A program made the translations under genes and the position numbers. Shown one piece after another: positions 1 through 64,000 of a DNA stretch of 64,000 nt (its first letter is position 1; the number at the start of each line of letters is the position of its first letter). Source of the stretch: Escherichia phage vB_EcoM-RPN187; the sequence record OL770074.2. One strand, written 5' to 3'. A model generated the notes under the pieces. The model was not told where the DNA came from and searched no databases. It was given only the letters and a program-made list of their open reading frames with translations.

Positions 1-421
1 ATGATTTGTGCTTGGCGAATTCAAGACCAGCGTAGTTGACAGCCTTAGCTAATTTATTATCAATGACCCATTTACCGGCTTTAGGCACAAACACCGGGCC
101 TTTCTGTTTAGAGAATAGTTTTAAATTCCAGCGACGAAGATCACTGTCGGCTTTAACAAAAGCTGCGTCTAAGTTACTAGCAACAACATCTTGAATATGG
201 CCAAATTTAAGCCCATCAACTTCAATATTTAAATCGGTACGCCAGCGAAGTCCTTCCCAAGCGAAGGCTTTAAAATCAGAAGCTTTTGTGGCTAGATATC
301 GTTCAAGTGGAGCAGTTTTAGGGTCAAAGCCGTTACCGCCACGATAAGTCCACTCGTCCTTATTAATGCCTTGAGCTTTTCCTGCAAAGGCCTCGGCGAT
401 AAATTCTTTATATGTTTTCAT
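1..421 (-). CDS. internal-protein-like protein with capsid-targeting-sequence N-terminus; C-terminal end lies beyond window start
   Basis: Not in ORF track (partial). Hand translation from ATG at 421-419 runs without stop to position 1: MKTYKEFIAEAFAGKAQGINKDEW... N-terminus matches the T4 IP capsid-targeting sequence (MKTYQEFIAE, from memory). Early promoter immediately upstream (452-481). Confidence 0.5.
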   Translation of the reverse strand, partial: MKTYKEFIAEAFAGKAQGINKDEWTYRGGNGFDPKTAPLERYLATKASDFKAFAWEGLRWRTDLNIEVDGLKFGHIQDVVASNLDAAFVKADSDLRRWNLKLFSKQKGPVFVPKAGKWVIDNKLAKAVNYAGLEFAKHKS

Positions 422-451
422 TTTTGTTTCCTTGTTTGTTTTGATAGAGTA

Positions 452-481
452 ATTATACCATATTAATACTTAAGCGTAAAC
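452..481 (-). promoter_or_regulatory. T4-type early promoter (-35 GTTTAC, 18-nt spacer, -10 TATAAT)
   Basis: Minus strand reads GTTTAC (476-481) then 18 nt then TATAAT (452-457), about 30 nt upstream of ATG at 421. Confidence 0.55.
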
Positions 482-484
482 TGT

Positions 485-745
485 TTAAGCTTTACCGCCG
501 GAAATAATTCCGAAGTTGTTAAAATCGTATCCAATATCGTCAACATCTACTTTAGGACTTGTAGCAACATAAGCAATTTCACTACGTTTTGCATAGGTGT
601 TGATTTCTTTACCATCGCCACCTAAGAAAAAATACCCATTACGTTTTAATGAGCCAAAGTCTTCCGCATCACCAATGAAAGCTTTAACTTTAAATTTAGG
701 ACCTTTGGCATCTGCTTCAGCGATAAATTCTTGATACATTTTCAT
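485..745 (-). CDS. internal-protein-like small protein with capsid-targeting-sequence N-terminus
   Basis: ORF track 86 aa; starts MKMYQEFIAE|ADAKG (I-A-E fits gp21 protease L/I-x-E cleavage consensus). ATG verified at 745-743. Confidence 0.55.
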   Translation of the reverse strand: MKMYQEFIAEADAKGPKFKVKAFIGDAEDFGSLKRNGYFFLGGDGKEINTYAKRSEIAYVATSPKVDVDDIGYDFNNFGIISGGKA

Positions 746-751
746 TTTTCC

Positions 752-1165
752 TTAGTAAATTGATTTACCATAGTATTTGTACCAAGTAGGACGTTGAGCA
801 ATTTTTTCATCTAAGCGTGCTTGACTTATCGCAATGGACGCTTCGGACGGGACATAATTATTACGAAATTCGGCAGGGATGTCGGAAATATCCTGGACAG
901 TCGTGTCCTTGATTTTGAAACCACGTTTCAAGCATTCAGCGATTAGCTCGATTTGTCGTAAACGTAAAAATTCGAGTTTGTCGTAAAAGAATGTTACGTG
1001 GCCGGTGCCTAAGATAAATGTTGGAGAGATTTTAAAATCCCTTACACGTTTACCGTTTTGAACATGTTTACGGACTGCACTAAATACACGTGGTAATTCA
1101 CGATACTCAGCCATAAGATGTTGGTCGGTCAGTTCAGAAACAAGTGTTAAATTGATACGAGTCAT
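752..1165 (-). CDS. denV: endonuclease V, pyrimidine-dimer DNA glycosylase
   Basis: [28 protein letters not shown]...[13 protein letters not shown] is near-identical to T4 DenV over its whole length (memory). ORF track begins at a TTG 4 codons upstream; ATG at 1165-1163 with GGAGGAA SD is the likely start. Confidence 0.9.
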
Positions 1166-1223
1166 AATTTCCTCCAAGTAGTTGATGAATGTATAATATC
1201 AAAACCCTTGGAGGAAGTAAACA

Positions 1224-1505
1224 CTATTTTTCTGAAGCGCCTGAAATATATTTTTCAAGACGTTGTTTCATTAGCGAGCCGTTCTTAGCGATTTCTTCCG
1301 GTTTATCGCACATACGCAACAAGGCTTCAAGCTTAACGATATCGCTGGTACGTTCAAATTTGCGAGTATCTATCTTACTAGCAAGTTCAGAAATACGTGC
1401 TAATAGACTTTCAGCTTCAACCAAAGCTGCGCCTAGCTTAGTTGCAAATGTGTCAGTAGCTTCGTTAAGAATAGATTCTGATAAAAATTCACTATATGTT
1501 TTCAT
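1224..1505 (-). CDS. internal-protein-like protein (ipII/ipIII position between denV and e)
   Basis: From ATG at 1505-1503: [10 protein letters not shown]|[10 protein letters not shown]..., 93 aa; ATGA overlap with lysozyme stop (1502-1504). ORF track starts 5 codons upstream at a TTG. Confidence 0.55.
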
Positions 1506-1990
1506 ATATACGCTTTCCAAGTTCCTGTTTTAAATGTTGAGATTACGCGTTTCGCGCGATTAGGTGTCTGACGATACCATTTAGATTGGGCTAGATTTAC
1601 TGCCGCTTCATCCCAACGTTTCTGTTGAAGCATACGAAGAGAATTAGTAAAACCAGCAACGCCTGCTACACCCATTTGGAAGACCATATTGACCAATGCA
1701 CATCGACGAACCGCATCTAAAGAATCATATACCGGTTTAAGTTTAGCATTACCCAAGATTCCTCGAACGGCTTTATCAACGTCTTCATTAAATAGCTTTT
1801 CGGCCTCATCAAGGGTAATTGTACCGTTGCATTTACGTCCGATCATTCTGTCAAGTTCAGCTTTAGCTACGGCTAAAGACGGGTTCTTTGTTACTAAATG
1901 ACCTATGCCAATCGTCCAAAAGCCTTCAGTGTCTTTGTATAAAGACAGTCTAAGACCTTCGTCATTACGAAGCATTTCAAATATATTCAT
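1502..1990 (-). CDS. e: lysozyme (endolysin), T4 e type
   Basis: [32 protein letters not shown]...[18 protein letters not shown]; near-identical to T4 lysozyme (memory). ATG at 1990-1988 preceded by GGAGG; ORF track starts at an upstream GTG. Confidence 0.95.
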
Positions 1991-2029
1991 AATACCTCCC
2001 ACGTTTATAGGAGGTATTTATTACTTATA
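1991..2029 (-). promoter_or_regulatory. hairpin sequestering the e ribosome-binding site, with late-promoter-like boxes
   Basis: Perfect 9-bp inverted repeat aatacctcc (1991-1999) / ggaggtatt (2010-2018); on the mRNA the 3' arm GGAGGUAUU is the SD directly before AUG. Loop contains TATAAACG and TATAAGTA lies at 2022-2029 (minus), resembling the late consensus TATAAATA. Confidence 0.6.
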
Positions 2030-2483
2030 GGAGGGTAGTGAGCACCTTATATAATGATTTGCCCATTACATATTCCCATTGAGAAGGTTTAATTAACGCG
2101 AATGCATCAAATTCAGGAATCTGTCTTCCGTCCGGGAACGTATGATAGGAATTACAAACACTGTTTCTGAATTGCTCGTGCTCTACAGGGATGGTATATA
2201 GGAACAGATGAATATTCTTATTGTCTGAGTAATGATGTTCACCTAGGTCTTTCAGGAAGGCAGGGTCATATTGTGTAAACCCAGTTTCTTCTTCGCATTC
2301 ACGAATAGCGGCTTCGATAGGAGATTCACCGGGCTCGACACGACCTTTAGGAATATCCCACCGATGAGCTAAAGAACCTTTAGGACGAGAACCAGTTACA
2401 CGCCCCATGAATAATTCTTTATCTTCGGTAAGGAAAATAATACCAGCTGATAGTTCTTTCACTTTATTTTTCTTACTCATCAT
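2025..2483 (-). CDS. nudE: Nudix hydrolase
   Basis: Nudix box-like GRVEPGESPIEAAIRECEEETGF; position next to e as T4 e.1/nudE. Start chosen at ATG with ATGA overlap to upstream stop; ORF track starts 5 codons earlier. Confidence 0.8.
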   Translation of the reverse strand: MMSKKNKVKELSAGIIFLTEDKELFMGRVTGSRPKGSLAHRWDIPKGRVEPGESPIEAAIRECEEETGFTQYDPAFLKDLGEHHYSDNKNIHLFLYTIPVEHEQFRNSVCNSYHTFPDGRQIPEFDAFALIKPSQWEYVMGKSLYKVLTTLL

Positions 2484-2971
2484 CTCAAATTCCTGCATTC
2501 GGTAATAAAACGTTCAACTTCATTATTCTTGGCCTTTATCTTGTCTTTATGTTCTTGTAAACTACTTTTAATAAGATTAATAATGATGGCGGCGGTACCG
2601 CCGCCAATGATGCCACCAACAACACTTATGATAATAGATGCTAATAAGATAGCAATAATATCAACAAAACCGAAAGAACTCACCTTAGTACTGAAAAACC
2701 ATATAGATGGTACAAATATAATCCATCCTGTTATCCATTGGCACTTATTGAAAAACTTTTCAAGCTCAGCTTGAGTTGTTCGTATTACTTCATCGATAGG
2801 TTGATATCCATTAATGTATCTGTTCACAATAATACCTGCTGGCTGGTCGATTTTAAATTCTTGGCAAATACGTTTCACTAAGTAGGATGGACATCCTGTC
2901 CATCCTACTGAATAGTATGAAATACCTTCGTTGCCATCGTCTATATTAGACCAATATGTTTTGTTAATCAT
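2480..2971 (-). CDS. hypothetical membrane protein, C-terminal FITECR motif
   Basis: ORF track 163 aa; hydrophobic/Gly-rich segment IIAILLASIIISVVGGIIGGGTAAIIINLI; ends ...ERFITECRNLR. Confidence 0.5.
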   Translation of the reverse strand: MINKTYWSNIDDGNEGISYYSVGWTGCPSYLVKRICQEFKIDQPAGIIVNRYINGYQPIDEVIRTTQAELEKFFNKCQWITGWIIFVPSIWFFSTKVSSFGFVDIIAILLASIIISVVGGIIGGGTAAIIINLIKSSLQEHKDKIKAKNNEVERFITECRNLR

Positions 2972-3657
2972 TACCAGCCTTCCATAGGGAATTCCAGATA
3001 AACTTGGGCGTTGACACGAATTTCATTGGTAATCTTTTTAAATCGGTCTGTATTACGAGATACACGTCCGAACCAACGCCATCCATTACTAATTGCACGA
3101 GAACCAGTGTGCCATGTTTGCCAATCAAACTGAAGAAGAGTACGATCTGGAGCTTCCCATTTCTCTAGTTCACCTTTTTCAATTTTTTCGAGGACTTCTT
3201 TGTGCCACTGGCGATAGATAAGTTCGCCATCAGGAATCTGACTGAACTCTGCAGTTCCTGTTGCAAAATGAGTAGGACACACATCAGCGTTAACAAGACC
3301 AAGAATATGTTCAGAATGGTAACGAGGGTTATCATAATCAGGTTGTCCTGCAGTAATAAAGTGTTGACCAACTGGAATATCAGGGCGTGGTACATCATCA
3401 TGGTGATATCCAGGAATAGCAGGATACCAACCAGGCATCAGCATGTGAACTCGTGAATCAAATACTACATCCGAGTCTTTCCAATCATCAGGAAGATTTT
3501 GGATAAAGCTACGAGTAATTGGGCCACCATTATCAAAAGCAAAATTCAAATCGCAGTTAAAGAACATAGGCTCGTTTTTAATCTGGTTGTTTTTAATCTC
3601 ATGAGCAAAACCACCTACTGCACGAGCTTGGCTATTAAACACTTTAGAACTATTCAT
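2971..3657 (-). CDS. hypothetical protein (HHDD motif; possible metal-dependent enzyme)
   Basis: ORF track 228 aa; ATG verified 3657-3655. Contains PGYHHDD and later His residues (YHSEH, WHTGSR). Fold not assignable by eye. Confidence 0.5.
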   Translation of the reverse strand: MNSSKVFNSQARAVGGFAHEIKNNQIKNEPMFFNCDLNFAFDNGGPITRSFIQNLPDDWKDSDVVFDSRVHMLMPGWYPAIPGYHHDDVPRPDIPVGQHFITAGQPDYDNPRYHSEHILGLVNADVCPTHFATGTAEFSQIPDGELIYRQWHKEVLEKIEKGELEKWEAPDRTLLQFDWQTWHTGSRAISNGWRWFGRVSRNTDRFKKITNEIRVNAQVYLEFPMEGW

Positions 3658-3658
3658 A

Positions 3659-3964
3659 TTATTTTCCTCGGCATTCTTTAATGAAATTTTCTAGATTGGT
3701 AGATTCAATAGCTTTTTTACGAGCTTCTGCGTGTTCTTCTTCAGACAATTTACATTTATAATTGACCCAGGCATTATGGTCGAAACTAGTCGTGGCATAT
3801 AATAACAATGCTCCGACGAATAATAAAAACGGTGATAAGAATACAAAACCAGGAACACCATCCATATCGTAAGCCTTTTGTAATACTGCAACAGAAAGGG
3901 CCGCGTAAAAAGGTGATGCAAATATTGTTAAAAGACCAATTCGGTTGGTTTCTGTTAATTTCAT
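3659..3964 (-). CDS. small membrane protein, C-terminal ENFIKECR motif
   Basis: ORF track 101 aa; two hydrophobic helices (LLTIFASPFYAALSVAVL, FVFLSPFLLFVGALLLYA); GAGGAG SD; ends ...NLENFIKECRGK. Confidence 0.5.
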   Translation of the reverse strand: MKLTETNRIGLLTIFASPFYAALSVAVLQKAYDMDGVPGFVFLSPFLLFVGALLLYATTSFDHNAWVNYKCKLSEEEHAEARKKAIESTNLENFIKECRGK

Positions 3965-3992
3965 ATTATTCTCCTCATGTTTTAATAGGACT

Positions 3993-4022
3993 ACTATAAC
4001 ATAGTCCTATCATGTTGTAAAC
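3993..4022 (-). promoter_or_regulatory. T4-type early promoter embedded in a stem-loop
   Basis: Minus strand GTTTAC (4017-4022), 18 nt, TATAGT (3993-3998); 9-bp inverted repeat ataggacta/tagtcctat (3985-4010) spans the -10 region. Confidence 0.55.
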
Positions 4023-4034
4023 AGTTTTGTGAAG

Positions 4035-4991
4035 TTATTTGAAAGGTTTCACCATATGAAAATTTTCTTTAAACCGTTTGATGTAATCATTTTTGCCGAG
4101 CTTATGATACATAGCCACTACTTCATAATAGTTCTCGTATGCGTACTCACGGAACCAACCAGAGGTGATGCTTGTACAGACCTTTTCCAATGCCATCATG
4201 AAACTGGCTTCAGGGTTAATTTTAAAGTCATTAGGAATCTGAGAACGTTCTAATGCTAGTACACATGATTCTTCGTATACACCGGCCAATTTGACCATTT
4301 CTGGTAATGATTCGAACTTCTCTCGTGAGGTCATGACTTCAGAACCGTCTTTCATATAAAATGTATACGCTGGACGGTCTGTTAGCGCAATGGCTTCATG
4401 AATAGTATCATGGTCATATGTATAGATGTCATCTTTAAAGAACGCACTTTTAGAAGTGTCAAGAACTGGGTGAGCATAGTTCAAGGTTTCTTTCTGGCGT
4501 TTCAGCATAATTTCAGTAAGTTCATCGTTCAGTGTAACACCTTTACCGCGAAGATACTGAATATGGTTCATAGTCTTTAAAAAGAATGGATTATTTTTCT
4601 TGAAACGATGAGACATCTTAATTGCAAGACACATCTCAGGAGTTGCCCAGTAAAACCCGTTCAAACGGTCTTTAGTCAAATTTTTCTTGGCGTATTTTAA
4701 AAGGTCATAAGAAGACGTGAAATCTTCAGGAGTGAGTTCACCGACTAATTCACGGACATTAGTGATTGCCGGAACAATATATGCTTCAAAATGAGTTTCG
4801 CGTCCGTTATGGAAACATTTGAAAACTTGGACACCAGGGTTATCTTGATGAACGTATACACCCATCATTTGATTTTTGAATGCATTCCAAGAACCTTGGT
4901 CTGCAATAAAGTCCCAGTCACTATTTTTGATAGCGTTAGAATCAATAAGACCGTGATAGTGAAGTGCACGAGAACCAATAACTAACATCAT
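4035..4991 (-). CDS. hypothetical protein, 318 aa (possible nucleotidyltransferase-like N-terminus)
   Basis: ORF track; ATG verified with GAGGAAA SD. N-terminus IGSRALHYHGL...NSDWDFIAD loosely resembles the GS...DxD motif of Pol-beta-fold nucleotidyltransferases; spacing is longer than typical. Confidence 0.5.
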   Translation of the reverse strand: MMLVIGSRALHYHGLIDSNAIKNSDWDFIADQGSWNAFKNQMMGVYVHQDNPGVQVFKCFHNGRETHFEAYIVPAITNVRELVGELTPEDFTSSYDLLKYAKKNLTKDRLNGFYWATPEMCLAIKMSHRFKKNNPFFLKTMNHIQYLRGKGVTLNDELTEIMLKRQKETLNYAHPVLDTSKSAFFKDDIYTYDHDTIHEAIALTDRPAYTFYMKDGSEVMTSREKFESLPEMVKLAGVYEESCVLALERSQIPNDFKINPEASFMMALEKVCTSITSGWFREYAYENYYEVVAMYHKLGKNDYIKRFKENFHMVKPFK

Positions 4992-5019
4992 AATATTTTC
5001 CTCGGATTAATTCATTAAC

Positions 5020-5271
5020 TTAAATTTCACGACATGCGATATCATATTCATCCCATAGGTCATCGTGTGAAGCCTCTACTAATGGAACGATTGTACCATT
5101 TATGTCTTCATTATAAGGGCAAATTGTACAGTGTGCATCTTCGAATCGGATGCCTTTGTGTTCAGATTTTTTATAACGCATATCGAATATCTTTGCAAAC
5201 TTTTCACGAGTAATGGTTTTAGCAACCACTTTGGTTCCAACACTTTCGTAATAAATCATTGTGGACTCCAT
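5020..5271 (-). CDS. hypothetical small protein
   Basis: ORF track 83 aa; own early promoter upstream (5288-5317); ATG verified 5271-5269. Confidence 0.45.
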   Translation of the reverse strand: MESTMIYYESVGTKVVAKTITREKFAKIFDMRYKKSEHKGIRFEDAHCTICPYNEDINGTIVPLVEASHDDLWDEYDIACREI

Positions 5272-5287
5272 TTAATTTGATAGGACT

Positions 5288-5317
5288 ACTATAACATAGC
5301 CCTATCTTGTTGTAAAC
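5288..5317 (-). promoter_or_regulatory. T4-type early promoter next to an imperfect stem-loop
   Basis: Minus strand GTTTAC (5312-5317), 18 nt, TATAGT (5288-5293); near-identical sequence to the 3993-4022 promoter. Confidence 0.55.
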
Positions 5318-5321
5318 TGTT

Positions 5322-5519
5322 TTAGCAAGAATAACTAGATGATACCCAGCCTTGAACAGTAATACTATTATTTGATACCGAGATTGCATTCTGGAGATTC
5401 AAACCTGCATTATCTTCAATCCACAATGTAACTTCTTCGCGTTCTTCTGTTGCAATTTGGAACAGGTTTTCTAGGGCAGCTACTGCCGTACGTACAGCAC
5501 AATCCAATTCACGAGACAT
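5322..5519 (-). CDS. small protein, member of tandem paralogue family with C-terminal GWVSSSxxC motif
   Basis: ORF track 65 aa; ends ...TVQGWVSSSYSC; ATG verified. Confidence 0.45.
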   Translation of the reverse strand: MSRELDCAVRTAVAALENLFQIATEEREEVTLWIEDNAGLNLQNAISVSNNSITVQGWVSSSYSC

Positions 5520-5528
5520 ATAGTTTCC

Positions 5529-5801
5529 TTAGCAAGTGTGAGAAGATGCAATCCAACCACCAGTTTCAAGGCTCAGGTTGTAGTCGTATTGGTAAACGTC
5601 AGCCCATTCAGCATAGCCGTTTTTTGTACAACGTTCAAGATCGGCTTTAAGTTGTCCGGGTGAATGATATGTTCCACCCATACCATAAGCTGGATACAAG
5701 TCGAATGTTGTGTTTTGTTTATCAGCAATTTCTTTGGCAGCCTCAATAGCTGCATAGATTTTTGCTACGGCTTCAGCCAGTTCGGTTTGTTCTTTAGACA
5801 T
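5529..5801 (-). CDS. small protein, member of tandem paralogue family with C-terminal GWIASSxxC motif
   Basis: ORF track 90 aa; ...YGMGGTYHSPG...ETGGWIASSHTC; stop runs into SD TAAGGAA of the next gene. Confidence 0.5.
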   Translation of the reverse strand: MSKEQTELAEAVAKIYAAIEAAKEIADKQNTTFDLYPAYGMGGTYHSPGQLKADLERCTKNGYAEWADVYQYDYNLSLETGGWIASSHTC

Positions 5802-5810
5802 AATGATTCC

Positions 5811-6116
5811 TTAGCACAACGCAGAAGACGAAACCCAAGCACCTTCAGTAATAACGTAACCATTACCTTCACGCTTAACATCGCCACCATTATTTTCAAT
5901 TTCATCTTTCATCCACTGGGATACGATTTCACCCTTAGGATAATAAGTACGACCGCTACCATAATCACCTACAGAAAATGATACGGCGTATTGGTCTGCG
6001 ATCTTTGTTGCTTCTTCTTCGATACGTTCAGCTTGATTCAGAAGTTTATAAATTGCATCTGAAGCGGATTTGGCATCATTAAACTCTGGTACTTTAATTT
6101 CAATAATCTTACTCAT
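5811..6116 (-). CDS. small protein, member of tandem paralogue family with C-terminal AWVSSSxxC motif
   Basis: ORF track 101 aa; ...GDYGSGRTYYPKG...TEGAWVSSSALC; ATGA overlap with upstream gene. Confidence 0.5.
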   Translation of the reverse strand: MSKIIEIKVPEFNDAKSASDAIYKLLNQAERIEEEATKIADQYAVSFSVGDYGSGRTYYPKGEIVSQWMKDEIENNGGDVKREGNGYVITEGAWVSSSALC

Positions 6117-6472
6117 TTTCTACATTCCTTAATAAAGTTTTCGATTGTTTCATTTTCACGTCTAGCTAGGAGTTCATTATAACTAATCATTTGAGAAGCG
6201 TAAACCTTTTTATTTTTCTTGTTATGGTTTATAAAATCGTAGTAAAAATAGACTACAGTACAAAATGATGCGATGGATGCAAAGGCTTGGGTATACCGTA
6301 AGTCCTGCCATTGGTCTGTGAATCCACCAGTGTTCCCTATAAATCCTAACACAACGCCGTCAATAAGAAATCCAACTAATCCAAAGGCAAATCCCATGCC
6401 AATACTCATAATAAAAATTAGAATGTTCTCACCAAGAGAAGGCCATACGGTTAAGAGTTGAGGCTTTTGCAT
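6113..6472 (-). CDS. membrane protein, C-terminal ENFIKECRK motif
   Basis: ORF track 119 aa; hydrophobic/Gly-rich segments (ILIFIMSIGMGFAFGLVGFLIDGVVLGFIG); ends ...ETIENFIKECRK. Confidence 0.5.
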   Translation of the reverse strand: MQKPQLLTVWPSLGENILIFIMSIGMGFAFGLVGFLIDGVVLGFIGNTGGFTDQWQDLRYTQAFASIASFCTVVYFYYDFINHNKKNKKVYASQMISYNELLARRENETIENFIKECRK

Positions 6473-6846
6473 CTTATTTCCTTAACGAATTCCATAGCTT
6501 CTTCATATTCGTACTTTTTAACAGCTTCATCATACTGAGCTTGGGCTTTTGCGCACTGAACTTTCCATTCTCTTAATCGGGCTCTATAATGACGTCCTTG
6601 GTGCCAATATCCTACCCAATTAATAGGCATTAATAAAAACGGTACAATAAGTGGTGCGACGAACATTAATGAAAATGCTGCATCAGACGATATAACTTCA
6701 CTAGAATCTAAAACAGCTCCTATAATCATAAAGATTAAAAATGCTAAAGCTAAAATAGGGCCAAATAGTACTTCGTTTGGGATTAATTTACGCTTGTATT
6801 CATACGCCCAGGGCTTAATTGGCATGTATAGGGTTGGCTTTGACAT
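6451..6846 (-). CDS. membrane protein (start uncertain)
   Basis: ORF track 6451..6876 starts at a TTG; first ATG at 6846-6844. Hydrophobic helices (FGPILALAFLIFMIIGAV, FSLMFVAPLIVPFLL); ends ...EFVKEIRCKSLNS. Confidence 0.4.
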   Translation of the reverse strand: MSKPTLYMPIKPWAYEYKRKLIPNEVLFGPILALAFLIFMIIGAVLDSSEVISSDAAFSLMFVAPLIVPFLLMPINWVGYWHQGRHYRARLREWKVQCAKAQAQYDEAVKKYEYEEAMEFVKEIRCKSLNS

Positions 6847-7411
6847 ATTCTCTACATTCCATAATAAATTGCTCAAGGATTAAATTGTTAGTGAAATTAG
6901 GACTAACAACCATGGTTTCATAAAGCGCATCAATAGCACTTAAAGCATCAACTCTTTTAAGCAAAGGCTTGCCTTCATACATAGTTTCAGAATCGACGAT
7001 TAACGTAAAGTAATATTTTTTATTATTGACCAGAACTTCTGTATCAATATAAAACATGTTAGATCTTAAAAGCTTATCTCTAAAACCATAATAATCTTCA
7101 GAGCGTTCGCTGATATATTCCAATTCAGTGTTTAAACAACAAACAGACCACGTAGGAGCAACGAAATCAGTGAATCTAATATCATGGTCTGCAACTAGTT
7201 TAGCAATAGCTCCGATATCATGAATCATAATACCTGGGGCTAATAAAGATTTTCGGTTATTTGCATATTCAGTTGTCTCATAAGAAGACGACCAGTACCA
7301 TTTACGTCCAGTTGCAACATATCGTAATGAATCAACTAAAGACGTAGGTGGATTTACCTTATTTCGGAACTCTTCGAACATTGAGTCAATATCATTATTT
7401 TGGTTTCGCAT
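6815..7411 (-). CDS. hypothetical protein with C-terminal EQFIMECRE motif
   Basis: ORF track 6815..7432; ATG at 7411-7409 with AAGGAG SD is the likely start (MRNQNNDIDSMFEEF...). Confidence 0.5.
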   Translation of the reverse strand: MRNQNNDIDSMFEEFRNKVNPPTSLVDSLRYVATGRKWYWSSSYETTEYANNRKSLLAPGIMIHDIGAIAKLVADHDIRFTDFVAPTWSVCCLNTELEYISERSEDYYGFRDKLLRSNMFYIDTEVLVNNKKYYFTLIVDSETMYEGKPLLKRVDALSAIDALYETMVVSPNFTNNLILEQFIMECREYVKANPIHAN

Positions 7412-7430
7412 GTTAACTCCTTTATTATCC

Positions 7431-7452
7431 AAAAGGAGGACCGGAGTCCTCC
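7431..7452 (-). terminator. intrinsic terminator-like hairpin
   Basis: 7-bp stem ggaggac/gtcctcc with cgga loop (7435-7452); minus strand followed by UUUU; lies 9 nt after the stop of the 7461..8054 gene. Confidence 0.4.
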
Positions 7453-7460
7453 GTATTATT

Positions 7461-8054
7461 TTATTTCAAAGAGTTAATATATTCTTGTACATCAGCAGAA
7501 GTGGTTTCGACACCAGCTGGAGTGCCATTGAACGTTTCAACACGAGTCAGAGTGTCTTCGATATCAACCTTAGTCAGTGCAGCGATTTCAATTACATCGT
7601 CAGCCGTAGAGATACCAAGGGCATTGGCTGCTCGAGTTTCACGAATGTATTCGAGTTTGATTGCCAGGTTCTGACGAGCATCGTCAAGTTCAACCACCTT
7701 ACGAGCAATTTCAATTCGCATAGCAGCGTACCCGTCAGCTTTTGTATTAAGTTGTTCGGCGGTTCGACGATACAGAAGACCAAGCTTAGCATGCATGGTA
7801 ACATCTTGTCCTTCAGCCAGGAGCTTACGAATTTCAAGTTCCTTAGAAGCGGCTTGCTTATTCTTTTCATTAACAAGTTCGCGAATACGTTTTTCTTCAT
7901 TAATAGATTTAACAGAAGCCGTTTTTAGTTCTTTGATTTGGGTAATCAACTTATCTGCGGCTGCGTTATACTGTTCTTCGACAGTCAGATTTTTAGCCAT
8001 AGCAGTACCCAGTTTAGTGCGGATGAATTCAACAAGTTTCTTCAGTGTGTTCAT
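7461..8054 (-). CDS. coiled-coil protein, possibly PspA/IM30-like
   Basis: ORF track 7461..8069; ATG at 8054 with GAAAGG SD. About 197 aa, predominantly helical/charged, resembling PspA by eye only. Confidence 0.45.
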
Positions 8055-8125
8055 ATTATTACCTTTCAATTGGTGGTTTATTATCCAATGAGAGCATTAT
8101 ACTCTGCTCTCAAGAGTTTGTACAC

Positions 8126-8407
8126 TTATTTGTACGAATTAATAATCTCTTCCATTTTATCCAGAACATGGATATCGATTATACGAGGAAGTGCCGAAAG
8201 ATTAGAACCGTCGAAAGATTTAAGGTCTTCCAAAATAATATTTTCAATGGCCTTTAAAGCTTCCGCAGATTCTGATGCAGAATTAAATTCAGGAATTTCT
8301 CCAAAAAGACGTAAGAATGAACCAAAGTATTCTGCGGCGATTTCTTTAGCTTGTTCGATATCAGACTTAAACATTTTGTTTTCCTCATTTGTTGGTGGAG
8401 TAATCAT
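8126..8407 (-). CDS. hypothetical protein
   Basis: ORF track 93 aa; ATG verified with AAGGATGG SD. Confidence 0.45.
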   Translation of the reverse strand: MITPPTNEENKMFKSDIEQAKEIAAEYFGSFLRLFGEIPEFNSASESAEALKAIENIILEDLKSFDGSNLSALPRIIDIHVLDKMEEIINSYK

Positions 8408-8431
8408 ATCACCATCCTTGGCGTTTGTACA

Positions 8432-8935
8432 TCATTTATTTTTAATTTTGCAAATTTTTTCTGCTTCAGCAATTGCAGCGTCAATGATGCTTTGTGCAAT
8501 TTTATTACTAGTTGACCTGGCAATCACACTAAGAACAATTTCTTTTTCTTCACCACCCCAACCCCAAGTCCTTTGTTCGTGGGTACCTTTAACTACAGCT
8601 GAAACTTCAACAGAACGTCCACCATCAGAAGTTTTAACATCTACAACCCAATCACCATCTTTCTCTTCTACCCTTGATTTATCCCAAGAAATACTAATAT
8701 ATGATTCGTTGTCAATAGAAGTCGCCGGGTTTTTCTCTACCGTAAGACCTTCACTTTCCAGCCATTCAATAGTATTTGCGCATAAATCGGAGGAACACCT
8801 CATCGGGAACCGGCAAGATTTTTCACCTTTAGATGCGGCGTTATACATCTTTTCTAAAATACGCTTTTGCACGTTTTTAAAAATAGTTTCAGCAGATTCT
8901 TCAGATTTTTTATTCAGTTCAGTATAAAGACTCAT
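8432..8935 (-). CDS. hypothetical protein
   Basis: ORF track 167 aa; ATG verified with AGGAAA SD; early promoter upstream. Confidence 0.5.
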   Translation of the reverse strand: MSLYTELNKKSEESAETIFKNVQKRILEKMYNAASKGEKSCRFPMRCSSDLCANTIEWLESEGLTVEKNPATSIDNESYISISWDKSRVEEKDGDWVVDVKTSDGGRSVEVSAVVKGTHEQRTWGWGGEEKEIVLSVIARSTSNKIAQSIIDAAIAEAEKICKIKNK

Positions 8936-8963
8936 AACATTTTCCTATGTTGTTGATAAGTCT

Positions 8964-8992
8964 ATAGTATCATGTCCTTAGAAGAAGTAAAC
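8964..8992 (-). promoter_or_regulatory. T4-type early promoter
   Basis: Minus strand GTTTAC (8987-8992), 17-18 nt, TACTAT (8964-8969). Confidence 0.5.
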
Positions 8993-9025
8993 ATCTTTAT
9001 GAAATATTTTTATGCCCTAGATACC

Positions 9026-9052
9026 AAAAAGCCCCAACCGTAAGGAAGGGGC
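9026..9052 (-). terminator. rho-independent terminator
   Basis: gcccc...ggggc stem (9031-9052) preceded on plus by aaaaa, i.e. followed by U-run on minus; just downstream of stop of 9059..9523. Confidence 0.6.
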
Positions 9053-9058
9053 ATTCTA

Positions 9059-9523
9059 TTATTTAATTTGTTTAGCAGACCAGATACGGTCTTTAATAAG
9101 TTTTTGGATATCTTCAACATACTCAAGGCTATGAGCGTGAGGATTATCTTTGAAGCTATGTGCTCGTGCCAGTTTCTGGCCTTCTGTTTTGATTACTAAA
9201 AGCTCTTTAAGAATTGCTTCATACTTAGAAATAATTCCTTTGGCGATATTTTTTTCTTGAGCGGCTTTAGGGTCCGCTTTTGGCGCAGGTGCTTTACCTG
9301 TAGCTTTCTGGAACAATTCACCTGATGCAGCTAGGCTTTTAAAAACTCGGCTAACAGTATTAGCATTAGTAAAACCTTCGGCTTTAAAATCTCTAATAAA
9401 ACGGAAACGTTCTTCATCAGAGGCGTCTTTGTAAGAATATTTACCTGCTCTAATTGCTGCAATCGCAGCGGCTTTTACATCTGAACTAGATTGTTCAGTC
9501 AAAAATTCAGCGTATGATTTCAT
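9059..9523 (-). CDS. internal-protein-like protein with capsid-targeting-sequence N-terminus
   Basis: ORF track 154 aa; MKSYAEFLTE|QSSSD...; Lys/Ala-rich; ATG verified 9523-9521. Confidence 0.55.
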   Translation of the reverse strand: MKSYAEFLTEQSSSDVKAAAIAAIRAGKYSYKDASDEERFRFIRDFKAEGFTNANTVSRVFKSLAASGELFQKATGKAPAPKADPKAAQEKNIAKGIISKYEAILKELLVIKTEGQKLARAHSFKDNPHAHSLEYVEDIQKLIKDRIWSAKQIK

Positions 9524-9567
9524 GTTGCTTTTCCTAAGTTAATTAACTTATCTATTTATTATTATGC

Positions 9568-9595
9568 AAAAAAGCCCCAACCTTTCGGAAGGGGC
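9568..9595 (-). terminator. rho-independent terminator closing the tRNA/stable-RNA transcription unit
   Basis: GCCCCUUCCGAAAGGUUGGGGC followed by UUUUUU on minus; near-copy of the 9026-9052 hairpin. Confidence 0.6.
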
Positions 9596-9602
9596 TATGC
9601 CT

Positions 9603-9905
9603 TGCGGCAACCTTGTCGGGGTTCCACCTGCTAAGGCAAGTGTTTGTACGAAACGCCGGGATTCGAACCCGGTTATTAAGCAGTTGACGCTACTCAATAT
9701 TTTTAAAAGGCCATATCTCGACCATATCCGAACGTTCCGTCAAAAACGCTACTCGGCTTACGGCAAAGATATTTCCTCGAATCGATAATTCTGTGCGCCG
9801 TTTCAGCTGTGATAGTAAAGAACCAGAACACAGTAAAACTGTGGGAGGAACTATACTCCAGGGAACATCAGTCCGACGACTTACCGGTAGCGACCCGGTT
9901 TCTTG
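9603..9905 (-). ncRNA. putative small stable RNA(s) downstream of tRNA-Arg, with tRNA-like T-arm
   Basis: About 300 nt with no credible ORF on the minus strand, between tRNA-Arg and a terminator. Contains a T-arm motif CCGGGUUCGAAUCCCGG (9655-9672) with possible acceptor pairing CGGAACG/CGUUUCG. T4 encodes stable RNA species at the same place (memory). Boundaries not resolved. Confidence 0.3.
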
Positions 9906-9907
9906 TT

Positions 9908-9983
9908 TGGTCGAGGCAGTAGGGGTCGAACCTACGACCTAGGACTTAGAAGGTCCTTGCTCTTCCTTCTGAGCTATGCCTCG
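9908..9983 (-). tRNA. tRNA-Arg (anticodon UCU)
   Basis: Hand-folded: acceptor CGAGGCA/UGCCUCG, D-arm GCUC..GAGC, anticodon loop CUUCUAA, T-arm GUAGG-UUCGACC-CCUAC, CCA encoded. Confidence 0.85.
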
Positions 9984-9987
9984 GATT

Positions 9988-10062
9988 TGGCGGACATGCA
10001 TGGATTCGAACCATGGACCAATTGATTAACAGTCAACTGCTCTACCACTGAGCTACACATCC
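9988..10062 (-). tRNA. tRNA-Asn (anticodon GUU)
   Basis: Hand-folded: acceptor GGAUGUG/CAUGUCC (two G-U pairs), D-arm UAGCUCAGUGGUAGAGC, anticodon loop CUGUUAA, T-loop UUCGAAU, CCA encoded. Confidence 0.75.
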
Positions 10063-10066
10063 AAAT

Positions 10067-10153
10067 TGGTTGGGAGTGATGGAGTCGAACCACCTGAGTC
10101 GCAATGACAATGGATTTACAGTCCACACCGCTACCTCTACGGGATAACTCCCC
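10067..10153 (-). tRNA. tRNA-Tyr (anticodon GUA), long variable arm
   Basis: 87 nt; anticodon stem GUGGA/UCCAU with loop CUGUAAA; T-arm GGUGG-UUCGACU-CCAUC; CCA encoded; 1:72 is a G-A mismatch so the 5' end is approximate. Confidence 0.7.
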
Positions 10154-10162
10154 AAATTAATT

Positions 10163-10237
10163 TGGTGGCCCTGGGTGGAATTGAACCACCATCTGGCGAT
10201 TATGAGTCGCTTGCTTGAACCTTCCAGCTACAGGGCC
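10163..10237 (-). tRNA. tRNA with anticodon CAU (elongator Met or lysidine-type Ile2)
   Basis: Acceptor GGCCCUG/CAGGGCC, anticodon loop CUCAUAA, T-arm GGUGG-UUCAAUU-CCACC, CCA encoded. Occupies the slot of T4 tRNA-Ile in the conserved order. Confidence 0.75.
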
Positions 10238-10238
10238 T

Positions 10239-10314
10239 TGGTGCTGATTGACGGAATCGAACCACCGACCTTCTCATTACAAGTGAGTTGCTCTACCTAC
10301 TGAACTAAATCAGC
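10239..10314 (-). tRNA. tRNA-Thr (anticodon UGU)
   Basis: Acceptor GCUGAUU/AAUCAGC perfect, anticodon loop CUUGUAA, T-loop UUCGAUU, CCA encoded. Confidence 0.8.
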
Positions 10315-10319
10315 AAAAC

Positions 10320-10409
10320 TGGCGGAGGCGATAGGATTTGAACCTATGAGTCGCCGGAGCGACTGCCGGTTTTCAAGACCGGTGCATTAAACCACTCTGC
10401 CACGCCTCC
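10320..10409 (-). tRNA. tRNA-Ser (anticodon UGA), long variable arm
   Basis: 90 nt; acceptor GGAGGCG/CGCCUCC, anticodon stem CCGGU/ACCGG with loop CUUGAAA, T-loop UUCAAAU, CCA encoded. Confidence 0.85.
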
Positions 10410-10411
10410 AG

Positions 10412-10485
10412 TCTCCATACAAGGATTTGAACCTTGGACCTCCTGATCCCAAATCAGGCGCTCTACCAAACTGAGCTACACGGAG
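10412..10485 (-). tRNA. tRNA-Pro (anticodon UGG), CCA not encoded
   Basis: Acceptor CUCCGUG/UAUGGAG, D-arm UAGCUCAGUUUGGUAGAGC, anticodon loop UUUGGGA, T-arm CAAGG-UUCAAAU-CCUUG. Confidence 0.8.
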
Positions 10486-10495
10486 TAAATTAAAT

Positions 10496-10569
<74 letters not shown>

Positions 10570-10574
10570 AAATT

Positions 10575-10661
10575 TGGTGCGAGAAGTGGGACTCGAACCC
10601 ACAAGGAAATCATTCCGCAGCATTTTAAGTGCTGTGCCTTTACCAATTTGACCATTCTCGC
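10575..10661 (-). tRNA. tRNA-Leu (anticodon UAA), long variable arm
   Basis: 87 nt; acceptor GCGAGAA/UUCUCGC, anticodon stem CAGCA/UGCUG with loop CUUAAAA, T-arm GUGGG-UUCGAGU-CCCAC, CCA encoded. Confidence 0.85.
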
Positions 10662-10662
10662 G

Positions 10663-10735
10663 CTGGGAATAAAGGACTCGAACCTTTGCATCCTGGAATC
10701 AAAATCCAGTGCCTTACCAACTTGGCTAATTCCCA
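10663..10735 (-). tRNA. tRNA-Gln (anticodon UUG), CCA not encoded
   Basis: Acceptor UGGGAAU/AUUCCCA, anticodon stem CUGGA/UCCAG with loop UUUUGAU, T-arm AAAGG-UUCGAGU-CCUUU. Confidence 0.8.
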
Positions 10736-10832
10736 ATTATTAACAAAGGCTCTCAAGCAAGAACCCTTGATGATAGAGGGTATTAATCAGTGCGATATGA
10801 GTTAATAATAACAAATAATTCTTAAAGCATAT

Positions 10833-11120
10833 TTACCATTTATGATAATACATATTTACGATGCATTCAAGACCCAAAGGATTCTTGAAAATATCATATT
10901 CAAGAGGACCTTTTTCCGTTTCAATAAAGAAATCAAAGTTAACTGTGTTAAATTTACGGTCTTCCTTTACTAATTTAACTTGAGAAGATGAACGGTCAAT
11001 GTAAACCTTTTCAACTTCAAAACATGTTAAAATGCCATAATCATCAATCAAGGCTTTAGCCGCATCTTGATCATATTTATATCCATTTTCAATGGATGAT
11101 ACTTTCGCATAAAGAATCAT
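10833..11120 (-). CDS. hypothetical protein
   Basis: ORF track 10833..11126 starts at TTG; ATG at 11120 with GAAGGT SD. Confidence 0.4.
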   Translation of the reverse strand: MILYAKVSSIENGYKYDQDAAKALIDDYGILTCFEVEKVYIDRSSSQVKLVKEDRKFNTVNFDFFIETEKGPLEYDIFKNPLGLECIVNMYYHKW

Positions 11121-11122
11121 TA

Positions 11123-11503
11123 TCAACCTTCATCAACAATAGTATGCGTATTGGCATTTACAATTTGCCACCAATCAAAGAGATTAGAACCATACATCAG
11201 TTTGTTTTCATTTTCTTTGATAATATCACGGAGTTCATCTTCAGTGGCGGCTTTCGCGATTAAATCAGCATATCCACCACGAGGATAATAATTATCACCT
11301 GCAAAAAGTAAAAAGTTTGGTTTAATGTTATTGAACTCTTCAAGAGTAATAACTTTTCCTGACGGTTGAACAATCTCTACATATTTATATCCCAATTTTT
11401 GAGCAGCATCTACTGCTTCAAGCAAAGTATCATGAGCCCATCCAATTTGACAACCTGGCTTTTCAGATGGATTAGCCTGATAATCCGCATACACTTTGTA
11501 CAT
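11123..11503 (-). CDS. hypothetical protein
   Basis: ORF track 11123..11542 starts at TTG; ATG at 11503 with AAAGGTGA SD gives 126 aa (MYKVYADYQ...). Confidence 0.4.
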   Translation of the reverse strand: MYKVYADYQANPSEKPGCQIGWAHDTLLEAVDAAQKLGYKYVEIVQPSGKVITLEEFNNIKPNFLLFAGDNYYPRGGYADLIAKAATEDELRDIIKENENKLMYGSNLFDWWQIVNANTHTIVDEG

Positions 11504-11504
11504 T

Positions 11505-11690
11505 CTATTCACCTTTAGAAATTTTATCCATAACGATAGCAATTAAACCAATTAAAAATGCTACTACAAGTGAAAACACATTTTCTGCTGTAGTTAATAA
11601 TCCGCATATAAATCCAACAAACATTGAAAAACTAAAAGCGGAAGCAGAAATTGCAATAGCAACATTTCGAATTAATTCACAACGTTTCAT
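11505..11690 (-). CDS. hypothetical small membrane protein
   Basis: ORF track 61 aa, largely hydrophobic; ATG verified; early promoter upstream. Confidence 0.35.
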   Translation of the reverse strand: MKRCELIRNVAIAISASAFSFSMFVGFICGLLTTAENVFSLVVAFLIGLIAIVMDKISKGE

Positions 11691-11718
11691 TTTATTCTCC
11701 TCTGTAGTTGATAGGGTA

Positions 11719-11748
11719 ATAGTATCACTACCCCATCTAAAAGTAAAC
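11719..11748 (-). promoter_or_regulatory. T4-type early promoter
   Basis: Minus strand GTTTAC (11743-11748), 18 nt, TACTAT (11719-11724). Confidence 0.5.
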
Positions 11749-12021
11749 TCATTTTAAATAAATTGCGTATTTTTTATAGCCACCAGGCTCGTGTCGAAGA
11801 CCCTTATCATTAGCAAAACGCTCAATGTTGTTAATTTGATTCTGGTCAAGTTCAGAGATGTCAAACACGAAATAGTTACGTTTGTTACCAACTGTTACAT
11901 AGTCAGTTAAATCAATACCATATAGGTAATTGATGTCAGCAATCATAGTCTTGACAGCTTTGCTAATTTTTACTTTTTCGTTAAAAGTAGCTTCATTGAT
12001 AAATTCTTTAAATGTTTTCAT
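11749..12021 (-). CDS. internal-protein-like small protein with capsid-targeting-sequence N-terminus
   Basis: ORF track 90 aa; MKTFKEFINE|ATFNE...; ATG verified 12021-12019. Confidence 0.55.
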   Translation of the reverse strand: MKTFKEFINEATFNEKVKISKAVKTMIADINYLYGIDLTDYVTVGNKRNYFVFDISELDQNQINNIERFANDKGLRHEPGGYKKYAIYLK

Positions 12022-12052
12022 TTTATTTTCTTAATTAATTTTGATAGGACCT

Positions 12053-12082
12053 ACTATAACATAGTCCTATCAACATGTAAAC
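12053..12082 (-). promoter_or_regulatory. T4-type early promoter beside a stem-loop
   Basis: Minus strand GTTTAC (12077-12082), 18 nt, TATAGT (12053-12058); inverted repeat taggac...gtcctat at 12044-12070. Confidence 0.55.
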
Positions 12083-12084
12083 TA

Positions 12085-12348
12085 TTAAATACCTGCTTCG
12101 CGCTTAACATAAGCAACATAAGCTTCGATAGCTTTCTTGCTGGTAATTTTTACCTGACCGCGTCCGTTGCCTTCTTTAGAGTTTTTCTTAACAACTACAT
12201 TACCATCTTTAACACCCCATACATGGACATAAGTACCGATGTTTCGGTCGTAGAACATTGCATGGTCGTTGTTGTAAGAGAATGATTCGTAGTTCTCTGT
12301 CAGAGTAGAAGATTGAGATTCAGCGATAAATTCTTTATACGTTTTCAT
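12085..12348 (-). CDS. internal-protein-like small protein (ipI position) with capsid-targeting-sequence N-terminus
   Basis: ORF track 87 aa; MKTYKEFIAE|SQSS...; ATG verified 12348-12346; lies between tRNA cluster and 57B as ipI does in T4. Confidence 0.55.
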   Translation of the reverse strand: MKTYKEFIAESQSSTLTENYESFSYNNDHAMFYDRNIGTYVHVWGVKDGNVVVKKNSKEGNGRGQVKITSKKAIEAYVAYVKREAGI

Positions 12349-12382
12349 TTTATTTCCTTGAGGTCGTTTATTTGATAGGATG

Positions 12383-12412
12383 ATAGTAACACACCATCAT
12401 CCTTATGTAAAC
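12383..12412 (-). promoter_or_regulatory. T4-type early promoter embedded in a stem-loop
   Basis: Minus strand GTTTAC (12407-12412), 18 nt, TACTAT (12383-12388); inverted repeat aggatgat/atcatcct around the -10. Confidence 0.55.
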
Positions 12413-12425
12413 TGTTTTGTGAAAA

Positions 12426-13111
<686 letters not shown>

Positions 13112-13115
13112 TTTA

Positions 13116-13850
13116 TTACCTTAAGATTGTTTCAATTTTAGAATAAAGCTCTTCTAAAGAGCCGTCGTTTGTAATAACTAAATCGCCTTCTTCAATAGGC
13201 AACCCAGCTTCTGTAATATGTTTATCAGTGGATTCCGTACCAGAGCGAACCACATGAATAACTGTAGCACCCATCGCTCTAGCGGTTTCCATTTCATGGA
13301 CTTGACGTGTATCGGTTACAACATAGTAATCGAAATCACTTCCAATATAATCCATATAGTTTAATGCAAAAAGTTTAACCCAATACATACGGTCAAATAA
13401 ATTAACGACAATATCCGTACCGAGGGCTTGCATAAGACGGCGGATTGACCATGTGTCGTTGATATTATTTATAGCTTCACGCAGGGCTTCATACGGTTTA
13501 ACATCTAGATATGAATACCCACCTTCTAATGATGATAATACTTTAACATTATTAATTGGTAAATATTGACTTTGTAAATAAATTAGCGTTTCTTCCATTA
13601 ATTCAATAACATCCAACTTATTGATATTTAATGGTGTTTCACGGTCGTATCCAACACCTTCAAAGTATTCATATTTCAACTCAGTGAATACATCAGGGTT
13701 TTCGGCATGTTTACGTCCCCAGGCTATTGCTAGAGCGTCTTTAATCGGATATGCCAATTGGTATTTTACGGATTTAAAGTTTGAATTGATGTAATCAGCA
13801 GTAGTGTCTTTACCACTACGTTTGATGCCGCTTAAAAAGATTAGCTCCAT
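13116..13850 (-). CDS. 1: deoxynucleoside monophosphate kinase
   Basis: 244 aa; P-loop GIKRSGKDT; ...RMYWVKLFALNY...HVVR...GLPI..GDLVITNDGSLEEL near-identical to T4 gp1 (memory). Confidence 0.9.
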   Translation of the reverse strand: MELIFLSGIKRSGKDTTADYINSNFKSVKYQLAYPIKDALAIAWGRKHAENPDVFTELKYEYFEGVGYDRETPLNINKLDVIELMEETLIYLQSQYLPINNVKVLSSLEGGYSYLDVKPYEALREAINNINDTWSIRRLMQALGTDIVVNLFDRMYWVKLFALNYMDYIGSDFDYYVVTDTRQVHEMETARAMGATVIHVVRSGTESTDKHITEAGLPIEEGDLVITNDGSLEELYSKIETILR

Positions 13851-13903
13851 AGGTTTTCCTCATATAATTTATGAGTGATTATAACATACGGAGCTAGAAG
13901 CGA

Positions 13904-14488
13904 TTAACGCAAGGAAGGGTGTCTAGAAATGGATTTAGATTCGACTGCTTGACGTGGTTGTTGAGATACAATGACTTCGCCATCCTTTTCTATCGTCATA
14001 TACGCGTAGTGAATAGTTGCTACGCACGTAACGGCAGGGTCAGAGTCTTCAGTGTAACTAAATTCAATTTCACTCAAATCAGAAATCCATGGTTTATAGA
14101 AATTTGCTGTCAAAACTACTTCGGTCTTATTGTTGTTTAAAATGTGCAAAGTAACAAACTCAGGACCATCGGAGTGGGCCGTATTATGTCCGGTTATATA
14201 GTTATTAGTGCTGAGCATCCATTTATACATGTTCATCCAGGACGTCATGTCTTCATCAACTATAAATCGTACAACAAAAGGGTCGTATTCAAATGTGGTG
14301 CCTGCACGCATTGCACGTCCTAACCCCATTGTGCCTGTCACAGTTTCAACAACAGGAATTCTCACACCGGGCAATGGAGCCGTTTGGGCATTGAGCACAA
14401 AACCTGAAGTTCGTGTACTATCTGGGATATCAACAACAAAGTTTGTTATATTTGTTTGGTTAAAAATCTGTCTCGCTGGACGAGTCAT
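13904..14488 (-). CDS. 3: tail completion and sheath stabiliser protein gp3
   Basis: Position between genes 1 and 2; ATG at 14488 with GAGGTG SD (ORF track starts at upstream GTG); NAQTAPLPGVRIPV...GTTFEYDPFVVRFIVDE. Confidence 0.8.
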   Translation of the reverse strand: MTRPARQIFNQTNITNFVVDIPDSTRTSGFVLNAQTAPLPGVRIPVVETVTGTMGLGRAMRAGTTFEYDPFVVRFIVDEDMTSWMNMYKWMLSTNNYITGHNTAHSDGPEFVTLHILNNNKTEVVLTANFYKPWISDLSEIEFSYTEDSDPAVTCVATIHYAYMTIEKDGEVIVSQQPRQAVESKSISRHPSLR

Positions 14489-14590
14489 AAGCACCTCAAA
14501 AACGCTTTAATAAAAATGCAGTATAATGGTTTTAGGTCTCTTCCATTAATCCGGTTCAACAGAATATCAGAAGAACGGAAGAGAATAGAA

Positions 14591-15412
14591 TTAAGATTTC
14601 CAAACAGTATTCGCAGAGAAACGTTTTCCTTTTGACATAAACTGCTGAGTAGGTAACATGATTATGTTAGCCCAGTCTTTAGGAGCTATTTCTGTTATTG
14701 TTCCTCTAATGTGGCCTGGCAGGTATGCTTTAATCATTTTGTCAGCACCTTGAAATCCTTTCACCTTGCTCCAGTCTATCTTCAACTTTGTGTTATTAGT
14801 AATAGTAGTTGTGCTAGCATATTGCTTCAGCAATTCTTCAAGAAACTGTTGTCGTGCTTTAGGTGGGATATAGTGCAAGTTTAACCCATACATCAAATTA
14901 TGTTTACCTAATCCTAAATAAATAATCAAAGGATATCGGTCCCAATACGGCAGAGTATCTTTATGTTTAGCATCATACACGTAAGTATAAATTTTGCCTG
15001 GCGTAGGCTTGACTACTTTATGACCTTTTACACTTTTCTTAATTGTTTCAATAAACCACTTAGATGATTTGTTGTTTACTGCTGCGCCTTCATTTCTAAT
15101 CTTTTCTCGTATTGAACTGCGAAACGAGTTTATCATCAGAAGTTGACGTTCTTGCTTATTGAGTTTATTTTTAGGTTTAGATTCAAGCGTTTCAATTTTC
15201 TGTGCAGTCTTAATAGATGATGCATATCTAGACATTGCAGATGTAAACGACGAGTATTTTATTCCTTTTGATTCTGCAAATGCTTTTGCAGTGATTCCTT
15301 TCTCTTTAGCTTTCTTGTATTCTAATCCTATCTCAATCCATTTTCTTTCATTCATAGACTGAGCAATCTTAGGGGCTTGTACGCCTTCAGATATAATTTG
15401 GAATATGCTCAT
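14591..15412 (-). CDS. 2: DNA end-protector protein gp2
   Basis: 273 aa (T4 gp2 about 274); synteny 1-3-2-4; ATG verified. Confidence 0.85.
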
Positions 15413-15414
15413 AA

Positions 15415-15864
15415 TTACCCCTTGTATCCGAGTTTTCTAAGACCATCTTCGGTTAGAACTCGAAATTTTATATTTCTCTTTTCAGCAACAGCTGAGGCAG
15501 CTTTCCATTTGTCACAGTTCACAGACCAGGTATATATTTCATTCATATAACGTTTCTTTGCTGCAGTCGTAAGATTTACAGGCTTAATAGGCGGTTGAGT
15601 TTCTTTCTTTGGTTTTATTTCTACAAAGAACTCTTGACCTGATGCATCTTTCATCCATATGTCCATATAGTATCGACGTTTCTTACCTTCAGCATTACAA
15701 AAATATGGAATTACTGCCGTTTCACTACCCCATGCAATAATTTCTGGATTTTTATCCAACCATTCGAAAAAGAATTTTTCCCAGTTTGAACGATACGTTA
15801 TTTTGGTATGGTCTCCACGGTATTTTTTTAAATTTTTTGGGACCCATTTACCAGAGTAGGCCAT
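15415..15864 (-). CDS. 4: head completion protein gp4
   Basis: From ATG at 15864 (GGAGGA SD): [18 protein letters not shown]..., 149 aa, matching T4 gp4 N-terminus; ORF track extends upstream. Confidence 0.85.
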
Positions 15865-15875
15865 GTTGTCCTCCT

Positions 15876-15898
15876 TATAAATAGTATTATTATTTATA
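15876..15898. promoter_or_regulatory. divergent late promoters (TATAAATA on both strands) for genes 53 and 4
   Basis: Plus TATAAATA at 15876-15883 upstream of gene 53; plus tatttata at 15891-15898 is TATAAATA on minus upstream of gene 4. Confidence 0.55.
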
Positions 15899-15925
15899 CC
15901 AATTTCATATTGGAAGGAGACTATC

Positions 15926-16501
15926 TTGTTATTTACATTCTTCGACCCAATAGGATATAGTGCTAAAACAGTTAATAAGAACGCACCTACTATTCCTATG
16001 ACAGACATATTTCGTAACTATAAAGAGTACTTTAAACGTGTTGCTGCCAATTATAGATTACGTTCTTATTATATTAAAGGCTCTCCACGTCCTGAAGAAC
16101 TAGCAAACATAATTTATGGCAACCCTCAATTATACTGGGTCCTTTTGATGTGTAATGACAACTATGATCCATATTATGGTTGGATTACATCTCAGGAAGC
16201 CGCGTATCAAGCTTCTATTCAGAAATATGCTAATGCTGGCGGCGACCAAGTTCTTTATCATATTAATGAAAATCGTGAGAAATTTTACAATTTGGTTTCA
16301 TATCCGGATGAGCCTTTAGTGTGGTATGATAAAGGTGATGAAGCTCGTAAGTATCCGCAATATAAAGGACCTTTAGCTGCAGTAGATACTTATGAAGCGG
16401 CAGTATTAGATAATGAAAAACTTCGTAAAATAAAAATTGTTGCAAAAGAAGATATAAACTCGTTTATCACAGATTTGATTCGTGAGATGGAGATTGCATA
16501 A
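15926..16501 (+). CDS. 53: baseplate wedge protein gp53
   Basis: 191 aa; MLFTFFDPIGYSAKTVNKNAPTIPMTDIFRNYKEYFKR... matches T4 gp53; apparent TTG start. Confidence 0.9.
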   Translation: MLFTFFDPIGYSAKTVNKNAPTIPMTDIFRNYKEYFKRVAANYRLRSYYIKGSPRPEELANIIYGNPQLYWVLLMCNDNYDPYYGWITSQEAAYQASIQKYANAGGDQVLYHINENREKFYNLVSYPDEPLVWYDKGDEARKYPQYKGPLAAVDTYEAAVLDNEKLRKIKIVAKEDINSFITDLIREMEIA

Positions 16502-18234
16502 TGGAAATGATTAGCAGTAGCCTTAATTGGTTCGTGGGTGTTGTCGAGGACAGAATGGACCCATTAAAACAAGGGCGAGTTCGAGTTCGAGTCGTTGGTC
16601 TTCATCCGGCGCAGAGAACACAAGGTGATGTACAAGGTATTCCTACAGAAAAACTTCCATGGATGACTGTTATTCAACCTATTACGTCTGCATCAATGTC
16701 AGGTATTGGTGGTTCTGTTACAGGTCCTGTTGAAGGAACTCGAGTATATGGTCATTTCTTAGACAAATGGAAAACAAACGGGATTGTACTTGGTACATAT
16801 GGCGGAATAGTACGTGAAAAGCCTAATAGACTTGAAGGTTTTTCAGACCCGACAGGCCAGTATCCGCGACGTTTAGGTAATGATACGAACGTACTAAACC
16901 AAGGTGGTGAAGCTGGTTATTATTCGAACTCTAACGTAATTCAAGATAACAACTTGGATTATGGTATAAACCCAGACGATACAGATTTAGCAAATATTCC
17001 AGAAGATGATGACCCTAATTTTACAATAACAGAAATGTTACGTCGTGACGAAGGTCTTCGTGATAAAGTGTATTGGGACCATCTAGGGTATCCTACAGTA
17101 GGTATTGGACACCTTATCGTAATGGAAAAGACCCGAGACATGACTCGAATTAATAAATTGTTATCCGATCAAGTAGGGCGTGAAGTAACAGGAAATCCGG
17201 GAACTATTACATTAGAAGAAGCAACAGCGTTATTTGAGAAGGACCTTGCTAAGATGCAGAAAGACATTCGTTCTAATTCTAAAGTAGGTCCTGTTTATGC
17301 TAAAATGAACAGATCTCGCCAAATGGCATTAGAAAACATGTGCTTCCAGATGGGCGTTGGCGGTGTAGCAAAATTCAATACTATGCTTAAAGCAATGGCC
17401 ACAGGCGATTGGAAAACCGCATACAAATCTGGGCGCGATTCGTTATGGTTCCAACAGACTAAAGGGCGTGCTTCACGTGTAACAACAATTATTTTAACTG
17501 GTAACATGGAATCATATGGCGTTCCTGTTAAAACACCACCTTCACCAGGAGTTGGTGCCGATTTAGTTACTAGAAATACCGATCCAGAAGACCCAGCTGG
17601 TCCTCCTGTTCCGTTAGATTCACGTATCCTTTTTAAAGAACCTGAATCAAGTTATCGTGGTGAGTATCCATACGTTCATGCTATGGAAACAGAAAGTGGT
17701 CATATCCAAGAATTTGACGATACTCCAGGTAATGAACGTTATCGCTTAGTTCATCCAACAGGGTCATATGAGGAAGTTTCTCCGTCTGGGCGTCGTACTC
17801 GTAAAACTGTAGAAGACCTTTTTGACATCACTAATGGCGATGGGAACTTCTTGATTTCTGGCGATAAGCTTGTTAACGTTGGTGCTAATGAAATATATTA
17901 TAATATGGCAGACCGCCTCCATCAAATAGACGGCAATGATACAATCTTTATTCGTGGTAACCAATCTAAAACTGTTGAAGGCGATGGAACTCTTTACGTT
18001 AAGGGCAATATCAAAATAGTCGTTGACGGAAATGCAGATATTCTTGTTAAAGGCGATGCTAAAACTCAGGTCGAAGGGAATCATGATTACACCGTAAACG
18101 GAAACGTTAAATGGACTGTTAATGGTAATGTTGATATGACTGTTGCTGGGGATTGGGCAGAGACAATGTCTACAATGAGCTCAGTAGCTTCAGGACAATA
18201 CACTGTTGACGGATCTCGTATTGATATTGGGTAA
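16501..18234 (+). CDS. 5: baseplate hub subunit and tail lysozyme gp5
   Basis: 577 aa; N-terminal OB domain, central lysozyme domain (TEMLRRDEGLR...GIGHL), C-terminal VxGxxxxx beta-helix repeats. Confidence 0.95.
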   Translation: MEMISSSLNWFVGVVEDRMDPLKQGRVRVRVVGLHPAQRTQGDVQGIPTEKLPWMTVIQPITSASMSGIGGSVTGPVEGTRVYGHFLDKWKTNGIVLGTYGGIVREKPNRLEGFSDPTGQYPRRLGNDTNVLNQGGEAGYYSNSNVIQDNNLDYGINPDDTDLANIPEDDDPNFTITEMLRRDEGLRDKVYWDHLGYPTVGIGHLIVMEKTRDMTRINKLLSDQVGREVTGNPGTITLEEATALFEKDLAKMQKDIRSNSKVGPVYAKMNRSRQMALENMCFQMGVGGVAKFNTMLKAMATGDWKTAYKSGRDSLWFQQTKGRASRVTTIILTGNMESYGVPVKTPPSPGVGADLVTRNTDPEDPAGPPVPLDSRILFKEPESSYRGEYPYVHAMETESGHIQEFDDTPGNERYRLVHPTGSYEEVSPSGRRTRKTVEDLFDITNGDGNFLISGDKLVNVGANEIYYNMADRLHQIDGNDTIFIRGNQSKTVEGDGTLYVKGNIKIVVDGNADILVKGDAKTQVEGNHDYTVNGNVKWTVNGNVDMTVAGDWAETMSTMSSVASGQYTVDGSRIDIG

Positions 18235-18237
18235 CAT

Positions 18238-18753
18238 ATGGCACAAATACTTCCTTTAAATACCGACTTAGGAGAAGACATGGAAGGGGCGTCTATTGAC
18301 GTCCTTTTTACTCCACAGTTAGAAACAACCGAAACTTTAGTGTCAATAAATATAACAGATTATGAACCGACACAAGGCATTACGGTAGATGGTAATCGTT
18401 TATATGGAACATATGAAAGTGTGTTTAGCTTTTCTTCGGATGCATTGAAATACCGATTAAATGATGATTTTGAAACCGCATCTTCATGGGATGATTTACC
18501 AAAAGATGAATCCACACAGTTATATTTGTGGAGAGCTCCTCAGAATCTTCGTAAAGTGTTTAGTTATACGGTTGAAATGATTTATAACTACCAAGAAGAA
18601 AGTTCATCAGGCGGCTCTAGAAGTGACTCTGGTACAGAACCTCCACCGGCTCCAGTACAAAAAACTCTTACTAAGGTTTATACAAAAACTATAGTAGGAA
18701 ATTGGAGCAAATGGGCTCAACAATTACGAAACTATGTTTATGTGAGGCCGTGA
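18238..18753 (+). CDS. 5.1: gp5.1-like protein
   Basis: ORF track 171 aa directly after gene 5. Confidence 0.65.
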
Positions 18754-18755
18754 AA

Positions 18756-19049
18756 ATGTCTGGCTTAAGTTACGACAAGTGCGTTACAGCAGGTCATGAA
18801 GCATGGCCTCCTACTGTAATAAATGCTTCCCAATCTAAAGTGTTCACCGGTGGTATTCCTGTTCTTGTGGCAGGAGACCAAATAACACCTCATACAGAAA
18901 CTAAAAAACCATACGAGACTCATGGAGGTGTTACTGAACCTCGTACATCTAAAGTATACGTCACCGGTAAAAAGGCCGTTCAAATGGCCGACCCAATTTC
19001 ATGCGGGGATACTGTTTCTCAGGCCTCGTCAAAAGTCTTTATAAAATAG
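18756..19049 (+). CDS. 5.4: PAAR-repeat spike tip protein gp5.4
   Basis: From ATG at 18756: [19 protein letters not shown]..., 97 aa as T4 gp5.4. Confidence 0.8.
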
Positions 19050-19057
19050 GAATTAAA

Positions 19058-21031
19058 ATGGCAAACACTCCTGTAAATTATCAATTAACCCGAACAGCGA
19101 ATGCTATTCCCGAGATTTTTATCGGGGGCACATTTGCCGAAATCAAACAGAACATTATCGAATGGCTCAATGGACAGAATGAATTTCTTGATTATGATTT
19201 TGAAGGTTCGCGTTTAAACGTATTGTGTGACCTTTTAGCATATAACACTCTTTACATCCAACAGTTCAGTAATAGTGCAGTGTATGAAAGTTTTATGCGT
19301 ACTGCAAACTTGCGTAGTTCTGTTGTACAAGCGGCTCAAGATAACGGATATCTGCCTTCATCTAAATCAGCAGCACAAACAGAAATTATGCTCACATGTA
19401 CGGATGCATTAAATAGAAACTATATCACCATTCCACGCGGCACTCGTTTCTTAGCATACGCTAAAGATACTTCTGTTAACCCGTATAACTTTGTTTCTAC
19501 TGAAGATGTCATTGTAGTTAAAGACAAAAATAACCAATATTTTCCACGTCTTCGATTAGCTCAAGGACGTATTGTTCGCACTGAATTAACATTTGATAGA
19601 TTAAAACCTATCATTATTCGTGATAAGAATATTGACCGTAATTTGGTTAAGTTGTATGTTGACGGAGCAGAATGGATTAACTGGACTCGTAAGTCGATGG
19701 TTCACGCTGGTTCTACGTCAACAATCTATTATATGCGTGAAACAGTTGATGGGAACACCGAATTTTATTTTGGTGAAGGCGAAATCTCTATTAACACATC
19801 AGAAGGTGCGTTAACATCTAACTATATTGGTGGCCTTAAACCTGTTCAGGGTTCTAAAATTGTAATTGAGTATATTTCTACTAACGGCGCAGATGCTAAC
19901 GGTGCTGTAGGATTTTCTTATGCCGATACATTAGCTAATATCACGGTAATCGGTATTAACGAGAACCCTAGCAATAACCCAGACTTTGTTGGGGCTGATG
20001 GTGGTGGCGACCCTGAAGATATTGAACGTATCCGCGAATTAGGCACAATTAAACGCGAAACTCAACAACGTTGTGTAACTGCTTCCGACTATGACACATT
20101 CGTCTCTGAGCGGTTTGGTTCTATTATTCAAGCGGTTCAAACATTCACAGATTCATCTAAGCCTGGGTACGCATTTATTGCTGCTAAACCTAAGTCTGGG
20201 TTGTATTTGACTTCTGTTCAACGTGATGATATCAAAAACTATTTAAATGATTATAACTTAGGGACTATTACACCTGTTGTTATTTCGCCTGATTATTTGT
20301 TTATCAAAATGAATATCAAAGTTACGTACGCGTTGAATAAACTCCAAGAATCAGAACAATATCTTGAAGGGCAGATTATTAATAAAATAGACCGTTATTA
20401 TATTGAAGATGTAGAAATTTTTAACTCATCATTTGCAAAATCTAAAATGCTAACTTATGTCGATGATGCAGATATTTCTATTATTGGTTCTTCAGCTACT
20501 ATTCAAATGGTTCGCGAAGTACAAAACTTCTATAAAACGCCTGAGGCCGGTATTAAATACAATAATCAGATTAAAGATAGATCGATGGAATCTAATATAT
20601 TCTCGTTTGATTCACACAGACCTAATCCAGAAAATGCAAACGAAACTATTAAATATGGTGTTCGCATAGTATCTTCTGACCGTAATGACCGTGGCATAGG
20701 TCAAGTTATTATTGGTCCATTTGCAGACGGCGATGTTGTTGAAAACGAAAATATACAACCTTATACAGGTAATGATTTTAATAAACTTACTGTTACTGAC
20801 GGACGAAACAAATACTATTCAATTGGTGAAGTGAATTATCCTGCCGATTCGATTTATTGGAACATTGCTAAAATTGACCTCACTTCAGACCGTTTTGAAG
20901 TTCAAACAATTGAACTTTATTCCGACCCTGCAGATGATATTATTTTTACAAAGGATGGTTCTTTAATCGTATTCGAAAATGACTTACGTCCTCAGTACTT
21001 AACTATAGATTTGGAGCCTATTTCACAATGA
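19058..21031 (+). CDS. 6: baseplate wedge protein gp6
   Basis: From ATG at 19058 (MANTPVNYQLTRTANAIPEIF...); ORF track starts at upstream ATG within 5.4. Confidence 0.9.
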   Translation: MANTPVNYQLTRTANAIPEIFIGGTFAEIKQNIIEWLNGQNEFLDYDFEGSRLNVLCDLLAYNTLYIQQFSNSAVYESFMRTANLRSSVVQAAQDNGYLPSSKSAAQTEIMLTCTDALNRNYITIPRGTRFLAYAKDTSVNPYNFVSTEDVIVVKDKNNQYFPRLRLAQGRIVRTELTFDRLKPIIIRDKNIDRNLVKLYVDGAEWINWTRKSMVHAGSTSTIYYMRETVDGNTEFYFGEGEISINTSEGALTSNYIGGLKPVQGSKIVIEYISTNGADANGAVGFSYADTLANITVIGINENPSNNPDFVGADGGGDPEDIERIRELGTIKRETQQRCVTASDYDTFVSERFGSIIQAVQTFTDSSKPGYAFIAAKPKSGLYLTSVQRDDIKNYLNDYNLGTITPVVISPDYLFIKMNIKVTYALNKLQESEQYLEGQIINKIDRYYIEDVEIFNSSFAKSKMLTYVDDADISIIGSSATIQMVREVQNFYKTPEAGIKYNNQIKDRSMESNIFSFDSHRPNPENANETIKYGVRIVSSDRNDRGIGQVIIGPFADGDVVENENIQPYTGNDFNKLTVTDGRNKYYSIGEVNYPADSIYWNIAKIDLTSDRFEVQTIELYSDPADDIIFTKDGSLIVFENDLRPQYLTIDLEPISQ

Positions 21032-24000
21032 CAGTAAAAGCGCCAGCAGTCACAAGTCTCAGAATATCCAAGTTGTCCGCTAACCAAGTTCAAATACGCT
21101 GGGATGACGTTGGTGCTAATTTCTACTATTTCGTAGAAATCGCTGAGACTAAAACGTCAGACGGGGAAATAATTCCACCTGCCAACTACAGATGGATAAA
21201 TTTAGGATATACTCCTAATAGCAACTGGTTCGAAAGTAGCTTAGACCCATTAACTTCTTATATTATTCGTGTATCAACTGCCGCCGAAGGCTTCGAGAGA
21301 TCTGATTGGGTATACACCGAAATATTTGAATCATTTCAGACCAACGCGTATACATTTCAACATATGATTGAAATGCAATTGGCTAACAGTTTTATTAGAG
21401 AAAAATTTACAAATAACAACATGGCTTATGTCGATTTTAATAACGACACTATAATGGCAGCTCTAATGAATGAATCGTTCCAATTTAGCCCTGCTTATGC
21501 GGATATTTCATCTATTAAAAATTTCATTATTGGCGAAAACGAGTATCATGAAATTCAAGGTTCGATTCAACAGGTGTGTCATGATATAAACCGTGTTTAT
21601 TTGATGGAATCCGAAGGAATTCTTTATTTGTTTGAACGGTATCAGCCTGTGGTTAAAGTCTCTAATGATAAGGGACAAACCTGGAAATCGGTTAAATTGT
21701 TTAATGACCGTGTAGGGTACCCTGTATCAAGAACAGTGTATTACCAGACGGATCACACCACGTATGTTCTTGGGTATGATAAATTATTTTACGGCCGTAA
21801 ATCAACCGACGTTCGTTGGTCTGCCGATGATGTGAGATTTAGTTCTCAAGATATAACATTTGCTAAAATTGGCGACCAATTAAATTTAGGATTTGATGTA
21901 GAAATATTTGGTAACTACGCATCATTACCTGCTAACGTATCACGTATTGCAGAAGCTATCGTTTGCAATGACGATTATGTATACGTTGCTGCTCGAGATA
22001 AAGTTCGTTTTATTAAAACTAGTAATGCCCCTATTGATTCGGACCCGTTATCTCCGACATATTCCGAACGTTTGTTTGAACAAGAAACATTTAACATCAC
22101 AGGTAACCCTAAGGCAGTTTGCTATAAAATGGATTCTGTCGGTGGTAAAATATTTGCACTGATTGTCGGTGAAGTTGTTAATCTTAATGACGACCCGAGG
22201 ACCACTCCTATTGTTGATTCTGCTGATAAGGGTGTTTACGTTCTAGACCATGATGCTGGCACATTTAAACGTGTGTTTGGTAATACTGAAGAAGAACGCC
22301 GTCGTATTGAACCTGGGTACACCAGTATGTCTACTGATGGTGTTGAGTTATCTATTTCATCTAGTAATTTTAAATTTTTAGAATCAGATATTGTTGATGA
22401 CCAAAAAACACAAGTCAAGTACGGTTTAAACGGTGCTGTTAAATACGAGTATCCTCGCGAATGGTTGGCTGATAAACATTATCATATGATGTCATTTATT
22501 TCAACTGAAGACTCTCAATGGGAATCGTTCACTCCTCAACCGATGGAATACTATGCTGAGCCATTCTTTAGTTATTCTAGAAAGTCTGGTACTCGTTGTT
22601 GGATTAATAACTCAGACAAGGCCGTTGTAATTTATTCTGATTTACTTTACACTAAGGTTATTGAGAGTCATCCACTTAGTTCTCCAGACCGTGAAGTTCA
22701 TGAATATTGGAAGGACGGTGACTGTACAATAGTGATGCCTAACGTAGATTTCACCGGATTTAAAAAATATGCATCCGGCATGATTTTCTATAAAGCATCA
22801 GGTGAGATTATTTCTTATTATGATTTTAGTTACCGTGTTAGAGATAATGTTTCTATAATTTGGAAGCCTACTAATGTATTCTTAACAGCATCGTTACAAA
22901 ACCAAGAAAAAGATACCACATGGTCTCCTGTGGAAGAGAACGGTATTGCGGACCCAGATTTACGACCATTGCTCACTACAATGATGCCGGAGTCTTATCT
23001 TTTAGATAATACAAACTTCGAAGCATTCTGCGAGGCTTATATTCAGTATCTTTCTGACGGCTATGGGACCCATTATAACAACCTTTTAAATCTTATTAAA
23101 AATCAATATCCGCGAGAAGAACATGCGTGGGAATATTTATGGTCTGAGATTTATAAACGAAACATTTACTTAAACGCCGAAAAACGCGATTTAGTGTCTC
23201 GTTTCTTTGAATCAAGAAGTTATGACTTCTATTCAACTAAAGGAACTGAAGCATCATATAAATTCTTGTTTAAAGTGCTTTATAATGAAGATGTTGAAAT
23301 TGAAATTGAATCTAGTTCCGGGACCGAATATGATATCATCATTGAATCTGATTCGTTGACAGAAGATTTGGTCGGACAAACCATATACACCGCTACAGGA
23401 CGTTGTAATGTGACGTATATCGAGAGAAGTTACTCTAAAGGTAAATTACAATGGGCTGTAACAATTCACAACCTCTTAGGTCGTTTAATCCAAGGACAGG
23501 AAGTTAAAGCTGAAAGACTCCCTGGTTTTGAAGGTGAAATTGTTCGTGGTATTAAAGGTAAAGAGCTTTCTCAGAACAACATCGATTACATAAATCGTGG
23601 TAGAGCATACTACGTAATGAAGATTAAATCTAAACTTCCATCATCTCGTTGGAAATCAGACGTATTACGTTTTGTTCATCCGGTTGGATTTGGATTTATC
23701 GCAATTACCCTTCTCACAATGTTTATTAACACCGGATTAACACTTAAACATGTTGAAACCATTATTAATAAATACAAAAACTATAAGTGGGATTCTGGAT
23801 TACCGACTAAATATGCAGACCGAGTGGCTAAATTAGACCCACAAGGAAATGTTGAGTTTGACCCTATTACAGGTGAAGCGATATATGAAATAGGCCCTAT
23901 GGCTGGTCAAGATTATCCATTGCCTGAAGATTATAACGCTGAAAACAATAACTCCATATTTCAAGGTCAACTTCCATCGGAACGACGTAAACTGATGAGC

Positions 24001-24126
24001 CCATTATTTGATGCGTCCGGAACAACATTCTCTAGATTTAGAGATTTGGTTGAACAGCGGTTAATCGATAATGTAGGAAATCCAAGAGACCCCGTGAATC
24101 CACCACAGGTTAAATTAGATGAATGA
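21028..24126 (+). CDS. 7: baseplate wedge protein gp7
   Basis: 1032 aa, same length as T4 gp7; synteny. Confidence 0.9.
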   Translation: MTVKAPAVTSLRISKLSANQVQIRWDDVGANFYYFVEIAETKTSDGEIIPPANYRWINLGYTPNSNWFESSLDPLTSYIIRVSTAAEGFERSDWVYTEIFESFQTNAYTFQHMIEMQLANSFIREKFTNNNMAYVDFNNDTIMAALMNESFQFSPAYADISSIKNFIIGENEYHEIQGSIQQVCHDINRVYLMESEGILYLFERYQPVVKVSNDKGQTWKSVKLFNDRVGYPVSRTVYYQTDHTTYVLGYDKLFYGRKSTDVRWSADDVRFSSQDITFAKIGDQLNLGFDVEIFGNYASLPANVSRIAEAIVCNDDYVYVAARDKVRFIKTSNAPIDSDPLSPTYSERLFEQETFNITGNPKAVCYKMDSVGGKIFALIVGEVVNLNDDPRTTPIVDSADKGVYVLDHDAGTFKRVFGNTEEERRRIEPGYTSMSTDGVELSISSSNFKFLESDIVDDQKTQVKYGLNGAVKYEYPREWLADKHYHMMSFISTEDSQWESFTPQPMEYYAEPFFSYSRKSGTRCWINNSDKAVVIYSDLLYTKVIESHPLSSPDREVHEYWKDGDCTIVMPNVDFTGFKKYASGMIFYKASGEIISYYDFSYRVRDNVSIIWKPTNVFLTASLQNQEKDTTWSPVEENGIADPDLRPLLTTMMPESYLLDNTNFEAFCEAYIQYLSDGYGTHYNNLLNLIKNQYPREEHAWEYLWSEIYKRNIYLNAEKRDLVSRFFESRSYDFYSTKGTEASYKFLFKVLYNEDVEIEIESSSGTEYDIIIESDSLTEDLVGQTIYTATGRCNVTYIERSYSKGKLQWAVTIHNLLGRLIQGQEVKAERLPGFEGEIVRGIKGKELSQNNIDYINRGRAYYVMKIKSKLPSSRWKSDVLRFVHPVGFGFIAITLLTMFINTGLTLKHVETIINKYKNYKWDSGLPTKYADRVAKLDPQGNVEFDPITGEAIYEIGPMAGQDYPLPEDYNAENNNSIFQGQLPSERRKLMSPLFDASGTTFSRFRDLVEQRLIDNVGNPRDPVNPPQVKLDE

Positions 24127-25123
24127 TTCAAGTGTTATCTATCGTGCAATAGTTACATCAAAATTTAGAACAGAGAAAATGCTGAATTTTTATAATTCAG
24201 TTGGGGATGGAGATGATAAGAACTCCATTTATATTACGTTTGGACGTTCAGAGCCTTGGGCGTCAAATGAAAATGAGGTGGGCTTCGCCCCACCTTATCC
24301 TACAGATTCTGTTCTTGGTGTTACTGATATGTGGACCCATATGATGGGTATCGTTAAAGTTTTACCTTCAATGTTAGATTCTGTTATTCCTAGACGTGAT
24401 TGGGGAGATGTGCGATATCCAGACCCTTACACGTTTAGAATTAACGATATAGTCGCATGTAATACTGCTCCGTACAACGCGACAGAAGTTGGAGCTGGTT
24501 GGTTAATTTACCGTTGTTTAGATGTCCCTGACGTAGGGCTCTGTTCAATAGAATCTTTAGATAATAAAGATGAATGTCTTAAATTAGGTGGTAAATGGAC
24601 TCCGTCTGTTCGTTCTATGTCTCCTCCTGAAGGCAGAGGCGATGCTAATGGGGTTATCGAAACCGGTGATGGATATATTTGGGAATACCTTTATGAGATT
24701 CCTGCCGATGTGTCAATTAACCGTTGCACTAATGAATATCTTGTAGTTCCATGGCCGGAAGAAATTAAAGAAGACCCCACCCGTTGGGGATATGAAAATA
24801 ACTTAACTTGGCAACAAGATGACTACGGCTTGATTTACCGTGTTAAAGCCAATACGATGCGGTTTAAAGCATATTTTGATTCTGTTTATTTCCCTGAGGC
24901 GGCTTTGCCTGGTAACAAGGGTTTTAGACAGATATCAATTATCGCAAACCCGTTAGAAGCTAAGAAAAATCCAAATGACCCTAATGTTAAAGCAGAAAAG
25001 GATTATTATGACCCTAGAGACCTGCAGCGTCATTCCGGTGAAATGATTTATATGGAAAACCGACCACCTGTTATTATGGCAATGGACCAAACAGAAGAAA
25101 TTAACATTTTGTTTATGTTTTAA
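24119..25123 (+). CDS. 8: baseplate wedge protein gp8
   Basis: 334 aa as T4 gp8; synteny. Confidence 0.9.
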   Translation: MNDSSVIYRAIVTSKFRTEKMLNFYNSVGDGDDKNSIYITFGRSEPWASNENEVGFAPPYPTDSVLGVTDMWTHMMGIVKVLPSMLDSVIPRRDWGDVRYPDPYTFRINDIVACNTAPYNATEVGAGWLIYRCLDVPDVGLCSIESLDNKDECLKLGGKWTPSVRSMSPPEGRGDANGVIETGDGYIWEYLYEIPADVSINRCTNEYLVVPWPEEIKEDPTRWGYENNLTWQQDDYGLIYRVKANTMRFKAYFDSVYFPEAALPGNKGFRQISIIANPLEAKKNPNDPNVKAEKDYYDPRDLQRHSGEMIYMENRPPVIMAMDQTEEINILFMF

Positions 25124-25126
25124 TTA

Positions 25127-25150
25127 GGGAGCCTTCGGGCTCCCATTTTT
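25127..25150 (+). terminator. rho-independent terminator after gene 8
   Basis: gggagcc-ttcg-ggctccc hairpin followed by attttt. Confidence 0.6.
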
Positions 25151-25155
25151 GTATC

Positions 25156-25163
25156 TATAAATA
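25156..25163 (+). promoter_or_regulatory. late promoter TATAAATA for gene 9
   Basis: Exact TATAAATA 33 nt upstream of the gene 9 ATG. Confidence 0.55.
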
Positions 25164-25195
25164 GAATATAATATCGGACAACAAAAGGCAGAATT

Positions 25196-26068
25196 ATGGC
25201 ATTTTTTAAGCAAACTCCTAAACAATTAATCGATACCGGCGAAATTGGTAATGCCTCAACAGGTGATATCTTATTCGACGGTGGTAATAAAATAAATGAC
25301 GATATCAACGCTATTTACAATGCATTTGGCGATCAACGTAAAATGGCCGTAGCAGATGGAACCGGACCTACAGGTCAAACTATTCATGCCACAGGCTATT
25401 ATCAAAAAGGAAAGGCTGTCGATTATCAAACTCCTATTAAACCAGGCACAATGCATGATATTGATGCTTCTGATGGTGGTGTGATTGTTATTATTGACCG
25501 TCCTGAATTAGGTGACTCTGTAGAATTCATAAACTCTAATGGGTCTATTTCTGTTAACAATCCTTTAAGTATCCAAGTAACCGATGGTTCAATTAAAGGT
25601 GTTCTTAATAATCTTGTTATTTCCACCCCTTATACACATGTTGTTCTTCGTTGTATTGAAATTAATGGGCCAACTTCAGTATGGAATTATTCTACTGATA
25701 GCATGTTTGGACAGAAAGAATCTCCTGTCGATGGGACTTGGAGTCTTACAGGAAACACAGTTTCTATTCCTCTGTTTTATCGCACAGATTATAACATGGC
25801 TAAATTGCTTGTTACATGTCAATCCGCCGACGGTAGAAAAATAAAAACATGCGAAATAAATATTCTAATAGATACAATTAACTCAGAAGTTCTTTCTACC
25901 GAATTTGCAGTAATGCGAGTTGGTAATGTAGATGAAACCGACGAGATTGCTAATATTAGCTTTAGTATTATTAACAACTTTGTTACTATGACGATTACAT
26001 CTGATATTATTGGATTACGTTCAGCAGTTAAAATTATCTCAACTCAGAAAATTGGGGTCGCTCAATAA
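25196..26068 (+). CDS. 9: baseplate wedge, long-tail-fibre socket protein gp9
   Basis: 290 aa (T4 288); synteny. Confidence 0.9.
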   Translation: MAFFKQTPKQLIDTGEIGNASTGDILFDGGNKINDDINAIYNAFGDQRKMAVADGTGPTGQTIHATGYYQKGKAVDYQTPIKPGTMHDIDASDGGVIVIIDRPELGDSVEFINSNGSISVNNPLSIQVTDGSIKGVLNNLVISTPYTHVVLRCIEINGPTSVWNYSTDSMFGQKESPVDGTWSLTGNTVSIPLFYRTDYNMAKLLVTCQSADGRKIKTCEINILIDTINSEVLSTEFAVMRVGNVDETDEIANISFSIINNFVTMTITSDIIGLRSAVKIISTQKIGVAQ

Positions 26069-27873
26069 TGAAACAAAATATTAAAATTGGTAACGTCGTT
26101 GATGACGGACAAGGCGATTACCTTCGTCGAGGTGGTGAAAAAATAAATGAGAACTTTGACGAAATCTATTATGAATTAGGTGATGGTGAAGTTCCTTATT
26201 CCGCTGGCGCATGGAAGACTTATGATGCGGCTGATGGTCTTAATCTTAATGCCGCTTGGGGTAAATCTTATGCAATTAATACTACTTCTGGGCGAGTTTC
26301 GGTAAATCTTCCTAAAGGGACAATTGCAGACTATAATAAAGTTATTCGTGCTCGTGACGTATTTGCAACTTGGAACATTAACCCTGTTACTTTAATTCCG
26401 GCAAACGGAGACACGATTAAAGGTTCTTCATCTCCGGTAGAAATTAACGTTCAGTTCTCTGATTTAGAATTAGTTTATTGTGCTCCTGGACGTTGGGAAT
26501 ACATCAAGAACAAACAAATTGATAAAATAGTTAGCTCTGACATTAGTAATGTTGCTCGTAGAGAATATCTGGTTGAAACCCAAGGTCAGACCGATTTCGT
26601 GGATGTTTTTAACGGGACCTCTTATAACGTTAATAACATTCGCGTAAAACATCGTGGCAACGAATTGTATTATGGTGATGTATTCAGTGATAATAGTGAT
26701 TTTGGTTCTCCAGGCGCTAATCCTGGTGAACTGGTTGCACTTGATGGATTTAATATTAGATTACGCCAACCATGTAATGTTGGCGACACTGTACAAATTG
26801 AGACATTCTTAGATGGTGTTTCTCAGTGGCGCAGTTCATATACTCGTCGCCAAGTTCGCATTTTAGATAGTAAATTGACCGCTAAAAAGTCTATTGATGG
26901 AAGTATTTACGTCACTGATTTGAGTACGTTCCGGTCTATTCCATTTACAGCATTTGGTATTAATCCTACGGAACCACCTAACCCGAATTCGTTAGAAGTT
27001 CGCTTCAATGGTATTCTCCAAGAATTAGCTGGTACTGTTGGAACTCCTATTTTCCGTTGTGAAGGTGTGGATGCTGATTCTGAAGAGACATGCGCTAATC
27101 TCGGTGGGACATGGACTCAATCATATACAGATTATGCGATTGAATATACTGATAATATCCCTAGCGCAATTTTGTTTGACCGTCAATTTGAAGACCAAGA
27201 CATTATTACCATCACATGGTTTAATAACGATTTAGGAACTCTTCTTGAAATGGAAGAAATCCTTGATGTCGCTGATGAGAAATATGTTTCTCAAGGGTCT
27301 AACATTGAAATTACTGGTGACGTTGCATTAACCGATTTCGATAAAATTGGATGGCCTAATGTAGAACCTGTTCCTAAGTATGAACGTGAATTCTCGACTA
27401 TCTCAGCAATATTTGATACAATTTATCCTGTCGGGACTATTTACGAAAATGCGGTTAACCCTAATAATCCGGCAACTTATTTAGGTTTTGGTTCGTGGAA
27501 AATTTGGGGACAAGGCAAAGTATTAGCAGGTTGGAATGATGACGCGTCAGATCCTAATTTTGCATTAAATAATAATGACCTTGACGTCAATGGTAACCCT
27601 ACTCATACCGCAGGTGGGACCGTTGGTGTAACAACCATCACATTAGAAAATGCTGATTTACCAGCTACACAAACCGATGAAAAGGTTCTTATTTCTGATG
27701 ATAATGGTACAGTAATTATAGGCGGTTGCCAATATGACCCAGATGAAGAAGGTCCTATTTACACTAAATATCGTGAAGACCATGCAAAGACTAATGGATC
27801 TCATGTTCCAGCGCGTTCTATAACTAATATTCAGCCATCTATAACTGTATACCGTTGGGTAAGGATTGCATAA
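26068..27873 (+). CDS. 10: baseplate wedge and tail-pin protein gp10
   Basis: 601 aa (T4 602); synteny. Confidence 0.9.
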
Positions 27874-28532
27874 TGACTGTACTTAATACAAAGGCGGGAG
27901 TTATTTCCCGTCATGCTGATTTTTTGAATTACAGAAAAAATCCAGCTCAAATTGATGTTTTAAACAACCAAGCTGTAGGTTCCGTGACTATTTCTCAGTT
28001 AGCTCGCGGTTTTTATGATGCCAACGTAGAATCTGCAATAAATGATGTCCATAATATGGCACGAGCTGATATTGGTACTGTTGTCACAAACACTTCAGGC
28101 GTATCGCCTGAAGGTGCAGCACAAGTTGATTATTGGACTTTTTCCGGTGATGTTCTCGACGATACTTTGGACACTGGAACGCCAGTCGTTATTAACGTAT
28201 TTGGACTTGCCGTTAAAGCAACAATCGGTATGACTGATAACGAATTAACGGCACAAGTTCGTATAGCTTTACAAGAAGCCATTGCTAATCAAATCGCTAT
28301 TTCTTCTTATAAAGACCATCCGTCCGAAGGTAATAAACTTCAGGTGACATATTTAGATAACCAACGTCATGTGTTGCCAACATATGCTTCGTTTGGTGTA
28401 ACAATTTCGCAAGAAATTTTGTCTGAAGCAAAATCCGGATACGGAACATGGAATTTATTGGGTGCCCAAACGGTTACTCTTGATAACCATAGCACTCCTA
28501 CCGTTTTCTACCACTTTGTGAGAGCCTCATGA
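27873..28532 (+). CDS. 11: baseplate wedge and tail-pin protein gp11
   Basis: ATG at 27873 overlaps gp10 stop; 219 aa as T4 gp11; ORF track starts at upstream TTG. Confidence 0.9.
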
Positions 28533-30112
28533 GTAATAACAATACATACCAACACGTTTCAAACAAATCCATTTACGTTGAATTCGACCCCGTAGGGTCG
28601 AATTTTCCAGATACAGTCACTAATGTCCAAGCCGCATTAGCTGCTATTTCTCCTTCAGGTGTTAATGGCGTACCGGAAGCAACAACTACTACACCAGGAA
28701 TTATTCAAATAGCTACTCCACAAGAAGTTATTGATGGATTAGATAATAGTAAAGCTGTTACTCCGGCAACACTGAATGCTCGTCTACAATATCCTAATGC
28801 AACCGAAACTCAATACGGCTTAACTCGTTATGCTACTGAAGATGAAGCAGTAACCGGAGCTATTGACGATGCATCAATTACTCCGCTTAAATTGAATCAA
28901 AAAATAGACAATGTATTTCAGACAAAAGTGTCAACAGAAGCAACAAATGGTGTAATTAAAATTTCAACTTCTGCCGCGGCATTAGCTGGTTCTGACGATA
29001 CAACGGCAATGACTCCGTTAAAAACGCAACAATTAGCAATTAAACTTATTTCGCAAATTGCTCCAAATAATAGTGACGCCACCGAATCTATTACAGGTGT
29101 TGTTCGTTTGGCTACAGTTGCTCAAGCACAGCAAGGCACCCTGCGTGAAGGATATGCAATTTCACCTTATACCTTTATGAATTCAGTAGCGTCAGAAACT
29201 AATAAAGGTGTCGTTAAACTAGGGACACAGACTGAAGTAAATAGTAACAACTCTTCAGTTGTAGTGACCGGTGCAACATTAAACGGGCGTGGGGCTACAA
29301 CTTCTTTACGTGGAGTTGTTCGTTTAACTACACAAGCTGGTAGTCAATCAGGTGGTGATGGTTCTTCTGCCCTTGCTTGGAATGCTGATGTTATCCACCA
29401 ACGAGGTGGACAAACTATTAACGGCACGCTTCGCATTAATAATACGTTGACGGTTGGTTCTGGTGGAGCTAATATAACTGGTAATGTCAATATGACAGGT
29501 GGTTATATTCAAGGCAATCGTATTGTGACTCAAAATGAATTAGACCGAATTCTTCCAGTTGGCGCTATTACAATGTGGGCTGCGGATAGTTTACCGAGTT
29601 CTGACTGGCGCTTCTGTCACGGTGGGACTGTTTCTGCTTCAGAATGTCCGGTATATGCTTCCAGAATTGGGACACGATATGGTGGTAGTTCTTCTAACCC
29701 GGGCTTGCCTGATATGCGTGGATTATTTGTTCGCGGCTCAGGTCGTGGTACCCATTTAACTAACCCTAATGTTAATGGTAATGACCAATTCGGTAAGCCT
29801 CGTCTGGCGGTAGGTTGTACCGGTGGATATGTTGGTGAAGTGCAAAAACAACAGATGTCATATCATAAGCATGCTGGTGGTTTTGGCGAGCATGACGATT
29901 CCGGTGCATTTGGTAATACTCGTCGTTCAAACTTTGTTGGTACTCGTAAAGGACTTGACTGGGATAACCGTTCGTATTTTACTAACGAGGGATATGAAAT
30001 TGATCCAGCGTCTCAGCGTAACTCTAAATATACCATGAATCGTCCAGAATTAATTGGAAATGAAACTCGCCCATGGAATATTTCTTTAAACTATATCATT
30101 AAGGTAAAATAA
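28529..30112 (+). CDS. 12: short tail fibre protein gp12
   Basis: 527 aa as T4 gp12; repetitive beta-rich sequence. Confidence 0.9.
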
Positions 30113-31560
30113 TGACTGATATAACTCTGGTAGATTTACCATATGTTGACGGCCCACCAGACGCGGGTCAGAGTCGTATTGAATGGATTAAAAACGATGA
30201 AGAAATAACAGGTGCTGACACAAAATACGGTTCTGAAGGTGTAATGAACCGTCCTATTGTTGAAGTTCAACGTAACGTAGAAGCGTTAGATGTTAATATT
30301 AAAACTATAGCATCTTCTCTGAATACAGCCAATGAAGATATCAAAGTTATTCAAGGTATTTTAGATGTTTCTGGGGATGTTGATGCTCTTGCACAGATAG
30401 GCCAGAACACCCAAGATATCGATGTCATTAAAGTCACAGTTCAAACCCATGCTAGTGAATTGAATGATTTGAATGAACATATTGATGCGAATACTGATGA
30501 TATTGGTGTTTATAATCAGGAAACAGATTCAGTTTATAGAACTGTTCGTAACGACCTGCTTTGGATTAAAAATGAATTAGGACAATATACGGGTCAAGAT
30601 ATTAACGGGGTTCCTACTCCAGGAAATGATAGCACCGGTATGAAACGCCGTATTATGACTAATAGCTCCGTGATTGTTGACCACGGTGTTCGATTAACTG
30701 ATTTAGAAACTAAATTTGCTGATTCTGACGTCGGCTCTTTAACTAATGAAGTCGAACACTTACGCGAAGAAATGGGACCTCGCACTTCTTTCACTACTCC
30801 AGTATTTAGTCGTCTTTCCGGTATTGATTTAACTTTGTCGCGTCAAAATGCTGACTTGGATGGCATTAAACAGTCTATTGGGTATCCTAATACGACTTCT
30901 ATTATTACCACAACTAATGCGAATAGTTCAGCAATAAATGACATTAATCTTGAGCTCAATCAATCGGGCGGTATTAAACCTCGTTTGACTACAGTAGAAA
31001 CTGCCATTGGCTCTGATGATTTGCCTACTACAATCCAAGGACGTATTAAACTCAATACTGATGCTATCGGAGCATTGAACACTGTTGTCGGCTCTGATTC
31101 TTCGTCAGGATTGCGTTTTAATGTGTCATGGTTAAATAACGTAGTTGGTGTTGACGCTTCAGGTGGGAAACCGGAACCAGACGGCTCTTTGCTTTATCGT
31201 ACTCGAGTGCTTGAAGGATCTATCAGTGAGATGAGTAATGACATTCAGAACGTTCAAACTGATGTTGGGACTAATACCACAGGAATTAAGGGTTCTGTAA
31301 ACACATTAAATACTCTTATAAACGGCACCAACCCAAATGGTTCGACTGTTGAAGAACGTGGTATATTGCCTACAGTTAAAAGTCATGATACGACAATTAA
31401 TGGTTTAACTTCTAGAATTGCTACTCTTGAAACTGATTTGGCCGCTGCAGAAGCTGAAATCCAAACTCTTAAGGACGCTGGATATATTGAAGATGCTCCT
31501 TCAGACGGTAAATTCTATGTTCGCAAAGACGGTGCATGGGTTGAACTTCCTACAGCTTAA
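30112..31560 (+). CDS. wac: fibritin (neck whiskers)
   Basis: 482 aa; coiled-coil segments; C-terminal foldon-like GYIEDAPSDGKFYVRKDGAWVELPTA. Confidence 0.9.
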   Translation: MTDITLVDLPYVDGPPDAGQSRIEWIKNDEEITGADTKYGSEGVMNRPIVEVQRNVEALDVNIKTIASSLNTANEDIKVIQGILDVSGDVDALAQIGQNTQDIDVIKVTVQTHASELNDLNEHIDANTDDIGVYNQETDSVYRTVRNDLLWIKNELGQYTGQDINGVPTPGNDSTGMKRRIMTNSSVIVDHGVRLTDLETKFADSDVGSLTNEVEHLREEMGPRTSFTTPVFSRLSGIDLTLSRQNADLDGIKQSIGYPNTTSIITTTNANSSAINDINLELNQSGGIKPRLTTVETAIGSDDLPTTIQGRIKLNTDAIGALNTVVGSDSSSGLRFNVSWLNNVVGVDASGGKPEPDGSLLYRTRVLEGSISEMSNDIQNVQTDVGTNTTGIKGSVNTLNTLINGTNPNGSTVEERGILPTVKSHDTTINGLTSRIATLETDLAAAEAEIQTLKDAGYIEDAPSDGKFYVRKDGAWVELPTA

Positions 31561-31592
31561 TGAAAAGGGCCTTCGGGCCCTAAAGGATTTAT

Positions 31593-32519
31593 ATGTCAGG
31601 TTATAATGCACAAAACCCTAAAGAATTAAAGGACGTAATATTACGTCGTTTAGGCGCTCCTATTGTAAATGTTGAATTAACTACAGATCAAATTTATGAT
31701 TGTATTTCACGAGCGTTAGAACTTTATGGCGAATACCATTTTGACGGGTTGAATAAAGGTTTCCATGTATTTTTTGTTGATGACGAAGAAAAATACCGTC
31801 ACGGCGTATTTGATATGCGTGGTTCTAACGTATTTGCTGTAACAAGAATTATAAGAACAAACGTTGGCTCTATTACTTCAATGGATGGTAATGCAACTTA
31901 TCCATGGTTCACTGATTTCCTTTTAGGAATGGCAGGTGTTTCAGGTGGTATGGGTAGTAATTGCGGTAAATTCTACGGCCCGAACGCTTTTGGCGCTGAT
32001 CTCGGGTATTATTCTCAATTAGTATCTTATATGGGTATGCTTCAAGATATGATTGCTCCTCTTCCAGATTTTTGGTTTAACTCTGCAAACGAGCAATTAA
32101 AAGTAATGGGTAACTTTAGACAGAAAGATGTAATTATCGTTGAATCGTATGTTCGCTCTTATATCGAGACCCATAAGATGGTAGGAAATACAGTAGGGTA
32201 CGGTCAAGTAGGTCCTCGTGATTCATGGTCTATTTCTGAACGTTATGATAATCCAGACCATAATTTGGTCGGACGTCGAGTTGGTGAAGATCCTGCAACT
32301 AAACAAGGCGCATATAACAACCGCTGGGTTAAAGATTATGCAACTGCATTAGCTAAAGAGCTTAATGGACAAATTCTTGCTAAACATCAAGGTATGATGT
32401 TACCGGGTGGCGTCACTGTTGACGGTGTTCGATTAATTGAAGAAGCTCGTTTAGAGAAAGAAGCTTTACGAGAAGAGTTATATTTACTGGACCCTCCTGC
32501 AGGTATTTTGGTAGGTTAA
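31593..32519 (+). CDS. 13: neck protein gp13
   Basis: 308 aa (T4 309); synteny. Confidence 0.9.
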
Positions 32520-32520
32520 T

Positions 32521-33156
32521 ATGGCAACATACTACAGATTGTATATTACAACATTTGAAACATCCACCGGTATAAAGATTTATGGTGGTAAACACAAATC
32601 AGTTTACGAAGACCCTTCAAAAGACCCTTATACTGGGTCTGGTACCTTTATACGAAGGGCCAAAAGAAAATACGGTCCGTCTTGTATAAAAGAAATTATA
32701 TGGTCTAAGCCATTTGAATCTAAAGCTCTAATGGATGAAGCTGAAGAGTTACTGGTAGATGAATTATCCATTTTAGAAAATTGCGCAAATCTTGTTAAAG
32801 GTGGTGCAGGCGGAAGGTCGTATATTAACCCAGAAGATAATCCATCTATAGGACAAAAACGTTCAGCCCAATCTAAAAAGAAAATGTCTGACGCCGCAAA
32901 ATCAAGAAAATGGACTGAAGAAGGGTTAAGAAAACGTAAAGAATCTACAGCAAGAATGTGGAAAGATTTCAAACATAGACATCCTGATTTTTCTGGTTCA
33001 AAGAATCCAGCAGCTCGAAAAGTTAGTGTAAATGGTAAAATATTTAACACCTGCAAAGAATGTGGTGAAGAATTTAATATCACATCAAGCGCGGTTATAG
33101 GCCGATGCAAAAACAACAAACCTAAATGGGCAGGATGGAATTATGTCGACGTATAA
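32521..33156 (+). CDS. free-standing GIY-YIG (Seg/I-TevI-like) homing endonuclease inserted between genes 13 and 14
   Basis: N-terminus [19 protein letters not shown] has GIY-(11 aa)-YIG-like spacing; Lys-rich NUMOD-like linker; C-terminus [38 protein letters not shown] resembles the I-TevI C-terminal DNA-binding domain (memory). T4 has no gene here. Confidence 0.6.
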
Positions 33157-33907
33157 TTCAAATTTATTTGCAAAGTTAGAAAACCGAGAAGGCTATTCTA
33201 AAACTAATGAAACCGAGATTTTAAACAAATACGTGAACTTTAACAAATACGAAAATAGTCAGACATTAGCCGATGTTCTAGTGGCAGAAAGCATACAGAT
33301 GCGCGGTATTGAATGTTTTTATGTTCCACGTGAATATGTTGCCGTGGACCTTATCTTTGGTGAGGACCTTAAAAATAAATTTACTAAAGCATGGAAATTT
33401 GCTGCATATCTGAACTCTTTTGAAGGTTATGAAGGAGCGAAATCGTTCTTCAGCAACTTCGGAATGCAAGTTCAAGACGAAGTTACATTATCTATTAACC
33501 CAGGTCTTTTCAAACACCAGGTCAACAATCAGGAGCCCAAGGAAGGTGATTTAATATACTTCCCAATGGATAACAGTTTGTTTGAGATTAACTGGGTTGA
33601 ACCATATGACCCATTCTATCAAGTAGGTAAAAATGCGATTCGTAAAATTACTGCAGGCAAGTTTATTTACTCTGGCGAAGAAATCAATCCGGTGCTTCAG
33701 AAAAATGAAGGTATCAATATACCTGAATTTAGTGACTTGGAACTTAACCCTGTTAGAAATCTTGACGGTATCCATGACATTAATATCGATGAATATTCTG
33801 AAGTTGAGCAAATCAATTCAGAGGCAAGTGAATACGTTGAGCCGTATGTAGTAGTTAACAACCGTGGTAGACAAAATTCACCATTTGACGATGGGTTTAT
33901 GAATTAA
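33143..33907 (+). CDS. 14: neck protein gp14
   Basis: 254 aa (T4 256); overlaps the 3' end of the endonuclease gene by 14 nt. Confidence 0.9.
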
Positions 33908-33956
33908 TAAATAGATAAGATAAAGCAAACACCGGTCGAAAGGCCGGTTAGGAGAA

Positions 33957-34781
33957 ATGATGTTTGGTTATTTTTACAACTCGTCGTTCAGGCGATATAT
34001 CACAATGATGGGCGATTTGTTTTCAAATATCCAAGTTAACCGTCAATTGTCTACAGGCAATAAATTAATTAGAGTTCCTATTACGTATGCATCTAAAGAG
34101 CACTTTATGATGAAACTTAATAAATGGACCTCTATAAACTCACAAGAAGATGTGGCTAAAGTCGAAACTATTCTACCACGTATAAATCTCCAAATGGTAG
34201 ATTTCGTTTATAACCCAACGTTTAAAACGAATATATTGAATAACTCTCTTTTGAGTAAATCGACTAAGGATATTGTAGACCAATACAACCCATCACCAAT
34301 TAAAATGATTTTTGAACTGAGCATCTTTACTCGTTATGAAGATGATATGTTCCAAATCGTTGAGCAAATTATTCCATATTTTCAGCCGCATTTTAATACG
34401 ACTATGATTGAGCAATATGGGCAGGATATTCCATTTGAAAGGGATATTAAAGTCGTATGGATGTCAGCAGCAATGGATGAACAAATAGACGGTGATAATT
34501 TATCCCGTCGACGTTTAGAGTGGTCATTAACATTTGAAGTAAATGGATGGATGTATCCTCCGGTAGGCGCAGCAGAAGGCCTTATTAAAACGACTTATCT
34601 TGATTTTCATGCTAATGAACGAGACCTTCAAACAGCCGCCAGCGTTTTTGAATCAGTTGATACAGAAATTAAACCGAGAGAAGTTGAAGCACAAGATTGG
34701 AATGGCGAAGTTGAACAAACTTATACTCATGATATTCCAATCCCGACTCCACCAACCCCTCCTGGTCCTAGAAAACAATAA
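33957..34781 (+). CDS. 15: tail sheath stabiliser/completion protein gp15
   Basis: M-MFGYFYNSSFRRY...ITYASKEHFMMKLNKWTSINSQEDVAKVETILPRINL matches T4 gp15 (memory). Confidence 0.9.
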   Translation: MMFGYFYNSSFRRYITMMGDLFSNIQVNRQLSTGNKLIRVPITYASKEHFMMKLNKWTSINSQEDVAKVETILPRINLQMVDFVYNPTFKTNILNNSLLSKSTKDIVDQYNPSPIKMIFELSIFTRYEDDMFQIVEQIIPYFQPHFNTTMIEQYGQDIPFERDIKVVWMSAAMDEQIDGDNLSRRRLEWSLTFEVNGWMYPPVGAAEGLIKTTYLDFHANERDLQTAASVFESVDTEIKPREVEAQDWNGEVEQTYTHDIPIPTPPTPPGPRKQ

Positions 34782-37107
<2,326 letters not shown>

Positions 37108-37134
37108 AAATAAAGCAAATTAAGAGGAATTAAA

Positions 37135-39117
37135 ATGGCACTTCTCTCTCCGGGCGTTGAGCTCAAAGAAACTACCGTACAGAGTACTGTAGTTAATAAC
37201 TCCACTGGTACTGCTGCCCTGGCTGGAAAATTCCAATGGGGACCTGCATTCCAGATTAAACAAATCACTGATGAAGTTGCATTGGTTGATATGTTTGGTA
37301 CTCCTAATACGGATACAGCAGATTATTTCATGTCTGCTATGAACTTCCTTCAATATGGTAATGACCTTCGTGTTGTACGCGCAGTTGATCGTGATACCGC
37401 TAAGAACTCATCTCCTGTAGCAGGCAATATTGAATTCACAATCTCTGCTACTGGTAGTAACTATGCAGTTGGTGATAAAATTATCGTTAAGTATTTGACC
37501 GAAACTGTTGAAGCAGATGGTTATGTCACTTCAGTTGATGTCGATGGTAAAATTCTTAACATTTATATCCCAACCGGTAAAATTATTGCTCGTGCAAAAG
37601 AAATTAATGAATATCCGACATTGGGTTCTAATTGGACCGCCGAAGTTGCCAGTTCTTCTTCTGGACTTTCTGGCGTTATTACAATTGGTTCTATCGTAAC
37701 CGATTCGGGTATTCTGTTAACTGAAGTTGAAACTTCTGAAGAAGCTATTACTTCTCTAACTTTCCAAGAATCTATTAAAAAATATGGTGTCCCAGGCGTA
37801 GTTGCTCTTTATCCTGGTGAACTTGGCGACCAGCTCGAAATTGAAATCGTATCTAAAGCAGACTATGACAAAGGTGCTTCAGCCCAGTTAAAAATTTATC
37901 CTGATGGTGGTACTCGTGCATCTACTGCTAAAGCAATCTTTGGATATGGCCCACAAACTGATGACCAATATGCAATTATCGTTCGTCGTAACGATGCTGT
38001 AGTTCAGAGCGTAATTCTTTCTACTAAACGCGGTGAACGCGATATTTATGGTAGTAATATCTTTATTGATGATTTCTTTGCTAAAGGCGCAAGCAATTAT
38101 ATTTTCGCTACTGCACAAGGTTGGCCAAAAGGTTTCTCTGGCGTAATCAAACTGGGTGGCGGCTTATCATCTAATGAAACGGTTGACGCTGGTGATTTAA
38201 TGGAAGCTTGGGATTTGTTTGCTGACCGTGAATCTGTTAATGCGCAGTTGTTTATTGCCGGTTCTTGTGCAGGTGAATCTTTAGAAGTTGCTTCTACAGT
38301 TCAGAAACATGTTGTAGCAATTGGTGATTCTCGCCAAGATTGTTTGGTTCTTTGCTCGCCGCCACGTGCAACTATAGTTGGTATTCCTGTTAATCGTGCA
38401 GTTGATAATCTGGTTGATTGGCGTACTGCGTCAGGAACTTACACTGATAATAACTTTAATATAAGTTCTACTTATGCTGCTATTGACGGTAACTATAAAT
38501 ATCAATATGACAAATATAATGACGTGAATCGTTGGGTTCCATTAGCTGCTGATATTGCTGGTCTTTGTGCTCGCACAGACAATATTTCTCAGCCTTGGAT
38601 GTCTCCCGCCGGTTATAACCGTGGACAAATTCTTAACGTTATTAAGCTTGCAATTGAAACTCGCCAACCACAGCGTGATCGTTTGTATCAGGAAGCTATT
38701 AACCCTGTTACTGGTACCGGCGGTGATGGGTATGTTCTGTATGGTGATAAAACTGCCACTTCTGTTCCTTCACCATTTGACCGTATTAACGTTCGTCGTT
38801 TGTTCAATATGGTTAAAACGAACATTGGTTCAGCATCTAAATATCGCCTGTTTGAATTGAACAACGCATTTACCCGTTCTTCTTTCCGTACAGAGACTTC
38901 TCAATATCTACAGGGTATTAAAGCTCTTGGTGGTGTATATAACTTTAAAGTTGTTTGTGATACTACCAATAACACCCCAGCAGTTATCGACCGTAATGAA
39001 TTTGTAGCTACTTTCTACTTACAACCTGCCCGCTCGATAAATTATATTACGTTGAACTTTGTAGCAACAGCAACTGGTGCCGATTTCGACGAACTAATTG
39101 GTACTGTAAGTGGCTAA
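37135..39117 (+). CDS. 18: tail sheath protein gp18
   Basis: 660 aa (T4 659); MALLSPGVELKETTVQ... matches T4 gp18. Confidence 0.95.
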   Translation: MALLSPGVELKETTVQSTVVNNSTGTAALAGKFQWGPAFQIKQITDEVALVDMFGTPNTDTADYFMSAMNFLQYGNDLRVVRAVDRDTAKNSSPVAGNIEFTISATGSNYAVGDKIIVKYLTETVEADGYVTSVDVDGKILNIYIPTGKIIARAKEINEYPTLGSNWTAEVASSSSGLSGVITIGSIVTDSGILLTEVETSEEAITSLTFQESIKKYGVPGVVALYPGELGDQLEIEIVSKADYDKGASAQLKIYPDGGTRASTAKAIFGYGPQTDDQYAIIVRRNDAVVQSVILSTKRGERDIYGSNIFIDDFFAKGASNYIFATAQGWPKGFSGVIKLGGGLSSNETVDAGDLMEAWDLFADRESVNAQLFIAGSCAGESLEVASTVQKHVVAIGDSRQDCLVLCSPPRATIVGIPVNRAVDNLVDWRTASGTYTDNNFNISSTYAAIDGNYKYQYDKYNDVNRWVPLAADIAGLCARTDNISQPWMSPAGYNRGQILNVIKLAIETRQPQRDRLYQEAINPVTGTGGDGYVLYGDKTATSVPSPFDRINVRRLFNMVKTNIGSASKYRLFELNNAFTRSSFRTETSQYLQGIKALGGVYNFKVVCDTTNNTPAVIDRNEFVATFYLQPARSINYITLNFVATATGADFDELIGTVSG

Positions 39118-39149
39118 TAAGACGCCTGATGGGCTATTTCGGTAGCCCA

Positions 39150-39157
39150 TATAAATA
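39150..39157 (+). promoter_or_regulatory. late promoter TATAAATA for gene 19, preceded by hairpin
   Basis: Exact TATAAATA directly after hairpin atgggcta-tttcgg-tagcccat (39129-39150). Confidence 0.55.
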
Positions 39158-39230
39158 TAACTATATCGTTTAAAAATTAATTCTATGGGCATCTGGTTAA
39201 TCCTAAGCCCATATTACTACAGAGGCTAAT

Positions 39231-39722
39231 ATGTTTGTAGATGACGTAACTCGTGCCTTCGAATCAGGTGATTTCGCTCGCCCTAACCTGTTCGAAGTAG
39301 AAATCTCTTATCTTGGGCAAAACTTTAGCTTCCAGTGTCGTGCTACGGCTCTTCCTGCTGCGATCGTTGAAAAGGTTCCTGTTTCTTATATGAACCGTAA
39401 AATTAACGTGGCCGGTGATCGTACATTCGATGATTGGACTATTACAGTAATGAACGATGATGCTCATAGCATTCGTCAGAAATTTGTTGATTGGCAAGGT
39501 ATTGCAGCAGGACAAGGTAATGAAATTACCGGTGGTAAACCTGCTGAATATAAAAAGACCGCTATCGTTCGTCAATTTGCTCGTGATGCTAAAACGGTCA
39601 CTAAAGAAGTTGAAATTGTTGGCTTGTGGCCTACTAACGTTGGTGAAGTATCTCTTGACTGGGACAGCAATAACGAGATTGAAACGTTCGAAGTAACTCT
39701 TGCTCTTGATTGGTGGGAATAA
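39231..39722 (+). CDS. 19: tail tube protein gp19
   Basis: 163 aa as T4 gp19. Confidence 0.95.
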   Translation: MFVDDVTRAFESGDFARPNLFEVEISYLGQNFSFQCRATALPAAIVEKVPVSYMNRKINVAGDRTFDDWTITVMNDDAHSIRQKFVDWQGIAAGQGNEITGGKPAEYKKTAIVRQFARDAKTVTKEVEIVGLWPTNVGEVSLDWDSNNEIETFEVTLALDWWE

Positions 39723-39770
39723 TCTGGTTGGGGAGAAATCCCCAGCTTCCCGTGATGACGGAGAAGTCCA

Positions 39771-39778
39771 TATAAATA
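39771..39778 (+). promoter_or_regulatory. late promoter TATAAATA for gene 20, preceded by hairpin
   Basis: Exact TATAAATA; same 16-mer tataaatataactata as at 39150; hairpin ggggagaaatcccc at 39730-39743. Confidence 0.55.
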
Positions 39779-39806
39779 TAACTATAATTCCCATTCGGAG
39801 AATACA

Positions 39807-41378
39807 ATGAAATTTAATATCTTAAGTTTGTTTGCTCCATGGGCAAAAATGGACGAACGTGATTACAAAGACCAAGAAAAAGAAAATTTAGAATCTATCA
39901 CCGCACCAAAATTGGACGACGGCGCTAAAGAATATGAAGTATCTGAAAATGAAGCACAGCAAACATATAATGCTATGTTTCAGAGAATGTTCGGTAGTCA
40001 AGAACCAGGGCTCAAATCAACCCGTGAATTAATCGATACGTATCGAAATTTGATGACGAACTATGAAGTGGATAACGCGGTCTCTGAAATAGTTTCCGAT
40101 GCTATCGTGTATGAAGATGATACAGAAGTCGTTTCTATAAATTTAGACAACACAAAATTTAGTCCAAATATCAAATCAATGATGTTGGATGAATTTAATG
40201 AAGTGTTAAATCATTTATCTTTCCAACGTAAAGGTTCAGATCATTTTAGACGTTGGTATGTGGATTCTCGAATTTTCTTCCATAAAATTATTGACCCTAA
40301 ACGCCCTAAAGAAGGTATTAAAGAGCTTCGTCGTTTAGACCCACGTCAAGTTCAATATGTCCGTGAAGTTATTACAACCACTGAAGCCGGTGTTAAAATA
40401 GTCAAGGGTTATAAAGAATATTTCATTTATGACACATCACACGAATCTTATGCTTGTGATGGTCGCATATATGAAGCCGGCACAAAAATAAAAATCCCTA
40501 AAGCCGCGATTGTTTATGCCCATTCTGGTTTAGTTGATTGTTGTGGTAAAAATATCATTGGTTATTTGCATCGGGCTATTAAGCCGGCGAACCAATTAAA
40601 ACTTCTTGAAGATGCCGTCGTAATTTATCGTATTACTCGTGCTCCTGATCGTCGTGTATGGTATGTTGATACAGGTAATATGCCTTCAAGAAAAGCAGCC
40701 GAACATATGCAACATGTTATGAATACGATGAAAAACCGTATTGCGTATGATGCTACTACAGGCAAGATTAAAAACCAGCAGCATATTATGTCGATGACCG
40801 AAGATTATTGGTTACAACGACGTGATGGTAAAGCGGTAACAGAAGTTGACACATTACCAGGTGCAGATAATACTGGAAATATGGAAGATGTACGTTGGTT
40901 CCGTAATGCGCTTTATATGGCTTTACGTATTCCTATTACCCGTATTCCAAGTGACCAAGGTGGTATACAGTTTGATGCTGGTACTTCTATTACACGAGAT
41001 GAATTGACATTTGGTAAATTTATTCGTGAGCTGCAACATAAATTTGAAGAGATATTCCTAGACCCGCTTAAAACTAATTTAATTCTTAAAGGAATTATTA
41101 CAGAAGATGAGTGGAATGATGAAATAAATAATATTAAGATAAAATTTCATCGGGATAGTTATTTCTCGGAATTAAAGGATGCTGAGATTCTGGAGCGTCG
41201 CATTAATATGCTTCAGATGGCCGAACCATTTATTGGTAAATATATTTCTCACAGAACAGCTATGAAAGATATTCTTCAGATGTCTGACGAGGAAATTGAA
41301 CAAGAGGCTAAGCAAATTGAAGAAGAGTCGAAAGAGGCTCGTTTCCAAGACCCCGACCAAGAACAAGAGGATTTTTAA
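39807..41378 (+). CDS. 20: portal vertex protein gp20
   Basis: 523 aa (T4 524); synteny. Confidence 0.95.
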
Positions 41379-41608
41379 TGGACGATTTAATTCAAGCTAT
41401 TAAATCAAACGACCTCGTTGCTACTCGAAAGTTTTTTGAAAGTGCAATGGCAGAAAAAACGGTTCGTTTGATTGAAGCACGCAAAGCAGAAATCGCTTCT
41501 CAATTTTTGATTGAAGGCGAAGAACCCGAAGAAGAAGAGAAAGCTTCGGAAGACGACGCTGATGAAGGCGATGACGACGAAGACGAAGATGATGAGGACG
41601 ATGAATAA
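41378..41608 (+). CDS. 67: prohead core protein gp67
   Basis: 76 aa with highly acidic C-terminal tail ([18 protein letters not shown]) as in T4 gp67. Confidence 0.85.
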
Positions 41609-42033
41609 TGTATCTTATCCCTGAATCTTATGAATTGGTACTCGAAAATGTCGAAGCACTTATTCCTGAAGCACAGGGCCGAATCGATGCATTGTCTTCT
41701 GCTCTCGATATTGACGATATAAATACTATTATCGAGAACATGCTTGAAACTGAAACGGATTTAGCTGTTGCAATGGCTTCCATTATTAATGAAGAACAGT
41801 TAAATGAGTTTATCGTTAAACATGTTTCTTCTCGTGGTGAAGTCACTCGCACTAAAGACCGTAAAACTCGTGAACGTAACGCGTTCCAAACAACTGGTCT
41901 TTCTAAAGCAAAACGTAGACAAATCGCTCGTAAGGTCGTTAAAGCTAAAAAAGCTAACCCTTCAGGCCAAGTTAAAGGCTTGCGTAAGCGTAAAAAAGCT
42001 CTTAAACGTCGTAAAGCATTAGGATTAAGCTAA
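41608..42033 (+). CDS. 68: prohead core protein gp68
   Basis: 141 aa as T4 gp68; basic C-terminus. Confidence 0.85.
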
Positions 42034-42680
42034 TGAATAAACCCGAGTTACTTATTGAAACTTGGGGTCAACCCGGTGAGATTATTGATGGCGTTCCAAT
42101 GTTGGAATCTCATGATGGAAAAGATTCTGGCTTAAAACCAGGGCTTTATATAGAAGGTATTTTTCTTCAGGCAGAGGTTGTTAACCGAAATAAACGTTTA
42201 TATCCTAAACGCGTTTTGGAAAAAGCAGTAAGTGACTATATTAAAGAACAAGTCGAAACCAAACAAGCCCTTGGAGAATTAAACCATCCACCTCGTGCAA
42301 ATGTTGACCCCATGCAAGCCGCTATCATTATTGAAGATATGTGGTGGAAAGGAAACGATGTATACGGACGTGCTAGAATTATTGAAGGCGACCATGGTCC
42401 CGGTGATAAATTAGCTGCTAATATACGAGCTGGTTGGATTCCAGGTGTTTCCTCTCGTGGTCTTGGTTCTTTAACCGACACCAATAAAGGGTACCGTATC
42501 GTGAACGAAGGATTTAAATTAACCGTCGGCGTAGATGCCGTATGGGGACCTTCTGCTCCAGATGCTTGGGTTACTCCTAAACAAATATCAGAATCAGAAT
42601 CAGAAAATTCGGTGGAAACCACCAAAAACAGTGCTGATGAAGCATTTAAAGCTCTCGCAGAGAGTTTAAAAGCATTATAA
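42033..42680 (+). CDS. 21: prohead core protease gp21
   Basis: 215 aa (T4 212); synteny between 68 and 22. Confidence 0.9.
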   Translation: MNKPELLIETWGQPGEIIDGVPMLESHDGKDSGLKPGLYIEGIFLQAEVVNRNKRLYPKRVLEKAVSDYIKEQVETKQALGELNHPPRANVDPMQAAIIIEDMWWKGNDVYGRARIIEGDHGPGDKLAANIRAGWIPGVSSRGLGSLTDTNKGYRIVNEGFKLTVGVDAVWGPSAPDAWVTPKQISESESENSVETTKNSADEAFKALAESLKAL

Positions 42681-42713
42681 ATAATAATGTAATCTAAACC
42701 ACAGGACACTAAA

Positions 42714-43526
42714 ATGATCAAAGAACAACTTTTGAAAGAAGCTCAAAACATCGAGACTTCAGTTGCTCTTAATAGTGTTTTCGAATCAGTAGAACTGTCT
42801 CCGGACGTTAAAGCTAATTTCAGCACTGTATTCGAAGCCACCGTTAAGCAGGAAGCAGTCAAACTGGCTGAATCTCATATCAAAGCCATCGCCGAAAAGG
42901 CCGAAGAAGAAGTTGAAAAGGCCAAAGAAGATGCTGAAGAGAAAGCTGATAAAAAATTGGCTGAACAAGCTTCTAAATTCCTAGACCATCTTGCAAAAGA
43001 ATGGCTCGCAGAAAACCAAATCGCAGTTGATAAAGGCATTAAAGCTGATTTGTTCGAATCCATGCTTGGTGGTCTGAAAGAACTGTTTGTTGAACATAAC
43101 GTTGTTGTTCCAGAAGAATCTGTAGATGTTGTAGCAGAAATGGAAGAAGAGCTGGCCGAACATAAAGAAGAAACCGCTCGTTTGTTCGAAGAAGTTACCA
43201 AACGTGATGCATATATCAATTACGTTCAGCGTGAAACCGCTATTAATGAAAGCGTAAAAGACCTGACTGAATCTCAGAAAGAAAAAGTTATTGGCCTGGT
43301 TGAAGGTATGGATTATTCTGACGCATTTGGTACTAAGTTAACTGCTATTGTAGAAATGGTTAAAGGTTCTACTAAAGAAGAAGCCGCTATTACCGAAAGT
43401 ATAAATACAGTTGACAATGACGCTGCCGGTCTTAATTTTGTTGCCGAAGCAGTTGACACTACCACAACTCAGGTAGAACAGAATTCTAATGTAAGTTTAT
43501 ATGCGAAAGTCGCATCTCGTTTCTAA
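42714..43526 (+). CDS. 22: prohead core scaffold protein gp22
   Basis: 270 aa, helical and Glu/Lys-rich (T4 269). Confidence 0.9.
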   Translation: MIKEQLLKEAQNIETSVALNSVFESVELSPDVKANFSTVFEATVKQEAVKLAESHIKAIAEKAEEEVEKAKEDAEEKADKKLAEQASKFLDHLAKEWLAENQIAVDKGIKADLFESMLGGLKELFVEHNVVVPEESVDVVAEMEEELAEHKEETARLFEEVTKRDAYINYVQRETAINESVKDLTESQKEKVIGLVEGMDYSDAFGTKLTAIVEMVKGSTKEEAAITESINTVDNDAAGLNFVAEAVDTTTTQVEQNSNVSLYAKVASRF

Positions 43527-43543
43527 TTTAAAGGTTAACACAA

Positions 43544-45112
43544 ATGACTACTATCAAAACTAAAGCTCAGCTCGTAGACAAATGGAAAGAACTGCTGGAA
43601 GGTGAAGGCCTGCCGGAAATCGCTAATAGCAAGCAGGCTATTATCGCTAAAATCTTCGAAAACCAGGAAAAAGATTTCGAAGTATCCCCTGAATATAAAG
43701 ACGAGAAAATCGCTCAGGCATTTGGTTCTTTCTTGACCGAAGCTGAAATTGGTGGTGACCATGGTTATAATGCTCAGAACATCGCAGCAGGTCAAACCTC
43801 TGGTGCAGTAACCCAAATTGGGCCAGCAGTTATGGGTATGGTTCGTCGTGCTATTCCTAATCTGATCGCTTTTGATATTTGTGGTGTTCAGCCTATGAAC
43901 AGCCCGACCGGTCAGGTATTTGCTCTCCGTGCAGTATATGGTAAAGACCCTATCGCTGCTGGCGCTAAAGAAGCTTTCCATCCGATGTATGCCCCGGACG
44001 CGATGTTCTCTGGTCAGGGTGCTGCTAAGAAATTCCCAGCTCTGGCTGCTGACACTACTACTGTTGTAGGTGATATCTATACTCACTTCTTCCAAGAAAC
44101 TGGTACCGTATATCTGCAAGCTTCTGCTATCGTAACACTTGATTCTAGTGCGACTGATGCTGCTAAATTAGATGCAGAAGTTAAGAAACAAATGGAAGCT
44201 GGTGCACTGGTAGAAATCGCTGAAGGTATGGCTACTTCTATCGCTGAACTCCAGGAAGGTTTCAACGGTTCTACCGACAACCCATGGAACGAAATGGGCT
44301 TCCGTATCGATAAACAAGTTATCGAAGCTAAATCTCGTCAGCTGAAAGCAGCTTACTCCATCGAATTAGCACAAGACCTCCGTGCAGTACACGGTATGGA
44401 TGCTGATGCTGAACTGAGCGGTATTCTTGCTACTGAAATTATGCTAGAAATCAACCGTGAAGTTGTTGATTGGATTAACTACTCAGCACAGGTTGGTAAA
44501 TCTGGTATGACCCTGACTCCGGGTTCTAAAGCCGGTGTATTTGACTTCCAGGACCCGATTGATATCCGTGGTGCTCGTTGGGCCGGTGAAAGCTTTAAAT
44601 CTCTGTTGTTCCAGATTGATAAAGAAGCAGTTGAAATTGCTCGTCAAACCGGTCGTGGTGAAGGTAACTTCATTATCGCTTCCCGTAACGTAGTTAACGT
44701 ACTGGCTTCAGTTGATACTGGTATTTCTTACGCTGCACAGGGTCTGGCTTCTGGTTTTAATACCGACACTACTAAGTCTGTATTTGCCGGTGTACTTGGT
44801 GGTAAATACCGCGTATACATCGACCAGTATGCTAAACAGGATTACTTCACCGTTGGTTACAAAGGCGCTAACGAAATGGATGCAGGTATTTACTATGCTC
44901 CTTACGTTGCACTTACCCCACTGCGTGGTTCCGATCCTAAGAACTTCCAGCCGGTAATGGGCTTTAAAACTCGTTACGGTATCGGTGTTAACCCGTTTGC
45001 TGAAAGTTCCCTGCAGGCTCCAGGTGCTCGCATCCAGTCCGGTATGCCGTCTATCCTGAACAGCCTTGGTAAGAACGCTTACTTCCGCCGTGTATATGTA
45101 AAAGGCATCTAA
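43544..45112 (+). CDS. 23: major capsid protein gp23
   Basis: 522 aa; MTTIKTKAQLVDKWKELLEGEG...RRVYVKGI near-identical to T4 gp23 (memory). Confidence 0.97.
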   Translation: MTTIKTKAQLVDKWKELLEGEGLPEIANSKQAIIAKIFENQEKDFEVSPEYKDEKIAQAFGSFLTEAEIGGDHGYNAQNIAAGQTSGAVTQIGPAVMGMVRRAIPNLIAFDICGVQPMNSPTGQVFALRAVYGKDPIAAGAKEAFHPMYAPDAMFSGQGAAKKFPALAADTTTVVGDIYTHFFQETGTVYLQASAIVTLDSSATDAAKLDAEVKKQMEAGALVEIAEGMATSIAELQEGFNGSTDNPWNEMGFRIDKQVIEAKSRQLKAAYSIELAQDLRAVHGMDADAELSGILATEIMLEINREVVDWINYSAQVGKSGMTLTPGSKAGVFDFQDPIDIRGARWAGESFKSLLFQIDKEAVEIARQTGRGEGNFIIASRNVVNVLASVDTGISYAAQGLASGFNTDTTKSVFAGVLGGKYRVYIDQYAKQDYFTVGYKGANEMDAGIYYAPYVALTPLRGSDPKNFQPVMGFKTRYGIGVNPFAESSLQAPGARIQSGMPSILNSLGKNAYFRRVYVKGI

Positions 45113-45135
45113 TCTTAATTGATTAAATCTTATTT

Positions 45136-45159
45136 TGGGAGACTTCGGTCTCCCATTTT
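45136..45159 (+). terminator. rho-independent terminator after gene 23
   Basis: gggagac-ttcg-gtctccc hairpin followed by atttttggtttt. Confidence 0.65.
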
Positions 45160-45164
45160 TGGTT

Positions 45165-45434
45165 TTATTTCTGTGCAATTTCGATGTAAGTTTTCAAAAT
45201 ATTTTGCCAATTAGGCATACCTTCTTGGACATATGCCGGAGAACCATCTTTGTTTTTGAATGACGCAAGTTTATCAGTGGCCCAATAACCTTTAGCTCGA
45301 GCTTCGGAATCAACTTTCATCCATACTTTGTTGAAGGCATTACCATTAACTTTTGCACCATATTTTTCTACTAATCTAACTGCTTCAGCTTCCAGAACTT
45401 TTAAAGTATCTCGTAAGAAACGTGCTTTAGTCAT
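45165..45434 (-). CDS. hypothetical early protein between genes 23 and 24
   Basis: ORF track 89 aa; own early promoter; ATG verified. Confidence 0.45.
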   Translation of the reverse strand: MTKARFLRDTLKVLEAEAVRLVEKYGAKVNGNAFNKVWMKVDSEARAKGYWATDKLASFKNKDGSPAYVQEGMPNWQNILKTYIEIAQK

Positions 45435-45464
45435 TTTGTTTACTCCTCTGTAGTTGATAAGTCT

Positions 45465-45494
45465 ATAGTATCACATACCAAATACGTTGTAAAC
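45465..45494 (-). promoter_or_regulatory. T4-type early promoter
   Basis: Minus strand GTTTAC (45489-45494), 18 nt, TACTAT (45465-45470). Confidence 0.5.
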
Positions 45495-45500
45495 AATCTT

Positions 45501-45508
45501 TATAAATA
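45501..45508 (+). promoter_or_regulatory. late promoter TATAAATA for gene 24
   Basis: Exact TATAAATA 28 nt upstream of gene 24 ATG, 7 nt from the divergent early promoter. Confidence 0.55.
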
Positions 45509-45535
45509 ATCTATATCACATAAGGAAAAAATGCA

Positions 45536-46819
45536 ATGAGTAAAATCCAAAAATTATTGCGTGAATCTACAACGTCTACTAGCAACTCAATTGGTCGCCC
45601 AAATCTCGTTGCTTTGACTCGCGCTACGACTAAATTAATATATTCTGACATTGTAGCAACACAAAGAACTAATCAACCTGTTGCTGCTTTTTATGGTATC
45701 AAATATCTTAACCCAGATAACGAATTCACATTTAAAACTGGTGCTACTTATGCAGGCGAAGTTGGATATGTGGACCGAGAAAAAATTACTGAGCTCACAG
45801 AAGATTCAAAAGCCACACTAAATAAAGGCGATTTTTTCAAATATAATAATATCGTCTATAAAGTGTTAGAAGATACACCGTTTGCAGATATTCAAGAAAG
45901 TGATCTAGAACTAGCTCTTCAGATTGCAATCGTTCATTTAAAGGTACGGTTATTTTCAGATGCAGCGGTAACAAGCAAATTTGAAAGCTCTGATAGCGAA
46001 ATTTCTGATGCAAGATTCCAGATTAATAAATGGCAAACTTCGGTCAAATCTCGTAAACTTAAAACTGGTCTCACGGTTGAATTAGCGCAAGATTTGGAAG
46101 CGAATGGATTTGATGCCCCTAACTTCTTAGAAGATTTGCTTGCTACTGAAATGGCTGATGAAATTAATAAAGATATTCTTCAGTCTTTAATTACTGTATC
46201 TAAACGCTATAAAGTTACTGGAATTACTGACACCGGATTTATTGACTTGAGCTATGCATCCGCTCCAGAAGCAGGTCGTTCATTATATCGAATGGTGTGT
46301 GAAATGGTATCACACATTCAAAAAGAGACAACTTATACTGCAACGTTTTGTGTAGCCTCAGCTCGTGCAGCTGCTATTCTTGCTGCTTCTGGTTGGTTAA
46401 AACATAAGCCAGAAGATGACAAGTATCTTTCACAAAATGCTTATGGATTCTTGGCAAATGGATTACCTCTTTACTGCGATACCAACAGTCCGTTAGATTA
46501 TGTTATTGTGGGTGTTGTAGAAAATATCGGCGAAAAAGAAATTGTAGGGTCCATCTTTTATGCTCCATACACTGAAGGAGTAGATTTAGATGACCCTGAA
46601 CATGTTGGTGCATTTAAAGTTGTAGTTGATCCAGAAAGCTTGCAACCGTCTATCGGATTATTGGTTAGATATGCTTTATCAGCAAATCCTTACACAGTAG
46701 CAAAAGATGAAAAAGAAGCGAGAATAATTGATGGCGGGGACATGGATAAAATGGCAGGACGTTCAGACTTGTCTGTTTTACTCGGTGTTAAATTGCCAAA
46801 AATCATCGTTGATGAATAA
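45536..46819 (+). CDS. 24: capsid vertex protein gp24
   Basis: 427 aa as T4 gp24; gp23 paralogue. Confidence 0.95.
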   Translation: MSKIQKLLRESTTSTSNSIGRPNLVALTRATTKLIYSDIVATQRTNQPVAAFYGIKYLNPDNEFTFKTGATYAGEVGYVDREKITELTEDSKATLNKGDFFKYNNIVYKVLEDTPFADIQESDLELALQIAIVHLKVRLFSDAAVTSKFESSDSEISDARFQINKWQTSVKSRKLKTGLTVELAQDLEANGFDAPNFLEDLLATEMADEINKDILQSLITVSKRYKVTGITDTGFIDLSYASAPEAGRSLYRMVCEMVSHIQKETTYTATFCVASARAAAILAASGWLKHKPEDDKYLSQNAYGFLANGLPLYCDTNSPLDYVIVGVVENIGEKEIVGSIFYAPYTEGVDLDDPEHVGAFKVVVDPESLQPSIGLLVRYALSANPYTVAKDEKEARIIDGGDMDKMAGRSDLSVLLGVKLPKIIVDE

Positions 46820-46848
46820 AAAAAAAAGGGACCTTACGGTCCCTTTTT
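46818..46848. terminator. bidirectional rho-independent terminator between convergent genes 24 and rnlB
   Basis: A10 run, gggacc-ttac-ggtccc hairpin, T5 run. Confidence 0.65.
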
Positions 46849-46850
46849 CG

Positions 46851-47849
46851 TTATGATACTAATTCAATCCATGCAGGACGCAGAACATCTTGCACCATTC
46901 GGACTAATTCTTTCTTAACAAGATTCGGATTATCAGATGATGTTAATACAATACCTTCACGAGAAGTTTCTTCCAGAATATCTTGAACAGTCAATCCCAT
47001 CACTTTGCCAAAATCTTTTGGCGTTACAGTCCCAATCTTAGAAATCACATTATTAACACGATTTAATGTAACATAACAAGCTAGAACATCAAGCAAGTTT
47101 TTGTCAATTTCGGTTAATGGAACCTGAGTTTTAATAGGCTTATCAGACTTTTTCTTTTCACTGAATTTAGAGTTCTTGCACTTAATAGCTACACGAGTAC
47201 CGTTTGGCAGCCATTTAGGGAAACAAGGCTTCAGAACATAACCTTCTGCCGTATTATCGCCAATAACATTAGCATCAAATACACAATTATTTGCTTCTAA
47301 AAGGTCTTCTGACGCAGTAGCATTATAAGCGGCTAAGACGGAATCAAGGTCGTTCGGAATCATGATAAGAGAATCAAATGTTCCACGACCAAGCATTGGT
47401 GCCATTTTAAAACCGAATTCATTACAGAAATCTTGCATTTCGTAATCGGTCAAATACGTATTATCACCACTTTCTGTATTGATAAGGATATCGAACACAT
47501 AAAAATCTTTTTCACCGTAGTCAACACCTTTCTGGATTCCACCGCCAGCGAATTCACCGAATACTTGATATGATACGGCTCGAGCTGCGTGCATTAATTC
47601 CTGAACGGCTTTAATAGCTTTATCATACTTCTTGAGTACGATTTCATAGCCGTAAAAATCTTCTGCTGGAAGAATAGGGCCTGTGCGCTTGGCGCATGTG
47701 ACGTTGTCACGTTCAATTATTAACGAGAAGTTGGTCCCATGGATCTTCTCACGTGCTACCCAAACACCAGTAGTCAAACCGTTAGTGTAGAGGTTTTCAA
47801 TAAACTTAGAGTTGTAGTGGTTTTCAAGACTGCTGTATTTCTTAAACAT
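46851..47849 (-). CDS. rnlB: RNA ligase 2
   Basis: 332 aa; [18 protein letters not shown]...[18 protein letters not shown] (ligase motif I KxHGxN)...[11 protein letters not shown] near-identical to T4 Rnl2 (memory). Confidence 0.9.
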
Positions 47850-47968
47850 AAATCACCATTATAAATAATAATATCAAAATAATTAGCAGAGACTCTATCT
47901 CTGTCCCAATGTTTAATTTGAATGGATAGAACCTAGATTCATTATACCATCAAAAAATGTAAAGCATA

Positions 47969-48220
47969 CTAGAACTTGATTTCTATCCAGTGCCCATCAC
48001 GCTGGTCGTGATTAATTTTGTACTGAAAGCCGTTATCACGGAACCACTGCCCGATTTGCTCGGTGATAGTTAAATCATTCTTTGACGGATAGTATGTAAA
48101 TTGTGTCTGGCCTTTGTCAGCGGCTTTCTCTGCCATCACAGAGAAGTTAGTAATAAAATCTTTCAACAAATTGGCTTTAGTGGCCAGGGCCCTTTCTCTT
48201 AATTCCTGTGCAAAACTCAT
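47969..48220 (-). CDS. hypothetical protein (T4 24.2 position)
   Basis: ORF track 83 aa. Confidence 0.45.
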   Translation of the reverse strand: MSFAQELRERALATKANLLKDFITNFSVMAEKAADKGQTQFTYYPSKNDLTITEQIGQWFRDNGFQYKINHDQRDGHWIEIKF

Positions 48221-48417
48221 TTCTTCACCTTTTTGTTAATAAAACGTTTACGGTATACAACTTTTTCTTTTGCTTTAAACTTTGACCGAGCTGTCTCGGC
48301 TTTAGTCCATAGTAATCCAACTTCTTTAGGTTGTAAACCGATTTTTTGAGCAATTTCTACGAATGAAAATCCCGCCTCATGTAATGTATAAACTTCAACT
48401 TCAGCTCTCATAATCAA
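48217..48417 (-). CDS. hypothetical small protein with possible helix-turn-helix (T4 24.3 position)
   Basis: ORF track 66 aa; FSFVEIAQKIGLQPKEV resembles an HTH; basic C-terminus. Confidence 0.45.
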   Translation of the reverse strand: MIMRAEVEVYTLHEAGFSFVEIAQKIGLQPKEVGLLWTKAETARSKFKAKEKVVYRKRFINKKVKK

Positions 48418-48512
48418 TCCCGTATTATTTGGTTTGTGCCATTATACACATCAATCTCAAGATGTGTTTTGTATGCTTTAAAAACGAAGAAAGGGGCCGA
48501 AGCCCCTTACGA

Positions 48513-49364
48513 TTATTGATAGGTATAGATGATACCAGTTTCTAAAGCAGTTTTATGAATGATGTATCCATTACGTGATTCTTGAACATCAACTTCTGGA
48601 TAATCTTGCAACATCTTCTGAAGAGTGTAACGATGCAGGTAGTATTTACTATCTGGATCTTCAGTTTTCCAATCTTTACCTTCTTCGGTCATTTTTTGGA
48701 TTTCATCCATAACCCACCAACCGCACCAGATGTAAGCTGAAGTACGATGTGGAAGAGGATGAACATAAGGTAATTCGCCTTCTGGTTCTTGAGCAACTTT
48801 ATCATTCACAGTAAGTGATACTTCATTCGAAGTAACTTCCTTTGCATCATAATCTGTCGCGGTTACTTGAGCTACACACTTAATTGTTTTAACTCCGCTT
48901 GTGGAAGGAGTGTAATTAAATGTAGCAGAAGTTGCTTCGCCTACAGGAGAACCGTCAACGTACCACTGATACGTAGCAGATGCGCCTGATGGTTGAGAAG
49001 CTAAAGCAGCAGTAAATTCAACAGGAGTTCCAATCGCTCCAGTAGCAGGACTATCAGGAGTTACAGCTAAGGTAGTTGACTGAGTTTTATTTTTAACTGT
49101 GATAGTTGTTGTCGCTTCAGCCGTTTCCGGGCCTCCTTCAGAAAGTGTATTTGTTGCAACAACTTTAATTGTTTTTGTTCCAGCAGGTCCTTTTAACACA
49201 TAATCAAAAGTTGCTTCAGATCCATCTTGTTGAACATTATCTACAGTCCAAGCATAGGTAATAGTTCCACCTCCAGTTTCACCACTGGGTGTAGCAGTAA
49301 ACTGCTGAGTCTGATCTATAACTCCAGTAGGTGTTTTAGGAGTTATATCAACTGTAAAAGTCAT
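48513..49364 (-). CDS. hoc: highly immunogenic outer capsid protein Hoc (short form)
   Basis: 283 aa; N-terminal Ig-like domains and C-terminal capsid-binding region (PYVHPLPHR..YIWCGWWVMDEIQKMTEEGKDWKT...) near-identical to T4 Hoc, but about 90 aa shorter. Confidence 0.9.
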   Translation of the reverse strand: MTFTVDITPKTPTGVIDQTQQFTATPSGETGGGTITYAWTVDNVQQDGSEATFDYVLKGPAGTKTIKVVATNTLSEGGPETAEATTTITVKNKTQSTTLAVTPDSPATGAIGTPVEFTAALASQPSGASATYQWYVDGSPVGEATSATFNYTPSTSGVKTIKCVAQVTATDYDAKEVTSNEVSLTVNDKVAQEPEGELPYVHPLPHRTSAYIWCGWWVMDEIQKMTEEGKDWKTEDPDSKYYLHRYTLQKMLQDYPEVDVQESRNGYIIHKTALETGIIYTYQ

Positions 49365-49373
49365 AAGTTATCC

Positions 49374-50042
49374 TTATTTTAATGTTACGAAAGAAGAATT
49401 GCGTGTTTCACGAATTAGAACTGATCCGTCGCGATTAATGTAATAAATTAAGCTAAATAAAGTTTGGTGAGCAGAAGCATGCACAAAACTAGTTGGGCGA
49501 GATTTCCAATCTGGGGTTTCGGCTATCCATTGATAAATCCACCAAGGAACAGTAACATATCCTGGGCCTTTGCCTAATTTAATGAGTGTAGGACTAAAAT
49601 TTTCAGGCAGAACAAATTTTACTTCTTTATTTACATCTGCCTCAGGCTCTTTTTCAGATTCAACAACCTGAGTAATTGCTTCTTCGAATTTATCATGGTC
49701 GAATTCTTTTTCTTGTTCGACAACTTCTAATACTTCAACTTGTTCTGTTGGAGAATCAAACAACAGAATAGCTTCTTCTTTAACTTCTTCGTTGGTGAAA
49801 TTAACACCGTCCACATCATCTGCGGCAGTAATTAAATCGGTGATAGATAATCCATCAGTTTCAGGTAATGGTTCATCAGCCAGTGCTTTAAGAGCTTCTT
49901 CGATATCAATAACAATATTATCGAATGATTTTGTTTTCTTAACACTAATCCCAAATTGTTCTGCGTATTCAAACAGTTTAGCTTTGGCTTCCTTTTTATC
50001 AGAAAGAGCACGTAACTCTTCAATATAGTCTTTATCGATCAT
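49374..50042 (-). CDS. inh: inhibitor of prohead protease
   Basis: 222 aa; position and length as T4 inh; acidic central region. Confidence 0.8.
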   Translation of the reverse strand: MIDKDYIEELRALSDKKEAKAKLFEYAEQFGISVKKTKSFDNIVIDIEEALKALADEPLPETDGLSITDLITAADDVDGVNFTNEEVKEEAILLFDSPTEQVEVLEVVEQEKEFDHDKFEEAITQVVESEKEPEADVNKEVKFVLPENFSPTLIKLGKGPGYVTVPWWIYQWIAETPDWKSRPTSFVHASAHQTLFSLIYYINRDGSVLIRETRNSSFVTLK

Positions 50043-50055
50043 GGTATTTCCTCAT

Positions 50056-50063
50056 TATAAATA
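50056..50063 (+). promoter_or_regulatory. late promoter TATAAATA for uvsW
   Basis: Exact TATAAATA within the shared 16-mer tataaatataactata, 30 nt upstream of the uvsW ATG. Confidence 0.55.
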
Positions 50064-50092
50064 TAACTATATTTATTACATGGTAATTTGAC

Positions 50093-51607
50093 ATGACTGA
50101 CATTAAAGTACATTTTTATGATTTTAGTCACGTGCGCATTGAATGCGACGAAAGTACGTTTTACGAACTTCGTGACTTTTTTAGTTTTGAAGCTGACGGG
50201 TATAAATTTAACCCAAAATATCGCTATGGGAACTGGGATGGTAGAATTCGACTTTTAGATTATAACCGTTTGTTACCATATGGACTTGTAGGACAAATAA
50301 AAAAGTTCTGTAATAATATGAGTTATTCTGTATGGATTGACCCTAAAATATTTGAGACCGAAGACCTTACCAGGGAAGATTTTGACGCATGGCTTTCTAA
50401 ACAAGAAATTTATTCGGGCAACTCCAAAATCGAACCACATTGGTATCAAAAAGATGCAGTATACGAAGGATTAGTTAATCGTCGTCGAATTTTAAACCTT
50501 CCGACATCAGCAGGTAAATCACTAATCCAAGCACTTTTAGCTCGATATTATCTAGAGAACTATGAAGGTAAAATTCTCATTATCGTCCCTACAACAGCAT
50601 TGACAACCCAGATGGCTAATGATTTTGTTGATTATCGCTTGTTTAGTCATTCGATGATTAAGAAAATTGGCGGTGGTGCTGATAAAGCAGACAGAGCTAA
50701 AAACGACGCTCCAATTATTGTTGGCACATGGCAAACAGTAGTTAAGCAGCCTAAAGAATGGTTCTCTCAGTTCGGTATGATGATGAATGATGAATGCCAC
50801 TTAGCAACAGGCAAAAGTATTTCTTCAATCATCTCAGGATTAAATAATTGCATGTTTAAATTCGGTTTATCTGGCTCATTAAGAGATGGAAAAGCCAATG
50901 TAATGCAGTACGTAGGTATGTTCGGCGAAATCTTCCGTCCTGTTAGCACGTCTAAATTAATGGAAGACGGACAGGTAACTGAGCTTAAGATTAATAGTAT
51001 TTTCCTTCGTTATCCGGACGAATTCACCGTTAAATTAAAAGGTAAAACATACCAAGAAGAAGTTAAAATTATTACCGGACTAAAACGACGTACAAAGTGG
51101 ATTGCTCAACTTTCAGTCAAATTGGCTAAGAAAGACGAGAACGCCTTTGTAATGTTTAAACACGTTACACACGGTAAAGAAATATTTGAAGCTATTAAAG
51201 AGCTTGGATACGAAAAAGTTTATTACGTATCAGGTGAAGTTGATACTGAAACACGTAACGCGCTTAAAGTCATGGCAGAAAATGGTAAAGGCATTATTAT
51301 TGTCGCATCATATGGAGTATTCTCTACTGGTATTTCAGTCAAGAATCTTCATCATGTTATTTTTGCCCATGGTGTTAAATCAAAAATTATCGTACTTCAA
51401 ACCGTAGGTCGCGTGCTTCGTAAGCATGGTTCTAAAGCTGTTGCTACAGTTTGGGATCTCATCGATGACGCAGGTGTAAAACCTAAATCATTAAATACTA
51501 AAAAGAAGTATACTCATCTTAATTACTTGTTAAAACACGGTATTGATCGTATCCAACGTTACGCTGATGAGAAATTTAACTATGTAATGAAAACAATTAA
51601 TTTATAA
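50093..51607 (+). CDS. uvsW: UvsW DNA/RNA-DNA helicase
   Basis: 504 aa; SF2 helicase motifs PTSAGKS, DECH; T4 UvsW about 502 aa. Confidence 0.95.
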   Translation: MTDIKVHFYDFSHVRIECDESTFYELRDFFSFEADGYKFNPKYRYGNWDGRIRLLDYNRLLPYGLVGQIKKFCNNMSYSVWIDPKIFETEDLTREDFDAWLSKQEIYSGNSKIEPHWYQKDAVYEGLVNRRRILNLPTSAGKSLIQALLARYYLENYEGKILIIVPTTALTTQMANDFVDYRLFSHSMIKKIGGGADKADRAKNDAPIIVGTWQTVVKQPKEWFSQFGMMMNDECHLATGKSISSIISGLNNCMFKFGLSGSLRDGKANVMQYVGMFGEIFRPVSTSKLMEDGQVTELKINSIFLRYPDEFTVKLKGKTYQEEVKIITGLKRRTKWIAQLSVKLAKKDENAFVMFKHVTHGKEIFEAIKELGYEKVYYVSGEVDTETRNALKVMAENGKGIIIVASYGVFSTGISVKNLHHVIFAHGVKSKIIVLQTVGRVLRKHGSKAVATVWDLIDDAGVKPKSLNTKKKYTHLNYLLKHGIDRIQRYADEKFNYVMKTINL

Positions 51608-51632
51608 GGGCTTCGGCCCTTAGGAGATAAAA

Positions 51633-51863
51633 ATGGTACTTGAATTTAAACAATTTTTATACGAAGCATCTATTGACGAATTCATGGGTAAAATTGCTAG
51701 TTGTCATACCTTAGAAGGGCTTGAAGAATTGGAAGCTTATTATAAGAAACGTATAAAAGAAACGAAATTAAAAGATACAGATGATATTTCTGTCAGGGAT
51801 GCCTTAGCAGGTAAGCGTGCCGAACTTGAAGGCGACGATGATGATGAGGAAGAAGACTTCTAA
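51633..51863 (+). CDS. uvsW.1: UvsW.1 small acidic protein
   Basis: 76 aa with acidic C-terminus, immediately after uvsW as in T4. Confidence 0.8.
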   Translation: MVLEFKQFLYEASIDEFMGKIASCHTLEGLEELEAYYKKRIKETKLKDTDDISVRDALAGKRAELEGDDDDEEEDF

Positions 51864-51865
51864 TT

Positions 51866-51894
51866 AAAAAAGGCCCGACCTTTTTGGAAGGGCC
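51866..51894 (-). terminator. terminator-like hairpin for the minus-strand uvsY-region transcript
   Basis: Minus strand GGCCCUUCC-AAAAA-GGUCGGGCC followed by UUUUUU. Confidence 0.45.
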
Positions 51895-51919
51895 AAAACC
51901 ATAGGCAAAAAAGGTAACA

Positions 51920-52087
51920 CTATAGTAAAAGTTGGGTTTCGTTCAATTGCTCTTCTGAACTTTCTGAAACCGGCATTTGTTGGACATAATTATAACAAGG
52001 CCCAGGATGTGCTGGTCCTTTGTCTGTTTCAACAACCAATGCAGAATCGATTGGAGTTTTACAGACAACACAAATCTTATCTGACAT
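51920..52087 (-). CDS. small Cys-rich protein (uvsY.-2 position)
   Basis: Not in ORF track (55 aa). Hand-translated from ATG at 52087 (GGAGGC SD): MSDKICVVCKTPIDSALVVETDKGPAHPGPCYNYVQQ... Confidence 0.4.
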   Translation of the reverse strand: MSDKICVVCKTPIDSALVVETDKGPAHPGPCYNYVQQMPVSESSEEQLNETQLLL

Positions 52088-52119
52088 GATTGCCTCCTAA
52101 GTTGAAATTACATATCTAT

Positions 52120-52344
52120 TTATACAACTCGCATGCACATATCGATACCCATATCTTTTGTATAAAAATACTCGTCGATGTACCCAGCAAACTTCCCTTT
52201 AATATAAAGGACGTCTTCGCCACAAGGGTGGTCTGCCAGGATACGAATATCCTGGCGTCGTAGACGATACTTTTCCATTAAGAATTTAATTTCAGTTTCA
52301 AATTCTTCATCATTATTAAAGGCATCTTCAATTGAATAGCGCAT
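52120..52344 (-). CDS. UvsY.-1-like protein
   Basis: ORF track 74 aa immediately downstream of uvsY. Confidence 0.65.
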   Translation of the reverse strand: MRYSIEDAFNNDEEFETEIKFLMEKYRLRRQDIRILADHPCGEDVLYIKGKFAGYIDEYFYTKDMGIDMCMRVV

Positions 52345-52757
52345 TATTGCCCCGCTTCAAATTCTCGCATATCCTGGATATGTTTAAGTGCAAAACTACG
52401 AGACTTAACTGCGTCAAGTGCACCACTACAGAACTCAAGTAAAATTCCCCAGTATTGTAAAGTAGTCTCTATTTTAAGCACATCTTTATCTGCAGCCAGG
52501 ACAGTTTTCATTTCAGACTTCTCGTATCGGTCCATACTGAATTCATCACCGTCACCTCGTCCCGAGTAGTAGTCTAATCTTGCTTTTAGAGCAGTTTTCT
52601 TCTGAGTCTCTATACGCAACATTTCTTTACGAATAAATGAGTGCTTACGTAGCCATTTGCTGTATAACTTAACATTATTCGCCGTCTCATATTGCAACTT
52701 TGTCATATCAATAGCTAAGTCTGCGTCTAACTCTTCCTGTAAATCTTCCAGCTTCAT
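52344..52757 (-). CDS. uvsY: UvsY recombination mediator
   Basis: From ATG at 52757: MKLEDLQEELDADLAIDMTKLQYETANNV...ARLDYYSGRGDGDEFSMDRYEKSEMKTV..., 137 aa matching T4 UvsY (memory); ORF track extends 27 codons upstream. Confidence 0.9.
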   Translation of the reverse strand: MKLEDLQEELDADLAIDMTKLQYETANNVKLYSKWLRKHSFIRKEMLRIETQKKTALKARLDYYSGRGDGDEFSMDRYEKSEMKTVLAADKDVLKIETTLQYWGILLEFCSGALDAVKSRSFALKHIQDMREFEAGQ

Positions 52758-52837
52758 AATGTTCTCTCTTTTAACTAATAATCTCCCGGCTGTATCGGAA
52801 GGACCTAAAACCATTATACACAGGTTGCCTTGAAGCA

Positions 52838-53236
52838 TTACACTCTATTGCTTGACGCTAACTGAAGTTTAATTTGTTCAATATCGTCAGGGTTGTCTAC
52901 GACCGAAAATCTAATCTCTACTATAACCGTATAGTCATCATATACTGGCGTTACACTCACAGAAAGTTTGTCGATGCGTGGCTCATAGTTACGAACAGCT
53001 GCCTGGATATTACGCTCAATCGTATCGGCTGTAAGTGGTGTCATGTTCTCGAAAAGTTCGTCGACCAAATCGCATCCAAATTCAGGGTCGAAGGGGCGTG
53101 AGCCTTTTCTAGTTGTCACTATGCCAAGAAGACTATTTTTAATAGAACGAAGTCCTACAGAACGAGCAACGTCCTTGTTCCAATCCATACGCATTTCTGG
53201 GTCGATATCTGAATAAAGTTTATTGATATTAGACAT
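52838..53236 (-). CDS. 25: baseplate wedge protein gp25
   Basis: 132 aa as T4 gp25. Confidence 0.9.
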   Translation of the reverse strand: MSNINKLYSDIDPEMRMDWNKDVARSVGLRSIKNSLLGIVTTRKGSRPFDPEFGCDLVDELFENMTPLTADTIERNIQAAVRNYEPRIDKLSVSVTPVYDDYTVIVEIRFSVVDNPDDIEQIKLQLASSNRV

Positions 53237-53862
53237 TATAGTAACTCAAAGAATTCTTTGAGGCCTCGTATTGTGTGAACGTGTGACGCCCCACATTTGG
53301 GACATTTAATAGGGGTTGCCAGATAAATTGATGGCGATACTAAAAGATTTTTAATATTGATCATGTCATCTTCTGTTATAAGGCCGTAAAGGTCGTTTAT
53401 TTCTGCTTCAGTTAAATCTTCAACAGGGATGGACTCTCCATTGACAAAAACAGCCTCAATACATGAAGCAATCATTAATGCGATATTTTTATCGTCAAAT
53501 AATTTAGGTTGACGGAACTTAATTTTAATACCACTGAACGAATACCAGGGATCGGCCTGTTCATCTAATCGAGTGTGCAATAAATTCATATAGACTTGAA
53601 ATGAATGCCCACAGGAACAATTCCAGGTGTGTTCTTGATTCACTTCACCTAATGAATGTGCCCACAGATTTACCAACAATAACTCGGCTTCTTGTTTAGT
53701 CAAGTTTTTAGCGTTAGAGCAATTAGTGATAATATTGTTCACTGCTGATTCAATAGTACCTGTAGCCCGCGCACCTATGAGTCCTAGATATTCTTTTAAA
53801 GTAAAGGCTCTACAATTCACTTCTTTATCGCCTAAACGTACGGTAAACGTATATTTGTACAT
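53236..53862 (-). CDS. 26: baseplate hub protein gp26
   Basis: 208 aa as T4 gp26. Confidence 0.9.
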   Translation of the reverse strand: MYKYTFTVRLGDKEVNCRAFTLKEYLGLIGARATGTIESAVNNIITNCSNAKNLTKQEAELLLVNLWAHSLGEVNQEHTWNCSCGHSFQVYMNLLHTRLDEQADPWYSFSGIKIKFRQPKLFDDKNIALMIASCIEAVFVNGESIPVEDLTEAEINDLYGLITEDDMINIKNLLVSPSIYLATPIKCPKCGASHVHTIRGLKEFFELL

Positions 53863-53880
53863 GTTAACTCCTTTATTGTG

Positions 53881-53892
53881 TATTTATAAATA
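53881..53892. promoter_or_regulatory. palindromic divergent late promoters for genes 26 and 51
   Basis: tatttataaata: TATAAATA on plus (53885-53892) for gene 51 and on minus (53881-53888) for gene 26. Confidence 0.55.
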
Positions 53893-53909
53893 ATAGAAAA
53901 GGAGTAATT

Positions 53910-54662
53910 ATGGCTAATATAATTCGTTGTAAATTACCGGATGGTGTTCATCGTTTTAAGCCGTTCACTGTGGCGGATTATAGAGACTTTTTACTAGTTA
54001 GAAATGATATCGAACATCGTTCGCCACAAGAACAAAAAGAAATAATTGCCGATCTGATTGATGATTATTTTGGCGAGTACCCTAAAACATGGCAACCATT
54101 TATATTCCTGCAAGTTTTTGCAGGCTCTATAGGCAAAACAAAAGTTCCCGTTATTTTCACTTGCCCTAAATGCTCTAAAGAAAAAACTGCACCATTTGAA
54201 ATATATCAAAAAGAACTAGTCGAACCTGAACTTGATGTTGCTGGTATAAAAATACGTTTTTCTTTCCCTGAAAAGTTTTATGACAATAAAGCATTAATGA
54301 TAAGTGAAAACATAAAAGAAATATATTATAATGATGAATGGTACCCATGGAATGATTTGACTGAAGAGAACCAAATCCAAGTAATAGAAGCAATAGACAT
54401 TGACTCGCTCGAGAAGGTTATTGCTTCTATGAACCCTATTAATTTGACCCTTAGATTAGGTTGTTGTGAACGTCATGTTAAAACATATACTGATATCTTA
54501 GAGGTTTTTAAATTGTTAGTTAACCCTGATGAGATTTTTACATTCTATCAGATAAACCATTCACTAGTAAAGAGTCAATACACATTGGATTCTATTATGC
54601 AAATGATTCCTGTTGAACGTGGTATTGCTTTAACATTAGTAGAAAAGGACCATAAAAAATGA
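53910..54662 (+). CDS. 51: baseplate hub assembly catalyst gp51
   Basis: 250 aa (T4 249); Cys pairs CPKC...CCERH. Confidence 0.9.
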
Positions 54663-55831
54663 CAGTATTCCAACGTCCAGGATATCCTAACTTAAGCGTT
54701 AAATTATATCAAGATTATTCGGCTTGGCAAGAAAATAGATACGTTGAACTCGCGGCAACAATAACAACTTTAACCATGCGAGATTCGCTATATGGAAGAA
54801 ATGAAGGGATTCTTCAATTTTATGACACTAAAAACATCCACACTAAAATGGATGGTAGACAGATAGTCCAAATCTCTGTTTCAAATTCAAACACACCTCT
54901 CCAAGTTAGAACTCGAATTTATGGATGTAGACATTATTCTGTGTCTGTGGACTCAAAAGGTGACAATATTATTGCAATTGAGCTTGGAACAATACATTCT
55001 ATAGAGAACCTTAAATTTGGGCGTCCATTCTTCTCAGACGCAGGAGAATCTATACGTGAAATGTTAGGTGTCATATATAAAGACCGTACGTTAATTACTC
55101 CGCCAATAAACACTATTAATGCTTATGTTCCTGATATTCCTTGGACAAGCACATTTGATGATTATTTGGCATATGTCAGAGAATTAGGACTTGCTACAGC
55201 GAGTGATAAGTTCGTATTCGTATGGCAAGATATTTTAGGCGTAAACATGATTGACTACGATACTCTTATTGGTCAGGAAGGCATTAAGATGGTTGTAGGT
55301 GAGCCAAATACTGTAGGTCAGTATATTCAAGAGCTTGAGTATCCATTAGTATGGGATTTCACCTGGATGACTAAAGCTAACCAATTTACAAGAGACCCTA
55401 TTAAAAACGCCACGATATTCGCTCATTCATTTTTAGATACATCTATTCCGGTTATTGTTACAGGTGATGGTGATAATGCTATTCTTGTGTCAAGATCAGG
55501 TGGATATTCCGAAATGACCTATCGTAATGGATTTGAAGAAGCAAGTCGTCTTCAGACAATGGCCCAATATGACGGATATGCTAAATGCACTACTACAGGT
55601 AATTTTAACATAACGCCTGCTACTAAAATTATATTTGTTGACCAAAAGAACCAATTCAAATCCGAATTTTACGTGGATGAAGTTATTCATGAGTTATCAA
55701 ATAACAACTCGCAAACTCATCTGTACATGTTTACCAACTCAATGGTGTTAGAACCTGTTAACCCAGTTAAGGTTAAAAATGAACTTAAATCTGATTCTAC
55801 CTCTAAAGAAAATAATTCTACCACAGTCTAA
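54659..55831 (+). CDS. 27: baseplate hub protein gp27
   Basis: 390 aa (T4 391); [13 protein letters not shown]...[22 protein letters not shown] matches T4 gp27 (memory). Confidence 0.9.
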
Positions 55832-56312
55832 TAAAAAGGTAATGATTCCCAAACTAGGGCTCAAACATTATAATCTTTTAAAGGACGTTAAAGGTCCTGA
55901 CGAAAACATGAAAATCTTAGCTGATTCTATTTGTAAAAATATGAGTCCCGCAGATTTTGATTTTGCATGTCTACACATATTGGAATTTAATAACAAACTT
56001 AAGTCTGAAGTTGAAAAAGATGGATTCACTTATAAACTAGATGACGTCTATGTATGCCAACGAACAGAATTCCAATTTCAAGGTAATACTTTTTATTTTA
56101 GACCCCCAGGCAAATTTGAACAATTCGCTACAATCAGTGAAATGCTATCAAATTGCTTAATAAAAGTTAACGACGAAGAGAAAGAAATTTCTTTCCTTGA
56201 GATGCCTGCTTTTGTAATCAAATGGGCAGAAGACCTTTCGACAACTATTGCTATTCCAGGCCCTAATGGTCCTATTAAGGGTATAGCAGAAATTATTGGA
56301 TTGCTTGAATGA
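55779..56312 (+). CDS. 28: baseplate distal hub protein gp28
   Basis: 177 aa as T4 gp28; overlaps the 3' end of gene 27. Confidence 0.85.
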
Positions 56313-58081
56313 AACCTGAAGAAATGAAATCCATGCGTAGAAATAAGGTCATTGCCGATAATAAACCACAAAAAGTAGCTGCAACAGCAGCTACTGATTC
56401 ATTAGAAGCATTGAATAACATTTCATCAAAACTGGACGATGTCCAAGCCGCGTCTGAACTCACATCACAAAGTGTAGAAGATAAAGGCAATGGAATTATT
56501 GAATCAATTGGAGACTTAAAGAATTCGACAGATAATACTGCTGAAGGCGCAGAGCTTATCGCAGAAGTTATTGAAAAACAAACTGAAGTCACTAAAAGTA
56601 TAAACGAAGTTTCTAGTGCAATAAGCTCCAAGTTAGACCGATTAGCTACATTATTAGAGCAAAAATTACAAACATCTACCGCTATTCAAAATACAGGAGG
56701 CACCTCTCTTGAAGTAATTGAGAACGCAATACCTGTTAAAGTGGTTGATAACGAAACTTATGATGAGTTGTTTAAAGCATTACCTACACCTGAAAAGATT
56801 GATAATAAGCCAGACGAAGATTTCTTCCCAGCCCCGGTTCAAGAAAGTGCTAATTCTACTTCCGATTCTAAAGGTGGAATTAGCTTTAAATTGAGCGATA
56901 AAATTGCAATGCTCACCAAAACAGTTCAAGCCGGGTTTAATAAATCAATATCAATTTCAGACAGAATTGCTGGAATGCTTTTCAAATACACTATAACGGC
57001 TGCTATTGAAGCAGCAAAAATGGCCGCACTTATTCTTGGTATTGTTATCGGTATTGATTTATTGATAGTCCATTTCAAATATTGGACAGACAAGTTCACT
57101 TCTGCCTGGGATTTATTTGATGAAAACTTTACTAAATTCTCCGATGAAGCTAAAGAGTGGGGTAAATTCTTAAGTGATATATTCACTTCTATTGACTCGA
57201 TAAAACAATTGTGGGAAGCCGGAGACTGGGGTGGTTTAACCGTTGCTATTGTCAAAGGTGTAGGAACAGCGTTAATGAACTTAGGTGAACTAATTCAATT
57301 AGGAATGGCTAAACTCTCCGCGTCTATATTGCGTGCTATAGGTTTTGGTGATACCGCGGACGAAATAGAAGGACGTGCTTTGGAAGGATTCCAAGAAACT
57401 ACTGGGAACAAATTAAAGAAAGAAGACCAAGAGAAAGTCGCTAAATATCAAATGAAGCGTGACGATGGTGAATTAGGAACCGTTTCTAAAGGTCTTGATA
57501 TGTTACAACGCGGCAAAACATTTGTTACTAACTGGGTTCGTGGTAATGACAATAAAGAAGAGTTTAGTACAAGCGATGAACGTGCTGCAGAATCAGCAAA
57601 ATTAAAAGAGTTACCTGAAGAGGAGCGTAAAGAGGCATATATAAAAGCTAATGAAACTCGTGCAGCACTGGTTAGATTTGAGGATTATATCGATAAAATC
57701 GATATGACTAATCCGGAAAATGCTAAAAACGTCGAGAAGTCTTATGCTGATTTAAGTAAACTTATTAAAGACCCTGAACTTAATAAAACTCCTGTTGTTA
57801 AAAAGGAATTAGATGCTAGATTTGAAAAGCTAAATAATAAAATGGCTGAAGCCAAAAAGGCCCAGACGACAGTTAAGCCTGAATCTTCGACTAAATCTCC
57901 AGAAGCAAAACAAGTTCAGTCAATAGAGAAAGGACGTGCTTCTGAATCTAAACAACAGCAACCGGTAGCGGCGATTAGTAACACAAATAATGTCGTCAAA
58001 AAGAATACCGTAGTCCAGAATATGACCCCTGTAACAAGTACAACGGCTCCTGGAATTTTCCATGCCACCGGTGTTAATTAA
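56309..58081 (+). CDS. 29: baseplate hub / tail-length determining protein gp29
   Basis: 590 aa as T4 gp29. Confidence 0.9.
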   Translation: MKPEEMKSMRRNKVIADNKPQKVAATAATDSLEALNNISSKLDDVQAASELTSQSVEDKGNGIIESIGDLKNSTDNTAEGAELIAEVIEKQTEVTKSINEVSSAISSKLDRLATLLEQKLQTSTAIQNTGGTSLEVIENAIPVKVVDNETYDELFKALPTPEKIDNKPDEDFFPAPVQESANSTSDSKGGISFKLSDKIAMLTKTVQAGFNKSISISDRIAGMLFKYTITAAIEAAKMAALILGIVIGIDLLIVHFKYWTDKFTSAWDLFDENFTKFSDEAKEWGKFLSDIFTSIDSIKQLWEAGDWGGLTVAIVKGVGTALMNLGELIQLGMAKLSASILRAIGFGDTADEIEGRALEGFQETTGNKLKKEDQEKVAKYQMKRDDGELGTVSKGLDMLQRGKTFVTNWVRGNDNKEEFSTSDERAAESAKLKELPEEERKEAYIKANETRAALVRFEDYIDKIDMTNPENAKNVEKSYADLSKLIKDPELNKTPVVKKELDARFEKLNNKMAEAKKAQTTVKPESSTKSPEAKQVQSIEKGRASESKQQQPVAAISNTNNVVKKNTVVQNMTPVTSTTAPGIFHATGVN

Positions 58082-58089
58082 GGATTATT

Positions 58090-59199
58090 ATGATTAGTGT
58101 AAAAGAAATAGTAGTAGATGCAAAGGATTTAAATAAAGCAATCCCAGTCTCAGAAAGTGCTGGGCAAAGCACTAAAACCGAAACAACTACTAAAACTTAT
58201 GTTGCTCAATTTCCTACAGGAAGAGCAGCCGGAAATGACTCCACAGGAGACTTCCAGGTAACAGATCTTTATAAGAATGGATTATTATTTACCGCGTACA
58301 ATATGTCTGCACGCGATTCAGGATCCCTCAGGAATTTACGTCCGGCATACGCCGGCACTTCATCTAACGGTATCATATCAGATTTAACTGATAATGTGAA
58401 AGATGCAGTGACTAAATTCTCTAATGGGTTGCTTCCTGCCGGAGCTAATAAACCTACTATAAATAAAACTCCTGTTGCTAATATACTTTTGCCACGTTCC
58501 AAATCTGACGTTGATACAACTTCACATCGTTTTAATGATATTGGTGATAGCCTTATTACTAAAGGTGGAGGTACTGCTACGGGTGTTTTAAGTAACATTG
58601 CTTCTACTGCAGTTTTTGGTGCATTAGATTCTATTACTCAAGGGCTTATGGCTGATAATAACGAACAGATTTATACGACTTCTCGTAGTATGTACGGCGG
58701 TGCTGAGAACCGTACTAAAGTCTTTACATGGGATTTAACTCCACGTTCAACTGAAGACCTTATGGCTATTATAAACATTTACCAGTATTTTAACTATTTC
58801 TCATATGGTGAGACCGGTAAATCACAGTACGCCCAAGAGATTAAAAGTTATTTAGACGAATGGTACCGTTCAACGTTTATTGAGCCTATGACGCCTGATG
58901 ATGCAGTAAAAAATAAGACATTGTTTGAAAAGATTACTGCGTCATTAACAAATGTATTAGTTGTAAGCAACCCTACAATTTGGATGGTTAAAAACTTTGG
59001 TTATACGTCTAAATTTGATGGATTAACTGACGTATTTGGCCCATGTCAAATTCAAAGCGTACGTTTTGATAAAACTCCAAATGGACAATTTAATGGTCTT
59101 GCTGTTGCTCCTAACTTACCGTCAACATTTACGTTAGAGATAACAATGCGAGAAATTATTACATTAAACCGTTCTTCACTTTATGCGGGGACTTTCTAA
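58090..59199 (+). CDS. 48: baseplate-tail tube junction protein gp48
   Basis: 369 aa (T4 364); synteny. Confidence 0.9.
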   Translation: MISVKEIVVDAKDLNKAIPVSESAGQSTKTETTTKTYVAQFPTGRAAGNDSTGDFQVTDLYKNGLLFTAYNMSARDSGSLRNLRPAYAGTSSNGIISDLTDNVKDAVTKFSNGLLPAGANKPTINKTPVANILLPRSKSDVDTTSHRFNDIGDSLITKGGGTATGVLSNIASTAVFGALDSITQGLMADNNEQIYTTSRSMYGGAENRTKVFTWDLTPRSTEDLMAIINIYQYFNYFSYGETGKSQYAQEIKSYLDEWYRSTFIEPMTPDDAVKNKTLFEKITASLTNVLVVSNPTIWMVKNFGYTSKFDGLTDVFGPCQIQSVRFDKTPNGQFNGLAVAPNLPSTFTLEITMREIITLNRSSLYAGTF

Positions 59200-60161
59200 T
59201 GTACTCTTTAGAAGAATTTAATAACCAAGCTATAAATGCAGATTTCCAACGAAACAATATGTTTAGTTGTGTATTTGCTACTACACCGTCGACCAAATCG
59301 TCTTCACTAATTTCGTCAATTGGTAGTTTTGCTTATAATAACTTAGGGTTGGATTCAGATTGGCTAGGATTATCTCAAGGTGATATCAATCAGGGCGTAA
59401 CAACCCTGATTACAGCAGGAACACAGAAATTAATTCGAAAATCAGGTGTAAGTAAATATCTGATTGGAGCAATGAGTCAACGTACGGTACAAAGCTTGTT
59501 AGGCGAGTTCACAGTAGGAGCTTATCTGATAGACTTCTTCAATATGGCATATAATAATACAGGTTTAATGATTTATTCTGTAAAAATGCCTGAGAACCGA
59601 TTATCTTATGAAACGGATTTCAACTATAACTCTCCGAACATCCGAATTACCGGCCGTGAAATGGACCCGTTAGTAATAAGCTTTAGAATGGATTCCGAAG
59701 CATCTAACTTTAGAGCAATGCAAGACTGGGTAAACTCAGTCCAAGACCCTGTAACAGGTCTTCGTGCTTTACCACAAGACGTCGAAGCAGATATTCAGGT
59801 TAATTTACATGCACGAAATGGTTTACCACATACCGCTGTCATGTTCACCGGATGTATTCCTGTTAGTGTCTCTTCTCCTGAGTTAACGTATGATGGTGAT
59901 AATCAGATAACAGTTTTTGATGTAACATTTGCTTATCGCGTTATGCAATCAGGTGCCGTAAATAGACAGGCTGCTTTAGAATGGCTGGAATCAGGACTTA
60001 TTAGTAGTGTTTCAGGAATGTTTGGAAATAATCAGAATGATTCTGGCCTAGGAAGTGCAGTATCAAGACTTTCTAGATTAGGTGGGACTGCTGGAGGTGT
60101 GTCTAATATAAACACATTGACAGGTGTGGTGAATTCTGCGTCAAGAGTTTTAGGACTATAA
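59199..60161 (+). CDS. 54: baseplate-tail tube initiator gp54
   Basis: 320 aa as T4 gp54. Confidence 0.9.
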   Translation: MYSLEEFNNQAINADFQRNNMFSCVFATTPSTKSSSLISSIGSFAYNNLGLDSDWLGLSQGDINQGVTTLITAGTQKLIRKSGVSKYLIGAMSQRTVQSLLGEFTVGAYLIDFFNMAYNNTGLMIYSVKMPENRLSYETDFNYNSPNIRITGREMDPLVISFRMDSEASNFRAMQDWVNSVQDPVTGLRALPQDVEADIQVNLHARNGLPHTAVMFTGCIPVSVSSPELTYDGDNQITVFDVTFAYRVMQSGAVNRQAALEWLESGLISSVSGMFGNNQNDSGLGSAVSRLSRLGGTAGGVSNINTLTGVVNSASRVLGL

Positions 60162-60163
60162 GG

Positions 60164-60190
60164 AAAAAAGGGAGACGTCGTCTCCCTTTA
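60164..60190. terminator. bidirectional terminator between gene 54 and the minus-strand alt region
   Basis: A6 run, gggagacg/cgtctccc hairpin, T-rich tail. Confidence 0.55.
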
Positions 60191-60195
60191 GGGGT

Positions 60196-60489
60196 TTATT
60201 TACGGAATGAAAGGAATGCTGGTGCTCGGAATGGAGTATCATCTTTAGAGTATTTAACTAATACGACCATTGGTACCTCTGTTTCTAAATGACCTGTCAC
60301 TACACCGACAAAAATTTGATCAGTGTGCTCAGGGTCGCGAAAGTTTTTAAGAGGTTCCATAGCAATATGGAATGCACCTGGGAATACTCGATTCAATTCG
60401 TCAATCACAGCTTCGTTAAAAGCATCATCCGCTGGGATAACATCTTCAACTACTAGTTCTTGACCATTAAAGCGAAGCATAGATTTCAT
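60196..60489 (-). CDS. hypothetical protein downstream of alt
   Basis: ATG at 60489 with GAGGAAA SD gives 97 aa (MKSMLRFNGQELVVEDVIP...); ORF track 60196..60561 overlaps the alt 3' end. Confidence 0.45.
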   Translation of the reverse strand: MKSMLRFNGQELVVEDVIPADDAFNEAVIDELNRVFPGAFHIAMEPLKNFRDPEHTDQIFVGVVTGHLETEVPMVVLVKYSKDDTPFRAPAFLSFRK

Positions 60490-60518
60490 AACGTTTTCCT
60501 CATGTTGTTGATGGGATG

Positions 60519-60548
60519 ATAGTATCACACATCCATGTGTTTGTAAAC
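60519..60548 (-). promoter_or_regulatory. T4-type early promoter overlapping the alt stop codon
   Basis: Minus strand GTTTAC (60543-60548), 18 nt, TACTAT (60519-60524). Confidence 0.5.
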
Positions 60549-62635
60549 TATCCTTGGACAAATTTAAATGGAACTGATTCTAAATCCATTAAAGATGCTA
60601 ACAATTTCAATCCTTTAGGAGCACTAGTTTTTTCTACAAATGAAGAGAACGATACCGGCTCATCCGATTCGATTTCACCAGTCATAGCAACCACCTCGCC
60701 TGTTTCCATGAGAACATCACCATCGTAAATGACAGCTTCGTCCAACTGGTCTGAGGACATGACTTCAGCTTGAATAAATTTAAGGTTGGATTCTAAACCT
60801 GCACCAGTGTCAGATGACGCATCTGTAATTTTATTTATCTGCAAGAGAATGCCTCTAGGCAAAATAATTTCTTGCTCGTTAGGGTGATTACTCAACTGTC
60901 CAGGATAAATCACGTTAACTTTATGGGCGCCATCAATAGCCCATCCAACGTTAACACGGATTTGGTCTGGTGCATGCATAGCTGTTCTTACTTGACTAGG
61001 AGAAATAGTAACACCTTCGTCATTATTATCAATGTTAAGCTCTTTGCGAACTTCTTCAGGAGCAAGTCCAAGGGCAACGTTCTCTTTAAACCCGCCGAAA
61101 ATAATAGGAGCTAGTGAAGTGGAAACATAGTTTCTGAAGTAGAATACCTTATTTTTAACCATTGCTTCGTAAATAGGCATTCTGATAGACTGAGCTCTAT
61201 ATAACGTTAGTCCTTCAGGTAAACGGTCTCCATTTAAAAACGCCGAATCAAGACCATCAATAGCGCGTTTAACTTCATCTTCATCTGCAACATCGTAAAA
61301 ATCTGGTTTATAACGACCTAACAACATATTATTGATATCGGTATACGCAGAAGAGGCATATTCACGAATAGCTCGTTTTTCAGCAACAGAGTATTGATTA
61401 GGGACCCGATTCATTGTTATATTAAAGGTGCCTCTAGCCGATTCTCGTGCATAAGTATACATCACATTAGACAAGAACGCTGATTTACGCTGTTTCCAAG
61501 TTTTTTCAGATACTTCAGCTAAAACGTCGTCAGCCAGTTGGAAATTATCACGTCTAAAATCTTCAAACCATTCGTCTTTAATAGAGTCTGCAATTTCATT
61601 TGCAGCTTCAACAAAAGCAGCTAATGCTTTAACAGATGTTGTTTTTTCAGTTTTAATTTTCTTAGCAAACTTTTCTAAAGTTGGCTTAATAACACTACCG
61701 TAAGAAACTTCATCAGCAAATCTAAAGGATTCATCAATACGATTATAAATCTTATTTTCGATATCAGCAACTAAAGTGCCTTTTGCTGTGGACGATGCTT
61801 GGGCTAGTACGATTTCATATGCTTCAGGAAGTAATTCGGCTGTAGCTGGGCCACTAACTTCTTTAGCAGAATTTTCGTATTTCTGGAATAACTCACCTTC
61901 TTGACGGTCAGCTTCTAAAGATTGACTTGCTGCAATAGCACGACGAGAAATTTTAGTACGAGCAATAACAGGCTTATCTTTACGTTTTTCTTCTACAGCA
62001 GCAATAGAACCAGCGATAGCAGTTTCTTTGGTGACCATTTCACCAGTCTTTTTACTCACATAAACTTCGCCAACATCAGAATCTACTTTCGTGTACAACT
62101 CTGTGTTAATGTTAGGGATGCCTTTAATATCTTCAATGTTGGCATTTTTACGAACCATCATCACATAGGTGTGTTTACCTGTGAATTGATACATTGCCGA
62201 CAATACTTTAAAACGACCACCGGTTTTAGTAGAAACTAAACGAGCAAGAAGAGTTTGAAGTTGTTGTCCACGTCCTTTCAATTTCTTTGTAGGGAATCGG
62301 AACAGAACTGCATCCATACGAAGAGCTTTAACCTGTTCATATACTGTATTGAAAATGGTGTTGATTGCATCAATAGGAGCAGGACCAAGGCCGTTTTTCA
62401 ATTCAGCGAGATTACCCTTTTCAGACAGACTCATAATAACAACATGAGCGTATTTGTCGCCAAGTTTAACTTGTTTTACAGCATCGCCTTCAGAAAGGTA
62501 AGAGAATAAGCGAACTACGATGTTTGTATCAACATCACCAATTTTCCAGACTTGTGGAACTTTAGCTTTAGGGTTCAAATTGACGACAGGAAGACTGCCT
62601 TCAGATTCAAACACTTCATTTAATTGTTCAGACAT
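60548..62635 (-). CDS. alt: ADP-ribosyltransferase Alt (virion-packaged)
   Basis: 695 aa (T4 Alt about 682); ART signature in C-terminal half (YRAQ, FYFRNYVSTSL, EQEIILPRG); position between 54 and 30. Confidence 0.85.
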   Translation of the reverse strand: MSEQLNEVFESEGSLPVVNLNPKAKVPQVWKIGDVDTNIVVRLFSYLSEGDAVKQVKLGDKYAHVVIMSLSEKGNLAELKNGLGPAPIDAINTIFNTVYEQVKALRMDAVLFRFPTKKLKGRGQQLQTLLARLVSTKTGGRFKVLSAMYQFTGKHTYVMMVRKNANIEDIKGIPNINTELYTKVDSDVGEVYVSKKTGEMVTKETAIAGSIAAVEEKRKDKPVIARTKISRRAIAASQSLEADRQEGELFQKYENSAKEVSGPATAELLPEAYEIVLAQASSTAKGTLVADIENKIYNRIDESFRFADEVSYGSVIKPTLEKFAKKIKTEKTTSVKALAAFVEAANEIADSIKDEWFEDFRRDNFQLADDVLAEVSEKTWKQRKSAFLSNVMYTYARESARGTFNITMNRVPNQYSVAEKRAIREYASSAYTDINNMLLGRYKPDFYDVADEDEVKRAIDGLDSAFLNGDRLPEGLTLYRAQSIRMPIYEAMVKNKVFYFRNYVSTSLAPIIFGGFKENVALGLAPEEVRKELNIDNNDEGVTISPSQVRTAMHAPDQIRVNVGWAIDGAHKVNVIYPGQLSNHPNEQEIILPRGILLQINKITDASSDTGAGLESNLKFIQAEVMSSDQLDEAVIYDGDVLMETGEVVAMTGEIESDEPVSFSSFVEKTSAPKGLKLLASLMDLESVPFKFVQG

Positions 62636-62671
62636 AGTGTTTTCCTTTTAGTAATAATTTATATTTATGCC

Positions 62672-62692
62672 AAAAAGAGCCCGAAGGCTCTT
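62672..62692 (-). terminator. terminator-like hairpin upstream of alt
   Basis: aagagcc-cgaa-ggctctt; minus strand followed by UUUUUGG. Confidence 0.45.
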
Positions 62693-62879
62693 AATCCACA
62701 ATCGGGAGCAAAGTACGATAAACTTCAAAATTAGGGCCTTTTTCGTACCCATTAACGTTATCTACGAAAACCCGATACGAATTTTCATTAGGAAAATCTA
62801 ATATAATCTGAGAGCAAGAGGTGGAAACATCTCCACCATCCTTCTTAGCTACAATAACTGTTTCTAAATAAGCTTTCAT
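62691..62879 (-). CDS. hypothetical small protein between DNA ligase and alt
   Basis: ATG at 62879 overlapping ligase stop (TAATG): MKAYLETVIVAKKDGGDVS..., 62 aa; ORF track starts 7 codons upstream. Confidence 0.4.
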   Translation of the reverse strand: MKAYLETVIVAKKDGGDVSTSCSQIILDFPNENSYRVFVDNVNGYEKGPNFEVYRTLLPIVD

Positions 62880-64000
62880 TATAAACCTGTCTGGGACCAC
62901 GGTCCAAATACGTCTTCAAATGAATCCGCTTCTGTTTTATCAAAACGGAACCCTTTAATAATTGGAAGGAAAATACCTACAGTACCTTCACGGCCTTTAG
63001 AATGAACCCAACCATTACATTCACAATCAGCGATACGCCCAATTAATTTACCTTCACGAGCTTCGGTCATTAATCGTTCACGGTCCAAATCATGACGCTC
63101 GTCTAAAGGAATAAGAACCTTTACACCGTCAACTGTTTTATGAGTTGTATCTTTAAAACCTGAACCACAATCAGTTGTAATACGACGACAACGTGATACG
63201 AGTTCGACACCACCTAATTTGTTAGGGTCTTTAGAGTGTTCATAGTATCCTACAACTTCTAAAGCGATATCAATAACTTCTTTAAATTTAATTAGGTTCT
63301 TAGATCGTTTGTTTTCCCAATATGAATCACGGTTTTTAAGGATAATACCTTCAAGACCTTGGTCAACATATTTTTTATAAACCGCTTTAGCTTCGTCAAG
63401 ATTACGAACTAACTGATTTTCAATTGGCTCAATTCGCTTAAAGCCTTCAGCCATATTTTCAAGAGCAGCAAAACGAACATCGTATTTCTGACCTTTAATT
63501 TTGCCATCAGAATAGACTTCATCTAAAGGAACATAGTCCCAGGCTTGAAGAACCATACCTTCCGCTTCTTTAGGAGAAATAGTCCCTTGAAGAGATTTAT
63601 TTGCTAAACCATTTGAAGTGCTACGGTCTGCAACTTGTACTTCTTCTGATTCTTCATTATCACCAAATAAGAACGACAGGTCATTTCCTGAGCTCACAGC
63701 CTTTTTAATATCAAATGAATGATAAACTAATTCACCGTCGATTAAAACCCCATTAGGGTGTCTTTCACGAGCTTCTTTAGTCATTTCCATTAGTTCATCC
63801 GCTAATAGAGTAAGACCATGGTATTCGTTACCAGCACGAGAAAAGAATTGAACACCATCATCGCGAACTTCAGCGAAACAACGAGCACCATCTGCTTTTA
63901 ATTGGGCAAATGCTGGCCATTTAATATTTTTAGTAATCAATTTCTCATCATATGCAGATGCTAACATCTGTGGTTGCAATTGAATAAGTCCAGGCCACAC
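62879..64000 (-). CDS. 30: ATP-dependent DNA ligase, C-terminal ~370 codons (N-terminus beyond window end)
   Basis: ...FAQLKADGARCFAEVR (motif I KxDGxR)...LIDGELVYH...EGIILKN...ECNGW... matches T4 DNA ligase (memory); frame open to position 64000. Confidence 0.9.
   Translation of the reverse strand: MWPGLIQLQPQMLASAYDEKLITKNIKWPAFAQLKADGARCFAEVRDDGVQFFSRAGNEYHGLTLLADELMEMTKEARERHPNGVLIDGELVYHSFDIKKAVSSGNDLSFLFGDNEESEEVQVADRSTSNGLANKSLQGTISPKEAEGMVLQAWDYVPLDEVYSDGKIKGQKYDVRFAALENMAEGFKRIEPIENQLVRNLDEAKAVYKKYVDQGLEGIILKNRDSYWENKRSKNLIKFKEVIDIALEVVGYYEHSKDPNKLGGVELVSRCRRITTDCGSGFKDTTHKTVDGVKVLIPLDERHDLDRERLMTEAREGKLIGRIADCECNGWVHSKGREGTVGIFLPIIKGFRFDKTEADSFEDVFGPWSQTGL

Follow-up and report, generated by a model that had tools for sequence, protein, structure and literature searches.

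The window, a 64,000-nucleotide stretch of phage DNA analysed as a whole, carries between the neck genes 13 and 14 a 211-residue ORF (32521-33156, + strand, ATG start), listed among the ORFs of the window. The ORF probably encodes a functional member of the T4 Seg family of free-standing homing endonucleases, and the enzyme would target the uninterrupted 13/14 junction and the 5′ end of gene 14. The left flank is gene 13 (31593..32519, + strand; TAA stop at 32517-32519), which matches PHROG 211 (head-tail adaptor Ad2) and encodes a protein 85% identical to T4 gp13. The right flank is gene 14 (33143..33907, + strand; PF11649 T4_neck-protein, 2e-127), and the gene downstream of it matches PF16724 (gp15) of Pfam. 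The two neck genes would serve as homology arms. The first-pass annotation had placed the ORF between genes 13 and 14 with a 14-nt overlap of gene 14 and stated that T4 has no gene here; the coordinates agree (overlap 33143-33156), and in T4 the two genes abut (gene 13 to 94553, gene 14 from 94555), with nothing in between.

Homology searches relate the protein to the T4 Seg nucleases. The best BLASTP match is SegF (37% identity over 97 residues, E 2e-14), and phmmer gave 42.6 bits for SegF, 36.7 for SegC, 34.7 for SegD, 33.9 for SegB, 30.5 for SegA and 26.4 for SegE. A family profile search collected 7100 relatives of the protein. A chance reading frame is ruled out by a match to PHROG 314 “homing endonuclease” (E 2.6e-37), 12 near-identical copies and many homologues of 53-63% identity.

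The Seg-type GIY-YIG nuclease domain, assigned by its motif residues, covers residues 1-98 (32521..32814, + strand). It contains Y8, Y21-G22-G23, H25, D35-x-Y37-x-G39-S40-G41, K50-Y51-G52, E75, N90 and G94-G95-x-G97-G98, in which R6-L7-Y8 and Y21-G22-G23 represent the GIY and YIG tyrosine motifs. The GIY-YIG-like N-terminal spacing noticed at first reading is therefore present, as Y8...Y21-G-G followed by E75 and N90. Compared to I-TevI, the gap between the two tyrosines is 13 rather than 11 positions, and SegF has the same extended hairpin. Among 43 distant relatives, Y8, Y21, G23, Y37, G39, G41 and E75 are invariant, and the conservation of N90 is at least 90%. The motifs common to T4 SegA-F are present, and E75 and N90 among them align to E75 and N90 of I-TevI by both hhalign and MAFFT; the hhalign comparison of the 43-sequence profile with the single I-TevI sequence has a negligible probability of 0.56 and serves as an alignment, not as evidence of homology. 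The AF2 model has a mean pLDDT of 82.9, near 90 in the nuclease domain, and shows a three-stranded sheet with flanking helices, corresponding to the β-β-α-β-α core.

No arginine aligns to R27 of I-TevI, as the I-TevI segment FEKRWKRH falls in a gap against the seg protein and T4 SegA-F. This gap is common to SegA, B, C, E and F, which are active according to a T4 review (PMC2988022). R6, H25 and K50 of the seg protein are candidate substitutes for R27. A Pfam search, suggested at the outset as a check, formally speaks against the assignment: PF01541 (GIY-YIG) has no match at E ≤1 in the window protein and 12 close homologues. The missing match is uninformative, because the characterised T4 SegF and SegG were also unmatched in the controls, in which SegA, SegB and I-TevI were matched. 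In addition, PF19835 (SegE_GIY-YIG) is matched by four of the 43 distant relatives. The Pfam and NCBIfam matches of the window protein itself are sub-threshold and C-terminal.

The nuclease domain is followed by a basic linker with NUMOD3-like helices (residues ~105-150, 32833..32970, + strand) and a C-terminal I-TevI-type helix-turn-helix DNA-binding domain (residues ~159-208, 32995..33144, + strand), both of which had been anticipated, as a Lys-rich linker and an I-TevI-like C-terminus. The linker is a Lys/Arg-rich stretch with helices predicted at residues 116-128 and 133-149. NUMOD3 matches residues 105-123 at 16.9 bits, below the cutoff of 20.4, and is found at E ≤1 in 11 of 12 family members (best 3.9e-4). 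Similarly, PF20987 matches residues 159-204 at 22.6 bits, below its cutoff of 27, and 11 of 12 family members at E ≤1, with a best value of 1.6e-10. The C-terminal part of TIGR01453 matches at 27.1 bits (below the cutoff of 56.05), and the family profile A1 matches I-TevI residues 185-242 at 24.5 bits. A Foldseek search with the predicted model returned the I-TevI DNA-binding domain (1i3j_A) as the best match, with a probability of 1.00.

Compared to known systems, the protein combines features of two T4 endonucleases. I-TevI, encoded in the T4 td intron, has the same three-part layout of a GIY-YIG domain, a basic NUMOD3 linker and a C-terminal helix-turn-helix, and it is the best structural match of the predicted model for both domains (PDB 1ln0/1mk0 and 1i3j). 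However, sequence similarity is marginal (PDB phmmer E 0.12), the seg gene is free-standing and outside any intron, and the R27-bearing helix is missing, as in all Seg proteins. The zinc finger of I-TevI is missing as well: PF22635 matches no family member, compared to 73 bits for I-TevI as a control, and the C-terminal half has one invariant cysteine, C181. SegF, a free-standing GIY-YIG homing endonuclease whose gene lies between 56 and soc (Belle et al. 2002, summarised in PMC2988022), is the nearest T4 relative of the nuclease domain, with which it shares the motif FYR-Y...Y-G-K-H-x-S...D-x-Y-x-G-S-G...KYG...WSK...E...C-x-N...GG-x-GG. The C-terminal halves of the two proteins are unrelated (≤21 bits): SegF is a GIY-YIG/HNH-type hybrid (PMC2988022), whereas the seg protein has the I-TevI-type helix-turn-helix instead. 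They also differ in genomic slot and target gene, and SegF is characterised experimentally, whereas the activity of the seg gene is predicted. SegF causes localised marker exclusion, and we propose by analogy that the seg gene might behave in the same way.

Genes in the same slot are present in other T4-like phages. In each of eight further loci that were read (SP18, VR26, MX01, 005, L009, L025, L026 and L027), a homologue of 53-63% identity sits in the 13-14 interval, with an overlap into gene 14; apart from near-identical copies, the best protein homologue is 63% identical. The “segC” or “homing endonuclease” genes of SP18, VR26, MX01, phT4A, Klebsiella phages and Phi1 all occupy this slot and run at their 3′ end into the start of gene 14, and all except that of Phi1 are full-length homologues of 53-63% identity. 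They are not orthologues of T4 segC, which sits between 5.1 and 5.3, so that the label “segC” is a misnomer. The Phi1 gene, 29% identical overall, encodes a nuclease domain of the SegB/D-like type, and the C-terminal domain finds its best outside match in Phi1 SegC. That this C-terminal domain is shared specifically by all Seg genes of the 13/14 slot was considered, but the evidence is too weak, since Seg genes at other loci, such as a Klebsiella “SegD”, match over the full length at a similar ~30%. The literature searched contains no work on seg genes at the junction of genes 13 and 14 and no characterisation of the slot homologues.

Comparison with the insert-free Mosigvirus junction, as proposed in the first-pass annotation, revealed clean abutment of the two neck genes (TAA-T-ATG) and a difference of 622 bp. 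The insertion corresponds to 32521..33142 (+ strand; 622 gap columns, record span 1693 versus 2315 bases), with an ambiguity in placement of ~11 nt, ATGGCAAC-TA being present at both edges. Insert-free loci match the window exactly up to 32528. Gene 14 starts in these loci with ATGGCAACTTATGAT (MATYD) and the seg ORF with ATGGCAACATACTAC (MATYY). What used to be the start codon and first three codons (M-A-T) of gene 14 now opens the seg ORF (ATGGCAACATA, 32521..32531, + strand). The first-pass description of a gene wedged between 13 and 14 holds for the location, but the ORF uses the former start codon of gene 14, and the first ~50 nt of that gene are exchanged for a version brought by the cassette. 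The 3′ end of gene 13, with GGTAGG at 32510-32515 and the TAA at 32517-32519, is the predicted ribosome-binding region of gene 14 in insert-free phages and of the seg ORF here.

At the other end, the last seg codons contain a putative new translation-initiation region for gene 14 (GCAGGATGGAATTATG, 33130..33145, + strand), in which AGGA (33132-33135) lies 7 nt ahead of the gene 14 ATG at 33143. The W-x-Y seg codons carrying this ATG are also present in SP18, VR26, 005, MX01, L009 and Phi1, and the 14-nt overlap likewise in L025, L026 and L027. Essential signals of the downstream host gene also lie inside T4 segG and other seg and mob genes, an arrangement that favours retention (PMC2988022). 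The embedded T4 signals are promoters, such as that of gene 32, whereas those at the present locus are a ribosome-binding site and a start codon; unlike the T4 genes, the seg gene also takes over the original start codon of gene 14. An RNA hairpin spanning the AUG of gene 14 (33138-33159) was rejected as a feature of the cassette: it is no better than shuffles in the window (z -0.44) and in SP18, VR26, L009 and Phi1, and among the loci compared with shuffles it is strong in MX01 and 005 only (z ~-3).

The cassette is promoterless and lies inside the late wac-13-14-15 transcription unit. The late promoter TATAAATA is absent from the + strand between 25156 and 37100, no usable copy was found in or near the cassette even with up to one mismatch, and a sigma-70 promoter scan stayed at chance level. 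T4 segC, segF, segG and four mob genes are also promoterless cassettes (PMC2988022). SegF and the seg gene are alike in this insertion into an existing transcription unit, as in the lack of a PF01541 match.

A scan of IMG/VR with the family alignment gave three loci only, and an annotated phage collection was used instead. Among about 148 Mosigvirus records at ≥95% identity, 12 (~8%) carry the insert, whereas the others have the clean junction; the 12 encoded proteins are 99-100% identical and mostly annotated as endonuclease. Optional presence, together with Seg homology and the I-TevI-like fold, agrees with the free-standing Seg-like homing endonuclease gene proposed at first reading, for which cleavage is predicted. 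Alleles were compared over 5.3 kb between seven insert-bearing and seven insert-free loci. Fixed differences are confined to the junction and gene 14 nt 4-48, and across gene 13 none was found in these 7+7 loci.

The 5′ end of gene 14 adjoining the insert (33143..33193, + strand) is recoded and travels with the seg gene. It differs from the insert-free Mosigvirus allele, where the protein starts with MATYDKNLF..RG, by 14 fixed and two nearly fixed differences in 51 nt (~30% divergence), and at ≥98% identity it was found only in the 12 insert-bearing records. The tract is identical to the Mosigvirus allele at 35/51 positions (69%) and to Edwardsiella phage PEi20 at 39/51 (76%). The donor of the cassette was not found; PEi20 gene 14 reaches no more than the 76% just given, and the best homologue of the protein 63%. 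Farther downstream (33194..33400, + strand), the mean allele-frequency difference between insert-bearing and insert-free loci decays from 0.53 to 0.34, and it is ~0 beyond 33400, a zone that we interpret as a co-conversion gradient. Linkage to the insert reaches ~250 bp on the gene 14 side only, and the window-type haplotype at 33197-33300 occurs in ~33 records, some of them insert-free. On the gene 13 side, the 7+7 loci show no linkage to the insert, where symmetric co-conversion would predict some.

From the anatomy, homology, fold, polymorphism, selection and linkage pattern of the cassette, we infer how expression, cleavage at the target position and homing might proceed. Because the left edge of the cassette coincides with the start codon of gene 14, the endonuclease, with its SegF-like GIY-YIG nuclease domain, basic NUMOD3-like linker and I-TevI-type helix-turn-helix, would be translated from gene 14's own ribosome-binding site beside the gene 13 stop. 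The 3′ end of the cassette would give gene 14 a ribosome-binding site and a start codon in place of the captured ones, followed by the recoded ~50 nt. Late in a mixed infection, the protein would bind an insert-free Mosigvirus genome at the predicted target site, namely the uninterrupted 13/14 junction plus nt 1-51 of gene 14 of the empty allele, and introduce a double-strand break. T4-type recombinational repair on the seg+ template would then transfer the seg gene together with the recoded 5′ end of gene 14 and more or less of the gene 14 sequence beyond it. The seg+ genome itself would be protected, since its site is interrupted by the insert and ~30% of the neighbouring bases differ.

The recoded tract could also be simply hitch-hiking donor DNA. 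The main alternative, which we consider unlikely but worth weighing, is an active homing endonuclease whose target lies elsewhere, deeper in gene 14, in gene 13 or at another locus, as with SegF, SegG and SegE, the 51-nt tract being an imported foreign flank constrained by encoding the seg stop and the gene 14 start in overlapping frames. Free-standing endonucleases cleave hundreds to thousands of bp from their genes, and hundreds of bp is a frequent distance for the characterised T4 Seg enzymes (PMC2988022). The divergence of the tract (16/51) is about the inter-genus level seen between PEi20 and the Mosigvirus allele over the same stretch (15/51 differences), fitting a plain foreign import, and the 14 nt that code in two frames dictate some of the changes (D5N and codons 1-5). 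The ~250-bp reach of linkage into gene 14 also fits a distant target. However, the fixed differences end sharply at gene 14 nt 48, the tract is tied to the insert in 12/12 records, and no second fixed diverged patch distinguishes insert-bearing from insert-free loci across the 5.3 kb compared. Moreover, I-TevI, the nearest source of the DNA-binding domain, binds at its own insertion site.

The diversity of the cassette bears on whether it is mobile at all. The nucleotide diversity (pi) of the insert is 0.005, four-fold lower than in gene 13 next to it (0.020), and the insert-bearing phages are interspersed with insert-free phages when compared in wac and gene 13. A low-diversity cassette on unrelated backbones suggests recent horizontal spread rather than passive retention. 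Together with the one-sided linked tract in gene 14, this population-genetic pattern lends indirect support to the predicted cleavage and to the marker exclusion proposed at first reading. All insert copies are intact, with nine synonymous and two non-synonymous variable codons, and dN/dS is 0.05 between SP18 and VR26 and ~0.16-0.21 for inter-genus pairs. The whole ORF, including the nuclease domain, is under purifying selection.

These data weigh against an immobile resident, catalytically dead or acting only in DNA binding or regulation, in which the gene would persist because the ribosome-binding site and start of gene 14 lie inside it and most deletions would be lethal to the phage. In favour of such a resident are the location of the essential gene 14 initiation region within the final seg codons of every lineage, the analogous embedded promoters that favour retention and the description of I-TevI as an autorepressor (both PMC2988022), together with the absence of an alignable canonical arginine and of a Pfam GIY-YIG match, and the low frequency in Mosigvirus. 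Nevertheless, we regard it as improbable, given the purifying selection on the nuclease domain, the GIY-YIG signature residues invariant across the 43 distant relatives and the reduced diversity on unrelated backbones. Truncated copies, which would be expected of a dead gene that is merely kept, were not seen among the seven Mosigvirus copies and eight further homologues read. The presence/absence data refute a reading of the ORF as spurious or as a conserved neck-module gene for structure or assembly: although its position within the neck operon would entail co-expression with genes 13 and 14, it is missing from T4 and ~92% of close Mosigvirus relatives, which have intact abutting genes 13 and 14, so that the conservation in all relatives named at first reading as counter-evidence does not exist, and its homology and fold, with strong family support, are those of the Seg and I-TevI nucleases.

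Returning to the homing endonuclease with a target at the junction, we tentatively extend the proposal, at a little short of an even chance, to a Seg lineage that is a long-term specialist of one site, the gene 14 start codon, spreading with a “start-codon swap” cassette. Its members occur in Mosigvirus, Gaprivervirus, Dhakavirus, Klebsiella phages and T4-like phages from Logan assemblies, and possibly in Krischvirus Phi1. Such a cassette may capture the host ribosome site and ATG and re-create both from the last seg codons (W-x-Y with the ATG), and the recoded host 5′ end may serve dual-coding overlap and target-site immunity at once. The cassette would then illustrate, in a small natural system, how free-standing homing genes can enter essential late operons whose genes are tightly coupled and yet cause no polar damage, and how an embedded translation signal makes the homing gene hard to lose.

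GenBank already names the gene “homing endonuclease”. No concept is changed: Seg endonucleases of the free-standing kind, homing without introns, co-conversion and host signals embedded in homing genes are all textbook knowledge for T4. If active, the endonuclease would skew which neck-gene alleles are inherited when Mosigvirus phages infect together, and would add to the mosaicism around wac, 13 and 14, which is relevant to the design of phage cocktails and to the reading of recombination breakpoints in T4-like genomes. In addition, the predicted 50-60 bp junction, with natural sensitive and recoded alleles, offers a handle on a fusion of a SegF-type nuclease with an I-TevI-type DNA-binding domain. 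Carriage by ~8% of the sequenced Mosigvirus genomes indicates that the gene is not sweeping.

The seg ORF (32521..33156, + strand) starts with ATG, encodes 211 residues and sits between the neck genes 13 and 14; the ORF listing and the flank matches bear out the coordinates, the position and the 14-nt overlap given in the first-pass annotation. Upstream, gene 13 (31593..32519, + strand; 308 residues) belongs to PHROG 211, head-tail adaptor Ad2, and shares 85% identity with T4 gp13. Its TAA stop occupies 32517-32519, and the seg ORF begins one base further on. The final 14 nt of the ORF overlap gene 14 (33143..33907, + strand; 254 residues; PF11649 T4_neck-protein, 2e-127), which is followed by gene 15 (gp15 by PF16724). 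As had been stated, T4 has no gene here: its gene 13 ends at 94553 and its gene 14 starts at 94555. A tblastn search with T4 SegA-G, MobB-E and I-TevI/II/III revealed the seg ORF as the sole Seg/Mob homologue in the 64-kb window.

Megablast of the segment 31593-33907 against 50,697 phage records matched 204 records, 148 of them at an identity of at least 95%. The records inspected among the 148 are Mosigvirus (Straboviridae, Tevenvirinae), except phage F2. Just 12 records cover the full query, with an identity of 98.1-99.4%, and label the ORF as 'homing endonuclease', 'putative endonuclease', 'intron-associated endonuclease' or 'hypothetical protein'. In the other records both flanks match over a span of 1693 versus 2315 bases, corresponding to a 622-bp indel (32521..33142). 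The first-pass annotation had proposed comparing this junction in relatives that lack the insert, and there genes 13 and 14 abut cleanly as TAA-T-ATG, the same as in T4. Since most close records have such abutting genes, the seg gene is optional and lies outside the conserved neck module. Phage F2 (MN864145 / NC_054913), assigned to Tequatrovirus in NCBI taxonomy, has a wac-13-seg-14-16 region 99% identical to the Mosigvirus window, and is thus either misclassified or mosaic.

The ORF product is a Seg-family protein that shows the GIY-YIG fold and its signature residues. It falls into PHROGs family 314 'homing endonuclease' (2.6e-37), and, judged by alignment, its homology to the T4 Seg proteins is clear, the best match being SegF (37% identity over residues 4-98; 42.6 bits), with SegC, D, B, A and E next in order. 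MAFFT alignment revealed the Seg signature, composed of Y8; Y21-x-G23; H25; D35-x-Y37-x-G39-S40-G41; K50-Y51-G52; E75; N90; and GG-x-GG, in agreement with the GIY-YIG-like spacing noted at first pass. Searching 1.84 billion representative proteins with a profile yielded 7100 relatives; across 43 more distant ones, Y8, Y21, G23, Y37, G39, G41 and E75 never vary and N90 hardly does, and 4 of the 43 match PF19835 SegE_GIY-YIG. The AlphaFold2 model has a mean pLDDT of 82.9, near 90 in the nuclease domain, with a disordered hinge at residues 93-99 and elements in the order β-β-α-β-α. In the alignments, a counterpart of the R27-bearing helix of I-TevI is absent from both the seg protein and T4 SegA-F.

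Three parts can be assigned, all encoded on the + strand: a SegF-type GIY-YIG domain (residues 1-98), a basic NUMOD3-like linker (residues about 105-150), previously described as Lys-rich, and an I-TevI-type helix-turn-helix (residues about 159-208). The last had also been anticipated, and is indicated by a PF20987 (I-TevI_DNA-bd) match over residues 159-204 (22.6 bits, under the cutoff of 27), together with a Foldseek search of the whole model, which ranks the I-TevI DNA-binding domain first (1i3j, probability 1.00). NUMOD3 likewise matches residues 105-123 below its cutoff (16.9 versus 20.4 bits); in NCBIfam, the C-terminal part of the model TIGR01453 'group I intron endonuclease' also matches below its cutoff. 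Among the 12 closest homologues, PF20987 (best 1.6e-10) and NUMOD3 each match 11. In the Pfam check suggested earlier, NUMOD3 and I-TevI_DNA-bd match the seg protein at sub-threshold level only, and there is no PF01541 match for the seg protein or for its 12 closest homologues. Among the T4 controls, SegA, SegB and I-TevI pass PF01541; SegC, D and E stay below its threshold, yet pass the related PF19835; SegF and SegG have no Pfam match at all. Because SegF and SegG are listed as active endonucleases (PMC2988022), the missing Pfam GIY-YIG match is uninformative for this branch. Compared to T4 SegF, the nuclease domains are alike, whereas the C-terminal halves are unrelated, so the domain combination differs. 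The C-terminal helix-turn-helix type is shared with I-TevI, but Pfam and residue conservation among the closest homologues revealed no I-TevI zinc finger.

Alignment of the window with insert-free loci revealed the anatomy of the insertion. The empty junction reads ...GGTAGGTTAA-T-ATGGCAACTTATGATAAAAATC..., with gene 14 encoding MATYDKNLF..., whereas the window reads ...GGTAGGTTAA-T-ATGGCAAC and then ATACTACAGA..., with the seg ORF encoding MATYYRLY.... As GGTAGGTTAA-T-ATGGCAAC is shared with the empty junction, the seg ORF begins on the old gene 14 start codon, and has retained the first three codons of that gene along with the ribosome-binding region. Gene 14 has a new start 622 nt downstream (ATGTCGACGTATAATTCAAAT, MSTYNSNLF...), its ATG and AGGA Shine-Dalgarno lying within the final seg codons (...A-G-W-N-Y-V-D-V-stop), and its D5N change creates the seg stop codon. 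No T4 late promoter TATAAATA occurs on the + strand from 25156 to 37100, and no one-mismatch match near the ORF is placed so as to serve it. The cassette that captured the gene 14 initiation site is thus promoterless and reliant on the late neck-operon transcript, as are segC, segF and segG of T4 (PMC2988022). Across the window (1-64000), TATAAATA motifs are enriched, with 20 observed versus 8.0 expected.

Mosigvirus loci, 7 with the insert and 7 free of it, were compared over 5.3 kb surrounding the site. Fixed differences between the two groups are restricted to the junction and gene 14 nt 4-48, a recoded tract perfectly linked to the insert; the first 51 nt of gene 14 hold 14 fixed and 2 nearly fixed differences (about 30%). 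Downstream of the tract, insert-bearing phages match a subset of insert-free phages identically. In a database search, the 54-nt tract was found at an identity of at least 98% in the 12 insert-bearing records only, followed by partial matches of about 85% in gene 14 of Klebsiella and Edwardsiella T4-like phages. Over 51 nt, it shares 39 positions with PEi20 and 35 with the Mosigvirus allele. As this divergence is at between-genus level, the tract is consistent with import from another genus, the database matches identifying no donor. Linkage to the insert, expressed as mean allele-frequency difference, is confined to the gene 14 side: it is about 0 (-0.05) over the last 220 nt of gene 13 (32301-32520), 0.81 at 33160-33193, 0.53 at 33194-33260, 0.34 at 33261-33400 and about 0 beyond 33400. 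A second diverged patch lies at 33197-33260 (gene 14 nt 55-118; about 20 differences in 55 nt). Its window-type haplotype is carried by 7/7 insert-bearing and 3/7 insert-free phages, the remaining insert-free ones having a T4-like haplotype, and occurs at an identity of at least 90% in about 33 records database-wide. This patch may represent co-conversion at an earlier time, its coupling to the seg gene having since been partly lost.

Among insert-bearing phages, nucleotide diversity (pi) is 0.005 in the cassette, compared to 0.020 in gene 13 and 0.013 in the rest of gene 14. In gene 13 and the upstream fibritin gene wac, these phages are not closer to one another than to insert-free phages, and for several of them the nearest neighbour is insert-free. 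The variable codons of the cassette comprise 9 synonymous versus 2 non-synonymous changes, every seg copy whose sequence was read is intact, and dN/dS is 0.05 between the SP18 and VR26 copies and 0.16-0.21 for inter-genus pairs with finite dS. Altogether, the low cassette diversity on mixed backbones, the tract linkage and the purifying selection point to a functional seg gene that recently spread over Mosigvirus backbones, bringing a short piece of gene 14. The wac gene itself (30112-31560) is an extreme mosaic: in Mosigvirus genomes that are 97-99% identical elsewhere, its pi is about 0.10 and its pairwise divergence reaches 0.29, and its alternative alleles are common to insert-bearing and insert-free phages.

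We propose that the seg protein would be made late in infection, recognise the uninterrupted 13/14 junction and the gene 14 5' end via its helix-turn-helix and linker, and cut nearby. The break would be repaired off the seg+ genome by T4-type recombination machinery, copying the cassette with a variable gene 14 stretch and leading to 'intronless homing' and marker exclusion, as reported for SegF, SegG, SegE and SegB (PMC2988022). A resident seg+ genome would be immune, as its target site is split and recoded. A cut adjacent to the cassette is the main uncertainty, since T4 Seg enzymes often cleave hundreds of bp away (PMC2988022), and the zero gene 13-side linkage among the 14 loci runs counter to a symmetric gap-repair prediction. 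The original observation and its reading as a Seg-type homing endonuclease gene are both upheld. The class of element is thoroughly known, and this one adds a further member to it; an identical protein is already annotated as a homing endonuclease in GenBank; our literature search found no publication on this 13/14 seg gene, whose activity and target are accordingly undescribed there.

Homologues of 53-63% identity occupy the 13/14 slot and overlap the gene 14 start in all eight further loci read: SP18 and VR26 (Gaprivervirus), MX01 (Dhakavirus), vB_EcoM_005, an IMG/VR contig (L009) and three Logan assemblies (L025-L027). Every annotated one of the best 40 tblastn matches has neck genes under or beside it. 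In each lineage, the seg ATG takes the expected place of the gene 14 ATG, and the C-terminal W-x-Y codons hold the new one. The start-codon swap and the slot kept across genera, modestly notable, extend rather than break the known themes of embedded host signals and conserved-sequence targeting.

Phage Phi1 (Krischvirus, NC_009821) also has a gene in this slot (locus positions 1201-1785), labelled 'segC', a misnomer as T4 segC sits between 5.1 and 5.3. Its product is 29% identical overall, and the nuclease domain is SegB/D-like, scoring 80.8 bits against SegB and 13.8 against SegF. Of the outside matches to the C-terminal domain of the seg protein, the C-terminus of this product (…KSTAEKWKEFYYV) is the best, and it has KSTAEKWK in common with SP18. 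This likeness could tentatively mean that domains were shuffled around a shared DNA-binding module, or that the need to encode the gene 14 ribosome site forced the two to converge.

In vB_EcoM_005 (IMGVR_UViG_2974741249_000001, locus positions 2313-2509), the gene 13 3' end is present as two 50-nt copies (GAATTAGATTTACTCGACC...GGATAATTATG), one at 2313 and one at 2460. They flank a 97-nt remnant of the native 5' end of gene 14, and both lie upstream of the seg gene. MX01, with a near-identical seg locus, has a single copy, and in the vB_EcoM_005 record the reading frames of genes 13 and 14 are broken; the duplication looks like a scar of imprecise homing or recombination, or an assembly artefact. 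In both Dhakavirus copies (locus positions ~2100-2150 in MX01 and ~3100-3150 in vB_EcoM_005), the gene 14 Shine-Dalgarno and AUG lie inside a predicted stable hairpin (-15.5 kcal/mol, z about -3 versus shuffles), which could couple gene 14 translation to that of seg; the window hairpin (33138-33159) is no better than chance (z -0.44 versus shuffles). In SP18 (GQ981382, locus positions 3129-3231), the deposited gp14 CDS starts at 3231. Since gp14 homology begins at 3138 and, in line with every other lineage, an ATG at 3129 overlaps the seg 3' end, the true start probably lies about 100 nt upstream of the annotated one.
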